From: Escherichia coli
Lineage (GTDB): Bacteria; Pseudomonadota; Gammaproteobacteria; Enterobacterales; Enterobacteriaceae
Assembly: GCF_046105845.1 (NCBI RefSeq)
Contig: NZ_CP151004.1
Direction: 5' to 3' (one strand)
Length of the DNA: 64,000 bases
Below are positions 1 through 64,000 of the stretch, piece by piece (positions within the stretch are counted from its first letter, which is position 1; the number at the start of each line of letters is the position of its first letter). The notes below the pieces were generated by a model. That model did no database searches. It saw nothing but the letters and a program-made list of their open reading frames with translations, and had not been told where the DNA came from. Position numbers and translations under genes: made by a program.

Positions 1-398
1 ATATCCCTGAAAGCAGCATTCTTGCCGTTTCTTCGTTTTACCGCACCCCACCGCTGGGGCCGCAAGATCAACCCGATTACTTAAACGCAGCCGTGGCGCT
101 GGAAACCTCTCTTGCACCTGAAGAGCTACTCAATCACACACAGCGTATCGAATTGCAGCAAGGTCGCGTCCGTAAAGCGGAACGCTGGGGACCGCGTACG
201 CTGGATCTCGACATCATGCTATTTGGTAATGAAGTAATAAATACCGAACGCCTGACCGTTCCGCACTACGATATGAAGAATCGTGGATTTATGCTGTGGC
301 CGCTGTTTGAAATCGCGCCGGAGTTGGTGTTTCCTGATGGGGAGACGTTGCGTCAAATCTTACATACAAGAGCATTTGACAAATTAAACAAATGGTAA
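1..398 (+). CDS. folK: HPPK (2-amino-4-hydroxy-6-hydroxymethyldihydropteridine pyrophosphokinase), 5'-truncated at window edge
   Basis: Frame open from position 3 to stop at 396-398; translation ...SSFYRTPPLGPQDQPDYLNAAVALETSLAPEELLNHTQRIELQQGRVRKAERWGPRTLDLDIML... recognised as HPPK C-terminal part. The listed ORF 93..398 starts at an internal GTG. Confidence 0.93.
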   Translation, partial: IPESSILAVSSFYRTPPLGPQDQPDYLNAAVALETSLAPEELLNHTQRIELQQGRVRKAERWGPRTLDLDIMLFGNEVINTERLTVPHYDMKNRGFMLWPLFEIAPELVFPDGETLRQILHTRAFDKLNKW

Positions 399-562
399 TT
401 TATTTATATTGCGAATATAAATATTATCTGAAAATCACACCACCTCTCTTTCCTTAATAACGATTTTACTTTAAACATTTTTATAGAAACATAATATAAA
501 TTCCCGCAGATAAATATCAATCCCATCTCCATACCCTAACCAATTGCACTTGTGAACTTATT

Positions 563-587
563 TTTACTTAATTTTGAATTAAGTAAA
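563..587 (+). promoter_or_regulatory. 11-bp inverted repeat (TTTACTTAATT-ttg-AATTAAGTAAA) in the AT-rich region upstream of the yad fimbrial operon
   Basis: Dyad read directly from sequence, about 180 bp upstream of the yadN start; binding factor unknown. Confidence 0.3.
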
Positions 588-767
588 TTTAATTTGTTCA
601 AAAGCTTCTAAAGTGCACAATAGGCGACCTAATGAACAATGGTTGTAAATTTGGGTAACAAATATCATTGCTCATTAATATCTAACATTTGTTTCTCCTA
701 TTTGTGTCATGAATAGTCATTCTTCAAACATGTAGTCTGACTAATGGAATTTTATTCAAGGATTTTT

Positions 768-1352
768 ATGTCTAAAAAATTAGGTTTTGCCCTGTCTGGT
801 CTTATGCTGGCAATGGTTGCAGGTACTGCTTCTGCTGATATGGACGGTGGTCAGTTAAATATCAGTGGCCTGGTTGTTGATAACACCTGTGAAACCCGCG
901 TTGACGGCGGTAACAAAGATGGCCTGATCCTGCTGCAAACCGCAACCGTTGGTGAAATCGATGCAGGCGTACTCGAAACTACCGTTGGTGCCAAGGCTAA
1001 ACCTTTCAGCATCACCGTTGATTGCAGCAAAGCAAACCCTGCACCGGGCAGCTCTGCCAAAATGACCTTCGGTTCCGTGTTCTTTGGTAACAGCAAAGGT
1101 ACGCTGAACAACGATATGTCTATCAATAACCCATCTGACGGTGTGAATATTGCTCTGCACAACATTGACGGTTCCACTGTTAAGCAGGTAAAAATTAATA
1201 ATCCTGGCGATGTTTACACTAAAGCACTGGACGCGACCACTAAATCTGTAACCTATGATTTTAAAGCATCCTATGTTCGTGCTGTAAATGACCAGACGGC
1301 AACTGCTGGTTATGTAAAAACCAATACCGCATATACCGTTACTTATCAGTAA
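768..1352 (+). CDS. yadN: Fimbrial major subunit-like protein
   Basis: ORF 744..1352; internal ATG at 768 gives signal peptide [23 protein letters not shown]; pilin-like length, Cys pair and C-terminal beta-strand (TVTYQ). Confidence 0.85.
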
Positions 1353-1386
1353 TATTTCACCGAATTAATTGATTTAGTGAATATAT

Positions 1387-1428
1387 AGGGAATAACATTG
1401 CCTGTAATTATGACAATGATTATTCCCT
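1387..1428 (+). terminator. Intergenic hairpin after the major pilin gene (AGGGAATAA...TTATTCCCT), possible partial terminator
   Basis: 9-bp inverted repeat with a ~24-nt loop between yadN and the chaperone gene; no clean T-run. Confidence 0.3.
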
Positions 1429-1457
1429 GTTCTAAATAATTCGATCAGGGATGGTTT

Positions 1458-2198
1458 ATGTTTTTTAATACAAAACATACTGTAGCATTATGCTTTGCAA
1501 CCTGTTTAGCTTTTAGCTCTTCAGCTATTGCAGATATCGTCATTTCAGGTACACGCGTTATTTACACAAGCGATCAAAAAAGTGTCAATGTACGTCTGGA
1601 AAATAAAGGCAATAACCCATTGCTGGTCCAGAGTTGGTTAGATACCGGAGATGATAACGCCGAACCTGGCAGTATCAATGTCCCATTTACGGCGACTCCC
1701 CCTGTTTCACGTATTGACGGCAAACGCGGTCAAACAATCAAGCTGATGTATACCGGCAGTTCTGCTTTACCCAAAGATCGGGAAAGTGTGTTTTGGTTCA
1801 ATGTCCTCGAAGTTCCACCAAAACCCGACGCGGAAAAAATGGCTAACCAAAGCATGTTGCAACTGGCCTTCCGTACTCGCATCAAACTGTTTTATCGTCC
1901 GGAAGGACTCACCGGAATACCGTCCGATGCTCCGGCTGCACTGAAGTGGTCGTGGACAACATCCGGCGGCAAAGTGGCGCTTCGTGTCGTTAATCCTACC
2001 CCCTTCTACGTCTCTTTCAGCAGTGGTGACGTTGTCGCCAGCGGAAAGCGTTATCCGTTAGACGTCAAAATGATCGCGCCACGCAGTGAAGATGCCATCA
2101 CAGTTAATGGGATCAGTAGCAAAGTGAGTTCTGCACAAGTTCACTTCTTTGCCATTAATGATTTTGGCGGCGCAATTGAAGGCAATGCCACTCTGTAA
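1458..2198 (+). CDS. yadV: Periplasmic PapD-like pilus chaperone
   Basis: 246-aa ORF with signal peptide and chaperone-type sequence (…FWFNVLEVPP…); position between pilin and usher genes. Confidence 0.9.
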   Translation: MFFNTKHTVALCFATCLAFSSSAIADIVISGTRVIYTSDQKSVNVRLENKGNNPLLVQSWLDTGDDNAEPGSINVPFTATPPVSRIDGKRGQTIKLMYTGSSALPKDRESVFWFNVLEVPPKPDAEKMANQSMLQLAFRTRIKLFYRPEGLTGIPSDAPAALKWSWTTSGGKVALRVVNPTPFYVSFSSGDVVASGKRYPLDVKMIAPRSEDAITVNGISSKVSSAQVHFFAINDFGGAIEGNATL

Positions 2199-2232
2199 AG
2201 TCTTCAGGATCACACGCAGCAGGAAGCAAAAC

Positions 2233-4833
2233 GTGAACAAAAAAACAACTACAAATTATCACTATCCCCTTACACATATCGCCACGTTTTGCGCACTGCT
2301 TTACAGCAGTAGTGCTTTAAGCGCCGAGCACGTTGAGTATGACAATACCTTCCTGATGGGTCGTGATGCTTCAAATATTGATCTTAGTCGCTATAGCGAG
2401 GGTAACCCAACATTACCAGGCCTTTACGACGTCAGCGTTTATATCAACGACCAGCCCGTCACCAACCAGAGCATTGCCTTTGTTACGGTTGAGGGTAAGA
2501 AAAACGCTCAGGCTTGTCTCACCCTGAAGAACTTATTGCAGTTTCATATCAATCAACCCGATATCAATGTTGCTAATGCCGTGCTGCTTGCAAGGGACAA
2601 CGAACTCGGGGATTGCCTCAACCTGGCGGAACTCATCCCCCAGACGTCGATTCGTTATGATGTCAACGATCAGCGCCTGGACATCTATGTTCCCCAGGCA
2701 TGGGTAATGAAAAATTACCAAAACTATGTTGATCCTTCCTTGTGGGAAAACGGTATCAACGCTGCAATGTTGTCTTACAACGTCAACGCATATCACAGTG
2801 AAAGCCCCGACAGGAAAAATGACAGTGTTTATGCTGCTTTTAATGGCGGTATGAATTTAGGAGCATGGCGGTTACGCGCTACCGGTAACTACAGTTGGAG
2901 GAATGATTCAGACAGTAACTATGACTTTCAGAATCGCTACCTCCAGCGCGATCTCGCATCCTTACGCTCGCAGTTAATTGTCGGTGAGTCATATACCACG
3001 GGTGAAACCTTCGATTCAGTCAGCATTCGGGGAGTTCGCTTATATAGCGACAGTCGCATGTTACCCCCTGCGTTAGCCAGTTTTGCGCCAATTATTCATG
3101 GTGTTGCGAACACTAACGCCAAGGTCACTATTACCCAGGGCAGTTATAAGATCTATGAAACCACCGTACCGCCAGGTGCGTTTGTCATCGATGATCTTAG
3201 CCCATCGGGTTACGGCAGCGATCTTATCGTCACTATTGAAGAAGCGGATGGTTCAAAGCGTACTTTCTCACAACCATTTTCATCAGTTGTACAGATGTTA
3301 CGGCCAGGCGTCGGGCGCTGGGATATCAGCGGTGGTCAGATCATAAAAGACGATATTCAAGACGAGCCCAATCTTTTTCAGGCCAGTTATTACTACGGTT
3401 TAAACAACTATCTGACCGGTTATACCGGGATCCAACTTACTGACAATCATTACACTGCCGGATTACTGGGTCTGGGCCTGAATACCTCTTTAGGTGCTTT
3501 TTCATTCGATATCACCCATTCAAATGTCAGCATTCCGGATGATAAAACCTATCAGGGGCAAAGCTATCGCCTCTCCTGGAACAAATTATTCGAAAATACC
3601 AATACATCGCTAAATATCGCGGCTTATCGCTATTCAACGCAGAATTACCTTGGCCTTAACGACGCACTGACTTTAATCGACGAAGTAAAACATCCGGAAC
3701 AGGACCTCGAACCGCAAACCATGCGTAACTACTCTCGCATGAAAAATCAGGTGACGGTCAGCATTAGCCAACCGCTGAAATTTGAGAAACAGGATTACGG
3801 TTCATTCTATCTCACCGGGGATTGGTCAGATTACTGGGCTTCCGGGCAAAATCGCAGCAATTACTCTATTGGTTACAGTAATAGCGCTTCCTGGGGGAGT
3901 TACAGCATCAGTGCACAACGTTCATGGAATGAGGATGGTGAAACGGATGATAGCATCTACCTTAGTTTCACCATTCCAATTGAAAAATTATTAGGCACAA
4001 GCCATCGCGATTCCGGTTTTCAGAGTATTGATACTCAGTTAAATAGTGATTTTAAAGGCAATAATCAGCTCAACATCAGCAGCAGTGGCTTTAGCGACGC
4101 AAATCGCGTCAGTTACAGCGTAAACACCGGCTATACAATGATGAAAGCCAGTGACGATTTAAGTTACATCGGTGGTTATGCCAGTTACGAATCGCCCTGG
4201 GGAACGCTTGCAGGTTCCGTTTCCGCAAGTAGCGATAACAGTCGTCAATTCTCGCTTAATACTGACGGTGGATTCGTGCTGCACAGCGGCGGCCTGACAT
4301 TCAGTAACGATAGCTTTAGCGACTCCGACACACTTGCCGTTGTACAAGCCCCTGGAGCAAAAGGTGCGCGCATTAACTATGGCAACAGTACAGTAGACCG
4401 CTGGGGATACGGCGTGACCAGTGCCCTCTCGCCATATCATGAAAACCGTATCGCTCTGGACATTAGCGGAATCGAAAATGATGTAGAAATGAAATCTACC
4501 AGTGCAATTGCCGTCCCTCGTCAGGGCTCTGTTGTCTTCGCCGATTTTGAAACCGTCCAGGGACAATCGGCAATCATGAATATTAAACGTACTGACGGTA
4601 AAAATATTCCATTCGCGGCGGATATCTTTGATGAACAAAATAACATGATTGGTAACGTCGGCCAGGGCGGACAAGCTTTTGTTCGAGGCATCGAACAGCA
4701 AGGTAATATCCGCATCAACTGGGTTGAAGAGGGTAAACCTGTCGCATGTATTGCCCATTATAAGCAAACAGCGGATCAACAAAAATTAACACAAACTATT
4801 ATTCTGAATGGAATTAGTTGTCAGATACAGTAA
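2233..4833 (+). CDS. htrE: Outer membrane fimbrial usher
   Basis: 894-aa ORF (2149..4833) overlaps the chaperone 3' end; GTG at 2233 preceded by AGGAAG is the more likely start (~866 aa); usher-like size and sequence. Confidence 0.88.
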   Translation: MNKKTTTNYHYPLTHIATFCALLYSSSALSAEHVEYDNTFLMGRDASNIDLSRYSEGNPTLPGLYDVSVYINDQPVTNQSIAFVTVEGKKNAQACLTLKNLLQFHINQPDINVANAVLLARDNELGDCLNLAELIPQTSIRYDVNDQRLDIYVPQAWVMKNYQNYVDPSLWENGINAAMLSYNVNAYHSESPDRKNDSVYAAFNGGMNLGAWRLRATGNYSWRNDSDSNYDFQNRYLQRDLASLRSQLIVGESYTTGETFDSVSIRGVRLYSDSRMLPPALASFAPIIHGVANTNAKVTITQGSYKIYETTVPPGAFVIDDLSPSGYGSDLIVTIEEADGSKRTFSQPFSSVVQMLRPGVGRWDISGGQIIKDDIQDEPNLFQASYYYGLNNYLTGYTGIQLTDNHYTAGLLGLGLNTSLGAFSFDITHSNVSIPDDKTYQGQSYRLSWNKLFENTNTSLNIAAYRYSTQNYLGLNDALTLIDEVKHPEQDLEPQTMRNYSRMKNQVTVSISQPLKFEKQDYGSFYLTGDWSDYWASGQNRSNYSIGYSNSASWGSYSISAQRSWNEDGETDDSIYLSFTIPIEKLLGTSHRDSGFQSIDTQLNSDFKGNNQLNISSSGFSDANRVSYSVNTGYTMMKASDDLSYIGGYASYESPWGTLAGSVSASSDNSRQFSLNTDGGFVLHSGGLTFSNDSFSDSDTLAVVQAPGAKGARINYGNSTVDRWGYGVTSALSPYHENRIALDISGIENDVEMKSTSAIAVPRQGSVVFADFETVQGQSAIMNIKRTDGKNIPFAADIFDEQNNMIGNVGQGGQAFVRGIEQQGNIRINWVEEGKPVACIAHYKQTADQQKLTQTIILNGISCQIQ

Positions 4834-4849
4834 CAACAAGGAATCTCAC

Positions 4850-5416
4850 ATGATAAAAATAGCACCCTATAAATTGGCGATACTGACGGGAATAATGTTA
4901 TCTCCTTGTGTATTAGCTACGGATATTAATGTCGAATTTACGGCAACCGTAAAAGCAACGACATGTAATATTAAGATAACCGGTAATAATGTCACCGAAG
5001 ACGGAAATGACAGTTATACGTTAACATTACCCAATATGGGTCTGGATCAAATAGTAAATAAAACCACCAGGGCCCAGGCTGACTTTACGATGGTAGCCAG
5101 TGGTTGCAGTGCAGGTATCAGCCATATTGATACTACATTGTCAGGTAATGGGTCCCGAACCTTTGATAGACTTGTTATACCGCTGTCTTCAGACACCACA
5201 TCAACCACCAGTTATATCGGTATGGGGTTCAAAAAACGTAATGCTGGTGATGAAACATTTTTAAAACCAAACAGCGCAGAAAAAATACGCTGGAGTGCAA
5301 CAGAAATTAGTACCACAGGTCTGGAAATGACCGTGGCACTACGTGAAACGAGCGCAGGTGAGGGGATACCCGGAGACTTTCGTGCTCAGGCAATTTTCAA
5401 TTTCACCTATGAATAA
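4850..5416 (+). CDS. yadM: Fimbrial minor subunit-like protein
   Basis: ORF 4808..5416; ATG at 4850 preceded by AAGGAA gives signal peptide MIKIAPYKLAILTGIMLSPCVLA; pilin-like. Confidence 0.8.
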   Translation: MIKIAPYKLAILTGIMLSPCVLATDINVEFTATVKATTCNIKITGNNVTEDGNDSYTLTLPNMGLDQIVNKTTRAQADFTMVASGCSAGISHIDTTLSGNGSRTFDRLVIPLSSDTTSTTSYIGMGFKKRNAGDETFLKPNSAEKIRWSATEISTTGLEMTVALRETSAGEGIPGDFRAQAIFNFTYE

Positions 5417-5421
5417 CAAGG

Positions 5422-6036
5422 ATGACAATGATGAAATTTAAACCTTCACGTTTTGGATTATCGACTGCAACTATTCTGGCGGCATCAGTGCTCACTTTTT
5501 CGTCATTTGCTGCGACTGATAGCGTTAAATTAAATGTAAAAACCACGGTAGAAATGGGAACCTGTACAGCCAGTCTGGTTGATGATAATGATCAAACCAT
5601 TTCTGTCGTTGCTTTTGGCGATGTTTATATTTCTGAAATCAATGCAAAAACAAAAATCAAAACCTTTAAATTACAGTTTAAAGACTGCGCGGGGATACCT
5701 GGCAAAAAAGCTAAGATTAAACTGACAAAACGTGCCACCTGTGAAGGAGCAAGTAACGACGGTCCCGGTTTTGCTAATGGCTCCACGGCTAGCGATAAAG
5801 CAAGTGCTGTTGCGGTTGAAGTGTGGAATACGAGCACTCCAGCAGTTGGTAGTGCCACACAATTCAGTTGCGTTACCCCAGCCGATCAGGAAGTGTCTAT
5901 TGCCACAGCCACGGGGAATACAGTTGTAGATTATCCGATGAGTGCGCGCCTGGTCGTGGATAAGAGTAAAACCGTAAGCGATGTTACAGCGGGCACATTT
6001 TCAGCACCAGCAACTTTCTCTGTGACATACAACTAA
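5422..6036 (+). CDS. yadL: Fimbrial minor subunit-like protein
   Basis: 204-aa ORF with signal peptide, pilin-like; start may be the internal ATG at 5431. Confidence 0.8.
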   Translation: MTMMKFKPSRFGLSTATILAASVLTFSSFAATDSVKLNVKTTVEMGTCTASLVDDNDQTISVVAFGDVYISEINAKTKIKTFKLQFKDCAGIPGKKAKIKLTKRATCEGASNDGPGFANGSTASDKASAVAVEVWNTSTPAVGSATQFSCVTPADQEVSIATATGNTVVDYPMSARLVVDKSKTVSDVTAGTFSAPATFSVTYN

Positions 6037-6062
6037 CGGCACGTCGAATTCAGGAACTGATT

Positions 6063-6659
6063 ATGCTTTCCTCTAAACGTAAAATTAAGAAAAAAACAGG
6101 TCTGTTCCTGGCATTCATATTCACTACTTCCTTTTCGGCCTTCGCCGGGCAGGATATTAATTTAACTGCGAATGTAAAAAACAGCACTTGCCAGAGCGGT
6201 ATCAGTAATCAGGGAAATATAGATCTGGGTGTGGTTGGCGTGGGCTATTTTGCTGGTAATATTCCTCCCGAGAGTTATCAGACTGGTGGTAAAGAGTTCA
6301 CCATATCGGTGAAAGACTGTGCATTTCAGGGAACAGGAAATGTCTTAAATCAACTACACATAGACTTTAGGGCACAAAGTGGTGCAATGGCTAATGGTTC
6401 CCGACAAATATTTGCCAATGAAATTTCGTCAGGGGCGAGTAATGTAGGAGTGGTTATATTTTCTATCCAGGATTCGGCGAATATATTCAATGTTCTTAAT
6501 GCTTCAGGCGGTTCTCGCTCCGTTTATCCAGTAATGTCGGATGACATGAATGGTTCGTCCTGGAAATTTAGCACCCGAATGCAAAAAATTGATCCTGCAT
6601 TGAGTGTTACATCTGGTCAACTTATGAGCCATGTGTTAGTTGATATTTACTACGAATAA
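6063..6659 (+). CDS. yadK: Fimbrial minor subunit-like protein
   Basis: 198-aa ORF with signal peptide; pilin-like. Confidence 0.8.
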   Translation: MLSSKRKIKKKTGLFLAFIFTTSFSAFAGQDINLTANVKNSTCQSGISNQGNIDLGVVGVGYFAGNIPPESYQTGGKEFTISVKDCAFQGTGNVLNQLHIDFRAQSGAMANGSRQIFANEISSGASNVGVVIFSIQDSANIFNVLNASGGSRSVYPVMSDDMNGSSWKFSTRMQKIDPALSVTSGQLMSHVLVDIYYE

Positions 6660-6708
6660 CGAACAAAAATAACACCAACTCTAACAAAAACTCAATACTG
6701 GAGTAAAA

Positions 6709-7944
6709 ATGAAGACACTCTTCAGATACTTTCTTTTTTTAGCACTGTATTCTTGTTGTTATACAGTTAGTGCATATACAAGTTTTATTGTGGGAAATAA
6801 TGCAGGAGTTGATAATTATAAAGGACCTTCCACTGCTGCACGGGTAACCTTTAATTACACATCAACAGCAAGCAACCTGGTTTTTTATAAACCCACGCAA
6901 CTCGGCCCGACAGGGGTAAAAATGTACTGGTCATACCTGGACACGGGTCCGAGTGGTATTCTTTACTGTAATACATCTGGCAGAGCAAATCCTGGGCCAA
7001 TAACCATTGAAAATGCCATGGTTTATTCAGGTAAAGATTATGGTGGACATAAACTCTTTAAGACATCTGTTCCTGGTCTGTATTACACCATGTTAATATC
7101 AAGGGTCTGGTCTGCATACAATACAACAACTGATATTCAATCACCAGGAATCTATATCGGAGACACTTCAACCCAACAATTTCACTTCTCCATAACAGAC
7201 AACGATCTACAAACCAAGGGTTGCAACAAAGCAAACAGCTACGATAAGTTTTGGGCTATTGGTGGTGTTGTACACGACATAACTGTTGAATTTTATACAG
7301 ATGCTAGTTTCGATCCTACACTTAATCAGCAAGTCCAGTTATCCAGTTCATCCGATTACCTTTATGCGTTTAAGGCCTACAGTCCAGGTACCAGAGTCGT
7401 AGATCATAGCCATCACCTTTATGTCAATTTCACACTGAATAATGTCAAATTAACCTTACCAACATGTTTTACCTCCATACTTACCGGATCATCAGTCAAT
7501 GGTTCAACGGTTAGAATGGGAGAGTATAGTTCCGGGACAATTAAAAATGGAGCGTCACCTGTTCCCTTTGATATCTCGCTTCAGAATTGTATTCGTGTGC
7601 GTAATATTGAAACAAAACTCGTCACTGGAAAAGTAGGTACTGAAAACACACAACTGCTTGGCAATACGCTTACCGGAAGTACTGCTGCTAAAGGCGTTGG
7701 CGTACTCATTGAAGGATTAGCAACCAGTAAAAATCCGCTAATGACATTAAAACCTAACGATGCAACCTCTATTTATAAAGATTATGAAACCGAAGATGAC
7801 ACATCCGATGGAGTATACCCTAATCAAGGTAGCGGCACATCACAGCCTCTTCACTTCCAGGCAACGTTAAAACAAGACGGAAATATCGCTATCGAATCCG
7901 GTGAATTCAAAGCCACCAGTACCTTCCAGGTAACCTATCCTTGA
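6709..7944 (+). CDS. yadC: Fimbrial tip adhesin-like protein (two-domain)
   Basis: 411-aa ORF with signal peptide; last gene of the chaperone-usher operon; C-terminal pilin-like strand (FQVTYP). Confidence 0.8.
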
Positions 7945-7951
7945 TGACATT

Positions 7952-7980
7952 ACCGCATCGCCATCATCTGGCGGTGCGGT
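7952..7980 (+). terminator. Hairpin downstream of yadC (candidate operon terminator)
   Basis: ACCGCATCGCC-atcatct-GGCGGTGCGGT, 11-bp stem with one G-U pair, immediately after the yadC stop; weak T-tract. Confidence 0.4.
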
Positions 7981-8056
7981 AATTGATAAATCATTGCCCC
8001 CACCAATGTGACTGATAAAATGCCAGACAGCACGACATTACTTATCAGGATACGTT

Positions 8057-8851
8057 ATGAAACCAACCACTATTGCTTCATTGCAGAAATGCAAGCAGGA
8101 CAAAAAACGTTTCGCGACCATCACCGCTTACGACTATAGTTTCGCAAAACTGTTTGCCGATGAAGGGCTTAACGTGATGCTGGTCGGCGATTCACTGGGC
8201 ATGACGGTTCAGGGGCATGACTCCACCCTGCCAGTTACCGTTGCCGATATCGCCTACCACACTGCTGCCGTACGTCGCGGTGCGCCAAACTGCCTGCTGC
8301 TGGCTGATCTGCCGTTTATGGCGTATGCCACACCAGAACAAGCCTTTGAAAACGCCGCAACGGTTATGCGTGCTGGGGCCAACATGGTCAAAATTGAAGG
8401 CGGTGAGTGGCTGGTAGAAACCGTACAAATGCTGACCGAACGTGCCGTTCCTGTTTGTGGTCACTTAGGTTTAACCCCACAGTCAGTGAATATTTTCGGT
8501 GGCTACAAAGTCCAGGGGCGCGGCGATGAAGCGGCCGATCGACTGCTCAGCGATGCATTAGCATTAGAAGCGGCAGGCGCACAACTTCTGGTGCTGGAAT
8601 GCGTACCGGTTGAACTGGCAAAACGTATTACCGAAGCGCTGGCGATCCCGGTTATTGGTATTGGCGCAGGCAACGTTACCGATGGACAGATCCTCGTGAT
8701 GCACGATGCGTTCGGCATTACTGGCGGTCATATCCCTAAATTTGCCAAAAATTTCCTCGCTGAAACGGGCGACATCCGCGCGGCTGTGCGGCAGTATATG
8801 GCTGAAGTGGAGTCCGGCGTTTATCCGGGCGAAGAACACAGTTTCCATTAA
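8057..8851 (+). CDS. panB: 3-methyl-2-oxobutanoate hydroxymethyltransferase
   Basis: 264-aa ORF recognised as PanB ([33 protein letters not shown]...). Confidence 0.96.
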
Positions 8852-8862
8852 GGAGTCACGTT

Positions 8863-9714
8863 GTGTTAATTATCGAAACCCTGCCGCTGCTGCGTCAGCA
8901 AATTCGCCGCCTGCGTATGGAAGGTAAGCGCGTGGCGCTGGTGCCAACAATGGGTAATCTGCACGATGGCCATATGAAGCTGGTTGATGAAGCCAAAGCC
9001 CGCGCCGATGTGGTCGTCGTCAGTATTTTCGTTAACCCGATGCAGTTCGACCGCCCGGAAGATCTGGCACGTTATCCACGGACCTTGCAAGAGGACTGCG
9101 AAAAGCTGAACAAGCGCAAAGTGGATTTAGTTTTCGCCCCTTCGGTAAAAGAGATCTACCCGAACGGTACAGAAACCCACACCTATGTTGATGTTCCCGG
9201 TCTTTCTACCATGCTGGAAGGTGCCAGCCGTCCGGGACATTTTCGCGGCGTTTCGACTATCGTCAGCAAGCTGTTCAATCTGGTCCAGCCGGACATCGCC
9301 TGCTTCGGTGAAAAAGATTTTCAGCAACTGGCGCTGATCCGCAAAATGGTTGCTGATATGGGCTTTGATATTGAGATTGTCGGTGTGCCAATTATGCGTG
9401 CCAAAGACGGTCTGGCGCTGAGTTCCCGTAACAGTTATCTGACGGCGGAACAACGCAAAATTGCGCCCGGTCTGTACAAAGTTTTAAGTTCGATTGCCGA
9501 CAAATTGCAGGCTGGCGAACGGGATCTCGATGAAATTATTGCTATTGCCGGGCAAGAACTGAATGAAAAAGGCTTCCGCGCCGATGATATTCAGATTCGT
9601 GATGCCGACACATTGCTGGAAGTCTCTGAAAACAGCAAACGTGCAGTGATTCTGGTAGCCGCCTGGCTTGGCGATGCCCGCCTGATCGACAACAAAATAG
9701 TCGAACTGGCGTAA
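8863..9714 (+). CDS. panC: Pantothenate synthetase
   Basis: 283-aa ORF recognised as PanC (…[15 protein letters not shown]…); GTG/TTG-type start 12 nt after the panB stop. Confidence 0.96.
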
Positions 9715-9729
9715 TGCTTAACTGGCGCT

Positions 9730-9758
9730 ACGGCTGATGGCGCCAGTTATTCATTGCC
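9730..9758 (+). terminator. Hairpin after panC (AACTGGCGC-loop-GCGCCAGTT)
   Basis: Perfect 9-bp stem directly after the panC stop; T-tract weak. Confidence 0.45.
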
Positions 9759-9786
9759 ACGTTATCTGTAAGCGATTATTCATAAC

Positions 9787-9962
9787 GCAGACAACTTAGT
9801 TAGAGTTAATTAGCTTATCAACCTCTGTAAGAGGTAAAGTTGTCACCTCTGCAACGTCTTCCCGAGACATTCCTTTACTCAGAAGACGCTGGGCGAATTC
9901 CTGACTTACCTCCTGTCTAACCGCCAGCCTTCCCTTCTCTTCAAACCACTGCGCCAACGTCT
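9787..9962 (-). repeat. Diverged direct duplicate of the rpnC 3' end (partner copy about 10053..10268)
   Basis: Copy A and copy B align base-for-base over about 176 bp (e.g. TCTGCAACGTCTTCCCGAGACATTCCTTTACT, GGGCGAATTCCTGACTTAC, CTTCAAACCACTGCGCCA); copy A lacks the 12-bp repeat block present in copy B. Confidence 0.85.
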
Positions 9963-9993
9963 GCCTGGTTTCTCTCCGTGTCTTTATTTCCAT
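9796..9993 (-). pseudogene. Orphan ORF homologous to the C-terminal tail of RpnC (gene fragment or stand-alone RpnS-like small protein)
   Basis: 65-aa ORF MEIKTRRETRQTLAQWFEEKGRLAVRQEVSQEFAQRLLSKGMSREDVAEVTTLPLTEVDKLINSN, close to the last ~60 aa of the adjacent RpnC; own ATG with weak AGGG 6-7 nt upstream. Confidence 0.5.
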
Positions 9994-10061
9994 ATGTTCC
10001 CTTAATTATCTGGTCAGTTAACAATAACAATTATCTGGCTAAAACTGATAATGCAGATAAC

Positions 10062-10274
10062 TTAGTTAATCAGTTTATCAATCTCAGCAAGAGGTAAATT
10101 TGCCATCTCTGCAACGTCTTCCCGAGACATTCCTTTACTTAGAAGACGCAGGGCGAATTCCTGACTTACTTCCTGTCTTCCCTGCTGAATCCCCTTCTCA
10201 ATTCCTTTCTCCATTCCTTTCTCAATCCCCTTCTCAATCCCTTTCTCTTCAAACCACTGCGCCAGCGTCATCAT
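10062..10274 (-). CDS. Putative intragenic small protein (RpnS-like), in-frame C-terminal 70 aa of rpnC
   Basis: In-frame ATG-ATG at 10274/10271 preceded by GGGAGGAG (10280..10287 on + strand, reverse complement) with 7-nt spacing; matches the described Rpn intragenic small-protein arrangement. Confidence 0.45.
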   Translation of the reverse strand: MMTLAQWFEEKGIEKGIEKGMEKGIEKGIQQGRQEVSQEFALRLLSKGMSREDVAEMANLPLAEIDKLIN

Positions 10275-30317: not shown

Positions 30318-32210
30318 TTACATCACCAGACGGCGAATGTCAGACAGCGTGTTGTTAATGATGGTAATGAAACGGGCACCATCAGCACCGTCGATCACGC
30401 GGTGGTCGAAGGAGAGAGAAATCGGCAGCATCAGACGCGGCACGAACTCTTTACCATTCCACACCGGCTCCATCGCGGACTTGGAAACGCCGAGGATAGC
30501 CACTTCCGGCGCGTTCACAATCGGCGCGAAGTGGGTAGTACCCAGGCCGCCGATGCTGGAGATGGTGAAGCAACCGCCCTGCATTTCGCCCGCAGTCAGC
30601 TTACCGTCACGCGCTTTCTTAGAAATAGTCATCAGCTCGCGAGACAGCTCGATGATGCCTTTCTTGTTGACGTCTTTGAATACCGGAACAACCAGACCGT
30701 TCGGGGTATCCACCGCCACACCGATGTTGATGTATTTCTTCAGGGTCAGACGCTGACCGTCTTCCGACAGCGAACTGTTGAAGCGAGGCATCTGCTCAAG
30801 AGCTGCAGCAACCGCTTTCATGATGAAGACAACCGGGGTGATCTTCACATCCAGCTTACGTTTCGCCGCTTCTTCGTTCTGCTGTTTACGGAACGCTTCC
30901 AGCTCGGTGATATCGGTTTTGTCGAAGTGAGTAACATGCGGGATCATCACCCAGTTACGGCTCAGGTTCGCACCAGAAATTTTCTGGATACGGCCCAGTT
31001 CCACTTCTTCGATTTCACCAAACTTGCTGAAGTCCACCTTCGGCCACGGCAGCATACCTGGGATACCGCCGCCAGTCGCCGCCGGAGCCGCTTCTGCACG
31101 TTTGATAGCTTCTTTCACGTAAGCCTGAACGTCTTCGCGCAGGATACGACCTTTACGGCCAGTGCCCTTCACTTTCGCCAGGTTAACGCCAAATTCGCGT
31201 GCCAGACGGCGGATTAGCGGAGTCGCGTGAACGTAAGCGTCGTTTTCAGCAAATTCAGATTTGCCTTCCGCTTTCGCAGCCGGTGCTGCTGCTGGAGCTT
31301 CAGCTTTTGCTGCCGGAGCCGGCGCTGCCGCTTCCTGTTTCGCAGGAGCTGCCGCAGGCGCTGCGCCTTCAACTTCGAAGATCATAATCAGCGAGCCAGT
31401 TTTCACTTTATCGCCAACGTTGACTTTCAGTTCCTTCACGACGCCTGCAAACGGAGCCGGGACTTCCATAGAAGCTTTATCGCCTTCTACGGTGATCAGT
31501 GACTGTTCAGCGGCAACTTTGTCGCCCACTTTCACCATCACTTCGGTCACTTCAACTTCGTCACCGCCGATATCCGGAACGTTAACTTCTTTCACGCCAG
31601 CCGCTGGTGCAGGAGCCGCTGCCGGAGCCGCTTCCTGTTTAGCCGCCGGAGCTGCCGCGCCCGCTTCACCCGCGACTTCGAAGACCATAATCAGCGAGCC
31701 GGTAGACACTTTGTCACCCACGTTCACTTTGATCTCTTTCACGGTGCCTGCAAACGGAGCCGGAACTTCCATAGAAGCCTTGTCGCCTTCTACGGTGATC
31801 AGCGACTGTTCAGCTTCAACTTTATCGCCAACTTTCACCAGGATTTCGGTCACTTCGACTTCGTCGCTGCCGATATCCGGAACGTTAACGTCTTTTGCCG
31901 CCGCAGCCGCTGGTGCTGCTGCCGGAGCTGCTTCTTTCTTCTCTTCTGCCTGAGCAGGTGCAGCGTCAGCTGCACCGTCGGCGGAATCGAAAATCATAAT
32001 CAGTGCGCCGGTCTGGGTTTTATCGCCAACAGAGACTTTGATCTCTTTAACGATACCCGCCTGCGGAGACGGAACTTCCATAGAGGCTTTGTCGCCTTCT
32101 ACGGTGATCAGCGACTGTTCGGCTTCAACTTTGTCGCCCACTTTGACCAGGATCTCGGTGATTTCAACTTCATCAGCCCCGATGTCCGGTACTTTGATTT
32201 CGATAGCCAT
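30318..32210 (-). CDS. aceF: Pyruvate dehydrogenase E2 (dihydrolipoyllysine acetyltransferase) with three lipoyl domains
   Basis: 630-aa ORF; three repeated lipoyl domains (…[10 protein letters not shown]…) then catalytic domain. Confidence 0.97.
31350..32210 (-). repeat. Three tandem ~300-bp direct repeats encoding the aceF lipoyl domains
   Basis: Near-identical DNA blocks (e.g. GCCTTCTACGGTGATCAGCGACTGTTC recurs at about 31480, 31790, 32095). Confidence 0.9.
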
Positions 32211-32224
32211 TATTCTTTTACCTC

Positions 32225-34888
32225 TTAAGCCAGACGCGGGTTAACTTTATCTGCATCGATGTTGAATTTGGCGATTGCGTCAGCAACCACTTTCTTATCG
32301 ATTTCGCCACGTTTAGCCAGTTCGCCCAGCGCCGCAACCACGACATAAGAAGCATCAACTTCGAAGTGGTGACGCAGGTTCTCACGGCTGTCGGAACGAC
32401 CGAAGCCATCAGTACCCAGTACGCGGTAGTCGTCAGCCGGTACGTAAGTACGGACCTGCTCAGCGAACAGTTTCATATAGTCGGTAGATGCCACTGCCGG
32501 AGCATCGTTCATCACCTGAGCGATATACGGAACGCGCGGAGTTTCCAGCGGGTGCAGCATGTTCCAGCGTTCACAATCCTGACCATCACGCGCCAGTTCG
32601 GTGAAGGAGGTCACGCTATAAACGTCAGAACCTACGCCGTAATCTTTCGCCAGGATCTCTGCTGCTTCACGGACGTGACGCAGGATAGAACCGGAGCCGA
32701 GCAGCTGAACTTTACCTTTGCTACCTTCAATGGTTTCGAGTTTGTAGATACCTTTACGGATACCTTCCTCAGCACCTTCCGGCATTGCCGGCATGTGGTA
32801 GTTTTCGTTCAGCGTAGTGATGTAGTAGTAAACGTTCTCTTGTTTTTCACCGTACATACGCTCCAGACCGTCATGCATGATGACAGCAACTTCGTAAGCG
32901 TAAGCAGGGTCGTAAGAGATACAGTTCGGGATAGTCAGCGACTGAATGTGGCTGTGACCATCTTCGTGCTGCAGACCTTCACCGTTCAGGGTGGTACGAC
33001 CGGAAGTACCGCCGATCAGGAAGCCACGCGCTTGCTGGTCGCCAGCCGCCCAGCACAGATCGCCGATACGCTGGAAGCCGAACATCGAGTAATAGATGTA
33101 GAACGGAATCATCGGCAGATTGTTGGTGCTGTAAGAGGTCGCCGCTGCCAGCCAGGAACAACCTGCGCCCAGCTCGTTGATCCCTTCCTGCAGAATCTGA
33201 CCTTTCTCGTCTTCTTTATAGTAAGCAACCTGCTCGCGGTCCTGCGGGGTGTACTGCTGACCGTTCGGGCTGTAAATACCAATCTGACGGAACAGACCTT
33301 CCATACCGAAAGTACGCGCTTCGTCGGCGATGATCGGTACCAGACGATCTTTGATCGACTTGTTCTTCAGCATTACGTTCAGGGCACGAACGAAAGCGAT
33401 AGTGGTAGAGATCTCTTTGCTCTGCTCTTCCAGCAGCGCGCCGAAGTCTTGCAGGCTCGGCAGCTCAAGCTTCTCGGTGAAGTTCGGCTGACGGCTTGGC
33501 AGATAACCGTGCAGTTTCTGACGCTGAGCGTGCAGATAGGTATGCTCTTCAGAACCTTCCGGGAAGGTGATGTACGGCAGTTTTTCGATATCAGCATCAG
33601 ACACCGGCACATTGAAACGGTCGCGGATGTGACGCACGCCGTCCATGTTCATTTTCTTAACCTGGTGCGCGATGTTTTTACCTTCAGCCGCGTCGCCCAT
33701 GCCGTAACCTTTAATGGTATGAGCAAGGATCACCGTCGCTTTGCCTTTGGTTTCCTGCGCTTTCTTGAATGCAGCGTAGATTTTCTTCGGATCGTGACCA
33801 CCACGGTTCAGCGCCCAGATCTGCTCGTCAGTCCAGTCTGCAACCAGTGCTGCGGTTTCAGGATATTTACCGAAGAAGTGCTCACGAACGTACGCACCAT
33901 CTTTCGATTTGAAGGTCTGGTAGTCGCCGTCAACGGTTTCGTTCATCAGCTGGATCAGTTTACCGCTGGTATCTTTACGCAGCAGTTCATCCCAACGGCT
34001 ACCCCACATTACTTTGATCACGTTCCAGCCAGCACCTTCGAAGATGCCTTCCAGTTCGTTGATGATCTTGCCGTTACCGGTGACCGGGCCGTCAAGACGC
34101 TGCAGGTTACAGTTGATAACGAAGACCAGGTTATCCAGTTTTTCACGGGTAGCGATGGTGATCGCACCTTTGGATTCCGGTTCGTCCATTTCACCGTCGC
34201 CGAGGAACGCGTAAACGGTCTGTTTAGAGGTATCTTTCAGGCCACGGTGTTCCAGATATTTCAGGAATTTAGCCTGGTAAATAGCACCAATCGGACCCAG
34301 ACCCATAGATACGGTCGGGAACTGCCAGAATTCCGGCATCAGTTTCGGGTGCGGATAGGAAGAGAGGCCATTGCCGTGAACTTCCTGACGGAAGTTATCC
34401 AGCTGCTCCTGAGTCAGACGACCTTCCAGGAAAGCACGTGCGTAAACGCCCGGGGAGATGTGGCCCTGGAAGTAAACCAGGTCGCCGCCATCCTGCTCGT
34501 TGCGTGCACGGAAGAAGTGGTTAAAGCACACATCATAAATGGTTGCGGAAGACTGGAAGGACGCCATGTGGCCGCCCAGTTCGAGGTCTTTTTTCGACGC
34601 ACGCAGAACCGTCATGATGGCGTTCCAGCGGATAGCTGAACGAATACGGCGTTCCAGTTCCAGATTACCCGGATACTCCGGTTGTTCTTCAACGGGGATG
34701 GTGTTGATGTAGTTGCTGATACCGGTGCCTGCGGCTACGTTGACACCGCCTTTGCGGGCTTCAGCAAGCAGTTGGTCGATCAGATACTGAGCACGCTCAA
34801 CACCTTCTTCACGGATGACCGATTCGATCGCCTGGAGCCAGTCGCGAGTTTCGATCGGATCCACGTCATTTGGGAAACGTTCTGACAT
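32225..34888 (-). CDS. aceE: Pyruvate dehydrogenase E1 component
   Basis: 887-aa ORF recognised as AceE ([29 protein letters not shown]...). Confidence 0.97.
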
Positions 34889-35048
34889 GGGTTATTCCTT
34901 ATCTATCTAATAACGTTGAGTTTTCTGGAACCTGTCCCATTGAACTCTCGCCGGAAAGCTCAATAAGACAGGTTCTACGTTTAGTTGCCGCGCTTTTATA
35001 TGCGCTTGATTTACAACATCTTCTGGATAATTTTTACCAGAAAAATCA

Positions 35049-35813
35049 CTAATTCTTTCGTTGCTCCAGACGACGCAGAGAACGCTCACGGCGACTCTCT
35101 TCGCGGCTTCTGTCGAGCAAAATTTCTTCGATAAAGGCCAGATGGCGATGCGATGCTTCGCGCGCTTCTTCCGGCTTACCGGCCATAATCGCTTCAAATA
35201 TGCGGGTGCGGTGACTACTCACCAGCGGCAGCATCTCGCGACGCGAATAGAGCAATTCGAAGTTCTGGCGGACATTCTGGGCCAACATCGGCTCCATACA
35301 CCTTAGCAGATGAAGCAGAACCACATTGTGGGCCGCTTCGGTGACGGCAATCTGATACTGGAGTACGGCATTTGATTCCGCGTCCAGATCGCCAGACTGC
35401 TGCGCCAGCTCTATGGCGTGGTGGAGTTCACGGATGCGTTCCTTGTCTTCATCGGTACTACGCAGCGCGGCGTAATAAGCGGCGATACCTTCCAGGGCGT
35501 GTCGTGTTTCGAGCAAGTCATACTGTGATTCAGGATGGTCGGAGAGCAGCTCCACCAGCGGATCGCTGAAGCTTTGCCATAGGCTGCTCTGGACAAAAGT
35601 GCCGCCACCCTGGCGACGAAGCAACAAGCCCTTCGCTTCGAGACGTTGAATCGCCTCACGCAAGGAGGGACGGGAGACGTCAAACTGTTTTGCCAGTTCG
35701 CGTTCCGGTGGGAGTTTTTCGCCCGGGCGGAGAGTGCCTTCGAGGATCAAAAACTCCAGTTGCTGCTCAATCACATCGGAGAGTTTTGGTTGGCGGATTT
35801 TGCTGTAGGCCAT
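35049..35813 (-). CDS. pdhR: GntR-family pyruvate dehydrogenase complex repressor
   Basis: ORF 35049..35846; ATG at 35813 gives 254 aa ([21 protein letters not shown]...). Confidence 0.95.
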
Positions 35814-35844
35814 GAGTTCCTGTCTTAAGCCACTTGCCGAAGTC

Positions 35845-35861
35845 AATTGGTCTTACCAATT
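35845..35861 (-). promoter_or_regulatory. PdhR operator (AATTGGTAAGACCAATT) in the pdhR promoter/leader
   Basis: 17-bp palindrome matching the PdhR box core ATTGGT-N3-ACCAAT, 32 bp upstream of the pdhR ATG. Confidence 0.85.
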
Positions 35862-36242
35862 TCATGTCTGTGACGCTAAAGTAACAAAGTATTCACCTTA
35901 TGTCCATACAGGTTTTGATTGAAATCATGAAACTGTGCACATTTTAACAACTTGACATATATAACGTTTCAAAGTTGTAACCATGCACAAATGTAGACTT
36001 TACGTAGGAAAGGGATTTTTTAACGATTATTAAACTATAAAAATCCGAATTGAACCGATTCACTTACCAATTTATCGATTTTTAATTCAAAAATATTGAA
36101 TTTATATTCATTTTGCATATTGAGGGGATTTGAGGCTGACCTTTACAAACGGTTCCTTTTTAAGCAACTCATCTTCAACCATGCATAAAGCGGGTGCATT
36201 CGCTGCCGCATACCATTATTCTTTATCTGACGGAAGTCATTT

Positions 36243-36283
36243 TGTAACAATTCAAAAGTCTTTAATGTAAACAAATCAATACA
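36243..36283 (+). promoter_or_regulatory. Candidate TyrR boxes upstream of aroP (TGTAAC-N6-AAAGTC and TGTAAA-N6-AATACA)
   Basis: Two partial matches to TGTAAA-N6-TTTACA, 70-110 bp upstream of the aroP ATG. Confidence 0.4.
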
Positions 36284-36353
36284 AAAAACGGAATTGCAAA
36301 CTTACACACGCATCACTGCGTAGATCAAAAAAACAATCACCGCACGAGGTTTC

Positions 36354-37727
36354 ATGATGGAAGGTCAACAGCACGGCGAGCAGCTAAAGCGCGGCCTTAA
36401 AAACCGCCACATACAGCTTATCGCGCTGGGAGGCGCGATAGGGACAGGGCTATTCCTGGGTAGCGCCTCCGTAATACAGTCCGCAGGGCCAGGGATTATC
36501 CTGGGTTACGCCATTGCTGGTTTTATCGCCTTTCTGATCATGCGTCAGCTGGGTGAAATGGTGGTCGAAGAACCTGTCGCAGGCTCCTTTAGCCACTTTG
36601 CTTATAAATACTGGGGCAGTTTTGCCGGTTTCGCCTCTGGCTGGAACTACTGGGTACTGTACGTTTTAGTTGCCATGGCAGAGCTGACTGCCGTGGGTAA
36701 ATACATTCAGTTCTGGTATCCGGAAATCCCAACCTGGGTTTCTGCCGCCGTGTTCTTTGTGGTGATCAACGCCATTAACCTGACCAACGTAAAAGTGTTT
36801 GGCGAGATGGAGTTCTGGTTTGCCATTATCAAAGTTATCGCGGTGGTAGCGATGATCATCTTCGGCGGCTGGCTGCTATTCAGCGGCAACGGCGGCCCGC
36901 AGGCGAGCGTTAGCAACCTGTGGGATCAGGGTGGTTTCCTGCCGCACGGCTTCACCGGGCTGGTGATGATGATGGCGATTATCATGTTCTCTTTCGGTGG
37001 TCTGGAACTGGTGGGCATCACCGCAGCAGAAGCAGATAACCCGGAGCAAAGTATTCCAAAAGCGACTAACCAGGTTATCTACCGCATCCTGATTTTCTAC
37101 ATTGGTTCGTTAGCCGTTCTGCTCTCGCTGATGCCGTGGACCCGCGTTACTGCTGATACCAGTCCGTTTGTACTGATCTTCCACGAATTGGGCGATACCT
37201 TTGTGGCGAATGCGCTGAACATCGTGGTACTGACTGCTGCGCTCTCCGTGTACAACAGCTGCGTATATTGCAACAGCCGTATGCTGTTTGGTCTGGCACA
37301 ACAGGGCAACGCGCCAAAAGCGCTGGCGTCTGTCGATAAACGCGGCGTACCAGTCAACACCATTCTGGTGTCTGCGCTGGTTACGGCATTGTGCGTGCTG
37401 ATTAACTACCTTGCACCGGAATCCGCATTCGGCCTGTTAATGGCGCTGGTGGTATCTGCACTGGTAATCAACTGGGCGATGATTAGCCTGGCGCATATGA
37501 AATTCCGTCGCGCCAAGCAGGAACAAGGCGTGGTAACTCGCTTCCCTGCTCTGCTTTATCCGCTGGGTAACTGGATCTGCCTGCTGTTTATGGCGGCGGT
37601 ATTGGTGATTATGCTGATGACCCCAGGAATGGCGATTTCGGTATACCTGATCCCGGTATGGCTGATCGTGTTAGGTATCGGCTATCTGTTTAAAGAGAAA
37701 ACCGCCAAAGCCGTAAAAGCGCATTAA
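36354..37727 (+). CDS. aroP: Aromatic amino acid:H+ symporter
   Basis: 457-aa multi-TM ORF recognised as AroP (MMEGQQHGEQLKRGLKNRHIQLIALGGAIGTGLFLG...). Confidence 0.96.
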   Translation: MMEGQQHGEQLKRGLKNRHIQLIALGGAIGTGLFLGSASVIQSAGPGIILGYAIAGFIAFLIMRQLGEMVVEEPVAGSFSHFAYKYWGSFAGFASGWNYWVLYVLVAMAELTAVGKYIQFWYPEIPTWVSAAVFFVVINAINLTNVKVFGEMEFWFAIIKVIAVVAMIIFGGWLLFSGNGGPQASVSNLWDQGGFLPHGFTGLVMMMAIIMFSFGGLELVGITAAEADNPEQSIPKATNQVIYRILIFYIGSLAVLLSLMPWTRVTADTSPFVLIFHELGDTFVANALNIVVLTAALSVYNSCVYCNSRMLFGLAQQGNAPKALASVDKRGVPVNTILVSALVTALCVLINYLAPESAFGLLMALVVSALVINWAMISLAHMKFRRAKQEQGVVTRFPALLYPLGNWICLLFMAAVLVIMLMTPGMAISVYLIPVWLIVLGIGYLFKEKTAKAVKAH

Positions 37728-37736
37728 TCTCTCTAC

Positions 37737-37761
37737 GCCCTCTCCCGTGCAGGGTGAGGGC
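37737..37761. terminator. Hairpin between convergent aroP and ampE (GCCCTC-tcccgtgcagggt-GAGGGC)
   Basis: 6-bp stem in the 42-bp convergent spacer; no clear T-tract. Confidence 0.35.
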
Positions 37762-37769
37762 AATAATCT

Positions 37770-38624
37770 TTACACCAACGCCCCGTAAATCGTCAGTAGC
37801 GCAATTACCACCACGACCACGAACGAGGTTTTCTTCGCCATGGAAACCGCTGCCTTCGGCGTCTCCACCTTATCGACATGCGGTTCACGCGCCAGAGAGA
37901 ACTGTGCCAGACGCGTTAATACCTGATATTGCGAAGTATGGAAATCACCCAGCGAAGCAAACCAGGCCGGTAACGCTTTCTCCCCATGACCGATCAAGGC
38001 ATATACCACACCCGCAAGACGAACCGGCACCCAATCCAGTACATGAAGCACGGCATCAATGCCGGACTGTAAACGATGATGCGGCGTCTGGTAACGCGCC
38101 AGCCAGTATTGCCATGCACGCAAAAACGCATACCCCATCAGCGTAACGGGTCCCCAGGTTCCCCCCACAATCAGCCAGAACAGCGGTGCAAGATAAAAAC
38201 GAAAGTTAATCCACAGCAATGCATTTTGCAGCTCACGCAAATACTCACGTTCATCGCAGCCTGCCGGGACGCCGTGAATCATGGTGAGTTCGCCAGCCAT
38301 CGTAGCACGGGCATGGCTATCATTACGTGAAGCAGCTGTCAGATAAGCATGATAATGAAGACGAACTTTGCCTGCGCCAATACACAGCAAACCAATCAGC
38401 AGCCACACCAGCAGCGTGGGAACGTTGAATAATACTCCCTGCAATGTGCGTAACAGTAAAAAAGTCACGCCCATCGCAATAATGGTCATGCCTAATGTGC
38501 GCCCGAGAGAAAAATGTTTCACCCGCCGAAAGAACGCTTCAAGACGATGATCAAGCTGCCAGTGCTCGCCCAACTTAAACAGGCGCTCGAAAATTAACAC
38601 CAGTAAGGTTGTAAATAGCGTCAT
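37770..38624 (-). CDS. ampE: Inner membrane protein AmpE
   Basis: ORF 37770..38663; ATG at 38624 gives 284 aa ([16 protein letters not shown]...); start overlaps the ampD stop (ATGA). Confidence 0.93.
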
Positions 38625-39172
38625 GTTGTCTCCTTGCTGACCAGTGCACGAAACCGTGCCCAATCAAATGCAGGACCGGGATCGGTTTTCCGATCCGGCG
38701 CAATATCACAATGGCCCGTCATGTTATTAGCGATATCTGGATAGCGATCAATCAGTGCCCGCGTAACCGCCGCAAGCTGTTGATACTGCGCATCGGTATA
38801 CGCCAGCGTATCGGTGCCTTCCAGCTCAATCCCAATAGAAAAATCATTGCAGCGTTCGCGCCCCTGATACTGAGAGACTCCCGCATGCCAGGCACGTTTA
38901 TCGAAAGGAACATACTGGACTATTTCACCATCGCGGCGAATCAAACAGTGAGCGGAGACGCGCAAATGGGCGATCTCAGCAAAGAAAGGATGTGCCTGCG
39001 GATCAATAGTTCCAGTGAATAATGCGTCGATCCACGGACCGCCAAACTCGCCTGGCGGCAGGCTAATATTGTGCACCACCAGCAGGGTGGGTGTTTCGTC
39101 ATCCGGGCGGCAATCGTAATGTGGTGAGGGAACGCGGCGCGCGCCAACCAGCCACCCCTGTTCTAACAACAT
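38621..39172 (-). CDS. ampD: 1,6-anhydro-N-acetylmuramyl-L-alanine amidase
   Basis: 183-aa ORF recognised as AmpD ([26 protein letters not shown]...). Confidence 0.95.
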
Positions 39173-39199
39173 GCAGGATCTCCTTATATGTGGTGCTAA

Positions 39200-40153
<954 letters not shown>

Positions 40154-40165
40154 TTGCTGACAGAT

Positions 40166-40191
40166 TTATCCGCTCCATCGCGGGCGGATAA
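40166..40191 (+). terminator. Hairpin after nadC (TTATCCGC-loop-GCGGATAA)
   Basis: 8-bp perfect stem 13 nt after the nadC stop; pyrimidine-rich tail, no clean T-run. Confidence 0.35.
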
Positions 40192-40355
40192 TCTCCCCTT
40201 TCCCAACTTTCTTCGCAACGCCTCGCAAATTTCTTGTCTTTCGCTGCAACGTAATAAAAAACTCCGGAAGCTGCTTTCCCGTTTCGTTTTTTGCCCCTCG
40301 CTTGTGCTGATGGCGTTTGCCAAAGTAGCGCCAACCAAATCAAGGAGCGAAACAA

Positions 40356-40796
40356 ATGGACAAGCAACGCGGTTTTACACTTATCGAACTGATGGTGGTT
40401 ATTGGCATCATTGCCATTTTAAGCGCCATTGGTATTCCCGCTTATCAAAACTACCTGCGCAAAGCCGCACTCACCGACATGCTACAAACCTTTGTGCCTT
40501 ACCGTACCGCCGTAGAGTTGTGCGCGCTGGAACATGGTGGATTAGATACCTGCGACGGTGGCAGTAATGGCATCCCCTCGCCTACCACCACCCGCTATGT
40601 TTCAGCCATGAGTGTGGCAAAGGGCGTGGTGTCGCTGACCGGGCAAGAAAGTCTCAATGGGCTAAGCGTCATCATGACGCCGGGTTGGGATAACGCAAAC
40701 GGCGTCACCGGTTGGACGCGCAACTGCAATATTCAAAGTGACAGCGCATTGCAGCAAGCCTGCGAAGATGTCTTTCGCTTTGATGACGCAAACTAA
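40356..40796 (+). CDS. ppdD: Type IV prepilin-like major pilin
   Basis: 146-aa ORF with prepilin leader and N-methylation motif (MDKQRGFTLIELMVVIGIIAILSAIGIPAY). Confidence 0.95.
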   Translation: MDKQRGFTLIELMVVIGIIAILSAIGIPAYQNYLRKAALTDMLQTFVPYRTAVELCALEHGGLDTCDGGSNGIPSPTTTRYVSAMSVAKGVVSLTGQESLNGLSVIMTPGWDNANGVTGWTRNCNIQSDSALQQACEDVFRFDDAN

Positions 40797-40805
40797 GGAG
40801 TGGCA

Positions 40806-42191
40806 ATGAATATTCCACAGCTCACTGCCCTGTGTCTGCGTTATCAGGGAGTCTTGCTGGATGCCAGCGAAGAGGTGGTTCATGTTGCGGTAGTCGATGC
40901 ACCTTCGCATGAGCTACTGGACGCATTGCATTTCGCTACCACCAAACGTATTGAGATAACCTGCTGGACGCGCCAACAAATGGAAGGTCACGCCAGTCGC
41001 ACACAACAGACATTGCCCGTAGCTGTTCAGGAGAAGCATCAGCCCAAAGCAGAGTTGCTGACTCGAACGTTACAATCTGCGCTGGAACAACGCGCGTCTG
41101 ATATTCATATCGAACCAGCGGACAATGCCTACCACATCCGCTTGCGTATCGACGGCGTATTGCATCCTTTACCGGATGTTTCACCGGATGCCGGAGTCGC
41201 ATTAACCGCCAGATTAAAAGTTCAGGGAAACCTGGATATTGCGGAACATCGCCTGCCGCAGGACGGGCAATTCACTGTCGAACTGGCAGGAAACGCCGTC
41301 TCATTTCGTATTGCGACCTTACCATGTCGGGGTGGTGAAAAGGTGGTATTAAGGTTGTTACAGCAGGTGAGCCAGGCACTGGATGTTAACACGCTGGGAA
41401 TGCAGCCGTTGCAACTGGCGGGCTTTGCTCATGCCTTGCAACAACCACAGGGACTGGTGCTGGTAACAGGCCCTACCGGCAGCGGCAAAACGGTCACGCT
41501 TTATAGTGCCCTGCAAACGCTGAATACCGCTGACATTAATATTTGTAGCGTCGAAGATCCGGTTGAGATCCCCATAGCCGGACTAAACCAGACGCAAATC
41601 CATCCGCGTGCCGGACTCACCTTTCAGGGCGTTTTGCGTGCGTTATTGCGCCAGGACCCTGACGTCATCATGATCGGAGAGATCCGCGATGGCGAAACGG
41701 CAGAAATTGCCATAAAAGCCGCACAAACCGGTCACCTGGTGTTGTCCACGCTACACACCAATTCCACCTGCGAAACGCTGGTGCGTTTACAGCAAATGGG
41801 CGTTGCTCGCTGGATGCTCTCATCGGCACTTACGCTGGTAATAGCCCAGCGTCTGGTACGTAAACTTTGCCCACATTGTCGCCGACAGCAAGGGGAGCCC
41901 ATCCATATTCCAGACAATGTATGGCCATCGCCGCTGCCCCACTGGCAGGCACCCGGTTGTGTACATTGCTACCACGGTTTTTATGGTCGCACGGCCTTAT
42001 TTGAAGTTCTGCCCATAACACCGGTCATACGTCAGCTTATTTCCGCTAATACCGACGTTGAATCGCTGGAAATGCACGCCCGACAGGCGGGTATGCGTAC
42101 GCTTTTTGAAAACGGCTGCCTGGCCGTGGAGCAAGGCTTAACCACCTTTGAAGAGTTAATCCGCGTATTGGGGATGCCGCATGGCGAGTAA
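40806..42191 (+). CDS. hofB: Type IV pilus / T2SS GspE-family assembly ATPase
   Basis: ORF 40800..42191; ATG at 40806 gives 461 aa; Walker A GPTGSGKT and zinc-binding CxxC…CxxC. Confidence 0.94.
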   Translation: MNIPQLTALCLRYQGVLLDASEEVVHVAVVDAPSHELLDALHFATTKRIEITCWTRQQMEGHASRTQQTLPVAVQEKHQPKAELLTRTLQSALEQRASDIHIEPADNAYHIRLRIDGVLHPLPDVSPDAGVALTARLKVQGNLDIAEHRLPQDGQFTVELAGNAVSFRIATLPCRGGEKVVLRLLQQVSQALDVNTLGMQPLQLAGFAHALQQPQGLVLVTGPTGSGKTVTLYSALQTLNTADINICSVEDPVEIPIAGLNQTQIHPRAGLTFQGVLRALLRQDPDVIMIGEIRDGETAEIAIKAAQTGHLVLSTLHTNSTCETLVRLQQMGVARWMLSSALTLVIAQRLVRKLCPHCRRQQGEPIHIPDNVWPSPLPHWQAPGCVHCYHGFYGRTALFEVLPITPVIRQLISANTDVESLEMHARQAGMRTLFENGCLAVEQGLTTFEELIRVLGMPHGE

Positions 42192-43383
42192 GCAACTCTG
42201 GCGCTGGCATGGCATAACCGGCGACGGCAATGCGCAAGATGGGATGCTATGGGCTGAGAGCCGTGCTTTGCTGCTCATAGCACTACAGCAACAGATGGTT
42301 ACCCCACTCAGCCTGAAGCGAATCGCCATCAATTCTGCGCAGTGGCGAGGAGATAAAAGCACGGAAGTCATTCATCAACTGGCGACGCTACTCAAAGCCG
42401 GGTTAACGCTTTCTGAAGGGCTGGCACTGCTGGCGGAACAGCATCCCAGTAAGCAATGGCAAGCGTTGCTGCAATCGCTGGCGCACGATCTCGAACAGGG
42501 CATTGCTTTTTCCAATGCCTTATTACCCTGGTCAGAGGTATTTCCGCCGCTCTATCAGGCAATGATCCGCACGGGGGAATTGACTGGTAAGTTAGATGAA
42601 TGTTGCTTTGAACTTGCTCGACAGCAAAAAGCCCAGCGTCAGTTAGCCGATAAAGTGAAATCAGCGTTGCGTTATCCCATCATCATTTTAGCGATGGCAA
42701 TCATGGTGGTTGTGGCAATGCTGCATTTTGTGCTGCCGGAGTTTGCCGCTATCTATAAGACCTTTAACACTCCGCTACCGGCGCTAACGCAGGGGATCAT
42801 GACGCTGGCAAGCTTTAGTGGCGAATGGGGTTGGTTGCTGGTGCTATTCGGCTTTCTGCTGGCGATAGCCAATAAGCTGCTGATGCGCCACCCAACCAGG
42901 CTTATCGCACGGCAGAAATTGCTGTTACGCATCCCGATTATGGGTTCACTGATGCGGGGACAAAAACTCACACAGATCTTTACGATTCTGGCGCTGACAC
43001 AAAGTGCAGGCATTACTTTTTTACAGGGCGTAGAGAGCGTCAGAGAAACAATGCGCTGCCCGTACTGGGTGCAACTTCTGACACAAATCCAGCACGATAT
43101 CAGTAACGGTCAACCCATCTGGCTGGCGCTAAAAAATGCCGGTGAGTTTAGCCCACTCTGTTTGCAATTAGTGAGAACAGGAGAGGCATCCGGCTCGCTG
43201 GATCTCATGTTAGACAACCTCGCCCATCATCATCGGGATAACACACTGGCGCTGGCGGATAACCTCGCAGCCTTACTGGAACCGGCGTTGCTGATCATAA
43301 CGGGAGGAATTATCGGTACGCTGGTGGTGGCAATGTATCTGCCAATTTTCCATTTAGGCGATGCGATGAGTGGAATGGGATAA
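42181..43383 (+). CDS. hofC: Type IV pilus / T2SS GspF-family inner membrane platform protein
   Basis: 400-aa ORF overlapping hofB by 11 nt; GspF-like. Confidence 0.94.
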   Translation: MASKQLWRWHGITGDGNAQDGMLWAESRALLLIALQQQMVTPLSLKRIAINSAQWRGDKSTEVIHQLATLLKAGLTLSEGLALLAEQHPSKQWQALLQSLAHDLEQGIAFSNALLPWSEVFPPLYQAMIRTGELTGKLDECCFELARQQKAQRQLADKVKSALRYPIIILAMAIMVVVAMLHFVLPEFAAIYKTFNTPLPALTQGIMTLASFSGEWGWLLVLFGFLLAIANKLLMRHPTRLIARQKLLLRIPIMGSLMRGQKLTQIFTILALTQSAGITFLQGVESVRETMRCPYWVQLLTQIQHDISNGQPIWLALKNAGEFSPLCLQLVRTGEASGSLDLMLDNLAHHHRDNTLALADNLAALLEPALLIITGGIIGTLVVAMYLPIFHLGDAMSGMG

Positions 43384-43410
43384 CGCTGGCGTGTTGCTCC
43401 GCGCCAGCGT
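43383..43410. terminator. Hairpin between convergent hofC and guaC (ACGCTGGCG-loop-CGCCAGCGT)
   Basis: Perfect 9-bp stem in the 34-bp convergent spacer; no T-tract on either strand. Confidence 0.4.
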
Positions 43411-43417
43411 TGGGAGA

Positions 43418-44461
43418 TTACAGGTTGTTGAAGATGCGGTTTTCTTGTTCCAGCACACGAATAAACGTGGTGCGCTTGGTCAGCTCTTTCAGGCGTGAAG
43501 CCCCAACGTATGTACAAGCTGAACGCAGGCCGCCCAAAATATCACGTGCGGTATTTTCAACCGGGCCTCGCAGCGGCAGCTTAACGGTTTTACCTTCTGC
43601 TGCGCGATATTCCGCAACGCCGCCAACGTGACGTTTCATCGCAGACTCGGAGCTCATGCCGTAGAACAGCATAAATTTCTCGCCGTTCTCCTCAACGATG
43701 CGACCGCCGCTCTCTTCGTGGCCCGCCAGCATGCCGCCAAGCATGACGAAATCGGCACCGCCGCCAAAGGCTTTCGCGACATCGCCCGGCGTGGTGCAGC
43801 CACCGTCGCTGACGATCATTCCGCCCAGACCATGCGCAGCATCGGCACATTCGATCACCGCAGAAAGTTGCGGATAACCGACGCCTGTTTTGACGCGAGT
43901 TGTACAAACAGAACCTGGGCCAATGCCAACTTTAACGATATCAGCACCGGAGAGGATAAGCTCCTCACACATTTCACCAGTCACTACGTTGCCAGCACAA
44001 ATGGTTTTGGTCGGCCACGCTTCACGCGCTTTCGCAACGAACTGCACGAAGTGTTCGGAATAACCATTCGCCACGTCAATACAAACGAAATTTAATGCCG
44101 GGTTTAGGTCGAGAATCTGTTTAGTTTTTTCGAAATCCGCATCAGACGTGCCGGTAGAAACCATCACATGTTTCAGCACATCAGCGGAAGAATTGTTGAT
44201 AAACGCTTGCCACTCTTCAACAGAATAGTGTTTATGCACAGCAGTCAAAATATCAAAAGAAGCCAGCGCAGAGGCCATAGAAAATGTGCCTACGGTGTCC
44301 ATATTTGCGGCGATAATCGGCACGCCGGACCAGCTCTGACCTGAATGTTTGAAGGTGAATTGACGTTCCAGTTCAACATCGGAACGGCTTTTAAGAGTGG
44401 AGCGTTTAGGGCGGATGAGAACGTCTTTAAAACCTAACTTCAGATCTTCTTCAATACGCAT
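43418..44461 (-). CDS. guaC: GMP reductase
   Basis: 347-aa ORF recognised as GuaC ([29 protein letters not shown]...). Confidence 0.96.
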
Positions 44462-44685
44462 GTGCGGATTCCTGGGGTTAATGGCTATAAGGGTAAGAGC
44501 GCAACTCCAGTGACGTTATCATACGCACTAATCAATGCGGCGCAAGACTGCGAAATTGTCTTTTTTTACGCTACAATCCCATAAATTTACCTGGTAAATA
44601 GTGAGCGAACGTTTCATCAATTTCGCTTTCGTGCGCTCATTTTTAACGTTTTGATAATCATGATGAATTCCCGGGAATATAAATT

Positions 44686-45306
44686 ATGAGGTATATAGTT
44701 GCCTTAACGGGAGGCATTGGCAGTGGCAAGAGTACCGTTGCCAATGCGTTTGCTGATCTCGGAATTAACGTCATTGATGCCGATATTATTGCGCGTCAGG
44801 TGGTTGAACCAGGTGCACCTGCGCTACATGCCATTGCTGATCACTTTGGCGCTAACATGATTGCTGCTGATGGAACATTGCAGCGCCGGGCCTTGCGCGA
44901 GCGGATCTTCGCCAACCCGGAAGAGAAAAACTGGCTTAACGCCCTGCTGCATCCGCTGATTCAGCAAGAGACGCAACACCAGATCCAGCAAGCAACTTCC
45001 CCCTATGTACTGTGGGTTGTGCCATTGCTGGTAGAAAACTCACTGTATAAAAAAGCGAATCGAGTGCTGGTGGTGGATGTCAGCCCAGAAACGCAACTTA
45101 AGCGCACCATGCAGCGCGATGATGTAACTCGCGAGCATGTCGAACAAATCCTTGCTGCTCAGGCACCGCGCGAAGCTCGCCTTGCCGTGGCAGATGACGT
45201 CATTGATAATAACGGCGCACCGGATGCAATCGCATCGGATGTTGCCCGCCTGCACGCACACTATTTGCAGCTTGCGTCGCAGTTTGTCTCACAGGAAAAA
45301 CCGTAA
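44686..45306 (+). CDS. coaE: Dephospho-CoA kinase
   Basis: 206-aa ORF with P-loop GGIGSGKST. Confidence 0.95.
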
Positions 45307-46049
45307 TGCAGACCCAGGTCCTTTTTGAACATCCACTAAATGAAAAAATGCGTACATGGCTGCGCATTGAGTTTTTGATTCAGCAACTTACCGTTAATTT
45401 ACCCATCGTTGACCACGCTAGCGCGCTGCATTTCTTCCGTAATGTCAGTGAATTACTGGATGTTTTCGAGCGTGGCGAAGTCCGCACTGAGCTGTTGAAA
45501 GAACTTGACCGGCAGCAACGTAAACTCCAGACCTGGATTGGCGTGCCTGGCGTGGACCAGAGCCGTATTGAAGCATTAATTCAGCAGTTAAAAGCGGCGG
45601 GGAGCGTATTAATTTCCGCGCCGCGTATCGGGCAATTTCTGCGTGAAGATCGTTTGATTGCTCTGGTGCGTCAGCGACTGAGCATCCCAGGCGGCTGTTG
45701 CAGCTTTGATTTACCTTCATTGCACATTTGGCTGCATCTACCCCAGGCGCAGCGCGACAGCCAGGTAGAAACCTGGATTGCCAGCCTGAACCCGCTCACC
45801 CAGGCACTTACCATGGTGCTGGATTTAATTCGCCAGTCGGCCCCCTTCCGTAAACAAACCAGCCTGAATGGTTTTTATCAGGATAACGGTGGCGATGCCG
45901 ACTTGCTGCGTCTGAATCTGTCGCTCGATTCACAGCTTTATCCGCAAATTTCCGGTCATAAGAGCCGTTTTGCCATTCGTTTTATGCCGCTGGACAGTGA
46001 AAACGGACAGGTACCGGAACGTCTGGATTTCGAACTGGCCTGTTGCTAA
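45306..46049 (+). CDS. zapD: Cell division protein ZapD
   Basis: 247-aa ORF; start overlaps the coaE stop (TAATG). Confidence 0.93.
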
Positions 46050-46058
46050 GGAGTAAAA

Positions 46059-46256
46059 ATGTCAGAAACTATTACGGTGAATTGCCCAACCTGCGGGAAA
46101 ACGGTGGTGTGGGGTGAAATCAGCCCGTTTCGGCCATTTTGTTCCAAACGTTGCCAGCTGATCGACCTCGGAGAATGGGCTGCTGAAGAAAAACGAATCC
46201 CCAGCAGTGGCGATCTTTCCGAAAGCGATGACTGGAGCGAAGAGCCAAAGCAGTGA
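46059..46256 (+). CDS. yacG: DNA gyrase inhibitor YacG (zinc ribbon)
   Basis: 65-aa ORF with CPTCGK…CSKRC zinc-binding motif. Confidence 0.93.
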
Positions 46257-46265
46257 CATTTTGTC

Positions 46266-46472
46266 TGATGCGACGCTGGCCTGATAAGACGCGGGCAGCG
46301 TCGCATCGGGCATCTTGTGCAAATGTTGGATGCGATGTGAACGCCTTATCCGACCTACAAGACCTTACATATCAACGTGTTAAAATTGTAGATACTGATA
46401 AGACGCGCCAGCGTCGCATCGGGCATCTTGTGCAAATGTTGGATGCGGCATAAACACCTATCCGACGTACAC
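46266..46472. repeat. REP/BIME-type palindromic repeat cluster
   Basis: Contains REP-like units (GGATGCGATGTGAACGCCTTATCCGACCTACA; GGATGCGGCATAAACACCTATCCGACGTACA) and inverted partners, plus a ~53-bp direct repeat (46282..46335 and 46397..46449). Confidence 0.85.
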
Positions 46473-46856
46473 GCGCTTAAGCTTCGCAATTACCGGTTCA
46501 TTGGCTGGCGGAAACTCATCGGCATTAAGACCGACCAGCGACATCCACTTACCGGGTTGCCCTTCTTTACCCCACGGCTCCCCTTCCCAGCTTTCGACCA
46601 GCCAGAACCACAGTGTTATATGCCTGTCCGGGAATTCATATTCCAGTTTTTCAAATAGCGAAAAATGTTGCGGGGTAATCCCGACTTCCTCCTGAAGTTC
46701 ACGCACCACCGCCTGCTCCGGCGTTTCGCCCATTTCAATTTTACCGCCGGGAAACTCCAGTTTATTCGCCATGTGCGCATCTGCTGCGCGACGCGTTATA
46801 AAGATTTCATTGTTCTCGTTGCGAATAATACCTACCGCAATTTGCAGCTTTTTCAT
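46458..46856 (-). CDS. mutT: 8-oxo-dGTP diphosphatase (Nudix)
   Basis: 132-aa ORF with Nudix box (GGKIEMGETPEQAVVRELQEEVGI); last codons and stop lie inside the REP unit. Confidence 0.93.
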   Translation of the reverse strand: MKKLQIAVGIIRNENNEIFITRRAADAHMANKLEFPGGKIEMGETPEQAVVRELQEEVGITPQHFSLFEKLEYEFPDRHITLWFWLVESWEGEPWGKEGQPGKWMSLVGLNADEFPPANEPVIAKLKRVYVG

Positions 46857-46915
46857 TGTCTTAAACCTATAAAAAAGGCGCAGAATCCTGCGCCTTTTAC
46901 TTCAACTGTTAGCTT

Positions 46916-49621
46916 TTATTGCAGGCGACCATGGCACTGCTTGTATTTTTTACCAGAACCGCACGGGCAAGGATCGTTACGTCCTACTTTGCGTTCACCG
47001 GTTTGCGCCGCCAGTGCAGCTGCGGCTGCAGAGTCGTCATCCTGATGGCTAAGCTGCTGCATTTGCGCTAAACGCTCGGCTTCCATACGACGCTGTTGTT
47101 CCAGCTCCTCAACCTCTTCAGGCATACGTACCTGAACTTTGCTCAGCGTGCTGATAACTTCATATTTCAACGACTCCAGCATCGCTGCAAACATGGAGAA
47201 CGATTCACGTTTGTATTCCTGCTTCGGATCTTTCTGTGCATAGCCACGCAGGTGGATACCCTGACGCAGATAGTCCATCGCTGCCAGGTGCTCTTTCCAC
47301 AGAGAGTCGAGAGTTTGCAGCATGACGCCTTTCTCGAAGTGACGCATCATCTCTGCACCAACCACTTCTTCTTTACGCTGATACACTTCGATGGACTGCG
47401 CCAGAATGCGCTCACGCAGCGTCTCTTCATGCAGTTCTGGTTCTTTATCCAGCCACTCAGCAATTGGTAAATCGAGGTCGAAATCGTTCTTCAGACGTTC
47501 CTGCAGCCCCGGAATATCCCACATTTCTTCCAGCGACTGTGGTGGAATGTAGGCATCAATGGTCGCTTTGAACACATCTTCACGAATGCTGTTGATGGTT
47601 TCGCTCACATCGCTGACATCCAGCAGTTCGTTACGCTGGGAGTAAATGGCGCGACGCTGATCGTTAGCCACGTCATCATATTCCAGCAGTTGCTTACGAA
47701 TGTCGAAGTTACGACTTTCAACTTTACGCTGGGCGTTGGCAATCGCTTTAGTCACCCACGGGTGTTCAATGGCTTCGCCTGGCTTCATACCCAGTTTACG
47801 CATCATGCCGGATACTCGGTCGGAAGCAAAAATACGCATCAGCGCATCTTCCATCGACAGGTAGAAACGGGAAGAACCAGCATCCCCCTGACGACCAGAA
47901 CGACCGCGCAACTGGTTATCGATACGACGGGATTCGTGACGCTCGGTACCGATGATATGCAGGCCACCTGCTGCCAGTACCGCATCGTGACGTACCTGCC
48001 AGTCGGCTTTAATTTTTTCAATTTGCTCTGCGGTCGGATTTTCCAGCGCGGCAACTTCTGCCTGCCAGCTACCACCGAGCACAATATCTGTACCACGACC
48101 CGCCATGTTGGTCGCGATAGTCACCGCAGCCGGATAACCTGCCTGAGCAACAATCGCCGCTTCGTTGGCGTGGAATTTGGCGTTCAGGACATTGTGCTTA
48201 ATACCGGCTTTGGTCAGTTCGTTTGACACCAGCTCCGATTTTTCGATGGAGATAGTACCCACCAGCACCGGCTGGCCTTTCGCAGTACGTTCTTTGATAT
48301 CTTCAATGATCGCCTGAATTTTTTCCGCTTCAGTCATGTAGACCAGGTCCGGCAGATCTTTACGAATCATTGGACGGTTGGTCGGAACAACGACGGTATC
48401 CAGCTTGTAGATGGAGCTAAATTCGAAAGCTTCGGTATCAGCAGTACCGGTCATCCCCGCCAGTTTTTCATACAGACGGAAGTAGTTCTGGAAGGTGATC
48501 GACGCCAGCGTCTGGTTTTCGTTCTGGATCTGTACACCTTCTTTCGCTTCCACTGCCTGATGCAGGCCATCGGACCAACGACGTCCCTGCATGGTACGAC
48601 CGGTGTGTTCGTCAACGATGATAACTTCACCATCTTTAACGATGTAGTCGACGTCTCGGGTAAACAGCGCATGAGCGCGCAGCGCCGCCGTTACGTGGTG
48701 CATCAGCATGATGTTGGCCGGAGAGTACAGAGACTCCCCTTCATCCATGATGCCTTCTTTCACCAGCAGTTCTTCAATCAGCACCAGACCACGTTCGGTC
48801 AGGTTCACCTGGCGAGATTTTTCGTCCACCGAGAAGTGGCCTTCGCCCTGGAAGGTTTCGGAGTCTTCTTTTTCCTGACGGATCAGGTGCGGAATAATTT
48901 TATTCACGCGTTTATACATTTCCGAGCTGTCTTCTGCCGGGCCGGAAATGATCAGCGGTGTACGCGCTTCATCGATCAGGATGGAGTCCACTTCGTCCAC
49001 CAGCGCATAGTGCAGTTTACGCTGTACACGTTCTTCAGGGCTGAACGCCATGTTATCGCGCAGGTAGTCAAAGCCGTATTCGTTGTTCGTACCGTAAGTG
49101 ATGTCAGCTGCGTAAGCTTCACGCTTCGCCGGTGCTGGCATGCCCGGCAGGTTGATACCGACAGTCAGGCCAAGGAATTCAAACAGCGGACGGTTGTTTT
49201 CGGCGTCACGTTGCGCCAGGTAGTCGTTGACGGTAACAACGTGTACGCCCTTACCGGTTAATGCGTTCAGGTAAGCAGGCAGCGTTGCGGTCAGGGTTTT
49301 ACCTTCACCGGTACGCATTTCGGCGATGCAGCGTTCGTTAAGAACCATACCGCCGAGTAACTGAACGTCGAAGTGACGCATACCAAAGACGCGCTTACTT
49401 GCCTCACGCACCACGGCGAAAGCTTCCGGGATCAGATTTTCCAGCACTTCGCCTTTTTCCAGACGTGCACGAAACTCTGCGGTTTTCCCTTTCAGTTCTT
49501 CGTCGGAGAGTTTTTCCATCTCCGGTTCCATGGCATTGATGATGTTGACCACTTTGCGCATCCGGCGCAGGGTGCGATCGTTACGACTACCGAAAACTTT
49601 AGTTAATAATTTGATTAGCAT
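46916..49621 (-). CDS. secA: Preprotein translocase ATPase SecA
   Basis: 901-aa ORF recognised as SecA, including C-terminal zinc-binding [14 protein letters not shown]. Confidence 0.98.
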
Positions 49622-49682
49622 AATAAAATCTCAAACGCCCCGCGTTGCGGAGTCAATAAAATGAAGTAAAGGTTTATTGTTG

Positions 49683-50399
<717 letters not shown>

Positions 50400-50425
50400 A
50401 ATTTTATACGACAGTATAAATGTCG

Positions 50426-51364
<939 letters not shown>

Positions 51365-51443
51365 CTATCCAACCGAAGTGTACTATACATTCGGCGGGCC
51401 AGTTTAGCACAAAGAGCCTCGAAACCCAAATTCCAGTCAATTC

Positions 51444-52595
51444 TTAATCAGCTTGCTTACGCAGGAATGCTGGGATATCCAGATAATCCGGCTCTTTCGC
51501 AGTTTGCGGCGCATTGTCATTCACGACTTTAGCAACCGGCTTCTGCTCCTGGGTCAGCGGAGCCATCCCGTGCTGCTGGTAGCGATCCATCACTGGCTGC
51601 TGAACCTGCTTATTGGTCACCAGAGTGATTTCAGGACGTTTGTCCATGCCGATACCTGTCGCAACAACAGTTACGCGCAGCTCGTCATTCATATCCGGGT
51701 CAAGAGAAGTACCAATAACCACAGTCGCGTTGTCGGAAGCAAATGCACGGATGGTGTTACCTACCGTTTCAAACTCATCCAGACGCAGGTCGAAGCCCGC
51801 CGTGATGTTAACCAGCACGCCGCGTGCGCCAGACAGGTCGATATCTTCCAGCAGCGGAGAAGAGATAGCCATTTCAGCAGCTTCTTCCGCACGGTCTTCA
51901 CCACTCGCCACGCCAGAACCCATCATTGCGTAGCCCATTTCAGACATTACGGTGCGTACGTCTGCAAAGTCCACGTTCATCAAACCCGGACGAGTAATCA
52001 GTTCGGCGATACCTTGCACAGCGCCTTTGAGTACGTCGTTCGCTGCGCCAAACGCATCCAGCAGGGAGATACCGCGGCCCAGAACTTTCAGCAGTTTGTC
52101 GTTCGGGATCGTGATCAGAGAGTCCACATGTTTGGACAGTTCAGTGATCCCCTGCTCCGCGAATGCCATACGCTTCTTGCCTTCAAAGTTGAAAGGCTTA
52201 GTGACGACAGCAACGGTCAGGATACCCAAATCTTTTGCCACTTCAGCGACGACTGGAGCTGCGCCTGTACCGGTACCACCACCCATACCCGCAGCAATAA
52301 AGACCATGTCTGCACCTTCCAGCGCCGCACGCAGTGCATCGCGATCCTCATCAGCCGCATTACGGCCAACTTCTGGATTAGCGCCAGCGCCCAGTCCTTT
52401 GGTGATACCGCTACCGATTTGAATCGTCTGTCCAACCGCTGTTTTACGCAGCGCTTGTGCATCGGTATTTACCGCGAAGAATTCAACACCTTCAATGCGC
52501 TCGCGCACCATGTGTTCAACAGCATTACCGCCGCCGCCGCCGACGCCGATGACTTTAATCACCGCGTCATTGGTAAGTTCCATTGGTTCAAACAT
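51444..52595 (-). CDS. ftsZ: Cell division GTPase FtsZ
   Basis: 383-aa ORF with tubulin signature GGGTGTG. Confidence 0.98.
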
Positions 52596-52655
52596 AGTTT
52601 CTCTCCGATTTGTGCCTGTCGCCTGAGGCCGTAATCATCGTCGGCCTCATAAAAA

Positions 52656-53918
52656 TTAAAACTCTTTTCGCAGCCAACTATTGAGTCGCTTGATCCACGA
52701 GCCAACTGATGCTGTAACACGTTTTTCTACTTCAGCTTCACCGTTAAGATGTGACTCTTTTCCATAGTGAAGCAATCCCACCGCCGTCGAATAATACGGC
52801 TCCTGAGCATAATCCGTTAAACCGGTAATGTTCAGCGGCGCGCCGATACGCACTTGCGTATGAAACACGCGCTGAGCACAGGCTGCAAGACCTTCGATCT
52901 GCGCTGCGCCACCAGTTAAAACAATGCCTGCCGCCAGGTGATGTTTAACCCCTTGTTGGCGAAGCTTTTCCTGCAACTGCAATATCTCTTCGTTGACCAG
53001 GTTGAGCAGCTCGGTATAGCGCGGCTCGATCACCTCTGCCAGGGTCTGACGTTGCAGACTCCGCGGCGGACGACCACCTACGCTCGGCACTTCCACGCTC
53101 TCATCTTTTCCAACGATGGAACCCAGCGCACAACCGTGGCGAACTTTAATCGCTTCGGCGTCGCTTGGCGGCGTGCCAAAGGCGTAAGCGATATCACTGG
53201 TCACGACATTGCCAGCATAAGGAATTACCTTAGTGTGGCGCAATGCCCCACCGGTATAAACGGCGATATCCATTGTACCACCACCGATATCGACGACGCA
53301 GACACCCAGTTCACGTTCATCTTCCGTCAATACCGAATAACTTGATGCCAGTCCGGCAAATATCAGTTGGTCAACTTTCAGCCCACAACGTTCAACCGCT
53401 TTGACGATGTTTTTCGCCATATCGTTGTGACATGTGATCAGGTGCACTTTTGCCTGCATCCTCACGCCCGAAAGTCCTACCGGATTCTTGATCCCTTCCT
53501 GATAGTCAATCGCATACTCTTGCGGGATCACATGCAGCACACGATGCTCATCGCGCACACGCACCGATTTCGCGGTATGGACGACGTTTTCCACATCTTC
53601 TTGCGTCACTTCTTCTTCAGAAATAGGCACCATACCAATTTCATTCTGGCAGCTGATGTGCTTACCAGAAAGCGCCAGATATACCGAAGAGATCTGACAA
53701 TCTGCCATCAATTCTGCCTGGTCAATGGCGCGTTGTACGCACTTGACCACGGATTCGAGGTCGTTCACCCCGCCTTTATCCATACCACGTGACGGGCAGC
53801 TGCCCACGCCAATGATATTGACCATACCGTCGGGCAGAACTTCCCCTACTAAAGCGGCAACCTTCGCGGTACCAATCTCCAGTCCTACTACCAGTTTTCT
53901 GTCCGTCGCCTTGATCAT
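52656..53918 (-). CDS. ftsA: Cell division protein FtsA
   Basis: 420-aa actin-like ORF; dcw cluster synteny. Confidence 0.97.
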
Positions 53919-54745
53919 TGTTGTTCTGCCTGTGCCTGATTTTGTTGCTGAGTAGATTCCTCTGGCGGCAAGGGCGCCCAGCCTACTGCCGCTCCAGAGT
54001 CATAACGCAAATCAACGTAGCTAATCCGTTTGCCATCGGTTTGCGCCTGCTGCTGTAAAACCGGATAAAGTTCTACAAAGCGAGCCAAACGTTTCATCGT
54101 ATCGCCCCGGCCAAGATTGAGCTTAATATCGTTATTCAGCGTCAACTGCCAGGAACGCCGCGCGGTCATCGCCGCTTCCTTCAGAGTAAATCTGTCCTTT
54201 GCCAGCATCTGCCCCATTTCGCGATAGCCCTGCAACACTTCATTGGCGCTGCCTTCCGGGCCATACAGCATTGGAAGCACCTGCTTGCTGGTGCGATCTG
54301 GCGGCACGCTGAAAGTGTTTCCTTCCGCGTCTACCATATGTTGATCATTCCACCGCGCAATCGGCACATATTCAACCAGATGAATCTTCAATTCATCAGG
54401 CCACTGCTTTCTGACGCTCACCTGCTTAATCCACGGCAGGCGTTGTTCTATTTGCGTCTGGATGATGTTGACATCCTGGGTCATAAAGGTCCCCGGCTCA
54501 CCCAATGCCAGGATCGACTGCCGGATATCGTCATTACGTGTGTAATGGCGTTCACCGGTCAACACCAGCTTTGAGAGCGGCAGGCGTTGCGCATCTTCCA
54601 TCCAGCCCAACACGACCCAGCCGCTCACCAACACTGTCGTTAAAACGGTCAGCAGGAAAAGGATCCCCGCCAGACGCGTTCCATTATTGCGGCGAGAAGA
54701 AACCTCTTCTTCGCTGTTTCGCGTGTTCAGAGCAGCCTGCGACAT
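53915..54745 (-). CDS. ftsQ: Cell division protein FtsQ
   Basis: 276-aa ORF with a single TM segment; 4-nt overlap with ftsA. Confidence 0.96.
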
Positions 54746-54746
54746 A

Positions 54747-57135
<2,389 letters not shown>

Positions 57136-57188
57136 TCTTTACGCCATTAACTTCTTAAATTCATACGATGCAAAAGGCATCGCTACAA

Positions 57189-58256
57189 TTACGCCCGGGC
57201 AGCCCGGCTCACTTCATTTGCCACTCGCTCGGTGGCATCCGGAATGGATGCAGCGCGGGCGCGTTCTGCCATGGTTAATAAGGTTTCTCGCGACCACCCG
57301 GCCAGGGTGTTGGCGACAGCATCCACGCTAAGCTGTGGCTGCTCGATAATTTTGGCTGCGCCCGCTTTTTCCAGCGGTAGAGCATTCCAGTATTGCTGGC
57401 GGTCTTTATGTTGAAACGGCACAAACAACGCCGGTAGTCCTGCCGCAGCGATTTCACTCACCGTTAACGCACCGGAGCGGCAAACGACGACATCCGCCCA
57501 CGCATACGCCGCCGCCATATCATCAATAAATTCCGTCACTTTATGCTGCGGTTGCCCCGCTTCGGCATACGCCTGTTCAACGGATTGTTGCGAACCTTTA
57601 CCGCTCTGATGCCAGATAGTGACTGAATCACCCAGTTTCGCAGCAACCTGCGGCATTGTCTGGTTAAGAATGCGTGCGCCCTGGGAACCACCCACTACCA
57701 ACACACGAACCGGACCTTCACGTCCAGCCAAACGTTGCTGCGGCAACGGCAGCGCCAGCACATCGGTACGCACCGGGTTACCCACCACTTCCGCATTAGG
57801 GAAAGCGCCTGGAAACGCCTGCATCACTTTGGTGGCAATCTTCGCCAGCCATTTATTGGTTAAGCCCGCAATACCGTTTTGTTCATGAAGTACAACCGGA
57901 ATGCCTAACGACCACGCGGCCAGACCACCTGGACCTGATACGTAGCCGCCCATTCCGAGCACCACGTCAGGTTTGTACGCTTTCATAATCGCCCGCGCCT
58001 GACGCCAGGCGTTGAAGATTCGCAGTGGCGCAGCTATCAGTGCTTTTATACCTTTTCCACGCAGACCAGAGATACGAATGAAATCAATTTCGATGCCATG
58101 TTTTGGCACTAAGTCCGCTTCCATACGGTCGGCAGTCCCCAGCCAGCGAACTTGCCAACCCTGAGCCATTAGATGGTGCGCAACCGCTAGTCCCGGGAAT
58201 ACATGTCCACCGGTTCCGCCTGCCATCACCATTAATCGCTTTCCTTGACCACTCAT
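57189..58256 (-). CDS. murG: Undecaprenyl-PP-MurNAc-pentapeptide GlcNAc transferase
   Basis: 355-aa ORF recognised as MurG. Confidence 0.97.
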
Positions 58257-59497
58257 CGTGAACCTCGTACAAACGCCTGCGCTTTCTCCAGACGCGTTTC
58301 ATAATCAATACGCAACAGCATCATGATGGCTGTCGACATAATCAGTAAGCTCGAACCACCGTAACTGATCAGTGGCAATGTCAGACCTTTGGTCGGTAAC
58401 ATCCCCGCCGCCGCGCCTACGTTAACCAGCGCCTGGAAGCTAAACCAGATGCCAATGGAACAGGCGAGAAAACCGGAAAAACGATGGTCAATTTCTAATG
58501 CTTTACGGCCAATCGACATCGCACGAAAAGCGACGAAGAATACCATTAAAAGTGCTAGTACCACACCGACATAACCTAATTCTTCGCCGATAATGGCGAA
58601 AATAAAGTCAGTGTGCGCTTCCGGCAGATACTCCAGTTTTTGTACCGAGTTACCTAAACCTTGCCCCCAAAGTTCGCCGCGACCAAACGCCATCAGCGAT
58701 TGCGTTAACTGATAACCGCTGCCAAAGGGATCTTCCCACGGGTTCCAGAATGCGGTAACACGGCGGATACGGTACGGTTCGGCGAGGATCAGCAACACAA
58801 CCGCTGAAATGCCCATACCGATAATGGCAATGAACTGCCACAATTTCGCTCCCGCCAGGAATAACATCGCCAGCGTAGTCACAAACAACACCACCACCGT
58901 ACCAAGGTCTGGCTGTGCCAGCAGTAACACTGCCAACACCAGAATCACGCCCATCGGTTTCAGGAAGCCGCGCAGGTTATTACGTACTTCGTCACCTTTA
59001 CGCACCAGATAGTTGGCGATATAGCAAAACAGCGACAGTTTTGTCAGCTCCGCAGGCTGGATACGCAGCAAACCGAGATCGATCCAACGCGATGCCCCTT
59101 TAACAGAGCTACCCACTACCAGCACGATCATCAGCAGGATGATAGATCCGAGTAGCATCGTAGCGCTGTAACGTTGCCAGAATTCCATCGGCAGACGCAG
59201 CGTAATGATCGCCAGAATGAATGCCAGGATCAGATAGACGCCATCACGCTTCGCGAAGAAGAACGGATCGTTGGTTAAGCGTTGCCCGATGGGCATTGAC
59301 GCCGAGGTCACCATGATAAAGCCAATCGCCGCGAGGCCGAAGGTCAGCCACAGTAAGGTGCGATCGTACATGATCAGGCTGTCGGTATCTTTTTCCCGCG
59401 AGCCCATCACCCAGCCCTTTAGCGCCGTGGAGATCCAGACCAGAATACTGAATCCTGGCAGGCGCGGCATTTTCAGGCGAGGGAGAGATAAACGCAT
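58253..59497 (-). CDS. ftsW: Peptidoglycan glycosyltransferase / lipid II flippase-family FtsW (SEDS)
   Basis: ORF 58253..59500 (TTG); ATG at 59497 gives 414 aa; multi-TM SEDS protein; overlaps the murD stop. Confidence 0.95.
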
Positions 59498-60813
59498 CAA
59501 CCTAACTCCTTCGCCAGACGGGCAAACTCATTGCCTCGTTGTTCAAAGTTCTTGAACTGATCAAGGCTGGCACAGGCCGGGGAGAGCAGAACCATATCGC
59601 CCGGCTGAACACGCGGAGCCAGCAAGCGCATCGCCTGTTCCATAGTTTCGGTTTGTTCTGCCACTTCCGGGCGTAGCGCCGCCAGCTGCGCGCCGTCACG
59701 ACCGAAACAATACAAACGTACGTTATCGCCATTCAGGTAACGCGCCAGTGGGCTAAAGTCCGCCGATTTACCATCGCCGCCCAGCAACAAATGCAGCGTG
59801 CCATCTACGTGCAGGCCATTCAGCGCCGCTTCCGTACTGCCGACGTTGGTCGCTTTTGAATCGTTAATCCAGCGCACACCGTTATGCTCCAGCACAACTT
59901 CAAAGCGATGCGGCAGACCAGTGAATGTGGTTAACGCTTTCAGGCTGCTGGCGCGCGGCAAACCAGCGGCATCTGCCAGTGCCAGAGCTGCCAGTGCATT
60001 GGTGTAGTTATGCTGCCCGGAAAGTTTCATTTCTTTCACGTTCAGCACTTTCTCGCCCTTCACCCGCAGCCAGGTTTCACCCTGCTGATGATTCAGGTGA
60101 TAGTCACCCATGTTGACGCCAAAGCTGACGCAGCGTTCATCCGCACCGCGAATCGGCATTGTTAAGGCATCATCAGCATTAACCACGCAAATTTTTGCGT
60201 TTTCGTAAATGCGCAGTTTTGCTGCACGATACTGTTGTAAACCAAACGGATAGCGATCCATATGATCTTCAGTCACGTTCAGAATGGTCGCTGCTACCGC
60301 CTGTAAGCTGGAGGTGGTTTCCAGCTGGAAGCTCGACAGCTCCAGCACGTACAGTTCGCACTCATCATCCAGCAGCATCAACGCAGGCAGGCCAATATTG
60401 CCACCCACACCAACGTTAACCCCCGCCGCTTTCGCCATTTCACCCACTAGAGTGGTGACCGTGCTTTTGCCGTTAGAACCGGTGATCGCCACAATCGGTG
60501 CTTGTGCTTCGCGGCAGAATAGCTCGATATCGCCAACGATTTCGATTCCGGCATCAGCAGCAGCGCTTAAGGATGGATGCGCCAGTGCAATACCGGGACT
60601 GGCGACAATCAGATCGGCCGCCATCAGCCATTCATCATTCAGACCGCCCGTGTGGCGTTCTACGGCTTCGGGTAATTTATCCAGGCCAGGCGGTGTCATA
60701 CGCGTATCCATAACGCGCGGCGTCAAACCGCGAGCGAGGAAAAAGTCCACGCAAGAAAGCCCGGTGAGGCCCAGGCCGATAATGACGACATTTTTACCCT
60801 GGTAATCAGCCAT
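59497..60813 (-). CDS. murD: UDP-N-acetylmuramoylalanine--D-glutamate ligase
   Basis: 438-aa ORF recognised as MurD. Confidence 0.97.
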
Positions 60814-60815
60814 GA

Positions 60816-61898
60816 TTAACGTACCTTCAGCGTTGCCAGACCAATCAGGACCAGCATCAGCGAAATAATCCAGAAACGCACAATGACGCGCGGTTCCGGC
60901 CAGCCTTTCAGTTCATAGTGGTGATGAATCGGTGCCATGCGGAAAATACGTTGTCCGCGCAGTTTAAAGGAGCCGACCTGCAGGATGACGGAAAGTGTTT
61001 CTACCACGAACACGCCCCCCATAATCACCAGCAGGAATTCCTGACGCAGCAGTACGGCGATAATACCTAACGCACCACCTAACGCCAGCGAACCGACATC
61101 GCCCATAAAGACCTGCGCCGGATAGGTGTTAAACCACAGGAAGCCCAGCCCTGCCCCGACTATCGCGGTACAGACAATGACCAGTTCCCCGGCGTGTCGT
61201 AGATACGGTATGTGTAAATAGCTGGCAAAGTTCATGTTGCCGGTCGCCCACGCCACCAGCGCAAAACCACCGGCGACAAATACGGTCGGCATAATTGCCA
61301 GACCGTCGAGACCATCGGTCAGGTTTACCGCGTTGCCTGTACCCACAATGACGAAGTAAGCCAGCAGAATGTAGAACAGCCCCAGTTGCGGCATCACATC
61401 TTTAAAGAACGGAACCACCAGCTGCGTTGCGGGCGTGTCTTTGCCGGCAAGGTACAGCGCGAAGGCAACACCCAGCGCGATCACCGACATCCAGAAATAC
61501 TTCCAGCGCGCAATCAGGCCCTTGGTGTCTTTACGCACCACTTTGCGATAGTCATCAACAAAGCCAATGATGCCGTAACCTACCAGCACCACCAGTACGC
61601 ACCAGACGTACGGATTGGATGGGTAAGCCCACAGCAGTACGGAGATCACAATCGCCGTCAGGATCATAATCCCGCCCATGGTCGGCGTACCGCGCTTGCT
61701 GAAGTGTGATTCAGGACCGTCGTTACGCACTACCTGACCAAAGGAAAGTTTTTGCAAATGAGCAATCATGCGCGGGCCCATCCACAATGAGATGAACAGC
61801 GCGGTCAGCAGGCTGACGATGGCGCGAAACGTCAGATAGGAAAAGACGTTAAAGCCGGAATAATATTTGACCAAATGTTCGGCCAGCCAAACTAACAT
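60816..61898 (-). CDS. mraY: Phospho-N-acetylmuramoyl-pentapeptide transferase
   Basis: 360-aa multi-TM ORF recognised as MraY. Confidence 0.97.
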
Positions 61899-63250
61899 GT
61901 CCCATTCTCCTGTAAAGCGCGTACTACCTCTTCCATGGCAGCACTACGTGAACCCTTAACTAAAATCGTAATTACCTGTTGCTCAGCAATCAGTGATTTA
62001 AGACGCGCGATAAGCGCAGTTTTATCGGAAAAATGTTCGCCAACGCCGCTAGCGGTGCTGATAGCATGGCTTTGTTTGCCCACGCTTAACACGCGGTCAA
62101 TACCAGCTGCTTTTGCCGCTTCGCCCACCTGTATATGGCAGGCTTCGCTTTCAGCGCCCAGTTCCGCCATATCGCCCACCACCAGCACGCGGTAGCCCGG
62201 CATTTCAGCCAGTACTTGGACTGCTGCGGTCATTGAACCGACATTGGCGTTGTAGGAGTCGTCGAGCAGCAACTGGTTTTCTGCCAGTTGGATGGGGAAC
62301 AGACGGCCTGGAACAGCTTTCAGATTAGCCAGCCCCGCTTTGATAGCATCAAGCGTTGCGCCCACGGACATGGAGAGCGCAGCGGCTGCCAGTGCATTCG
62401 CAATATTGTGACGCCCCGGCAACGGCAGCAGAACATCCACGCTACCGGTTGGGGTTTGCAGGGTAAATTCCGTACCGTGCGAGGTCACATGGATATTGGT
62501 GGCGGTGAAATCGCTGTTGGCGGCATTGGGTGAGAAACGCCACACTTTGCGTGAGCCAATTACGCTCTGCCAGTTCAGCCAGTCGTTGTTGTCGGCGTTC
62601 ATAATGGCGATACCGTTTTCCGGCAGGCCGCTAAAGATTTCACCTTTCGCTTTCGCGACCCCCGCAAGCGAGCCAAAACCTTCCAGATGTGCCGCTGCCA
62701 GGTTGTTGACCAGCGCCGCTTCCGGGCGAGTCAGACTCACAGTCCAGGCTATTTCGCCCTGATGGTTCGCGCCAAGTTCAATAACTGCGTAATCGTATTC
62801 CGGCGTTAAGCGCAACAGCGTCATCGGTACACCGATGTCGTTGTTGAGATTGCCTGCCGTATAAAGCGTGTTGCCGCACTGGCTTAAAATTGCCGCCGTC
62901 ATCTCTTTAACGGAGGTTTTGCCGGAGGAACCCGTCAGAGCAACCACGCGCGCCGGAACTTGCTGGCGAACCCATGCAGCCAGTTCACCAAACGCCAGAC
63001 GCGTATCCTTGACGATTAACTGCGGCAGGTCGATATCCAGCGGACGGCTGACCAGTAGTGCGCCCGCGCCGCCAGCTTTCGCCTGGTCGGCAAAATCATG
63101 AGCATCGAAACGTTCGCCTTTCAGGGCAACAAACAGGCAGCCCGGCGTCAGTTTTCGCGTGTCAGTGGTTACAGCATCAAGGGTGATATCTGCACCTTGC
63201 AGTTCACCGTTGAGAATATCGGTAAGTTGGCTAAGGGTTACGCTAATCAT
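61892..63250 (-). CDS. murF: UDP-MurNAc-tripeptide--D-alanyl-D-alanine ligase
   Basis: 452-aa ORF; 7-nt overlap with mraY. Confidence 0.97.
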
Positions 63251-64000
63251 GCAATCACCCCCAGCAGACGCGCCACCGTGACGCGATCGGAGTAGTCCAG
63301 ACGCTGATTGCCAACAATCTGGTAATCCTCATGGCCTTTGCCCGCGACCAGTACCACATCATTCTCTTTAGCCTGCATAACGGCGCAAGTCACCGCTTCA
63401 GCACGGCCTTCCATCACTTTGGCATGTCCGGCATCTAACATTCCCGCCAGAATATCGTTGATGATGGCACGCGGTTCTTCGGTACGCGGGTTATCGTCCG
63501 TTACCACCGCCACGTCAGCAAACTCTTCAGCAATTGCGCCCATCAGTGGACGTTTGCCTTTATCACGATCGCCACCACAGCCAAAGACGCACCACAGCTT
63601 GCCCGCACAGTGCAGGCGCGCCGCCTGTAAGGCTTTTTCCAGTGCATCCGGCGTATGCGCGTAATCCACCACTACCGTCGGTTTGCCTGGCGCAGTGAAC
63701 ACTTCCATACGTCCACAAACCGGCTGCAGGCGTGCGGCAGTTTTCAGCAGGTCAGACAACGGATAGCCCAGCGCCAGCAGCGTCGCCAGCGCCAGCAGCA
63801 AGTTGCTGACGTTAAAAGCGCCCATCAGATGGCTTTCAATTTCGCCATCGCCCCAGCTTGAGCTAAAGCGAATCGTCGCACCGCTGTCGTGATAGTTCAC
63901 GTCGGTCGCTTTCAACCAGCGTCCGTGACAGTTCGGATTGATATGATCTTCCATTGATACCGCAACCGCGTCCGGCAGTTTTGCCAGCCAGCGGCGGCCC
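63247..64000 (-). CDS. murE: UDP-MurNAc-L-Ala-D-Glu--meso-diaminopimelate ligase, 5' part outside window
   Basis: C-terminal 235+ aa recognised as MurE (…[15 protein letters not shown]…); reading frame runs off the window edge; 4-nt overlap with murF. Confidence 0.93.

Follow-up and report, generated by a model that had tools for sequence, protein, structure and literature searches.

A conserved quasi-palindrome in the H-NS-silenced spacer between folK and the cryptic yad fimbrial operon of Escherichia coli

The closest described counterparts of the DNA studied here are the promoter islands of E. coli K-12 and the promoters of its cryptic chaperone-usher operons (yad, sfm, elf/ycb and yeh), with which it shares an AT-rich composition, H-NS binding and silence in the laboratory. 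The likeness to H-NS-silenced promoter islands extends to derepression in an hns mutant and to increased expression in response to H-NS antagonists, and the folK–yadN spacer is itself on the published list: its K-12 equivalent is the H-NS-bound island 156927_379 'yadN(-)/folK(-)' (PMC3661553). The association of yadN with H-NS is marked in three genome-wide binding datasets, and the yadN transcript is 2.4-fold higher on overproduction of SlyA (PMC5797941); overproduction of BolA likewise raises yadN transcripts. In the ExPEC strain CFT073, a lux fusion carrying about 200 bp was derepressed more than 100-fold in an hns mutant and was induced by serum, and according to its authors Yad does not undergo phase variation and H-NS is its only known regulator (PMC13245861). 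That source also describes, after Larsonneur 2016, a response of Yad expression to temperature and oxygen. In a pangenome expression study a GFP fusion proved active, with expression differing between K-12-type and B1-type alleles (bioRxiv 10.1101/2025.06.10.658842). LmiA is reported not to bind PyadN. Finally, according to PMC10980228, the Rho inhibitor bicyclomycin up-regulates yadN as well as other cryptic fimbrial genes (sfmA, elfA and others). The published descriptions that we found treat the region as a whole and mention neither the inverted repeat considered below, nor its conservation, nor the C-rich tract that precedes it; the searchable published supplements contained no 3'-end or TSS entry for folK or yadN (no folK in Term-seq data).

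The window, by which we mean the whole 64-kb stretch of E. coli DNA that was analysed, begins within folK and continues through the yad operon, and its features are as follows.

1–398, + strand: 3' part of folK (HPPK), with a TAA stop at 396–398; annotated as folK in strain 1190 (99.5% identical) and in K-12
399–767, no strand: folK–yadN spacer, an H-NS-bound 'promoter island' and the silencing region of yad, assigned from GC content and from its K-12 counterpart in the published list (PMC3661553)
401–423, no strand: second perfect dyad, TATTTATATT-gcg-AATATAAATA, directly 3' of the folK stop
436–549, + strand (sense strand of folK and yadN): C-rich, G-poor rut-like tract, from GC skew and C:G counts
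555–595, no strand: extended quasi-palindrome with 19-nt arms (555–573 and 577–595) that are 84% complementary
563–587, no strand: perfect dyad TTTACTTAATT-ttg-AATTAAGTAAA, with arms at 563–573 and 577–587 and a 3-nt loop; exact sequence match, lying in a conserved island
633–680, + strand: conserved island with a candidate extended −10-like element, from the conservation profile and a promoter-like column
744–767, + strand: conserved translation-initiation region, ATGGAAT...AAGGATTTTT followed by ATG, invariant in all spacer types
768–1352, + strand: yadN, major fimbrial subunit (Pfam Fimbrial, E = 2e-12), annotated as yadN in matching genomes
1458–7944, + strand: rest of the operon, with a chaperone at 1458–2198 (PapD_N/C), an usher ORF at 2149–4833 (Usher/PapC_N/C) and four fimbrial-subunit genes (Pfam Fimbrial)
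from 8057: panB, following the operon (Pfam Pantoate_transf)

The spacer is 369 bp long and has a GC content of 27.4%, compared with about 50% in the flanking genes, reaching its minimum (25%) across 401–600; it matches the E. coli folK–yadN spacer with 99.5% identity to strain 1190 and 95% identity to K-12, whose coordinates, on the minus strand, equal 157,651 minus the window position. A sequence-only reading of this DNA had described an AT-rich control region of a cryptic chaperone-usher operon, silenced by H-NS and with neither a regulator gene nor a fim-like invertible switch of its own. This description proved right: the composition and the downstream Pfam domains agree with it, H-NS silencing is documented for the homologous region (PMC3661553, PMC5797941, PMC13245861), the Pfam content of the operon includes no regulator, and the search for an invertible switch returned weak long-range repeats and no recombinase, in concurrence with PMC13245861. 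It is well supported, and already published, that H-NS coats this AT-rich spacer and that it is the regulatory region of the cryptic Yad operon. Against this background the inverted repeat, together with its conservation at a fixed position, is a small new detail of a known system.

The two published reporters help to place the promoter relative to this repeat. By its primers, the CFT073 fragment lies at about −228 to −27 and therefore includes the whole dyad; the GFP fusion (bioRxiv 10.1101/2025.06.10.658842) starts at −200, corresponding to window position 568, inside the dyad. Since the latter fragment is still active, the conclusion that a working yadN promoter is located within roughly 200 bp of the gene, 3' of the dyad, is well supported. 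Within this stretch, we would infer a putative core promoter at 633–680, with a TSS near 659 that would put the dyad centre near −84. No conserved σ70 −35/−10 pair was found over the spacer types, and the only promoter-like element common to them is an extended −10-like column at about 644–652, which reads TGT(T)A...T here, TGTTATACT in F11 and TGTTAAATT in R7. A simple σ70 scan of the spacer returned three sites, all on the − strand, against 2.4 ± 1.5 in shuffled sequences; the published definition of promoter islands rests on a different algorithm. The 633–680 island falls within both of the active reporter fragments. A 26-sequence alignment resolves the conserved parts of the spacer into four islands, namely AATATAAATA at 414–423, the dyad, 633–680 and the ribosome-binding region. 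The spacer contains no GATC site, and a search of positions 1–1500 against Rfam families at permissive E-values gave chance matches only.

The dyad had been reported as an 11-bp inverted repeat at 563–587, and both its coordinates and its sequence are exact. Of 5000 dinucleotide-preserving shuffles of the spacer, 0.44% gave a perfect stem of 11 bp or more closed by a loop no longer than 10 nt. The 64-kb window holds six perfect hairpins whose arms reach 10 bp or more, and two of them are in the spacer (401–423 and 563–587); of the remaining four, two look like terminators (A-run, GC stem, T-run) and two are plain GC-rich. The stem of the dyad holds a single G-C pair and is otherwise A-U, with a folding energy of −6.9 kcal/mol (z = −3.2 for the 39-mer). 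As an energy test of the window's own hairpin the result is not significant: the dyad is not the best 45-nt fold of the spacer, and the best fold is itself no better than in shuffles (p = 0.34). The arm-length statistic alone, given the many intergenic regions in the window, is only suggestive, and it is because of the evidence from other lineages that we count the dyad as more than chance. The island that it forms has 11 invariant positions within the 25-nt window 558–582. The dyad matches once in the 64-kb window and at a median of one place per genome in 5426 genomes, unlike repetitive extragenic palindromes or MITEs, which have many copies per genome.

Across the 5426 complete E. coli genomes, the dyad region occurs in three deeply diverged spacer families and is always single-copy.

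K-12/B1 family, 2962 genomes: 1134 at least 99% identical to the window's 71-mer and 1826 at 95–99%
R7-type family, 1076 genomes: 551 identical to the R7 57-mer and 474 at 80–90%
F11/B2-type family, 561 genomes: 147 identical to F11, 320 at 90–95% (Nissle-like) and 80 at 80–90% (APEC O78-like)

In the 95–99% band, 15 of 18 among the matches listed are a 95.5% variant, which is presumably the B1 allele, TTTGCTTAATT/AATTAAGAAAA, carrying a single G.A mismatch. The representative E. coli genome departs from the dyad pattern at one position. The comparison between strains suggested by the sequence-only reading gave a mixed outcome: the position and the core are kept in about 85% of the 5426 genomes, and the perfect 11-bp form is limited to about 21%. 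The length and predicted stability of the stem vary as follows.

F11 and APEC O78 types: 16-bp arms; −14.9 kcal/mol, z = −7.2 for F11
metagenome allele L043: 15-bp arms; −13.0 kcal/mol, z = −6.2
Nissle type: 13-bp arms plus a G.A mismatch
window and K-12: 11-bp arms; −6.9 kcal/mol, z = −3.2
B1 type: 11 bp with one mismatch; −2.9 kcal/mol, z = −0.2
R7 type: 5–6 bp perfect (9 pairs allowing G.U); −3.8 kcal/mol, z = −1.1

The outer positions of the extended quasi-palindrome, imperfectly matched in the window, are thus fully paired in the F11/B2-type alleles with 16-bp arms and in L043; in the F11 type the arms are separated by 9 nt. Two further metagenome matches to the pattern (L036 and L048) come from unrelated organisms and were left out. 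The spacer types are only about 54–60% identical to one another, and the position of the dyad is nearly constant: in all three families its centre lies between −193 and −197 from the yadN ATG, at −193 in the A, B1 and K-12 alleles and at −196/−197 in F11 and APEC O78, and the distance from the core C to its partner G is 16 nt in nine aligned Escherichia sequences and 17 nt in E. whittamii. The synteny of folK with a fimbrial operon reaches E. albertii, E. whittamii, Escherichia sp. E1V33, Pseudocitrobacter, Citrobacter and Superficieibacter, where the pilins are only about 40% identical. The E. whittamii spacer has a 12-pair dyad, TTATTCTTAATT-taca-AATTAGGAATAA (−9.4 kcal/mol, z = −4.0); in E1V33 and E. 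albertii the left-arm motif (A/T)(C/T)TTAATT persists beside a degenerate right arm, and no comparable dyad was found in the spacers of Pseudocitrobacter, Citrobacter and Superficieibacter.

Outside the dyad, F11 and APEC O78 differ at 18.9% of positions, and in the loop at 2 of 9; in the arms they differ at 2 of 32 positions, both belonging to one and the same pair. This pair is G-C in F11, G.A in Nissle and T-A in APEC O78. Within the F11 family, then, arm divergence is 6% as against 19% in the flanks. Between E. coli type A and E. whittamii there are five arm differences, four of which make up two A-T/T-A swaps and the fifth a G.U; in a simulation, the chance that all 11 pairs survive five random substitutions was 0.001. 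In L043, a TT-to-AA change adds two adjacent pairs and brings the arms to 15 bp. Over the 8-pair core, 65 cells are Watson-Crick, six are of the G.U type on the + strand, none is A.C and one is of another kind. An asymmetry of G.U over A.C between the strands was also considered as evidence and set aside as too weak, at 7 versus 2 cells from few independent events. Among the 14 E. coli variants, 72.9% of cells are paired in the correct register, compared with 34–53% in slid registers; the column-shuffle covariation control on the same 14 variants was not significant (141/500), AT-only columns often pairing by chance. The core sequence, TTTnCTnA/TnAGnnnA, is itself conserved.

The pairwise comparisons, of F11 with APEC O78 and of E. 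coli with E. whittamii, are suggestive. Taking the evidence together, we conclude that the arm changes are mostly pair-preserving and that intrastrand complementarity appears to be really maintained; pairing would therefore matter, either through selection or through self-correction by template switching. The conserved core and the low divergence of the arms argue for some selection on the dyad, and the pattern of change, with its compensatory swaps and arms as long as 16 bp, points to base pairing rather than to a protein half-site. Positions 563–587, we largely infer, are the core of a hairpin-forming quasi-palindrome whose pairing seems to be preserved beyond the sequence alone. As judged from sequence, the dyad is a real, conserved element with the capacity to form a hairpin, and it is unlikely to be the activating switch of the operon.

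What such an element may do is suggested by its surroundings. At the dyad, a C-rich, G-poor tract that starts 3' of folK comes to its distal end: the GC skew over 401–600 is −0.48, and the last 100 nt 5' of the dyad have a C:G ratio of 22:7 here and, in five further spacer types of E. coli, of 18:4 to 31:6, with C and G roughly equal from the dyad to the yadN ATG. A scan for intrinsic terminators was negative in three spacer types (window, F11 and R7). In the usual model of a Rho-dependent terminator, of the kind used by RhoTermPredict, a C-rich, G-poor rut region is followed downstream by a hairpin at the processed 3' end, and stable stem-loops are reportedly found at the processed 3' ends of Rho-dependent transcripts. 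The locus resembles such terminators in having about 100 nt of transcribed strand with C:G of 3–5:1, followed directly by a palindrome and then by H-NS-bound DNA, in lacking an intrinsic terminator, and in the rise of the downstream yadN with bicyclomycin (PMC10980228). It is unlike them in the stem of the dyad, which is nearly all A-U and, in two common lineages, very weak. Because the dyad ends the rut-like tract and the spacer has no intrinsic terminator, a role on read-through RNA seems the most likely one, and we tentatively suggest, giving it clearly less than an even chance, that the dyad is a stem-loop in a Rho-dependent insulator against read-through from folK. On this proposal, the dyad would act on + strand RNA reading through from pcnB-folK, a constitutively expressed unit; the C-rich tract 3' of folK would be the loading site of Rho, and the stem-loop would serve either as a pause site or as a hairpin protecting a 3' end presumed to lie there. 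Hairpin, Rho and H-NS together would then shield the silent fimbrial operon from housekeeping transcription arriving from upstream. A stronger version, in which the tract and the quasi-palindrome form a conserved, selected Rho-dependent terminator/insulator and the lineage-varying strength of the stem-loop, with 16-bp arms in B2/ExPEC-type strains and a weakened form in the B1 and R7 types, sets the leakage of folK transcription into the Yad operon, we regard as distinctly unlikely. Several observations stand against an insulator. The hairpin is weak where it is commonest, and only those of F11, L043 and E. whittamii clearly beat shuffles; a pure hairpin needs no conserved core sequence; E. 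albertii retains the left arm without the right one; and the response to bicyclomycin is not specific to the yad locus.

It is possible but doubtful that the dyad works at the level of DNA, as an operator or architectural site at the upstream edge of the promoter for a dimeric H-NS antagonist (SlyA/MarR-type or LeuO-type), for a serum-responsive factor or for H-NS nucleation. Symmetric positions are invariant on both arms, the core is conserved where the flanks vary, and the left-arm motif persists in E. albertii and E1V33 despite their degenerate right arms. H-NS binds and represses the region, overproduction of SlyA or BolA raises yadN transcripts, and the CFT073 reporter that shows both H-NS repression and serum induction contains the whole dyad. 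Like the palindromic operators of MarR/SlyA-type proteins, the dyad is AT-rich and lies in a promoter region that H-NS represses, and the gene concerned responds when SlyA is overproduced. The dyad nevertheless fits neither TTAGCAAGCTAA nor TTA-N6-TAA, its TTA and TAA being 9 bp apart and its arms reaching 16 bp, and there is likewise no convincing consensus match at the dyad for ArcA, CRP, Fur, RcsAB, OmpR or the H-NS motif. The best consensus scores over it are 11/15 for ArcA, without the key G, and 13–15/20 for OmpR; for SlyA, Fur and RcsAB the only matches lie in other parts of the spacer, the window's spacer has no match to the CRP or H-NS motif, and none of the scattered matches recurs at the dyad over the spacer types. 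An ArcA site at the dyad was dropped, as the key G is missing and the ArcA ChIP-seq supplements searched have no yadN or folK peak. An operator is further disfavoured by the failure of LmiA to bind PyadN, by the 13–16 bp arms of B2-type strains, which exceed a typical dimer site, by A-T to T-A swaps on both arms, which demand co-evolving protein specificity, by the extra base between the arms in E. whittamii and by the continued activity of the reporter that begins inside the dyad. It is rather unlikely, on the other hand, that the dyad has no function at all, being a quasi-palindrome that arose by chance in AT-rich DNA and was kept by template switching during replication, a process that mimics compensatory evolution. 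Quasi-palindromes are hotspots of template-switch mutation in E. coli, where imperfect repeats become more perfect (PMC7202029), and the lineage-specific changes seen here raise arm complementarity in just this way: the clustered two-base TT-to-AA change in L043, which perfects two adjacent pairs at once, is a template-switch signature. An arm length ranging from 5–6 bp to 16 bp between lineages is what would be expected without strong selection, and neither published reporter needed to take the dyad into account. The hotspots of PMC7202029 are known from mutation of reporter genes, however, whereas the dyad persists over species with a conserved core, suggesting some constraint. It is also a conservation peak (the 6% and 19% of the F11 family), keeps a fixed position relative to the ATG between spacer types that are so dissimilar, and coincides with a compositional boundary; template switching accounts for its symmetry but not for its constant core sequence.

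The remaining explanations fare worse. A supercoiling-sensitive cruciform that alters the access of H-NS or RNA polymerase, and ties yad to temperature, osmolarity or oxygen, would be in line with perfect arms of 11–16 bp that are almost all A-T in AT-rich flanks, with single-stranded DNA folds of −6.8 kcal/mol for type A and −11.7 for F11, and with the temperature and oxygen response of Yad described, after Larsonneur 2016, in PMC13245861. Extrusion is disfavoured, however, by the 9-nt spacer of F11 and by the mismatches of B1 and R7, and the reporter plasmids behave without reference to the dyad, so we consider a cruciform improbable. An intrinsic (Rho-independent) terminator of pcnB-folK is very improbable: TTTAATTTGTT follows the stem in types A and B1, but the stem has a single G-C pair and lies 165 nt past the stop codon, the F11-type alleles have no T-run 3' of it, and the scan was negative here as well as in the F11 and R7 spacers. 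As for a phase-variation switch, whether invertible as in fim or Dam/Lrp-dependent as in pap, nothing speaks for it beyond the presence of an inverted repeat 5' of a fimbrial operon, and it is effectively refuted. The locus shares with fimS and with the GATC/Lrp switch of pap the placement of a cis element 5' of the gene for a chaperone-usher major subunit; it differs from them in having no repeats flanking a promoter, no recombinase, no GATC sites in the spacer and no local regulator such as a papI/papB-like gene. Arms 3 nt apart are unable to flank an invertible promoter, the long-range inverted repeats are just 12–16 nt long with 75–92% match, and Yad is published as not phase-variable (PMC13245861).

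The interest of the dyad lies partly in the operon that it precedes, Yad fimbriae being a serum-induced colonisation factor of ExPEC (PMC13245861), and partly in its position: bordering the minimal promoter fragment on the upstream side, this conserved cis element makes a concrete, cheap target for mutagenesis. Were the stronger version of the proposal to be true, with stem-loop strength setting the leakage from folK, it could contribute to the lineage-specific expression of yadN seen in the pangenome expression GWAS (bioRxiv 10.1101/2025.06.10.658842) and to the induction of Yad in ExPEC. If the dyad is an insulator, it would provide an example of Rho, H-NS and RNA/DNA structure cooperating where a housekeeping operon borders on a fimbrial one that is silenced and horizontally mosaic, with allelic variation of the boundary tuning expression between lineages. 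If it is inert, it would be a natural quasi-palindrome held symmetric by template switching. Either outcome would be incremental rather than surprising.

In the second perfect dyad of the spacer, at 401–423, the right arm, AATATAAATA at 414–423, is invariant over the spacer types and the left arm is not; the 45-mer of the spacer that folds best is likewise located directly 3' of the folK stop in two further species of Escherichia.

Immediately 3' of the folK stop, the AT-rich folK-yadN spacer carries a second perfect dyad, and two conserved elements lie closer to yadN, the first gene of the chaperone-usher operon (ATG at 768):

401-423, second perfect dyad with AT-only arms, TATTTATATT-gcg-AATATAAATA, immediately 3' of the folK stop
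644-652, conserved extended -10-like element, TGT(T)A...T, within minimal active promoter fragments
672-678, conserved TCATTAA block, within minimal active promoter fragments

Across the diverged spacer types of E. coli, the right arm AATATAAATA is the sole invariant part of the 401-423 dyad, and TC.G.AAA, just 3' of this arm, is likewise invariant (conserved stretch 414-434). Since only these parts are shared, it is the sequence itself, not the dyad, that is conserved here. The spacers of E. whittamii and Escherichia sp. E1V33 likewise have their best-folding 45-mer immediately past the folK stop.

As to transcription, the top sigma-70-like match of the spacer (TTGATA-16-TATATT, 10/12, window 493-520, minus strand) is oriented antisense into folK, away from yadN, and is of the spurious promoter type expected of an H-NS 'promoter island'. 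The 644-652 element together with the 672-678 block are candidates for the yadN core promoter and early 5' UTR.

The placement of a chaperone-usher operon immediately 3' of folK is kept in several genera, as seen at four loci (L013, L016, L017 and L019), which come from other Enterobacteriaceae and a divergent E. coli. At these loci pilin identity is only about 40% and the spacers are not alignable; all four spacers are AT-rich (28-32% GC), with C exceeding G on the sense strand.

The operon itself is a mosaic when window 1458-4833 is compared with K-12 and strain 1190. The spacer and yadN resemble those of K-12 (about 95% identity). The chaperone protein has just 84% identity to its counterpart in the genome that represents E. 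coli in GTDB (strain SCPM-O-B-8794), and its ORF overlaps that of the usher, an arrangement shared with strain 1190 but not with K-12. This combination is taken as a sign of recombination inside the operon.

In a metagenome contig (SKEN01001486.1; L044:1-1972), an AT-rich foreign segment breaks an R7-type spacer, with the junction at the 3' edge of the right arm of the 11-bp dyad (563-573/577-587), about 171 nt upstream of the yadN ATG. The segment has no copy in any of 5426 complete E. coli genomes and contains a partial ORF whose match to Phage_integrase stays below threshold (24.1 bits; cut-off, 27.1 bits). The segment may be either an integrative element that exploits the palindrome or an assembly chimera. 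IS1 events affect the spacer in strains AHB18 (L010:1445-1510) and 2018-01-1CC (L003:1651-2566). In one, the whole control region has given way to an IS1 end that sits about 10 bp before the yadN ATG. In the other, an IS1 around window 531 accompanies loss of the entire yad operon, of which only a yadC remnant adjoining panB is left.

Follow-up and report, generated by a model that had tools for sequence, protein, structure and literature searches.

An intact and strongly diverged allele of the yad chaperone–usher fimbrial operon in Escherichia coli

Results

We are highly confident that positions 768–7,944 of the window (the whole 64,000-nucleotide stretch of Escherichia coli DNA that we analysed) carry the E. 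coli yad operon, in an intact allele of this gene set for thin, flexible chaperone–usher fimbriae of the gamma-4 class. This identification rests on intact open reading frames, Pfam and NCBIfam matches, synteny with K-12, structural models of YadC and YadK and the mark of purifying selection, as well as on a conserved usher start, a hairpin found at all loci compared, an AT-rich upstream region and published work on Yad. The operon is already known, and its regulator, ligands, role in infection and allelic variability have all been published; the locus is ordinary except for a few annotation details and for its allelic form, which is rare and strongly diverged.

Seven reading frames on the plus strand, with no internal stops, follow each other in the order yadN-yadV-htrE-yadM-yadL-yadK-yadC. 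They lie between folK and panB, and both the order and the site are those of K-12 b0135–b0141 in the annotated MG1655 and SCU-102 regions; the entire 64-kb window is collinear with K-12 92–158 kb. The gene set is thus that of K-12 and uropathogenic Yad (yadN-yadV(ecpD)-htrE-yadMLK-yadC, b0141–b0135), and the hairpin after yadN and the context of the usher start are conserved as well. The present allele differs in having lost the in-frame stop ahead of the usher start and in having an interrupted U tract after the hairpin. A first-pass annotation made from the sequence had proposed a seven-gene operon with exactly these outer coordinates, and all of its reading frames were intact on re-translation. 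The names, order and roles that it gave to the genes (major pilin, chaperone, usher, three minor pilins and two-domain adhesin) agree with synteny, with Pfam and NCBIfam and with structure predictions.

Pfam matches were far past chance (Usher, 1.8e-153; PapD_N, 1.7e-44; Fimbrial, 2e-12 to 6e-5), and five of the proteins (the chaperone, the usher, YadL, YadK type and YadC) exceeded curated NCBIfam equivalog cut-offs. For YadN and YadM, NCBIfam has no Yad-specific model; they matched StaA and StaD, respectively, below cut-off. The components by which classical chaperone–usher systems are recognized are all present: a two-domain PapD-like chaperone, an usher, pilin subunits and a two-domain adhesin. 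A search of Rfam returned no matches within the operon.

The major pilin YadN (194 amino acids; 768–1,352; PF00419, 2e-12) is 94.9% identical to K-12 YadN and 100% identical to the SCU-102 protein at the amino-acid level. Its sequence includes a signal peptide and an N-terminal extension, a Cys pair and, at the C terminus, TYQ; the ATG at 768 is preceded by an AAGGA Shine–Dalgarno sequence in a leader that is invariant in all alleles. The three minor pilins are encoded downstream of the usher. YadM (188 amino acids; 4,850–5,416; PF00419, 4e-18) shares 69.6% of its amino acids with K-12 YadM; its start is ATG 4,850 and not the 4,808 of the reading-frame list, and PGAP places the same start in SCU-102. 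YadL (202 amino acids; 5,428–6,036; PF00419, 6.9e-10), for which ATG 5,422 is an alternative start, scored 368 bits against a cut-off of 206 with the equivalog NF011797, and YadK (198 amino acids; 6,063–6,659) scored 286 bits against a cut-off of 132 with NF011794. PF00419 was above cut-off for YadN, YadM and YadL; YadK was the weakest Pfam match, at 23.8 bits under a gathering cut-off of 25.6. An AlphaFold2 model of YadK (pLDDT 69.9; core 70–88) matched FimI, FimA, FimF, FimG and PapH with TM scores of up to 0.74. The pilin hallmarks can be read directly from the sequences: besides a signal peptide and an N-terminal extension, these are a Cys pair and a C-terminal strand whose penultimate residue is Tyr. 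The earlier description of four pilin paralogs holds at the level of the family, although pairwise BLASTP gave just 21–31% identity with E-values of 1e-4 or worse.

The last gene, yadC (6,709–7,944), encodes a protein of 411 amino acids that domain content and structure prediction identify as a two-domain tip adhesin. A signal peptide (residues 1–22) is followed by a receptor-binding domain (residues ~23–245; nucleotides 6,775–7,443), which replaces the N-terminal extension of the pilins, and by a C-terminal pilin domain (residues ~246–411; nucleotides 7,444–7,941). The predicted structure of YadC matched fimbrial adhesins and pilins, in a fold search that gave no indication of which half of the protein aligned to lectin-only structures. 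YadC and YadK thus model as adhesin and pilin, as the first-pass annotation had them. Searching the PDB with the single YadC sequence gave no matches; a profile of 38 YadC sequences gave weak matches to the pilin domain alone (FimA, 3e-4). No Pfam family matched residues 23–245 at E ≤ 10. An alignment of yadC across strains, which had been proposed as a check for diversifying selection, yielded no gene-wide signal: pairwise Nei–Gojobori dN/dS was 0.08–0.22 in the receptor domain and 0.08–0.20 in the pilin domain, with most pairs saturated at synonymous sites, where this method is weak. Positive selection acting on yadC as a whole was not supported.

The chaperone gene yadV (ecpD; 1,458–2,198) encodes a periplasmic PapD-like protein of 246 amino acids (PapD_N, 1.7e-44; PapD_C, 2.5e-16) that scored 442 bits against a cut-off of 285 with the equivalog NF007398. 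Read directly, the mature sequence has Arg8 and the Lys in RIKLFYRP. The outer-membrane usher HtrE (866 amino acids from GTG 2,233; 2,233–4,833) matched PapC_N (1.4e-43), positions 1–549 of the 549 in the Usher profile (1.8e-153) and PapC_C (3.2e-18), and it scored 1,652 bits with NF007337.

Where the usher begins had been described as ambiguous, with an overlap of the chaperone gene. The frame is indeed open upstream to ATG 2,185 and TTG 2,149, across the chaperone stop at 2,198, but the overlap is specific to this allele. In six related alleles (K-12, LF82, CE10, S22EC, E. fergusonii and Escherichia sp. E4742), the usher GTG lies 34 nt past the chaperone stop and is preceded 21 nt upstream by an in-frame TAA, which excludes the upstream starts there. 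This TAA has been lost in the present allele; AGGAAG-N6-GTG is invariant across alleles. Allele comparison therefore places the homologous start at GTG 2,233, behind an AGGAAG Shine–Dalgarno sequence, and as a consequence yadV and htrE do not overlap. We consider it very unlikely that the usher instead begins at ATG 2,185, overlapping the last 14 nt of yadV in a translationally coupled arrangement. That codon is present in an open frame, and PGAP picked it in the near-identical SCU-102, giving a protein of 882 amino acids; however, the 16 codons upstream of GTG 2,233 have no counterpart in other alleles, the match to the 865-position NCBIfam usher profile sets in at residue 3 if the protein begins at the GTG, and, were translation to begin at ATG 2,185, the signal peptide would reach its hydrophobic core only after a charged stretch of ~30 residues, which is unusually long. 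The conserved TAA and the invariant AGGAAG likewise speak for GTG 2,233. With that start, the RefSeq usher is over-extended by 16 codons in this allele class, and its annotation would need to be corrected.

A stem-loop (GGGAAUAA..UUAUUCCC; 1,385–1,430, plus strand) follows the major pilin gene and is a probable partial terminator or stabilizer of the mRNA 3′ end. It had been noted at 1387..1428, and folding confirmed it: the yadN–yadV intergenic region folds at −27.3 kcal/mol compared with −17.9 ± 2.8 kcal/mol for shuffles (z = −3.3; 0 of 200 shuffles were as good). All ten loci examined have a hairpin at this position, and in strain 746 and Superficieibacter the stem sequences are unrelated to the others. 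Among the eight homologous alleles, 89.6% of cells pair, compared with 38–55% when the partner is slid, and the PD23 hairpin has one pair with an A-U to G-C double change; covariation among these eight was not above that of column shuffles. We therefore base the hairpin on its conserved position and on the hairpins of unrelated sequence rather than on statistics.

In the present allele, the stem is followed by UGUUCUAAAU, in which the U tract is interrupted; the U run of an intrinsic terminator immediately 3′ of the stem is absent, and a terminator scan did not flag the site. Most other alleles have UGUUUU or U7 right after the stem. The hairpin of the present allele is thus at best a weak or partial terminator, and it may act on RNA stability. 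That it sets subunit stoichiometry, as had been proposed, is plausible. It is unlikely, but deserves some weight, that the stem-loop has no role in dosage and is an incidental AT-rich palindrome or a DNA element that binds protein or nucleates H-NS. The interrupted tail and the non-significant covariation would suit such an element, and we found neither hairpin experiments nor transcript mapping specific to Yad in the literature; the words terminator, hairpin and stem-loop do not occur in PMC13245861. Against it stand the position kept in ten of ten loci (including the two with unrelated stems), the double change in PD23, the loss of pairing with slid partners, the U-rich tails of most alleles and published quantitative PCR with reverse transcription, in which genes within the yad operon respond unequally. 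We favour a role in dosage and regard the hairpin as a regulatory candidate that could explain these unequal transcript responses, for which the 2026 paper that noted them offers no mechanism. For hairpins after major pilin genes in general, we found no usable statement in the literature to cite. Baga et al. reportedly described, in the 1980s, a stem-loop after the major subunit gene of pap together with differential mRNA abundance.

Upstream of the operon, the folK–yadN intergenic region (399–767, plus strand) is a putative promoter and regulatory region with a GC content of 27.4%, compared with 43.8% in the operon and 52.3% in the remaining window. Across eight aligned alleles, it contains conserved blocks against a diverged background. 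One candidate operator is an imperfect palindrome at 555–595 (inverted repeat I1; 19-nt arms, 84% complementary), whose core, ACTTAA..TTAAGT, is kept in most of the eight aligned regions while its surroundings have diverged. A Pap-like or Fim-like phase switch upstream was considered and rejected: the region lacks GATC sites, its repeats do not make a convincing invertible element, and neither a regulator gene nor a recombinase gene lies close by. At the other end, a G+C-rich 15-bp stem-loop just past the yadC stop (7,949–7,983, plus strand) is the probable terminator of the operon. The yadC 3′ region folds at −37.7 kcal/mol (z = −4.05), and the stem-loop is followed by UGAUAAAUCAUU, which is not a strict U tract and was not flagged by the terminator scan. 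Counts from the generic promoter and terminator scan did not exceed shuffle expectation, and its rules on loop length and T runs account for its missing both hairpins.

The present allele is rare, with about 43 of 5,421 matching records within 5% of it. Compared with K-12, nucleotide identity per gene is 72–92% and amino-acid identity is 70–95%, and dS is above 1.9 in yadV, htrE, yadM and yadL. The allele is a mosaic: its yadC and upstream region resemble those of K-12, whereas the middle genes do not and are saturated at synonymous sites relative to other alleles. Nevertheless, dN/dS against five other alleles is 0.03–0.22 in every gene, which indicates purifying selection.

These values bear on whether the operon is a silent evolutionary relic, one that H-NS keeps silenced, that this strain never assembles and that is heading to decay, a reading to which we give very little credence. 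Its promoter region is rich in AT, silencing of this region by H-NS has been published, and the operon has decayed in some strains and is therefore dispensable: in the pseudogenized copy of CE10, htrE contains an internal stop, yadM is frameshifted and yadC carries an IS3, and the usher of strain 746 is frameshifted. Here, by contrast, all seven reading frames are intact, low dN/dS despite saturated dS points to long purifying selection, and published work reports inducible expression and fitness defects of Δyad mutants.

The divergence extends beyond the operon into folK and panBC, with folK at 88–98% amino-acid identity within E. coli, and there are recombination breakpoints inside the operon. 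HtrE is 84–88% identical both among E. coli allele classes and in comparison with E. fergusonii or Escherichia sp. E4742, and the YadN of one E. coli is 99% identical to the E. fergusonii protein. We suggest, as a tentative possibility, that the folK–yad–panB interval is a long-lived polymorphism that crosses species boundaries. Balancing or frequency-dependent selection on a surface antigen, or on a target of phages or of immunity, could produce such a pattern, as could repeated transfer across species; simple diversifying selection on the adhesin would fit it less well. A published survey of Yad alleles reports variation and recombination but not this cross-species reading. Between YadC allele classes, receptor-domain identity falls to 42–69%, which makes the rare, intact and deeply diverged allele of this strain relevant to typing by Yad genes and to targeting of YadC.

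Discussion

The receptor and the conditions of expression had been called unreadable from the sequence; this is true, but both have been addressed in published work, which reports that YadC binds xylose and annexin A2 (PMC6921372), that the yadN promoter is repressed by H-NS, that Yad is induced by serum, with YadN at the surface and a fitness defect in the bloodstream (PMC13245861), and that Yad belongs to the gamma-4 class by usher phylogeny and has flexible fibres (PMC7098969). H-NS repression, surface assembly and binding of xylose and annexin A2 were published for K-12, CFT073 and EC958; in the present allele, the sole sequence feature consistent with H-NS repression is the 27% GC of the upstream region.

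Gene content, domain content, synteny and intactness were observed here, and expression and assembly of this allele are predicted. Transcription would begin in the AT-rich region upstream of yadN, which H-NS silences and cues such as serum relieve according to published work. The stem-loop 33 nt past the yadN stop would most likely raise the yadN message over the downstream message, by partial termination or by protection of the 3′ end, and so supply major subunit in the surplus required for a fibre. HtrE would be translated from GTG 2,233 behind AGGAAG and not from the upstream in-frame ATG. By analogy with the Fim and Pap paradigms, Sec would export all subunits, YadV would cap each pilin by donor-strand complementation and HtrE would recruit the chaperone–subunit complexes and polymerize them by donor-strand exchange. 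YadC would enter first and form the tip; the minor pilins YadK, YadL and YadM would come next, in a relative order that we leave unspecified, and YadN would be added last in many copies.

Type 1 (Fim) and P (Pap) pili share with Yad a PapD-like chaperone, an usher with N-terminal, barrel and C-terminal domains, a two-domain tip adhesin and pilins polymerized by donor-strand exchange. The YadC and YadK models match FimH, FimA, FimI, FimF, FimG, PapG, PapA and PapH in structure, although sequence identity is just 10–22%, and the YadC receptor domain shows no sequence relationship to its FimH or PapG counterparts. Unlike Fim and Pap, Yad has no fimB/fimE-type switch, papI/papB regulators or upstream GATC sites, and its fibres are thin and flexible whereas those of Fim and Pap are rigid rods (PMC7098969). 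The best non-Yad NCBIfam matches are to Salmonella Sta fimbriae (StaA–StaG): YadN to StaA (6e-35), YadM to StaD (1e-37) and YadL to StaE (3.5e-55). Sta belongs to another genus and another locus, and all scores are below equivalog cut-offs, a similarity short of established orthology; the matches suggest a relationship to gamma-4-type operons.

An intact yad operon in a rare allele

Seven successive + strand ORFs lie between the folK 3' end (stop at 398) and panB (8057-8851). With their best starts they are yadN (768-1352), yadV (1458-2198), htrE (2233-4833), yadM (4850-5416), yadL (5428-6036; ATG 5422 is an alternative), yadK (6063-6659) and yadC (6709-7944), all without internal stops. RefSeq lists the same seven genes flanked by folK and panB in SCU-102 and K-12 MG1655 (b0141-b0135), and the entire 64-kb window is collinear with about 94-158 kb of K-12. 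ORFs, family matches and RefSeq annotation thus confirm the seven-gene fimbrial operon proposed by the first-pass annotation. The 8-kb yad region has a match in 5,405 of 5,426 complete E. coli genomes, spanning at least 80% of the query in 4,020 of them; the top matches (SCU-102, 19KM1776, PCN033 and 7CC) each reach 99.0%, and about 43 of 5,421 matching records lie within 5% of this sequence. The finding is correct and ordinary: this is an already known system, of the gamma-4 class with thin, flexible fibres (PMC7098969), in a rare allele. We add a settled usher start, a hairpin at the same site in 10 of 10 loci, and the depth and spill-over of allelic divergence, which alone retains some research interest.

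Pfam assigned PapD_N and PapD_C to the chaperone YadV, and PapC_N, Usher and PapC_C to HtrE. The fimbrial domain PF00419 matched YadN, YadM and YadL, was restricted to C-terminal residues 263-410 in YadC, and scored 23.8 bits in YadK, slightly under the gathering score of 25.6. NCBIfam equivalog cut-offs were exceeded by the chaperone, usher, YadL, YadK type and YadC; YadN and YadM matched Salmonella StaA and StaD, respectively, both under the cut-off. Direct reading of the translations found a Cys pair in each of the four pilins, together with a signal peptide, an N-terminal extension in which hydrophobic residues alternate, and a C-terminal strand ending in Y-x. YadC has about 220 additional residues behind its signal peptide in place of the pilin N-terminal layout. 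In pairwise BLASTP the four pilins are 21-31% identical, at E-values no better than 1e-4, and their earlier description as paralogs holds at family level but not beyond it.

We modelled YadC with AlphaFold2 from an alignment of 38 homologues (42-98% identity), obtaining a mean pLDDT of 87.3. The top Foldseek matches in the PDB were the full-length two-domain adhesins FimH, LpfD, CupB6, PapG and FocH, at E-values of about 1e-7 and a low global TM of 0.26-0.39. We infer that these matches belong to the N-terminal domain (the tool does not give the aligned part), for which Pfam and the PDB gave no sequence match. Published YadC ligands are xylose and annexin A2 (PMC6921372; PMC12442223). YadK, the protein with the poorest Pfam score, gave a model (pLDDT 69.9; core 70-88) that resembled FimI, FimA, FimF, FimG and PapH at a TM of at most 0.74. 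On these predictions YadC and YadK model as adhesin and pilin folds, which does not refute the finding.

The usher start

An ambiguous usher start overlapping the chaperone gene had been noted. Read upstream, the htrE frame continues through ATG 2185 to TTG 2149 and so overlaps the end of yadV (stop at 2198); in SCU-102 the NCBI pipeline chose the equivalent of ATG 2185, giving 882 aa. Across seven aligned alleles, the yadV-htrE junction has an invariant GCAGGAAGC followed by the start codon. This start is a GTG, 34-35 nt past the chaperone stop, in K-12, LF82, CE10, S22EC, E. fergusonii and Escherichia sp. E4742, and an in-frame TAA 21 nt upstream makes a longer usher impossible in these six. 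The window and SCU-102 carry gatcaca instead of gatataa, a change that removes the stop and lengthens the open frame by 108 nt. With its 865 positions, the usher profile of NCBIfam begins to align at residue 3 of HtrE translated from the GTG. Because of the conserved junction, the TAA in six alleles and the profile fit, the homologous start, judged by sequence, is GTG 2233, giving 866 aa without overlap with yadV, and the ambiguity is a peculiarity of this allele. The open frame upstream of 2198 is real; the overlap disappears.

RefSeq usher starts disagree among genomes: in SCU-102 (L001 3186) the gene is lengthened to the upstream ATG, and in PD23 (L006 8088) it starts at ATC, a non-start codon 12 nt past the conserved GTG. 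Immediately behind the htrE GTG, an A7 run at 2239-2245 (GTGAACAAAAAAAC), found only in this allele class, is a possible slippage site; we found no evidence of length variation in it.

Hairpins at the yad locus

For the 111-nt spacer between yadN and yadV the folding energy is -27.3 kcal/mol, compared with -17.9 +/- 2.8 for shuffles, and the main stem-loop of the spacer is 1385-1430. A dominant hairpin occupies the same position in the folded spacers of K-12, LF82, CE10, S22EC, PD23, strain 746, E. fergusonii, Escherichia sp. E4742 and Superficieibacter; the element is real, and a hairpin is maintained at this site in all ten loci, the window included. Eight of the ten share a GGGAAUAA/UUAUUCCC stem, and the stems of strain 746 and Superficieibacter are unrelated in sequence. 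In the eight-allele alignment, pairing was retained in 89.6% of cells, compared with 38-55% when partners were slid, and three stem pairs had changed on both sides, one from A-U to G-C in PD23; covariation values were no better than those of column shuffles. UGUUUU or U7 follows the stem in most alleles and UGUUCUAAAU lies 3' of it in this window, where a terminator scan did not flag the yadN hairpin. Partial termination or 3'-end protection at the hairpin would leave more yadN message than downstream message. Of the earlier proposal that it sets stoichiometry, the hairpin itself is established and the dosage role is one we infer. Genes within the operon respond unequally, according to a 2026 paper on Yad that mentions neither hairpin nor terminator (PMC13245861).

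Folding placed a second, G+C-rich hairpin with a 15-bp stem at 7949-7983, directly after the yadC stop; it is strong and lacks a clean U tract. Positions 7994-8021 resemble a promoter for panB.

The Superficieibacter locus (L008 4091-11275) has the seven-gene architecture of yad and is located elsewhere in the chromosome, with cysG on one side and the yhfS-yhfZ cluster on the other. Its proteins are 32-59% identical to those of the window, and its own hairpin stands behind the major pilin gene.

Allelic divergence in and around yad

Nucleotide identity to K-12 in 1-kb bins is 96-99.6% across most of the window, 71-84% over 1001-7000 and 91-93% over 7001-11000. Relative to K-12, yadC has a dS of 0.26 and yadN one of 0.61; yadV, htrE, yadM and yadL give 1.9-2.3 or no computable value. 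This pattern makes the allele a mosaic. Whole-gene dN/dS is 0.03-0.19 for all seven genes, and the maximum of 0.22 is reached in the YadC receptor domain only. Compared with other alleles, this domain is 42-88% identical and the YadC pilin domain 57-95%. E. coli yad alleles are as distant from each other as from those of E. fergusonii and Escherichia sp. E4742. A published survey of 911 operons found YadN, chaperone and usher conserved, the minor pilins and YadC variable (the lectin domain most), and recombination across phylogroups (PMC13245861).

The identity valley extends past yad, into window 1-398 (folK) and 7001-11000 (yadC, panB, panC and rpnC). Among E. coli strains, identity in the C-terminal part of FolK is 88-98%, a distance as large as that between E. 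coli and E. fergusonii. Identity to K-12 is 91-93% for panB, panC and rpnC against the 96-99.6% baseline, with dS of 0.33 for panB and 0.20 for panC. It looks as if these housekeeping flanks hitch-hike with old yad alleles.

The operon is decayed or remodelled in some strains. In CE10 (L004 8083-14498), htrE contains an internal stop, yadM is frameshifted and yadC is truncated beside an IS3; strain 746 (L007 6623-13135) has a six-gene version with two minor pilins only and a frameshifted usher.

Upstream region and remainder of the window

H-NS represses Yad fimbriae and human serum induces them; in a mouse model of bacteraemia they are required for full fitness (PMC13245861). The upstream region (399-767) has a GC content of 27.4% and no GATC sites, and the operon has 43.8% GC compared with 52.3% in the remaining window; these low values fit the published H-NS silencing. 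An alignment of eight upstream regions is almost invariant over its final ~30 nt (ATGGAAT..AAGGATTTTTATG). An imperfect palindrome at 555-595 (core ACTTAA..TTAAGT), retained in most of these otherwise diverged regions, could be an operator for some regulator.

Core genes in 10000-34000 (gcd, acnB, lpd, aceEF and others) reach at most 98.0-98.1% full-length identity among the 5,426 complete genomes, below the 99.0% of the best yad match; the lineage of the source strain is poorly represented in complete genomes. Three Rfam matches outside the operon exceeded their gathering scores: PssrA (52587-52676, - strand) at the ftsA/ftsZ junction, tp2 (34891-35004, + strand) in the pdhR-aceE interval, and STnc40 (46871-46940, - strand) at the secA 3' end.

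Follow-up and report, generated by a model that had tools for sequence, protein, structure and literature searches.

The pdh promoter of Escherichia coli K-12, from which the pdhR-aceEF-lpd operon is transcribed, and its PdhR operator are well-documented elements (Quail, Haydon and Guest 1994; Quail and Guest 1995; Anzai et al. 2020, PMC7660256). Transcription of pdhR starts at an A located 58 nt from the ATG, and the promoter has been printed as the string GTATGGACATAAGGTGAATACTTTGTTACTTTAGCGTCA (PMC2759082). The K-12 PdhR box, at genome position 122052, was scored 14/14 and is the highest peak obtained for PdhR by genomic SELEX (PMC7660256). An FNR site has been published at -50.5, and an FNR ChIP-seq peak lies at K-12 position 121,987. 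ArcA ChIP-seq identified two binding regions upstream of pdhR, CRP has been reported at the -35 region of the pdh promoter, and Cra has been reported as a repressor of the operon. As quoted in PMC10572922, the regulators given for the pdhR promoter are PdhR, FNR, ArcA, CRP, Cra and BtsR in RegulonDB and PdhR, FNR, CRP, FruR and NarP in RegPrecise.

The adjacent gene, aroP, is controlled by a system of three promoters, P1, P2 and P3 (Wang, Yang and Pittard 1997-98, via PMC7142922). In the account given there, P1 overlaps P3 and is shut off through the activation of P3 by TyrR at the strong box. The -10 hexamer of P3 is conserved in all sequences, and mutating it cuts activity 2- to 3-fold; mutations in the -35 have no effect, and the UP sequences of P3 overlap the -10 of P2 (PMC7142922, including the legend to its Fig. 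2). When a 403-bp fragment was shortened stepwise from its aroP end, the 315-bp product lacked only the weak TyrR box and the 274-bp product lacked both boxes (PMC7142922). The aroP-pdhR spacer is also where the pathogenicity island PAIusp resides; P3 drives usp, and H-NS represses it (Rihtar et al. 2020, PMC7142922).

A shared control region between pdhR and aroP

The window analyzed here, 64,000 nt of E. coli DNA given as one strand, is in reversed orientation relative to K-12, with aceE and pdhR on the minus strand and aroP, followed by ampE, on the plus strand. Between the pdhR ATG (35813, minus strand) and the aroP ATG (36354, plus strand) lies a spacer of 540 bp, 35814 to 36353. Its K-12 counterpart (121,552 to 122,091) also is 540 bp long and contains no annotated feature in the K-12 RefSeq record. 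Positions 35700 to 36500 were matched in 5,423 of 5,426 complete E. coli genomes, with a top match of 99.8% (strain NY1601), and identity to K-12 over these 801 bp was about 96%. The 200 bp of the spacer proximal to pdhR are 100% identical to K-12. The first K-12 difference is at 35982, and differences cluster at 36074 to 36141 and around 36225 to 36290; they comprise 15 of 111 positions in the core region plus several around P3 and the TyrR boxes. Given these sequence differences, the quantitative behavior of the window allele may differ from that of K-12.

A preliminary description of this DNA had recognized the divergent control region of pdhR and aroP, in which the PdhR operator is intact and aroP is controlled by TyrR. 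That identification is correct, as is its characterization of the spacer as AT rich: the G+C content is 22 to 35% over 35860 to 36140, compared with about 55% in the flanking genes. It had also judged the regulation to be mostly known, and indeed the operator, the TyrR boxes, the P3 "decoy" promoter and the usp island site all have been published. The control region is already known and offers little new biology. What the analysis adds is a corrected position for the weak TyrR box, the recognition that the spacer is both ancestral and modular, and the observation that the extra features of the preliminary description sit in its unconstrained part.

We consider it very probable that the spacer is a shared control region for two divergent transcription units and that it is comprised of two conserved promoter/operator modules and a dispensable AT-rich core. 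The presence, uniqueness, positions and conservation of the elements, and the existence of mutually exclusive alleles, were computed here; for binding and regulatory effects we rely on published work with K-12, whose sequence is near-identical.

Spacer length and conservation across species

When one genome per species was scanned on the basis of PdhR, 80 loci were returned; in essentially all, aroP is located upstream of pdhR in divergent orientation. The spacer measures 524 to 653 bp in 37 species, from Escherichia to Serratia, which indicates that its length is ancestral. The spacer had been called unusually long. This is true against a typical E. coli spacer but not for this locus, where such lengths are normal. 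In Klebsiella and Raoultella (four loci), about 110 extra bases of aroP leader, situated between the weak TyrR box and the ribosome-binding site and aligned at 36320 to 36335, account for spacers of 640 to 653 bp.

Segment identities were calculated as the mean of 34 non-Escherichia species against the window, with pdhR third codon positions (0.48 to 0.67) as the neutral benchmark. Measured against this benchmark, the values in Table 1 delineate two constrained modules and an unconstrained core. The pdhR module (35814 to 36062) carries the PdhR site, the FNR site and a Cra-like box; the TyrR boxes and the divergent promoter P3 belong to the aroP module (36142 to 36353). What had been regarded as one long stretch of remaining spacer is in fact two strongly conserved regulatory modules split by a core of about 80 bp.

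Two of the loci returned by the scan were unusual in other respects. A contig labeled Chryseobacterium sp. 18061 carries a 93% identical PdhR and aroP in the enterobacterial arrangement, and this assembly is probably contaminated or mislabeled. In Citrobacter amalonaticus AUH_CA_2023_1, a frameshift seems to divide aroP into two open reading frames (ORFs) of 138 and 406 amino acids, reflecting either a pseudogene or an assembly error.

Table 1. Features of the aroP-pdhR region in window coordinates, with mean segment identity
Feature	Positions	Strand	Sequence and basis	Mean identity
pdhR CDS, 254 aa	35049..35813	-	ORF list; RefSeq annotation of NY1601 (99.8% identical) and K-12	
pdhR 5' untranslated leader	35814..35871	-	published transcription start (A at 35871) to ATG	0.81 (leader + operator)
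PdhR operator	35845..35861	.	AATTGGTAAGACCAATT; +11 to +27 of pdh promoter, 32 bp from A of pdhR ATG	0.81 (leader + operator)
pdh core promoter	35878..35906	-	TGGACA (35906-35901), 17-nt spacer, TACTTT (35883-35878); hexamers placed by distance to published start	0.93 (core promoter plus FNR site)
FNR site	35915..35928	.	TTGATtgaaATCAt; centre -50.5; 9/10 match to TTGAT-N4-ATCAA	0.93 (core promoter plus FNR site)
Conserved far-upstream pdhR block	35931..36003	.	ATTTTAACAAC, TTACAGAAATAACGTTTCA, ATGTAAC, TTGCACAAATG; alignment	0.75
Segment distal to far-upstream block	36004..36062			0.58
Cra/FruR-like palindrome	36051..36062	.	TGAACCGATTCA; consensus match, conservation	
10-bp copy of operator right half	36063..36072	+	CTTACCAATT; exact repeat; first 10 bp of core	
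Hypervariable AT-rich core, 79 bp; place of PAIusp in usp-positive strains	36063..36141	.	conservation, junctions	0.41 (36063-36140)
Conserved aroP-distal block	36142..36201	.	TTTACAAAyGGTTTCTTTTTA ... CATAAAGCrGGTGCATTC; alignment; P3 transcribed start and P1 upstream/-35 region	0.73 (36141-36224)
P3 -10 hexamer	36210..36215	-	TGGTAT; PMC7142922; conserved as TACCAYTATTCT in alignment	
P3 -35, literature assigned	36235..36240	-	ATGACT (K-12 AAGACT); via S. bongori primer and stated 2- and 3-base differences	
Segment proximal to strong TyrR box	36225..36265			0.43
Strong TyrR box	36266..36283	.	TGTAAACAAATCAATACA; 10/12 match to TGTAAA-N6-TTTACA, G-N14-C present	0.83
Weak TyrR box	36289..36306	.	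CGGAATTGCAAACTTACA; 8/12 match, G-N14-C kept; aroP side	0.79
aroP leader	36307..36353	+	conserved ACACGAGGTTT, Shine-Dalgarno GAGG at 36346-36349; alignment	
aroP CDS, 457 aa	36354..37727	+	ORF list; RefSeq annotation of NY1601 and K-12	

The PdhR operator and the pdh promoter

The PdhR box agrees with the 17-bp palindrome definition, AATTGGTnnnACCAATT, at all 14 specified bases. Its 15-bp core, ATTGGTnnnACCAAT (35846 to 35860), is the sole match in the window, even when one mismatch is allowed (0.13 expected by chance), and the operator arms are invariant in 38 of 38 aligned sequences, with variation only at the central three bases. The intact palindrome reported 32 bp upstream of pdhR is therefore confirmed: it is perfect, has no second match in the window and is identical to the K-12 box.

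The published promoter string GTATGGACATAAGGTGAATACTTTGTTACTTTAGCGTCA maps to positions 35909 down to 35871 on the minus strand. This mapping fixes the transcription start at 35871 and places the operator at +11 to +27. From the distance to this start we infer the positions of the two hexamers, and the resulting core promoter block has a mean identity of 93% across the 34 non-Escherichia species. A consensus promoter scan missed the pdh promoter because its -10 matches at only 3 of 6 positions. The window's 17-bp box, leader and promoter are identical to those of K-12; the 58-nt distance from start to ATG and the FNR site at -50.5 also are shared, and no differences were seen in the pdh module.

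The PdhR box overlaps the transcribed start of the pdh promoter, which is consistent with repression through a polymerase block. On this model, RNA polymerase would initiate at 35871 from a weak promoter, TGGACA-17-TACTTT, and a PdhR dimer on the palindrome would block transcription until pyruvate releases PdhR. Both the binding of PdhR and its release by pyruvate have been published for K-12, where the box has the identical sequence.

Other regulator sites in the pdhR module

The center of the FNR site in the window equals the published position of -50.5, the FNR ChIP-seq peak corresponds to window position 35918, and the alignment revealed that the site is almost invariant across genera. Further upstream, the block at 35931 to 36003 is more conserved than pdhR third codon positions (0.75 versus about 0.55), and it probably holds sites of ArcA and other global regulators.

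The sequence TGAACCGATTCA at the distal end of the module is the single match in the window to TGAAnCGnTTCA and has the top Cra-like score within 34700 to 36450. It agrees with the published Cra consensus, gcTGAAtCGaTTCAgc, at 11 of 12 core positions, and it is kept as CTGAA(C/G)CG(A/T)TTCA in almost all genera and also in usp-positive E. coli. Consensus match and conservation together suggest that this box is probably bound by Cra. The published wording for the Cra site, "downstream of two promoters," conflicts with a box at about -185; a weaker Cra-like sequence is present inside pdhR at 35645 to 35660.

Binding of FNR at -50.5, of ArcA in two regions, of CRP near -35 and, probably, of Cra at TGAACCGATTCA would layer redox and carbon source control over pyruvate control. 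At window positions 36001 to 36016, the alignment shows in most genera what we take to be a good sequence of the NarL/NarP 7-2-7 type, such as TACTCAC-AA-AGAGGTA. This sequence is degenerate in both the window allele and K-12 (TACGTAG-GA-AAGGGAT).

A second copy of the operator half-site

The preliminary description had noted an additional ACCAAT half-site near 36064. An exact 10-bp repeat of the right half of the operator, CTTACCAATT, is indeed present there, but it is unconserved, and genomic SELEX with PdhR gives no sign of a second site. It is conceivable that the half-site serves as an auxiliary PdhR site, looping the DNA or coupling pdhR control to aroP or P3, and several observations could be read in this way. 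The window contains two copies of CTTACCAATT against 0.08 expected, a number reached in none of 100 shuffled sequences. Between the second copy and the corresponding half of the main operator there are 211 bp, or some 20 turns of the helix. Usp-negative Escherichia retain this copy, among them K-12, Escherichia sp. E1V33 and strain SCPM, and E. albertii has it with a single difference. In addition, the K-12 PdhR SELEX-chip peak (121,966) is shifted by 86 bp from the box, toward the half-site. However, PdhR sites are palindromes and this is a lone half-site without an inverted partner; the repeat, moreover, was noticed after the fact. Its per-column identity across genera is 20 to 60%, and CTTACCAATT is restricted to Escherichia alleles without usp, being absent from other genera and from usp-positive E. 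coli. We therefore regard an auxiliary site as highly improbable. The shifted SELEX peak was considered as evidence for a second PdhR site and rejected, since offsets of 80 to 170 bp between peak and motif are common in the same table (PMC7660256).

TyrR boxes and promoters of the aroP module

The strong TyrR box is conserved in 37 enterobacterial species and in 38 of 38 aligned sequences, and its G-N14-C pair is retained in nearly all of them. The weak box, separated from it by 5 bp (23 bp center to center), is likewise conserved across genera, Serratia included. Loose TyrR-like matches, with up to three mismatches, are not enriched in the window (18 found versus 25.5 expected).

Two TGTAA-type boxes had been proposed at 36243 to 36283. 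The one at 36266 to 36283 is genuine, but the other, at 36243 to 36260 (TGTAACAATTCAAAAGTC, plus strand), fails the TyrR definition and is unconserved. Its first half matches at 5 of 6 positions and its second half at none of 6, position 17 is T and not C, and the surrounding region, with a mean identity of 0.43, falls under the neutral benchmark. From its position we infer that 36243 to 36260 is an AT-rich stretch at the place of the P3 UP sequence and the P2 -10.

The location of the published weak box was derived from the deletion endpoints. In Salmonella sequences with the same primer sites, the 88-bp removal ends precisely where the weak box begins, and the 129-bp removal ends at precisely 6 nt from the P3 -35, the distance expected from the primer. 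These endpoints fit 36289 to 36306, and thus the published weak TyrR box is the box on the aroP side.

The window shares with the aroP system described in PMC7142922 the order of P3 -10, strong box, 5 bp and weak box on the aroP side. The -35 and -10 of P3 are separated by 19 nt. Compared with the aroP region of K-12, the window has TGTAAACAAATCAATACA where K-12 has ...ATTAATACA, the P3 -35 is ATGACT in place of AAGACT, and several changes fall in the AT-rich stretch at 36243 to 36265. By analogy with the published system, TyrR with an aromatic amino acid would occupy the strong box (36266 to 36283) and, cooperatively, the weak box (36289 to 36306). Bound TyrR would then recruit RNA polymerase to P3 (-10 at 36210 to 36215), and polymerase at P3 would be excluded from the overlapping P1, so that aroP would be repressed.

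The aroP module also contains a conserved block distal to aroP, located downstream of the P3 start and upstream of the aroP promoters. Within it, the strongly conserved sub-blocks are at 36142 to 36163 and 36184 to 36201; CATAAAGCrGGTGCATTC is kept out to Serratia, and TTTACAAAyGGTTTCTTTTTA is kept across the sampled Enterobacteriaceae. That these approximately 60 bp, beyond the -35/UP element of P1, are the site of a regulator not yet linked to aroP or P3 is a tentative suggestion that we consider rather unlikely to be right; alternatively, the block may be a conserved fourth promoter.

Search for a small RNA or small protein in the spacer

An unannotated product of the spacer was also considered, either a small RNA transcribed from P3 (from about 36203 toward pdhR) or a small protein encoded by an 18-codon ORF at 36199 to 36143. 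P3 is a real promoter firing into the spacer, no intrinsic terminator lies downstream of it, and an ATG is found about 5 nt from the deduced P3 start. However, the region of the 18-codon ORF shows indels and nonperiodic substitutions across genera. In usp-positive strains, a few bases separate the island junction from the TTACAA element that is downstream of it at the 3' end of the ORF, and the segment there is too diverged to align. P3 in K-12 has been described as very weak and transcriptionally nonproductive (PMC7142922), and the K-12 RefSeq annotation is blank at this place. We accordingly attach very little probability to an unannotated small RNA or small protein and retain the reading of the spacer as a control region.

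Screens of the sequence gave the same picture. There was no Rfam match within 35814 to 36353, even at E values up to 1, and folding of 35872 to 36204 on either strand was no better than that of shuffled sequences (z = -0.86 and -0.24). The promoter/terminator scan found no terminator-like sites in the spacer. It found no promoters there either, which is a weak negative, since the experimentally mapped pdh promoter also was missed. Thus, 35814 to 36353 contains neither an RNA family match nor a stable conserved structure with its own terminator, as would be expected of a small RNA gene. The 18-codon ORF (36199 to 36143) and a 39-amino-acid ORF (36063 to 35944) were rejected as coding sequences, as both run through poorly conserved, indel-bearing columns. 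Outside the aroP-pdhR spacer, in the pdhR-aceE spacer, a full-length match to tp2 (RF02030), the only hit of the Rfam search, was found at 34891 to 35004 on the plus strand, opposite to the operon, with 103 bits against a gathering score of 50.

The variable core and the usp island

Among E. coli genomes, the core is hypervariable. Over 36040 to 36150 (111 bp), 3,950 of 4,364 genomes were only 80 to 90% identical to the window, and at least 99% identity to the core allele of the window was found in only 133 of the 4,364. The 801-bp query was split into two places in 1,060 genomes, and these carry PAIusp between pdhR and aroP. usp was found in 1,059 of the 5,426 complete genomes and the core of the window in 4,364. 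These numbers sum to the 5,423 genomes in which the locus was matched, indicating that the two alleles are mutually exclusive. In CFT073 and U12A, for example, usp bears the annotation tssD, and immunity genes and orphan nuclease fragments come after it, on the pdhR strand.

A first reading of the BLAST matches, in which the island replaced 36004 to 36183, was discarded, as the junctions retain the Cra box and the TTACAA element in diverged form. Their retention in usp-positive strains places the island within the core. The window carries the "empty" allele of the described insertion site (PMC7142922), as does K-12: it has a 79-bp core where the island of about 4.7 kb sits in the PAIusp-bearing allele, and no usp or immunity ORFs were found in the 540-bp spacer. 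The core at 36063 to 36141 holds no conserved information; in about one-fifth of E. coli strains it is the site of the usp genotoxin island, and there P3 drives usp. These observations agree with PMC7142922.

The exact coincidence of the island with the core raises the question of whether the AT-rich core is the scar of an ancestral usp-type island that has decayed in lineages now without one. Its hypervariability within E. coli would fit such an origin, as would the finding that Superficieibacter sp. 1612_C1 has, at this very site, a decayed usp that is frameshifted and lacks both the nuclease domain and the immunity genes. On the other hand, a variable segment of similar length is present in every genus examined, with or without an island. 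The core does show weak collinear similarity to the sequence beside the Cra box in a usp-positive strain, but its score of 31 was reached by 6 of 300 shuffled sequences, and this similarity at the left junction is better explained by a diverged flank than by island remains. No similarity of the core was detected to the right junction or to usp or the immunity genes. We consider a scar unlikely. The either-or relationship of core and usp across 5,423 genomes and the decayed usp in another genus may interest students of how islands without an integrase enter conserved regulatory spacers.

The spacer of Superficieibacter sp. 1612_C1 (locus L059, 1020 to 3000) is about 2 kb long and contains a broken usp homologue. 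Its two ORFs are 76 to 78% identical to Usp residues 1 to 185 and 224 to 386 and contain Hcp and Pyocin_S domains; a DNase domain and immunity genes were not found in this spacer. The genus is not mentioned in the usp paper (PMC7142922).

In the usp-positive strain U12A (locus L004, 7290 to 7365 and 12040 to 12404), the flanks of the island are strongly diverged from the usp-negative allele. The flank on the aroP side is 85% identical to that allele, with the divergence extending into aroP, and the block distal to pdhR is similar to those of Salmonella and Citrobacter, among other things in having a better NarL/NarP-type 7-2-7 sequence. Judged from these alignments, the usp island appears to have arrived together with its flanks. 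In CFT073 (locus L003, 7257 to 8561), an IS3-family element is present inside the conserved block, at the equivalent of about 35955 and some 85 bp upstream of the pdhR start, and this insertion parts the pdhR promoter from its far-upstream conserved sites.

Follow-up and report, generated by a model that had tools for sequence, protein, structure and literature searches.

The ppdD-hofB-hofC type IV pilus operon of an Escherichia coli chromosome: intact genes, a candidate CRP-S site and unlinked partners

Genes and proteins of the locus

The 64-kb stretch of Escherichia coli DNA analyzed here, referred to as the window, carries three closely packed open reading frames (ORFs) on the plus strand at positions 40356–43383, each of them intact and corresponding to ppdD, hofB and hofC. 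The features assigned to the locus are listed below.

40209..40230, plus strand: candidate CRP-S (Sxy-dependent CRP) site, ttcTTCGCaacgccTCGCAaat, proposed from its core match and conservation, with a putative function here
40342..40347, plus strand: Shine–Dalgarno sequence AAGGAG of ppdD, read from the sequence and invariant in a five-genome alignment
40356..40796, plus strand: ppdD, major type IV prepilin, 146 aa
40806..42191, plus strand: hofB, assembly ATPase of the PilB/GspE family, 461 aa
42181..43383, plus strand: hofC, inner-membrane platform protein of the PilC/GspF family, 400 aa, with two T2SSF domains
43381..43412, no strand assigned: 13-bp GC-rich hairpin filling the 34 nt that separate the stop codons of hofC and the convergent guaC

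The three genes are colinear with b0108, b0107 and b0106 of E. coli K-12. Relative to K-12 MG1655, the encoded proteins have equal lengths and differ by 1 (PpdD), 7 (HofB) and 12 (HofC) substitutions, and no internal stop or frameshift is present in any of the three genes. The start of hofB was placed at the ATG at 40806, following the K-12 and RefSeq annotations, rather than at the GTG at 40800 given in the ORF list; an AAGGAG Shine–Dalgarno sequence lies just 5′ of this ATG. Further downstream, the start of hofC overlaps the stop of hofB by 11 nt.

The operon is embedded in the gene order ampE-ampD, nadC-ppdD-hofB-hofC, guaC (minus strand) and coaE-zapD-yacG, which is common to K-12, strain LR-28, Salmonella and Enterobacter. 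The flanking genes are thus those of the reference locus, establishing orthology by position. Nucleotide identity to K-12 reaches 97.5% across 6 kb around the operon, with 198 of 210 positions identical in the nadC-ppdD promoter spacer. Of the 5,426 complete E. coli genomes, 5,424 carry the locus, 5,423 of them at a query coverage of 80% or higher. The complete genomes closest to the window share 98.4–99.2% identity with it, so that it has no near relative among complete genomes, and the draft assembly GCA_018015415.1 (contig DADWIC010000001.1) is 100% identical over 21 kb. At the distal end, the hairpin at 43381–43412 has a predicted folding energy of −22.8 kcal/mol (z = −3.2 relative to shuffled sequences) and is followed by no U-run on either strand; it is probably a transcription stop common to hofC and guaC.

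PpdD begins with a class III signal peptide, the short basic leader MDKQRG being followed by the hydrophobic N-terminal helix in FTLIELMVVIGIIAIL, so that the junction reads MDKQRG/FTLIE. Cleavage is predicted before Phe7, and Gly6, Phe7 and Glu11 (the +5 residue) are all present. The protein matches Pfam N_methyl (E = 2.6e-10), Pfam Pilin and NCBIfam NF007862 (269 bits, cut-off 138). Its four cysteines, at residues 56, 66, 124 and 136, could form two disulfides. Mature PpdD is identical at 138 of 140 residues to the PpdD of the solved enterohaemorrhagic E. coli (EHEC) pilus 6GV9, and this identity, together with published heterologous and reconstituted assembly, suggests that it would assemble into a filament.

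HofB carries the motifs of a PilB/GspE-type ATPase: the Walker A motif GPTGSGKT (aa 222–229, nt 41469–41492), the Asp box VEDPVE (aa 249–254), the Walker B motif DPDVIMIGEIRD (aa 284–295), the His box (aa 309–318) and a tetracysteine composed of CPHC (aa 355–358, nt 41868–41879) and CVHC (aa 385–388, nt 41958–41969), for which homology predicts zinc binding. It matches Pfam T2SSE (E = 3.9e-146) as well as MshEN, and NCBIfam NF007755 (817 bits, cut-off 617). Its nearest relatives of solved structure are PilB and GspE/EpsE. HofC has the composition of a platform protein, with Pfam T2SSF matched in two stretches and NCBIfam NF007861 scoring 653 bits (cut-off 401), and it matches the PilC of 3JC8. 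The pilin is unusually well conserved: E. coli and Salmonella share 90% identity in PpdD, compared with 76% in HofB and 70% in HofC.

The initial annotation had described all three ORFs as full length with intact motifs, and this description is borne out by the K-12-equal lengths and by the location of every motif it named. Frameshifts, which it had regarded as the case against its reading, were looked for on re-inspection and found in none of the three genes.

The promoter region and conditional expression

The candidate CRP-S site at 40209–40230 agrees with TGCGA-N6-TCGCA at 8 of its 10 core positions, and the nadC-ppdD spacer contains no other match with at most two mismatches. Its right half-site is a perfect TCGCA, its left half-site is imperfect with C6 kept, and both C6 and G17 are present; the halves are of the TGCGA type, without the canonical TGTGA, as is characteristic of CRP-S sites. 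Across the window, CRP-S matches with at most two mismatches occur about once per 2 kb, fewer than in shuffled sequence, and the 8/10 core match by itself is not significant. The weight of the assignment lies in conservation and in a published electrophoretic mobility shift assay (EMSA). The half-sites, in the form TTnTTCG-N7-TCGCAAA, are invariant among E. coli, Salmonella and Enterobacter, position 8 of the left half-site being C here and T in K-12, and a comparable CRP-S-like site lies approximately 125–140 nt 5′ of the pilin ATG in most of the Enterobacterales loci examined. The site also falls within the segment corresponding to the published EMSA fragment (PMC1635313).

No sigma-70 consensus promoter was detected in 39900–43700, and −10 and −35 elements could not be fitted convincingly at the spacing from the site that is canonical for CRP; a conserved TAAAA at about 40255 would set the CRP-S centre near −47. 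Two terminator-like candidates between the site and the pilin gene were rejected. The first, a conserved GAA...TTC followed by a T6 run at 40266–40292, resembled an attenuator in the ppdD leader and was dropped because its consensus fold reaches only −1.7 kcal/mol with 4 pairs. The second, called on the minus strand at 40281–40265, hinges on a G-T pair. In the 120 nt read upstream of K-12 hofM, no obvious TGCGA-type site was seen.

Published work on K-12 describes how this promoter behaves. Earlier attempts to detect the ppdD transcript had failed; EMSA and quantitative PCR subsequently revealed weak yet specific binding of CRP to the ppdD promoter fragment and a 90-fold induction of ppdD by Sxy, which is absolutely dependent on CRP and cAMP and lost in crp and cyaA backgrounds (PMC1635313). 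At the protein level, PpdD was detected in ordinary culture in 0 of 72 ECOR strains, and processed PpdD appeared once sxy was induced (PMC3330819). The proposal of conditional, competence-type expression is therefore supported for the K-12 orthologue by this CRP and Sxy work, with which the comparative data agree. Of the initial designation of the operon as intact but normally silent, the first part follows from the sequence, and the second rests on the published work on the K-12 orthologue, as silence cannot be read from sequence. Given the conserved site, Sxy/CRP-S regulation through 40209–40230 in this strain is presumably the same as in K-12.

Unlinked partners and the absence of pilD

The window had been reported to encode no prepilin peptidase or secretin, a claim that direct searches confirmed: tblastn with K-12 HofQ, GspD, GspO, PppA and HofM-P, together with three PilD proteins of relatives, gave no hit better than E = 0.23. 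A pilD remnant was also considered and rejected, as the PilD searches found none in the 64-kb window.

Comparison with other lineages offers an explanation for the missing peptidase. Outside Enterobacterales, the gene order is pilA-pilB-pilC-pilD-coaE-zapD-yacG, and pilC and coaE are separated by a Peptidase_A24 gene in Utexia (Orbales, locus L020) and on contigs L017 and L021. In contrast, pilD is absent from the locus in Salmonella, Enterobacter, Buttiauxella, Pectobacterium, the unclassified "Enterobacteriaceae bacterium ML5" and Photorhabdus; all Enterobacterales loci examined are without it, and in most of them the convergent guaC directly follows hofC. The missing linked peptidase is therefore probably a lineage-wide loss from an ancestral pilABCD arrangement, which itself is reconstructed from only three pilD-positive loci.

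Dependence on unlinked genes, likewise proposed at the outset, is well supported by the literature and by the near-universal presence of the partners in the species. Sxy-induced DNA uptake needs the unlinked secretin gene hofQ (PMC3330819), and published pilus-expression plasmids combine ppdD-hofBC with hofMNOPQ, ppdAB-ygdB-ppdC and gspO, a 13-gene set. For prePpdD processing, PppA is cited as the enzyme. Of the 5,426 complete E. coli genomes, 5,425 contain hofMNOPQ; the same count was obtained for the minor pilins and for sxy, the latter being at least 99% identical in 5,370. K-12-type gspO was found in 3,158 genomes and pppA in 3,640, and these two genes together cover only 4,672 of 5,426 even with sensitive blastn included, a shortfall that would leave the pilus orphaned in many E. 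coli. That idea was rejected because a third peptidase gene raises the coverage to 5,421 of 5,426. This gene, seen in strain LR-28, encodes a 155-aa stand-alone Peptidase_A24 protein, adjoins bfr and occurs in 2,256 genomes; 5 of the 5,426 genomes have no recognizable gene of the three. From these species-wide frequencies, the partner genes are expected to be present in this strain as well.

Function, maintenance and relation to known systems

Taken together, ppdD-hofB-hofC in the window is almost certainly the chromosomal type IVa pilus operon of E. coli, an orthologue of pilA-pilB-pilC that is controlled by Sxy and reliant on unlinked partners. The operon encodes three core pilus parts, namely the major pilin, a cytoplasmic hexameric assembly ATPase and the inner-membrane platform. 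In K-12 it is essentially off in ordinary culture until Sxy (TfoX) lets cAMP-CRP act on the weak promoter through the non-canonical CRP-S site, and the same would hold here. The operon alone is insufficient for a pilus: prePpdD has to be cleaved by a peptidase encoded elsewhere, for which PppA, the K-12-type GspO and the 155-aa stand-alone enzyme adjoining bfr are candidates, and other loci must also provide the alignment proteins HofMNOP, the secretin HofQ and the minor pilins PpdA, PpdB, YgdB and PpdC. One reported output of the system is the uptake of DNA after Sxy induction; another, reported for EHEC, is the adhesive pilus HCP.

The locus corresponds to K-12 ppdD-hofB-hofC and EHEC hcpA-hcpB-hcpC (haemorrhagic coli pilus), with the same genes, order, lengths and neighbors (nadC upstream and convergent guaC downstream), and the differences observed here are allelic only. 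The pilA-pilB-pilC-pilD competence-pilus operons of Pasteurellaceae, Vibrionaceae and Orbales L020 share its pilin–ATPase–platform order and are likewise preceded by ampD and followed by coaE-zapD-yacG, and CRP-S/Sxy control has been reported for the pilABCD competence operons of other gamma-proteobacteria (PMC1635313). They differ in having pilD as a fourth gene, whereas here, as in the other Enterobacterales examined, guaC follows hofC and processing falls to unlinked peptidases. The Gsp alpha and beta type II secretion systems (T2SSs) of E. coli possess a homologous ATPase, platform protein and pilin-like subunit and have the prepilin peptidase GspO or PppA in common with the pilus; unlike them, the present locus has no adjacent GspC, D, L, M or minor pseudopilins, and its product would be a genuine pilus, not a pseudopilus of the periplasm.

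The reading that competes best, unlikely though it is, holds that the operon encodes mainly an adhesive or virulence pilus of the HCP type, induced by host or nutrient cues, instead of a Sxy-controlled DNA-uptake machine. EHEC grown on minimal casein medium produces PpdD/HcpA pili, EHEC hcpABC expressed in K-12 places the pilin on the surface, and uropathogenic E. coli (UPEC) hofQ mutants colonize the mouse kidney poorly. Evidence to the contrary comes from the conservation of the CRP-S-like site, from the requirement of the K-12 orthologue for Sxy and from the core status of sxy, with its near-identity in most genomes. Since the two roles are not mutually exclusive, an adhesive function would refine the Sxy-controlled pilus explanation rather than replace it, and the use of the same pilus as an adhesin by EHEC makes a competence-only view too narrow.

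There is a very small chance that this lineage might be among the 5 of 5,426 without a peptidase, so that an intact, selected operon would be orphaned, and that the unusual conservation of the pilin could stem from a constraint so far unrecognized, for instance that PpdD binds DNA directly; no positive evidence for either emerged here.

It is even less probable that the operon is a decaying relic, intact by chance and out of use. Natural expression has gone undetected in K-12 and ECOR strains, the locus is without pilD, and some E. coli variants in databases have a HofC shorter by 23 aa or a HofB-HofC fusion, all of which would fit decay. Set against this, dN/dS relative to K-12 is 0.05 for ppdD, 0.06 for hofB and 0.10 for hofC, similar to the neighboring housekeeping genes nadC (0.07) and guaC (0.02), and these values indicate maintenance of the genes, not decay. 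This selection signal already contradicts a relic, as do the query coverage of at least 80% in all but three of the complete genomes, the synteny and promoter motif kept across Enterobacterales, and the ability of K-12, when induced, to yield processed PpdD and take up DNA via HofQ.

A type II protein-secretion system in place of a pilus is just as improbable: RefSeq labels hofB "type II secretion system protein GspE", a name also borne by the NCBIfam equivalog, HofB shares 44% identity with K-12 GspE, and PpdD weakly resembles GspG, but no clustered gspC, D, L, M, gspG-K or secretin gene occurs in the window or in the syntenic annotation, HofB is closest to PilB ATPases among proteins of solved structure, a solved pilus filament is built of PpdD subunits, and orthologous loci outside Enterobacterales have the classic pilABCD arrangement.

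The operon is already known: publications from the 1990s and 2000s onward have described it, along with its silence in the laboratory, its control through Sxy and CRP-S and its reliance on partners encoded elsewhere. Being well studied, intact in almost every E. coli and served by helpers elsewhere in the chromosome, the locus is an ordinary one. The contribution of this analysis lies in showing that purifying selection acts on the three genes, all of them intact, that the partners are effectively universal in the species, and that the missing peptidase has an evolutionary explanation; the dN/dS values, the conserved CRP-S-like site, the partner counts in 5,426 genomes and the pilD comparison are new supporting detail.

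Two further observations concern the peptidase genes. Next to bfr, the 225-aa GspO inside the T2SS-alpha cluster and the 155-aa stand-alone enzyme are mutually exclusive, and keeping account of these two peptidases may help annotators. In addition, pppA is also present in two-thirds of E. coli genomes.

Architecture and identity of the ppdD-hofB-hofC operon

The locus is the ppdD-hofB-hofC (hcpABC) operon, which belongs to the type IVa pilus family and to the CRP-S/Sxy regulon; the latter is defined by Sxy(TfoX)-dependent, non-canonical CRP sites. It comprises three open reading frames (ORFs):

40356-40796, + strand, ppdD, 146 aa
40806-42191, + strand, hofB, 461 aa, ATG start at 40806
42181-43383, + strand, hofC, 400 aa

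The initial annotation had described these genes as intact, with a prepilin leader, a Walker A motif and a CxxC site, and had proposed dependence on unlinked genes and conditional expression. The observation is confirmed and the interpretation supported, but both were already established knowledge. All three ORFs were read without encountering an internal stop, and PpdD, HofB and HofC have exactly the K-12 MG1655 lengths, with 1, 7 and 12 substitutions, respectively. Each of the named motifs was located: the leader of PpdD (MDKQRG/FTLIE), Walker A of HofB (GPTGSGKT, aa 222-229) and its CxxC pair (CPHC, aa 355-358; CVHC, aa 385-388). HofB additionally carries an Asp box, Walker B and a His box, and PpdD contains four cysteines. 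The genes are closely packed, with 9 nt between ppdD and hofB and an 11-nt overlap between hofB and hofC. The ORF listing places the hofB start at GTG 40800, within the AAGGAG Shine-Dalgarno sequence of the ATG at 40806 that the K-12 and RefSeq annotations use. Downstream, hofC and the convergent guaC have their stop codons 34 nt apart, and this gap is occupied by a 13-bp hairpin (-22.8 kcal/mol, z = -3.2).

Family assignments were obtained from Pfam (N_methyl and Pilin for PpdD; T2SSE and MshEN for HofB; T2SSF in two stretches for HofC) and from NCBIfam, in which all three proteins scored far over the curated equivalog cut-offs. The solved EHEC type IV pilus (6GV9) is built of a subunit that shares 138 of 140 residues with mature PpdD, the solved structures nearest to HofB are PilB ATPases and EpsE, and HofC matches PilC. 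Although RefSeq calls hofB 'GspE', a type II secretion system was ruled out because no copy of gspC, D, L or M lies nearby. In some E. coli records (among P0001-P0005 and P0008), HofC is 377 aa long (23 aa shorter) or is part of a 674-aa HofB-HofC fusion, so that a minority of strains carry a changed, or wrongly called, version of the operon. One metagenomic gene call fuses IMPDH and T2SSF domains.

Upstream region and conditional expression

The spacer between nadC and ppdD contains one candidate regulatory site:

40209-40230, + strand, candidate CRP-S site, 22-mer ttcTTCGCaacgccTCGCAaat, right half perfect, left half retaining C6

Its core (40212-40227) is the sole match to TGCGA-N6-TCGCA with at most two mismatches in the spacer. 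Across the whole window, 31 such matches were observed against 43 expected, and one such match is by itself not significant. When the spacer is aligned with those of K-12, LR-28, Salmonella and Enterobacter, both half-sites (TTnTTCG and TCGCAAA) stay unchanged and the flanks diverge. In most of the fetched Enterobacterales loci, a site that agrees at 8-9 of the 10 core positions is located 125-140 nt 5' of the pilin ATG. The site also falls in a segment matching the EMSA fragment of Cameron and Redfield, who reported weak but specific CRP binding at ppdD (PMC1635313).

[quoted passage not shown] The proposed competence-type expression is supported by the 90-fold induction of ppdD by Sxy, for which CRP and cAMP are absolutely required (PMC1635313), and by the processed PpdD and hofQ-dependent DNA uptake that follow sxy induction (PMC3330819). 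[quoted passage not shown]

No sigma-70 consensus promoter was found in 39900-43700 (2.8 expected), and no convincing -10 element for ppdD could be placed upstream. Further spacer blocks show no variation from E. coli through to Enterobacter, namely TAAAA at about 40255, GAA...TTC at 40266-40277, T6 at 40287-40292 and TGCCAAAGT at 40318-40326 (all + strand); they may act as promoter elements or as a signal in the 5' UTR. A candidate ppdD leader hairpin was rejected, its fold being negligible. Just 3' of the nadC stop, an 8-bp inverted repeat (TTATCCGC...GCGGATAA, 40166-40193, + strand) is kept in the three E. coli sequences, though not in those of Salmonella and Enterobacter, and could be the terminator of nadC, even without a following T-run.

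Unlinked partners and the absence of pilD

A prepilin peptidase and a secretin are absent from the window, as initially noted. In tblastn searches of the 64 kb, K-12 HofQ, GspD, GspO, PppA and HofM-P gave nothing better than E = 0.23 and three PilD proteins from relatives gave no match; the controls were positive (GspE to hofB, 1e-97; GspG to ppdD, 4e-9). Dependence on unlinked genes is supported by the requirement of uptake for hofQ (PMC3330819) and by the citation of PppA for prePpdD processing (PMC4971541). In both K-12 and LR-28, the distance between ppdD and the peptidase partner exceeds 1 Mb.

Table. Matches to partner genes across 5,426 complete E. coli genomes
hofMNOPQ: 5,425
ppdAB-ygdB-ppdC: 5,425
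sxy: 5,425 (at least 99% identical in 5,370)
K-12-type gspO: 3,158
pppA: 3,640
gspO or pppA: 4,672
155-aa bfr-adjacent peptidase: 2,256
any of the three peptidases: 5,421

By sensitive blastn, 754 genomes without gspO or pppA seemed to be peptidase-less, an appearance resolved by a gene of strain LR-28. In the bfr-rpsJ interval, the only gene that LR-28 carries encodes 155 aa and bears a prepilin peptidase annotation (L023:14353-14820, the fetched LR-28 locus), whereas K-12 carries a T2SS-alpha cluster ending in gspO. The 155-aa protein is a clear Peptidase_A24, 40% identical to GspO with no detectable DNA similarity, and searching NCBIfam with it at a cut-off of E = 1e-10 gave no hit. Since the counts for gspO and the 155-aa gene add up to 5,414 of 5,426, they suggest mutually exclusive alternatives at one position. 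With any of the three in 5,421 genomes, a peptidase partner is effectively universal in E. coli.

Distant PilC homologues were reached with HofC and their gene neighbourhoods read. In Salmonella, Enterobacter, Buttiauxella, Pectobacterium and the unclassified 'Enterobacteriaceae bacterium ML5', nadC, pilin, ATPase and platform genes come in that order, the very next gene (guaC wherever identifiable) is convergent, and no Peptidase_A24 is present at these five loci; the Photorhabdus contig stops just beyond hofC. Utexia brackfieldae (order Orbales) and one other contig have the order pilin-ATPase-platform-Peptidase_A24-coaE-zapD-yacG, with ampD upstream, and a third contig has ATPase-platform-Peptidase_A24-coaE. 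The pilA-D operons described in Pasteurellaceae and Vibrionaceae likewise carry pilD, whereas ppdD-hofB-hofC does not. Together with those operons, this small sample of loci suggests that pilD was lost from the locus in the Enterobacterales lineage.

Conservation, strain lineage and other features of the window

Relative to K-12, dN/dS (Nei-Gojobori) is 0.05 for ppdD, 0.06 for hofB and 0.10 for hofC, with 0.07 and 0.02 for the flanking housekeeping genes nadC and guaC; values against LR-28 are similar. Judged by these ratios, the operon is under purifying selection and so would still be functional, though silent in the laboratory. The fastest-evolving component is usually the surface-exposed major pilin. 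Between E. coli and Salmonella (locus L011), PpdD is better conserved (90% identity) than HofB (76%) or HofC (70%), with NadC at 90% and CoaE at 88%, and identities to the Utexia proteins are 50%, 49% and 33% for PpdD, HofB and HofC.

The locus is present in 5,424 of 5,426 complete E. coli genomes with a top identity of just 98.4%, and the best identities for two other segments of the window are 98.4% and 99.2%; this E. coli lineage is therefore without a close complete-genome relative. The exact HofC sequence occurs in draft assembly GCA_018015415.1, whose contig DADWIC010000001.1 is 100% identical to window 32181-53383 (21 kb).

Gene order is that of the E. coli 2.5-minute region: yad fimbriae, panBC, gcd, cueO, speED, acnB, lpd-aceFE-pdhR, aroP, ampED, nadC, ppdD-hofBC, guaC, coaE-zapD-yacG, mutT, secA and the dcw cluster. 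The first 24 kb (1-24000) are at least 80% covered in just 3,833 genomes, with most matches 90-95% identical, unlike the rest of the window. The chaperone-usher yad cluster (about 744-7944; usher ORF 2149-4833, yadC-like adhesin 6709-7944) sits in this variable stretch. Three Rfam sRNA families scored above their gathering scores: tp2 (34891-35004, + strand), adjoining the pdhR-aceE region; STnc40 (46871-46940, - strand), between mutT and secA; and PssrA, 'Plasmid-encoded Shigella sRNA A' (52587-52676, - strand; 105 bits against 69). The PssrA match is chromosomal, at the ftsA-ftsZ junction, a location at odds with the family name.

Follow-up and report, generated by a model that had tools for sequence, protein, structure and literature searches.

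The 12-bp palindrome ATTCCCGGGAAT just upstream of coaE in Escherichia coli is probably not a functional unit in itself; on the balance of the evidence, it is the Shine-Dalgarno (SD) sequence of coaE abutting a mirror-image SD of the divergent small gene yacM. The right arm, GGGAAT on the plus strand, lies inside the coaE leader and would pair with the 3′ end of the 16S rRNA to start coaE translation. The left arm, which on the minus strand also reads GGGAAT, would most likely serve as the SD for translation of YacM. Two abutting and opposed SDs (TCC...GGA, or TCC followed directly by GGA) are inherently dyad-symmetric, and therefore palindromic.

Results

Position and statistics of the palindrome

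Positions are those of the window, i.e. the whole stretch of 64,000 nucleotides analysed here, and K-12 coordinates were converted to it as 157905 minus the K-12 coordinate. The neighbourhood consists of hofB-hofC-guaC on the minus strand and coaE-zapD-yacG on the plus strand, and the features discussed below are the following:

43418-44461, minus strand: guaC coding sequence, with its main transcription start site (TSS) at 44511/44510, about 155 bp from the palindrome
44572-44577, plus strand: -10 hexamer TACAAT of the coaE promoter, inside the near-invariant block 44560-44594
44583-44685, plus strand: coaE 5′ UTR, 103 nt, from the SMRT-Cappable-seq TSS
44617-44661, minus strand: yacM, 14-aa small protein MIIKTLKMSARKRN (RefSeq annotation, translation checked)
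44667-44678, no strand: palindrome ATTCCCGGGAAT, at the centre of the 24 bp that separate the divergent start codons of yacM and coaE
44669-44672, minus strand: GGGA, putative yacM SD, 7 nt before the yacM ATG, -4.3 kcal/mol
44673-44676, plus strand: GGGA (AGGA in most relatives), SD core assigned to coaE, 9 nt before the ATG
44686-45306, plus strand: coaE coding sequence (dephospho-CoA kinase), ORF of 206 aa

As first described, the palindrome is perfect over its 12 bp (44667-44678) and upstream of coaE; with the coaE ATG at 44686, its final base stands at -8, with 7 nt in between. The resemblance to adjacent EcoRI and SmaI sites that had been pointed out is also borne out, both hexamers being present and overlapping (GAATTC at 44666-44671, CCCGGG at 44670-44675), and this coincidence is meaningless. 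ATTCCCGGGAAT is unremarkable as a palindrome, as perfect 12-bp palindromes occur in the window at chance frequency: 16 were counted, for 15.6 expected under an iid model and 17.7 ± 3.9 under a first-order Markov model.

Two copies with one mismatch are found elsewhere in the window, at 23535 and 58189. They are unrelated, the former being an arm of a terminator-like hairpin and the latter lying inside a 355-aa ORF, and a repeat family was rejected. The hairpin in question (23533-23566, ATGCCCGG-N12-CCGGGCAT) is intergenic and follows an A-run.

Distribution in E. coli and origin of the site

The guaC-coaE spacer (239 bp, an intergenic length identical to that of K-12) is found in single copy in 5,424 of 5,426 complete E. 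coli genomes at ≥95% identity. A 40-nt blastn query around the palindrome was identical in 5,341 of the 5,426 and had 1-2 mismatches in 83, and a 36-nt megablast query centred on it matched at least 5,356, in a search that needs an exact 28-mer and where any substitution within 44663-44682 abolishes the match. In a variant carried by strain AB_24_S34, ATTCCCGAGAAT, the dyad is broken and the purine-rich SD run is kept. The matching genomes come from human, animal and environmental E. coli, and the same chromosomal place is occupied by the site in E. albertii. This near-identity (98.4% of genomes) is usual for any intergenic site in E. coli and is no proof of constraint. Of the 5,424 matching records, three carry a plasmid label, and the spacer is absent from 2 of the 5,426 genomes; faulty assembly or labelling may lie behind this, or else deletions close to an essential gene.

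The original prediction had treated the site as natural, with flanks of native chromosome, and its presence in essentially all of the 5,426 genomes agrees with this. An engineered EcoRI-SmaI scar might have been imagined, as GAATTCCCGGG looks like common polylinkers, but 5,424 of the 5,426 genomes, as well as E. albertii, share the site with native flanks. The population data thus refute a cloning scar, wild isolates having the site without any vector flanks. A second foreign-looking resemblance is to the Bacillus subtilis Noc-binding site ATTTCCCGGGAAAT, with which the palindrome shares the 10-bp core TTCCCGGGAA. However, the Noc site is 14 bp long with ATTT arms, so that only this core matches; the arms of the palindrome are one base shorter, and it stands alone, as one copy where translation starts. 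Noc belongs to the Firmicutes; E. coli uses SlmA and is not known to have Noc. A Noc/ParB-type site was rejected on both the length of the consensus and the host, and the resemblance is a coincidence. Taken together, a polylinker scar or a Noc/ParB-type site has practically no chance of being the right explanation.

Promoter and leader of coaE

By SMRT-Cappable-seq, the operon b0103-b0102-b0101-b0100 starts at K-12 position 113322 on the reverse strand, which is 44583 in the window (Yan et al. 2018, PMC6131387). This start lies six bases after TACAAT, a hexamer that also precedes the mapped coaE TSS of Klebsiella (Kim et al. 2012, PMC3415461). The palindrome thereby occupies +85 to +96 of the 103-nt coaE leader, which is antisense to the whole of yacM.

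The block 44560-44594, CTTTTTTTACGCTACAATCC(C/T)ATAAATTTACCTGG, which contains the coaE promoter and the start of the leader, varies hardly at all among the Enterobacteriaceae loci examined and is far more conserved than the remaining spacer. The first nine bases of the coaE leader are invariant in 72 of 73 loci, even in those where the leader reaches 200-230 nt. Located about -50 to -85 of the guaC TSS, the block could be an UP element or a factor site for guaC besides being the coaE promoter. A weak TSS on the coaE strand at K-12 113199 (window 44706, 19 reads), 20 nt inside coaE, was assigned to yacF/zapD (Kim et al. 2012, PMC3415461); the palindrome would lie at about -30 to -40 of this start, for which no -35 can be recognised.

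Other pairings are predicted in the leader. With ViennaRNA, 44588-44597 (UACCU.GUAA) pairs with 44684-44693 (UUAU.AGGUA), which spans the AUG, with a probability of about 0.6. Of its two sides, one never varies, and the other, at codon 2 (AGG or GGG), has lost the match in about 19 of 73 species with no compensating change. As a candidate for structural control of coaE translation, this pairing of the leader 5′ end with the start codon would be preferable to the palindrome, though it is unproven. From +3 of the coaE mRNA, Escherichia also has a 15-bp inverted repeat (44585-44599, ATTTACC-T-GGTAAAT), the right arm of which reads GGCGAAT in Citrobacter. Further down the leader, 44600-44641 is predicted to fold into a stable stem-loop (GUGAGCG...CGCUCAU), which is antisense to the 3′ half of yacM and occurs in both the MFE and the centroid structures.

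The coaE ribosome-binding site

The coaE SD is GGGA at 44673-44676, in the right arm, as judged by its position, its pairing energy and its conservation. Its predicted duplex with the anti-SD, -4.3 kcal/mol, equals the median of the 49 long ORFs of the window, and this value is reached by 15% of random 20-mers. It falls at about +91 of the mapped leader, so that both its spacing and its location in the transcript are those of a ribosome-binding site. The comparison covered 74 orthologous species-level loci of Enterobacteriaceae, and an alignment of 36 species. In 72 of the 74 loci, an SD of -3 kcal/mol or better stands at the same place, and (A/G)GGA is likewise kept about 10 nt before the coaE ATG in 72 of 74; G44674 is invariant in the 36-species alignment. 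The overlap of the palindrome with the coaE ribosome-binding region, which had been noticed from the start, can thus be assigned to this GGGA and its -4.3 kcal/mol pairing.

yacM and the left arm

YacM was detected with a chromosomal SPA tag and immunoblotting, among candidates from a pool of small ORFs defined by an upstream sequence resembling a ribosome-binding site (VanOrsdel et al. 2018, PMC6001520). Its ATG (44661, minus strand) and that of coaE (44686, plus strand) are 24 bp apart, and the minus-strand GGGA is the only SD-like element upstream of yacM. This GGGA is most likely the yacM SD, its usage being deduced from the sequence.

Four genera have an ORF resembling yacM at an identical offset, with ATG as its start codon in Escherichia and Kluyvera, TTG in Salmonella and either of the two in Citrobacter, and with an N-terminus of the form M-I/K-I-K/I-x-L-K (M-I-I-K-x-L-K). 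A minus-strand SD of -3 kcal/mol or better is present in 28 of the 29 loci with such an ORF, versus 22 of the 45 without, a correlation which is phylogenetically non-independent. The 28 loci include the C. freundii group, whose left arm has changed to ACTCC and whose minus-strand element is GGAG. The TTCCC left arm is also kept in Enterobacter and Leclercia, and because the homologous start codon there is ATT rather than ATG or TTG, conservation of the left arm is not fully explained by yacM.

The yacM-like ORFs, on the minus strand at about 27 nt from the coaE start, begin with TTG in the C. freundii group and Salmonella; depending on the genus, they are as short as 14 aa or exceed 30 aa. Some of those of Citrobacter and Kluyvera run through the conserved promoter block (...RQVNLWDCS). 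This read-through and this range of lengths suggest that only the N-terminal MIIKxLK, if anything, may be under constraint at the peptide level. Directly to the left of the palindrome, 44651-44668 (TTGATAATCATGATGAAT) is in part Fur-box-like (about 13/19, by eye) and, also by eye, has some likeness to a PurR box. Escherichia, Citrobacter and Salmonella all keep its TTGAT(A/T)ATCA, which overlaps codons 1-3 of yacM; either coding or a binding site may be the cause of this conservation.

No TSS on the yacM strand was found upstream of 44661 in the data of Kim et al. 2012 (PMC3415461) or in SMRT-Cappable-seq (PMC6131387), and a sigma-70 consensus scan of both strands gave no promoter upstream of yacM at the scan thresholds. 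The main guaC TSS maps to K-12 113394 (window 44511), with 2,366 reads (Kim et al. 2012, PMC3415461), or to K-12 113395 by SMRT-Cappable-seq (PMC6131387), and the main guaC transcript excludes yacM.

Conservation of the dyad

A check of conservation across strains had been proposed, and its outcome is divided: the palindrome is near-invariant within E. coli, but the perfect dyad does not extend to the family, being found in only 2 of the 74 species-level loci, an E. coli-like genome and E. albertii. The sequence is ATTCCCAGGAAT in three other Escherichia lineages, AATTCCCAGGAT in Enterobacter and AACTCCAGGATC in the C. freundii group; Salmonella has AATTCCGGAAGC, plus a second GGAG nearer to the coaE ATG, and distant genera retain just (A/G)GGA. 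The centre reads CCCGGG in E. coli, E. albertii and C. amalonaticus, and CCCAGG in the other Escherichia and in Enterobacter. Position 44673 has toggled between G and A repeatedly among lineages, and it is a G there, in place of the A of most relatives, that makes the symmetry perfect in E. coli and E. albertii.

Discussion

Our results point to two opposed and ordinary SDs as the probable origin of the palindrome. The coaE element resembles a canonical Shine-Dalgarno site, being a purine-rich GGGA or AGGA found 7-9 nt before the start codon, in a mapped 5′ UTR, and conserved in orthologues. The difference here is that two such elements abut on opposite strands, CCC being directly followed by GGG, so that the DNA is palindromic. 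At 44673, either A or G would pair with the anti-SD (A-U or G.U), which would let the position toggle neutrally. On this reading, the 12-bp symmetry became perfect by accident in this lineage, at an SD position where wobble is tolerated, and we infer that the dyad as such is without function; taken singly, each SD is ordinary.

One could also suppose that the right arm alone has a function, that of the coaE SD, with a left arm either neutral or otherwise constrained (e.g. by coaE initiation or standby) and a palindrome due to coincidence. The chance frequency of 12-bp palindromes fits this view, as do the deep conservation of the coaE SD, the loss of the left arm in distant genera, the TTCCC kept by Enterobacter without an ATG or TTG start for yacM, and the yacM TSS and promoter that neither the TSS datasets nor the sigma-70 scans revealed. 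However, the native locus does produce YacM, which must have some signal for initiation, the GGGA at 7-nt spacing is the sole SD-like element available upstream, and a minus-strand SD stands at the same spacing in 28 of the 29 ORF-bearing loci, including the GGAG of the C. freundii group. We therefore hold a right arm acting alone to be possible but unlikely. A bolder proposal goes the other way, and makes of the 12 bp a shared bidirectional translation-initiation module, with mutual antagonism of yacM and coaE through an RNA duplex, RNase III cleavage or transcriptional interference. As the start codons are 24 bp apart, the 5′ regions of the two genes overlap fully, in antisense; as in divergent overlapping or cis-antisense (excludon-like) pairs, the coaE leader is antisense to yacM, and any yacM mRNA would be antisense to the coaE ribosome-binding site. 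If true, such a module would link a small protein, encoded beside the purine-salvage gene guaC, to CoA synthesis. But what distinguishes this locus from those pairs is that no yacM TSS was found in the datasets mentioned above, that a p19 dsRNA dataset has no hotspot at yacM or at the palindrome, and that coverage antisense to coaE amounts to only about 2% of the sense coverage. We consider a shared antagonistic module improbable.

The remaining accounts give the dyad a role of its own, either as DNA or as RNA. A dimeric DNA-binding protein could use it as an operator for coaE, yacM or a promoter upstream in the guaC direction, and the perfect dyad symmetry within a divergent regulatory region, near-invariant in E. 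coli, invites this idea. Furthermore, SELEX with the RpoD holoenzyme recovers the guaC-coaE spacer, and a guaC-direction promoter, TTTATA-18-GATTAT, was predicted there (Shimada et al. 2014, PMC3946193), the 18-bp spacer of which includes the palindrome. We rejected this promoter, which was predicted from motifs alone and would place its TSS within yacM, away from where guaC transcription was measured to begin. Against an operator stands the poor conservation of the dyad, perfect in only 2 of 74 loci and no more symmetric in the alignment than shuffled columns. The main guaC TSS is 155 bp away. The interval between TTCC and GGAA also changes, from 0 in Salmonella to N1 in Intestinirhabdus and in C. 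amalonaticus S646, and to N2 in E. coli; such a varying half-site spacing would not be tolerated by a dimeric protein and, together with the lack of conservation, disfavours a dimeric operator. Among the papers retrieved by a search for coaE, guaC and promoter together, no factor except the RpoD holoenzyme was found to bind the spacer, and an operator is in our view very improbable.

The original prediction was that the palindrome, as RNA, folds into a hairpin occluding the SD of coaE, and would thus lower or regulate its translation; neither folding energy, accessibility nor covariation supports it. As in RNA thermometers and translational operators, where hairpins sequester the SD, a self-complementary sequence covers the SD in a 5′ UTR, and a 4-bp stem (AUUC/GAAU, loop CCGG) is indeed predicted in the mRNA 44583-44745 with a pairing probability of 0.53-0.60, rising to 0.8-0.9 in the CCCAGG variant of the sister Escherichia species. 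Unlike in those systems, the palindrome yields at most 4 bp, its predicted stability is negligible, the SD is partly in the loop and no covariation is seen. The isolated 12-mer has an MFE of 0 kcal/mol; in a 46-nt context the energy is -5.5 kcal/mol (z = +0.23 versus shuffles), and larger contexts give z of about -0.8. G44673 and G44674 are in the loop, so that two of the four SD bases are unpaired, and opening the SD is predicted to cost 1.58 kcal/mol, to be set against the -4.3 gained with the anti-SD. When the left arm was destroyed in silico (TTC to AAG), the opening cost was 1.73 rather than lower, and the palindrome would thus add no net occlusion. Over the 36 species, the six palindromic pairs are formed in 62.4% of cells, versus 63.0% in column shuffles, with a covariation score of 0.118 versus 0.138; a register slid by -1 pairs better (69.6%), and the stem is absent outside Escherichia. 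A search of Rfam with 44380-44820 gave no match up to E = 10 on either strand, and a known RNA family was rejected. An SD-sequestering hairpin is, on these figures, hardly credible.

In conclusion, the abutment of the coaE SD with a putative SD of yacM matters little in itself, and what it does is to remove a candidate riboregulator. It provides a simple reason why a perfect palindrome can stand at a start codon, opposed Shine-Dalgarno sequences being mutually reverse-complementary. A useful by-product is a coherent map of the coaE leader, with its TSS at 44583, its conserved TACAAT promoter and a 103-nt UTR antisense to yacM. This antisense overlap of coaE and yacM is testable by those who study YacM or the expression of coaE.

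Follow-up and report, generated by a model that had tools for sequence, protein, structure and literature searches.

REPs that carry a GTAG tag are associated with RAYT/TnpA-REP. In Escherichia coli, REPs have been described as dual terminator/stabilizer elements of 3′UTRs that are enriched between convergent genes, are all extragenic, and tune expression without a change in coding sequence; the same study reported a large locus-to-locus variance and no general effect on half-life for terminal REPs (bioRxiv 10.64898/2026.03.23.713779). E. coli REPs seldom overlap coding regions (PMC12306157), and those located <16 nt from a stop codon down-regulate translation and stall ribosomes, with cleavage of the mRNA and tagging of the encoded protein by tmRNA (Liang, Rudd & Deutscher 2015, as summarized in PMC12306157). 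In other species, REPs overlap the ends of ORFs, and many of these REP-decorated genes are DNA replication/repair genes (Di Nocera et al. 2013, PMC3733652); the decorations are mostly whole REPs or REP dimers inserted in frame and amount to 20 to 80 aa. REPs are also targeted by IS621, at ATCAGGCCTAC (PMC11208160). We found no relevant literature on a REP that supplies the mutT stop codon, and neither mutT nor yacG appears in the RepRanger supplements.

Here, we present an analysis of the yacG-mutT spacer in a 64-kb stretch of E. coli DNA (64,000 nt; hereafter, the window). In the window, coaE-zapD-yacG on the + strand are convergent with mutT and secA on the − strand; gene identities were taken from the ORF list of the window and the RefSeq annotation of near-identical loci. 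The yacG CDS (encoding a DNA gyrase inhibitor; 46059-46256, +) and the mutT CDS (46458-46856, −) are separated by 201 bp, with yacG ending at 46256 and mutT at 46458. This mutT allele encodes a protein of 132 aa that ends KLKRVYVG, and RefSeq contains annotated CDSs of 399 nt that are identical to it (e.g., WP_000736024.1). As proposed in the initial annotation of the region, a REP/BIME cluster lies between the two genes: stringent consensus patterns for Y and Z2 units each have one match in the spacer, compared with 0 expected based on 100 shuffles of the 64-kb window. Altogether, the element is an ordinary, textbook REP/BIME, and the neat point is the back-up stop codon that it provides.

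The spacer contains four REP units arranged as two Z2-Y pairs located ~113 bp apart with an IHF-core linker between them, in the order Z2(+), 13-nt linker, Y(−), long linker, Z2(+), 13-nt linker, and Y(−). REP1 (46276-46311, +) is of the Z2 type, reads CCTGATAAGACGC GGGCA GCGTCGCATCGGGC, and has a degenerate GTAG position (CTGG), while K-12 has the canonical GTAGGCCTGATAAG at the aligned position. REP2 (46325-46358, −) is of the Y type with one mismatch to the consensus and has a canonical GTAG (CTAC on the + strand, 46355-46358). It is followed by the long head-to-head linker of 29 nt (46359-46387), in which TATCAACGTGTTA at 46370-46382 matches the IHF core consensus. REP3 (46388-46424, +) is of the Z2 type, again with one mismatch to the consensus, and its GTAG (46388-46391) is followed by three odd bases and displaced by 3 nt. 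REP4 (46438-46470, −; GTTGGATGCGGCATAAACACCTATCCGACGTAC) is a degenerate Y-type unit that was delimited by alignment to the Y units of other strains; it differs at several positions from canonical Y units, has GTAC in place of GTAG, and overlaps mutT by 13 nt. All four units can be aligned to units in K-12, which has GTAG at REP1, REP2, and REP4 and TTAG at REP3. The initial annotation had also noted a direct repeat of ~53 bp, and we find one of 51 nt with 90% identity (46296-46346 versus 46409-46459); when the repeats on its flanks (13 and 21 nt) are included, the unit measures ~85 nt and has a period of 113-114 nt.

In most respects, this array resembles other E. coli REP/BIMEs: Y and Z2 consensus units alternate, the short and long linkers are conserved with an IHF core in the long linker, the element is placed between convergent genes, its number of units is variable, and it is a target of IS621. 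It differs from them in that the mutT-side unit is not extragenic, with GTAG serving as the ancestral stop codon and 13 nt being translated here, and in that GTAG is lost in two of the four units in the window. With respect to the distinction between BIME-1 and BIME-2, the units in the window are Y/Z2, yet the linker has an IHF core.

The overlap between REP4 and mutT can be read directly from the codons. The stop codon (CTA on the + strand) occupies 46458-46460, followed in the + direction by Gly132 (46461-46463), Val131 (46464-46466), Tyr130 (46467-46469), and Val129 (46470-46472). REP4 therefore contributes 13 nt to the CDS, i.e., the stop codon, the codons for Tyr130, Val131, and Gly132, and one base of the codon for Val129, and the claim that MutT owes its C-terminal residues and stop codon to the last REP is borne out, as all of 46458-46470 lies within REP4. 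The stop codon used here, TAG, belongs to a bulge (GGATAR) in the stem of REP4. The statement in the initial annotation that K-12 MutT has 129 aa and ends KLKRL is likewise correct, RefSeq and PDB being in agreement on this form, and the K-12 stop codon is already REP sequence, namely, the TAG of the GTAG of the REP. Based on the alignment and the outgroups described below, the ancestral stop codon was located at 46467-46469 (−), where the window has TAC (Tyr130), K-12 has TAG, and other Escherichia have TAG or TAA. In the mutT sense, the REP consensus reads G-TAG-GNC-GGA-TAA-GG, in which TAG and TAA are in the same frame and 9 nt apart. Loss of the upstream stop codon adds exactly three residues because this second in-frame REP stop codon (GGATAR) is located 9 nt downstream.

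The initial annotation had further suggested that a REP-associated rearrangement may have remodeled the C terminus of MutT. Seven E. coli alleles align collinearly across the 3′ end of mutT with no indel at the junction, and the stop codon differs by one base. On the sense strand, the alleles end CTG TAG GTC AGA TAA in K-12, CTG TAG GTC GGA TAA in S56, GTG TAC GTC GGA TAG in the window, GTG TAT GTC GGA TAA in O157:H7, and GTG TAT GTC GAA TAA in SCU-115 and CD306, giving the tail VYVE in the last two. Most of the 132-aa forms also have Leu129Val, while the LP5-1 type keeps Leu. As judged from these alignments, the 132-aa form is the product of a point substitution in the stop codon, i.e., loss of the TAG of the REP, and of no rearrangement. 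As the initial annotation expected, this allele differs from that of K-12, and both the C terminus and the REP arrangement vary among strains; the uniformity across strains that was named there as a refutation is, thus, not observed.

To describe the distribution of the alleles, we counted haplotypes as exact 30-mers in 5,426 complete E. coli genomes, 695 of which fit none of the haplotypes. The 129-aa haplotypes comprise 1788 genomes of the K-12 type and 1305 of the S56 type (at least 57% of the 5,426 genomes), and the 132-aa haplotypes comprise 206 of the window type (TAC), 564 of the O157 type, 582 of the SCU-115 type, and a further 147, 136, and 3 (at least 30%). The 132-aa alleles are common and present on several haplotypes. 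In the outgroups, which were taken from the GTDB species set (E. albertii, E. whittamii, two other Escherichia species, and a divergent E. coli-like genome), MutT has 129 aa in five of five cases, and in all five, the stop codon directly abuts GTCGGATAAGGCG, being TAG (that of the GTAG of the REP) in three and TAA in two. The flush REP and the 129-aa protein are, therefore, ancestral for the genus. The LP5-1 type (CTG TAT; 3 genomes only) is one substitution away from the S56 129-aa haplotype, arguing that it represents a second, independent loss of the stop codon in which the same back-up stop codon came into use; from these sequences, we infer at least two independent stop losses. We also considered whether the 129- and 132-aa alleles are connected through the LP5-1 haplotype as a common intermediate and rejected this idea, because this haplotype is present in only three genomes and looks like a separate recent event.

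To assess how unusual this overlap is, we checked seven evenly spaced 50-kb segments of MG1655 (350 kb, with ~40 distinct units that match the REP consensus) against the annotation. In this sample, 18 annotated gene ends are located at most 45 nt from a REP stem, with gaps of 6-39 nt, and eight of the 18 are at most 15 nt away; in none of the 18 does a REP overlap the gene end or GTAG serve as the stop codon. The gap at mutT is 0 nt in K-12 and −9 nt in the window, and mutT therefore lies at the extreme of this distribution. This result is in line with accounts in which E. coli REPs rarely overlap coding sequence (PMC12306157) or are extragenic throughout (bioRxiv 10.64898/2026.03.23.713779). 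An apparent case of a GTAG stop codon at 11407-11409 of locus L098 was discarded because the open frame is not annotated. The description of E. coli REPs as extragenic does not hold for the mutT locus, as REP4 overlaps mutT by 13 nt in the window and the overlap in K-12 consists of the TAG of GTAG. As in the stop-proximal REPs of Liang et al. (2015, as summarized in PMC12306157), a hairpin is located at most 15 nt from the stop codons of both mutT (0 or −9 nt) and yacG (5 nt); unlike in those REPs, the mutT stop codon in the window lies within the REP and not upstream of it. The locus shares with the REP-decorated ORFs (PMC3733652) that a REP is translated at the end of a CDS and that mutT is a DNA-fidelity gene; however, mutT acquired three residues and a stop codon by stop loss rather than by insertion of whole REPs, and it is polymorphic in this respect within one species.

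The use of REP sequence as the end of mutT is not confined to Escherichia. In several Enterobacter species, mutT ends at the GTAG of a different REP (GTAGGCCTGCTAAGCGAAGCGCCAGCAGGC), and in some Citrobacter and Klebsiella, it ends at the GTAG or the GGATAA of their own REPs, suggesting that REP-supplied mutT stop codons are recurrent across Enterobacteriaceae. We identified the cases in Enterobacter and Citrobacter by visual inspection, as automated hairpin calls on 80 Enterobacteriaceae loci were too noisy. The loci in which a genus-specific REP provides the end of mutT, through either its GTAG or the GGATAA bulge of its stem, are L046, L056, L059, L060, L070, L071, L076, L079, and L081 in Enterobacter/Lelliottia and L027 and L039 in Citrobacter.

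Both strands of the spacer fold much better than shuffled sequences (z = −3.8 in the mutT sense and −7.1 in the yacG sense), and a consensus scan found no intrinsic terminator (GC-rich hairpin plus U tract) in 46257-46457 on either strand. A canonical Y hairpin, with a predicted energy of −19 to −20.5 kcal/mol, begins directly 3′ of the 129-aa stop codon (0 nt), while the 132-aa stop codon is enclosed by the Y hairpin, 9 nt within the stem in its AA bulge. In the window, the REP4 hairpin is weaker, at about −12 kcal/mol with an alternative fold, and the canonical hairpin is not the predicted MFE structure; hence, effects that depend on the hairpin may be weaker in this allele. On the other side of the spacer, the first REP-type hairpin, identified as an inverted repeat, is located 5 nt downstream of the TGA stop codon of yacG. 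Here, an extra partial Z arm (46262-46281) pairs with the right arm of REP1 (46293-46312) over 20 nt with 85% complementarity, and the resulting long hairpin (46262-46312, +) is present in the MFE fold of the yacG-sense strand. K-12 lacks this extra arm near the yacG stop codon and has GATGCCGCACGTAGG where the window (46254-46312) has GATGCGACGCTGG.

The number of array units in the spacer varies among lineages. We found one unit in S56, O157, MRY15-117, and SCU-115; two in the window, K-12, D10, E. sp. MOD1, and E. whittamii; three in LP5-1; and at least five in E. albertii and E. sp. E1V33. Judging from the alignments, the one-unit forms look like deletions between two Z2 units; they make up ~60% of E. 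coli strains and lack the long linker and, with it, the IHF core. The K-12-type long linker is present in ~34% of E. coli genomes, and the window-type linker is present in only 130 genomes (2.4%), always once per genome; we therefore rejected the idea that the latter is a generic multicopy motif. The 451-nt arrangement of the window is present at ≥99% identity in only 53 genomes. IS621, a bridge-RNA element of the IS110 family, lies within the yacG-mutT REP cluster of E. coli LP5-1 (L093/L102) and of strain 7_14_50A (L094). The LP5-1 array has three units, and the insertion splits the middle Y unit at GACCT^AC, consistent with the known REP target. All four combinations of one or two units with 129 or 132 aa were found, arguing that the changes in unit number and the IS621 rearrangements are decoupled from the stop allele.

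Based on these data, our preferred reading, to which we assign a probability of roughly 0.8, is that a resident REP array lies flush with mutT, that a substitution in the stop codon together with the back-up stop codon of the REP gives MutT a REP-encoded tail, and that the array has RNA-level roles by analogy to described REPs. In this model, an array of the form [Z2 REP - 13-nt linker - Y REP - IHF-site linker] x n is old in the genus Escherichia and forms the shared 3′ region of the convergent operons coaE-zapD-yacG and secA-mutT. Ancestrally, the mutT-proximal Y REP was flush with the CDS such that the stop codon abutted the stem and, where it was TAG, was the TAG of GTAG. In the lineage of the window, a single substitution from TAG to TAC allows translation to continue through Tyr-Val-Gly to the back-up stop codon, and changes in unit number would have arisen by recombination between the direct repeats. 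The steps read from sequence are the anatomy of the array, the substitution, the back-up stop codon, the frequencies of the alleles in the population, and the lack of a link between unit number and stop allele. By analogy, the REP hairpins may protect the 3′ ends of both operons and/or terminate their transcription in both directions, in part with the help of Rho. Given that the hairpin follows the 129-aa stop codon with a gap of 0 nt and encloses the 132-aa stop codon, termination of mutT translation would be expected to be impeded, and ribosome stalling and tmRNA rescue may keep MutT at a low level; with its stop codon 5 nt from a hairpin, yacG may be subject to the same effect.

Alternatively, a REP-mediated rearrangement, i.e., insertion of a REP, expansion or contraction of the BIME, or gene conversion by another copy of a REP, could have exchanged the end of mutT and thereby given rise to the new C terminus. 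The spacer is recombinogenic, as evidenced by its one, two, three, or at least five units in different lineages and by the IS621 insertions; moreover, one strain has a 7-bp duplication at the stop/REP junction, and the several differences between REP4 and canonical Y units could reflect conversion. However, an alignment of the 129- and 132-aa alleles runs through the junction without an indel and shows a one-base difference at the stop codon, each of them is found with one-unit as well as with two-unit spacers, and on another background, a single C-to-A change has produced the same three-codon extension a second time. We therefore give a rearrangement hardly any credence; reviving conversion would take a donor REP with the exact GTACGTCGGATAGGTG and flanking conversion-tract boundaries. 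A different question is whether the tail, once formed by stop substitution, is adaptive, either through the activity or stability of MutT or because a stop codon within the REP stem alters stalling and MutT abundance, with both classes being kept and tuning the mutation rate. Such a scenario would fit with both classes being frequent (at least 57% and at least 30%), with the recurrence of stop loss, with a reported importance of the distance between a REP and the stop codon for translation (PMC12306157), and with the position of mutT at the extreme of the 18 MG1655 gaps, none of which is an overlap. By contrast, conservation of MutT ends at Leu126 among 30 Enterobacteriaceae sequences, and the tails beyond it have 3-9 aa and are unrelated in sequence, such that length and sequence vary freely across the family; the tail varies even within the 132-aa class (VYVG, VYVE, and LYVG). 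Similarly, in the AlphaFold (AF2) model (pLDDT 90.5), the C-terminal helix spans residues 117-130 and residues 131-132 lie outside of it with a mean pLDDT of 73, so that the extension appears as the end of the terminal helix, and neutral lineage sorting would explain the high frequencies equally well. Because the tail beyond Leu126 is not conserved and the outer residues extend past the helix, the three-residue extension is most likely neutral for the enzyme, and we consider an adaptive tail quite improbable.

It is also conceivable that the main role of the array lies at the level of DNA and the nucleoid, as a BIME that binds IHF, gyrase, or HU or as the source of an naRNA4-like RNA, and that the overlap with mutT is incidental. 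In support of this idea, each long linker that we sampled has retained the IHF core (K-12, D10, E. albertii, E. sp. E1V33, E. sp. MOD1, and E. whittamii), the exception among the Escherichia lineages being the divergent E. coli-like outgroup (L012), in the spacer of which no IHF core was found; in the 64-kb window, the core pattern WATCAANNNNTTR has only four matches on both strands. Moreover, both pairs match the two-hairpin Y-linker-Z2 covariance model of naRNA4/REP325 (Rfam RF02564) end to end: the yacG-side pair (46278-46355, −) scores 57.1 bits (E = 8e−10; model positions 1-77 of 77), and the mutT-side pair (46392-46467, −), the 5′ end of which lies within the mutT CDS, is a weaker full-length match (44.5 bits; E = 5e−7). 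However, neither score reaches the gathering score of 59.5, the array has two units where REP325 has six, and the copy at mutT is located within the 3′UTR and the end of the CDS. Furthermore, the ~60% of E. coli strains with a one-unit spacer do without the IHF core, REP325/naRNA4 caused no measurable nucleoid compaction, and REP-REP contacts are absent (bioRxiv 10.64898/2026.03.23.713779). Altogether, a main role at the DNA level seems unlikely to us, and it would be compatible with the reading of a resident array that supplies the end of mutT.

At this locus, variation in REP sequence changes the end of a protein in about one-third of the sequenced strains, versus the recent description of REPs as strictly extragenic, and the two in-frame stop codons in the REP consensus explain why loss of the first costs exactly three residues. 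The mutator readout of MutT is sensitive. If REP-proximal stop codons throttle translation, then mutT would be a convenient natural allelic series with a stop codon before the hairpin, a stop codon within the hairpin, and a decayed hairpin. A bolder generalization is that REPs are recurrent makers of gene 3′ ends, with GTAG and GGATAA defining a stop codon and its fail-safe and with different REP families at mutT in Escherichia, Citrobacter, and Enterobacter, and that the position of the stop codon relative to the hairpin could set the abundance of MutT, making the 129/132-aa polymorphism a natural modifier of the mutation rate; we offer this highly doubtful idea as speculation.

Several further observations concern the locus and its neighbors. 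USDA-ARS-USMARC-49610 (L091) has a 7-bp tandem duplication (CTGTAGT CTGTAGG) exactly at the mutT stop codon/GTAG; its MutT still has 129 aa, and the duplication could be due to slippage or be the footprint of an element. Upstream of mutT, a match to STnc40, a Salmonella sRNA family in Rfam, scores 81.7 bits compared with a gathering score of 45 (46871-46940, −) and spans the 3′ end of secA and a hairpin between secA and mutT (AAAAGGCGCAGGATTCTGCGCCTTTTTT, − strand). By eye, this hairpin is terminator-like, and it is absent from the output of the consensus terminator scan. Given such a hairpin, mutT may need read-through or a promoter of its own, and the transcription input into mutT itself is, therefore, uncertain. 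Strain 100181 (locus L090, 1-507) has two annotated yacG CDSs located ~180 bp apart, one full-length but interrupted by the boundary of the locus and the other 186 nt long, suggesting a local duplication upstream of the REP cluster. Finally, the very low-coverage 424-nt contig QXHL01000193.1 (L021), which is labeled Alicyclobacillaceae bacterium I2511, encodes a Salmonella-like MutT with the tail RKLRQFAP and is probably an enterobacterial contamination of that assembly.
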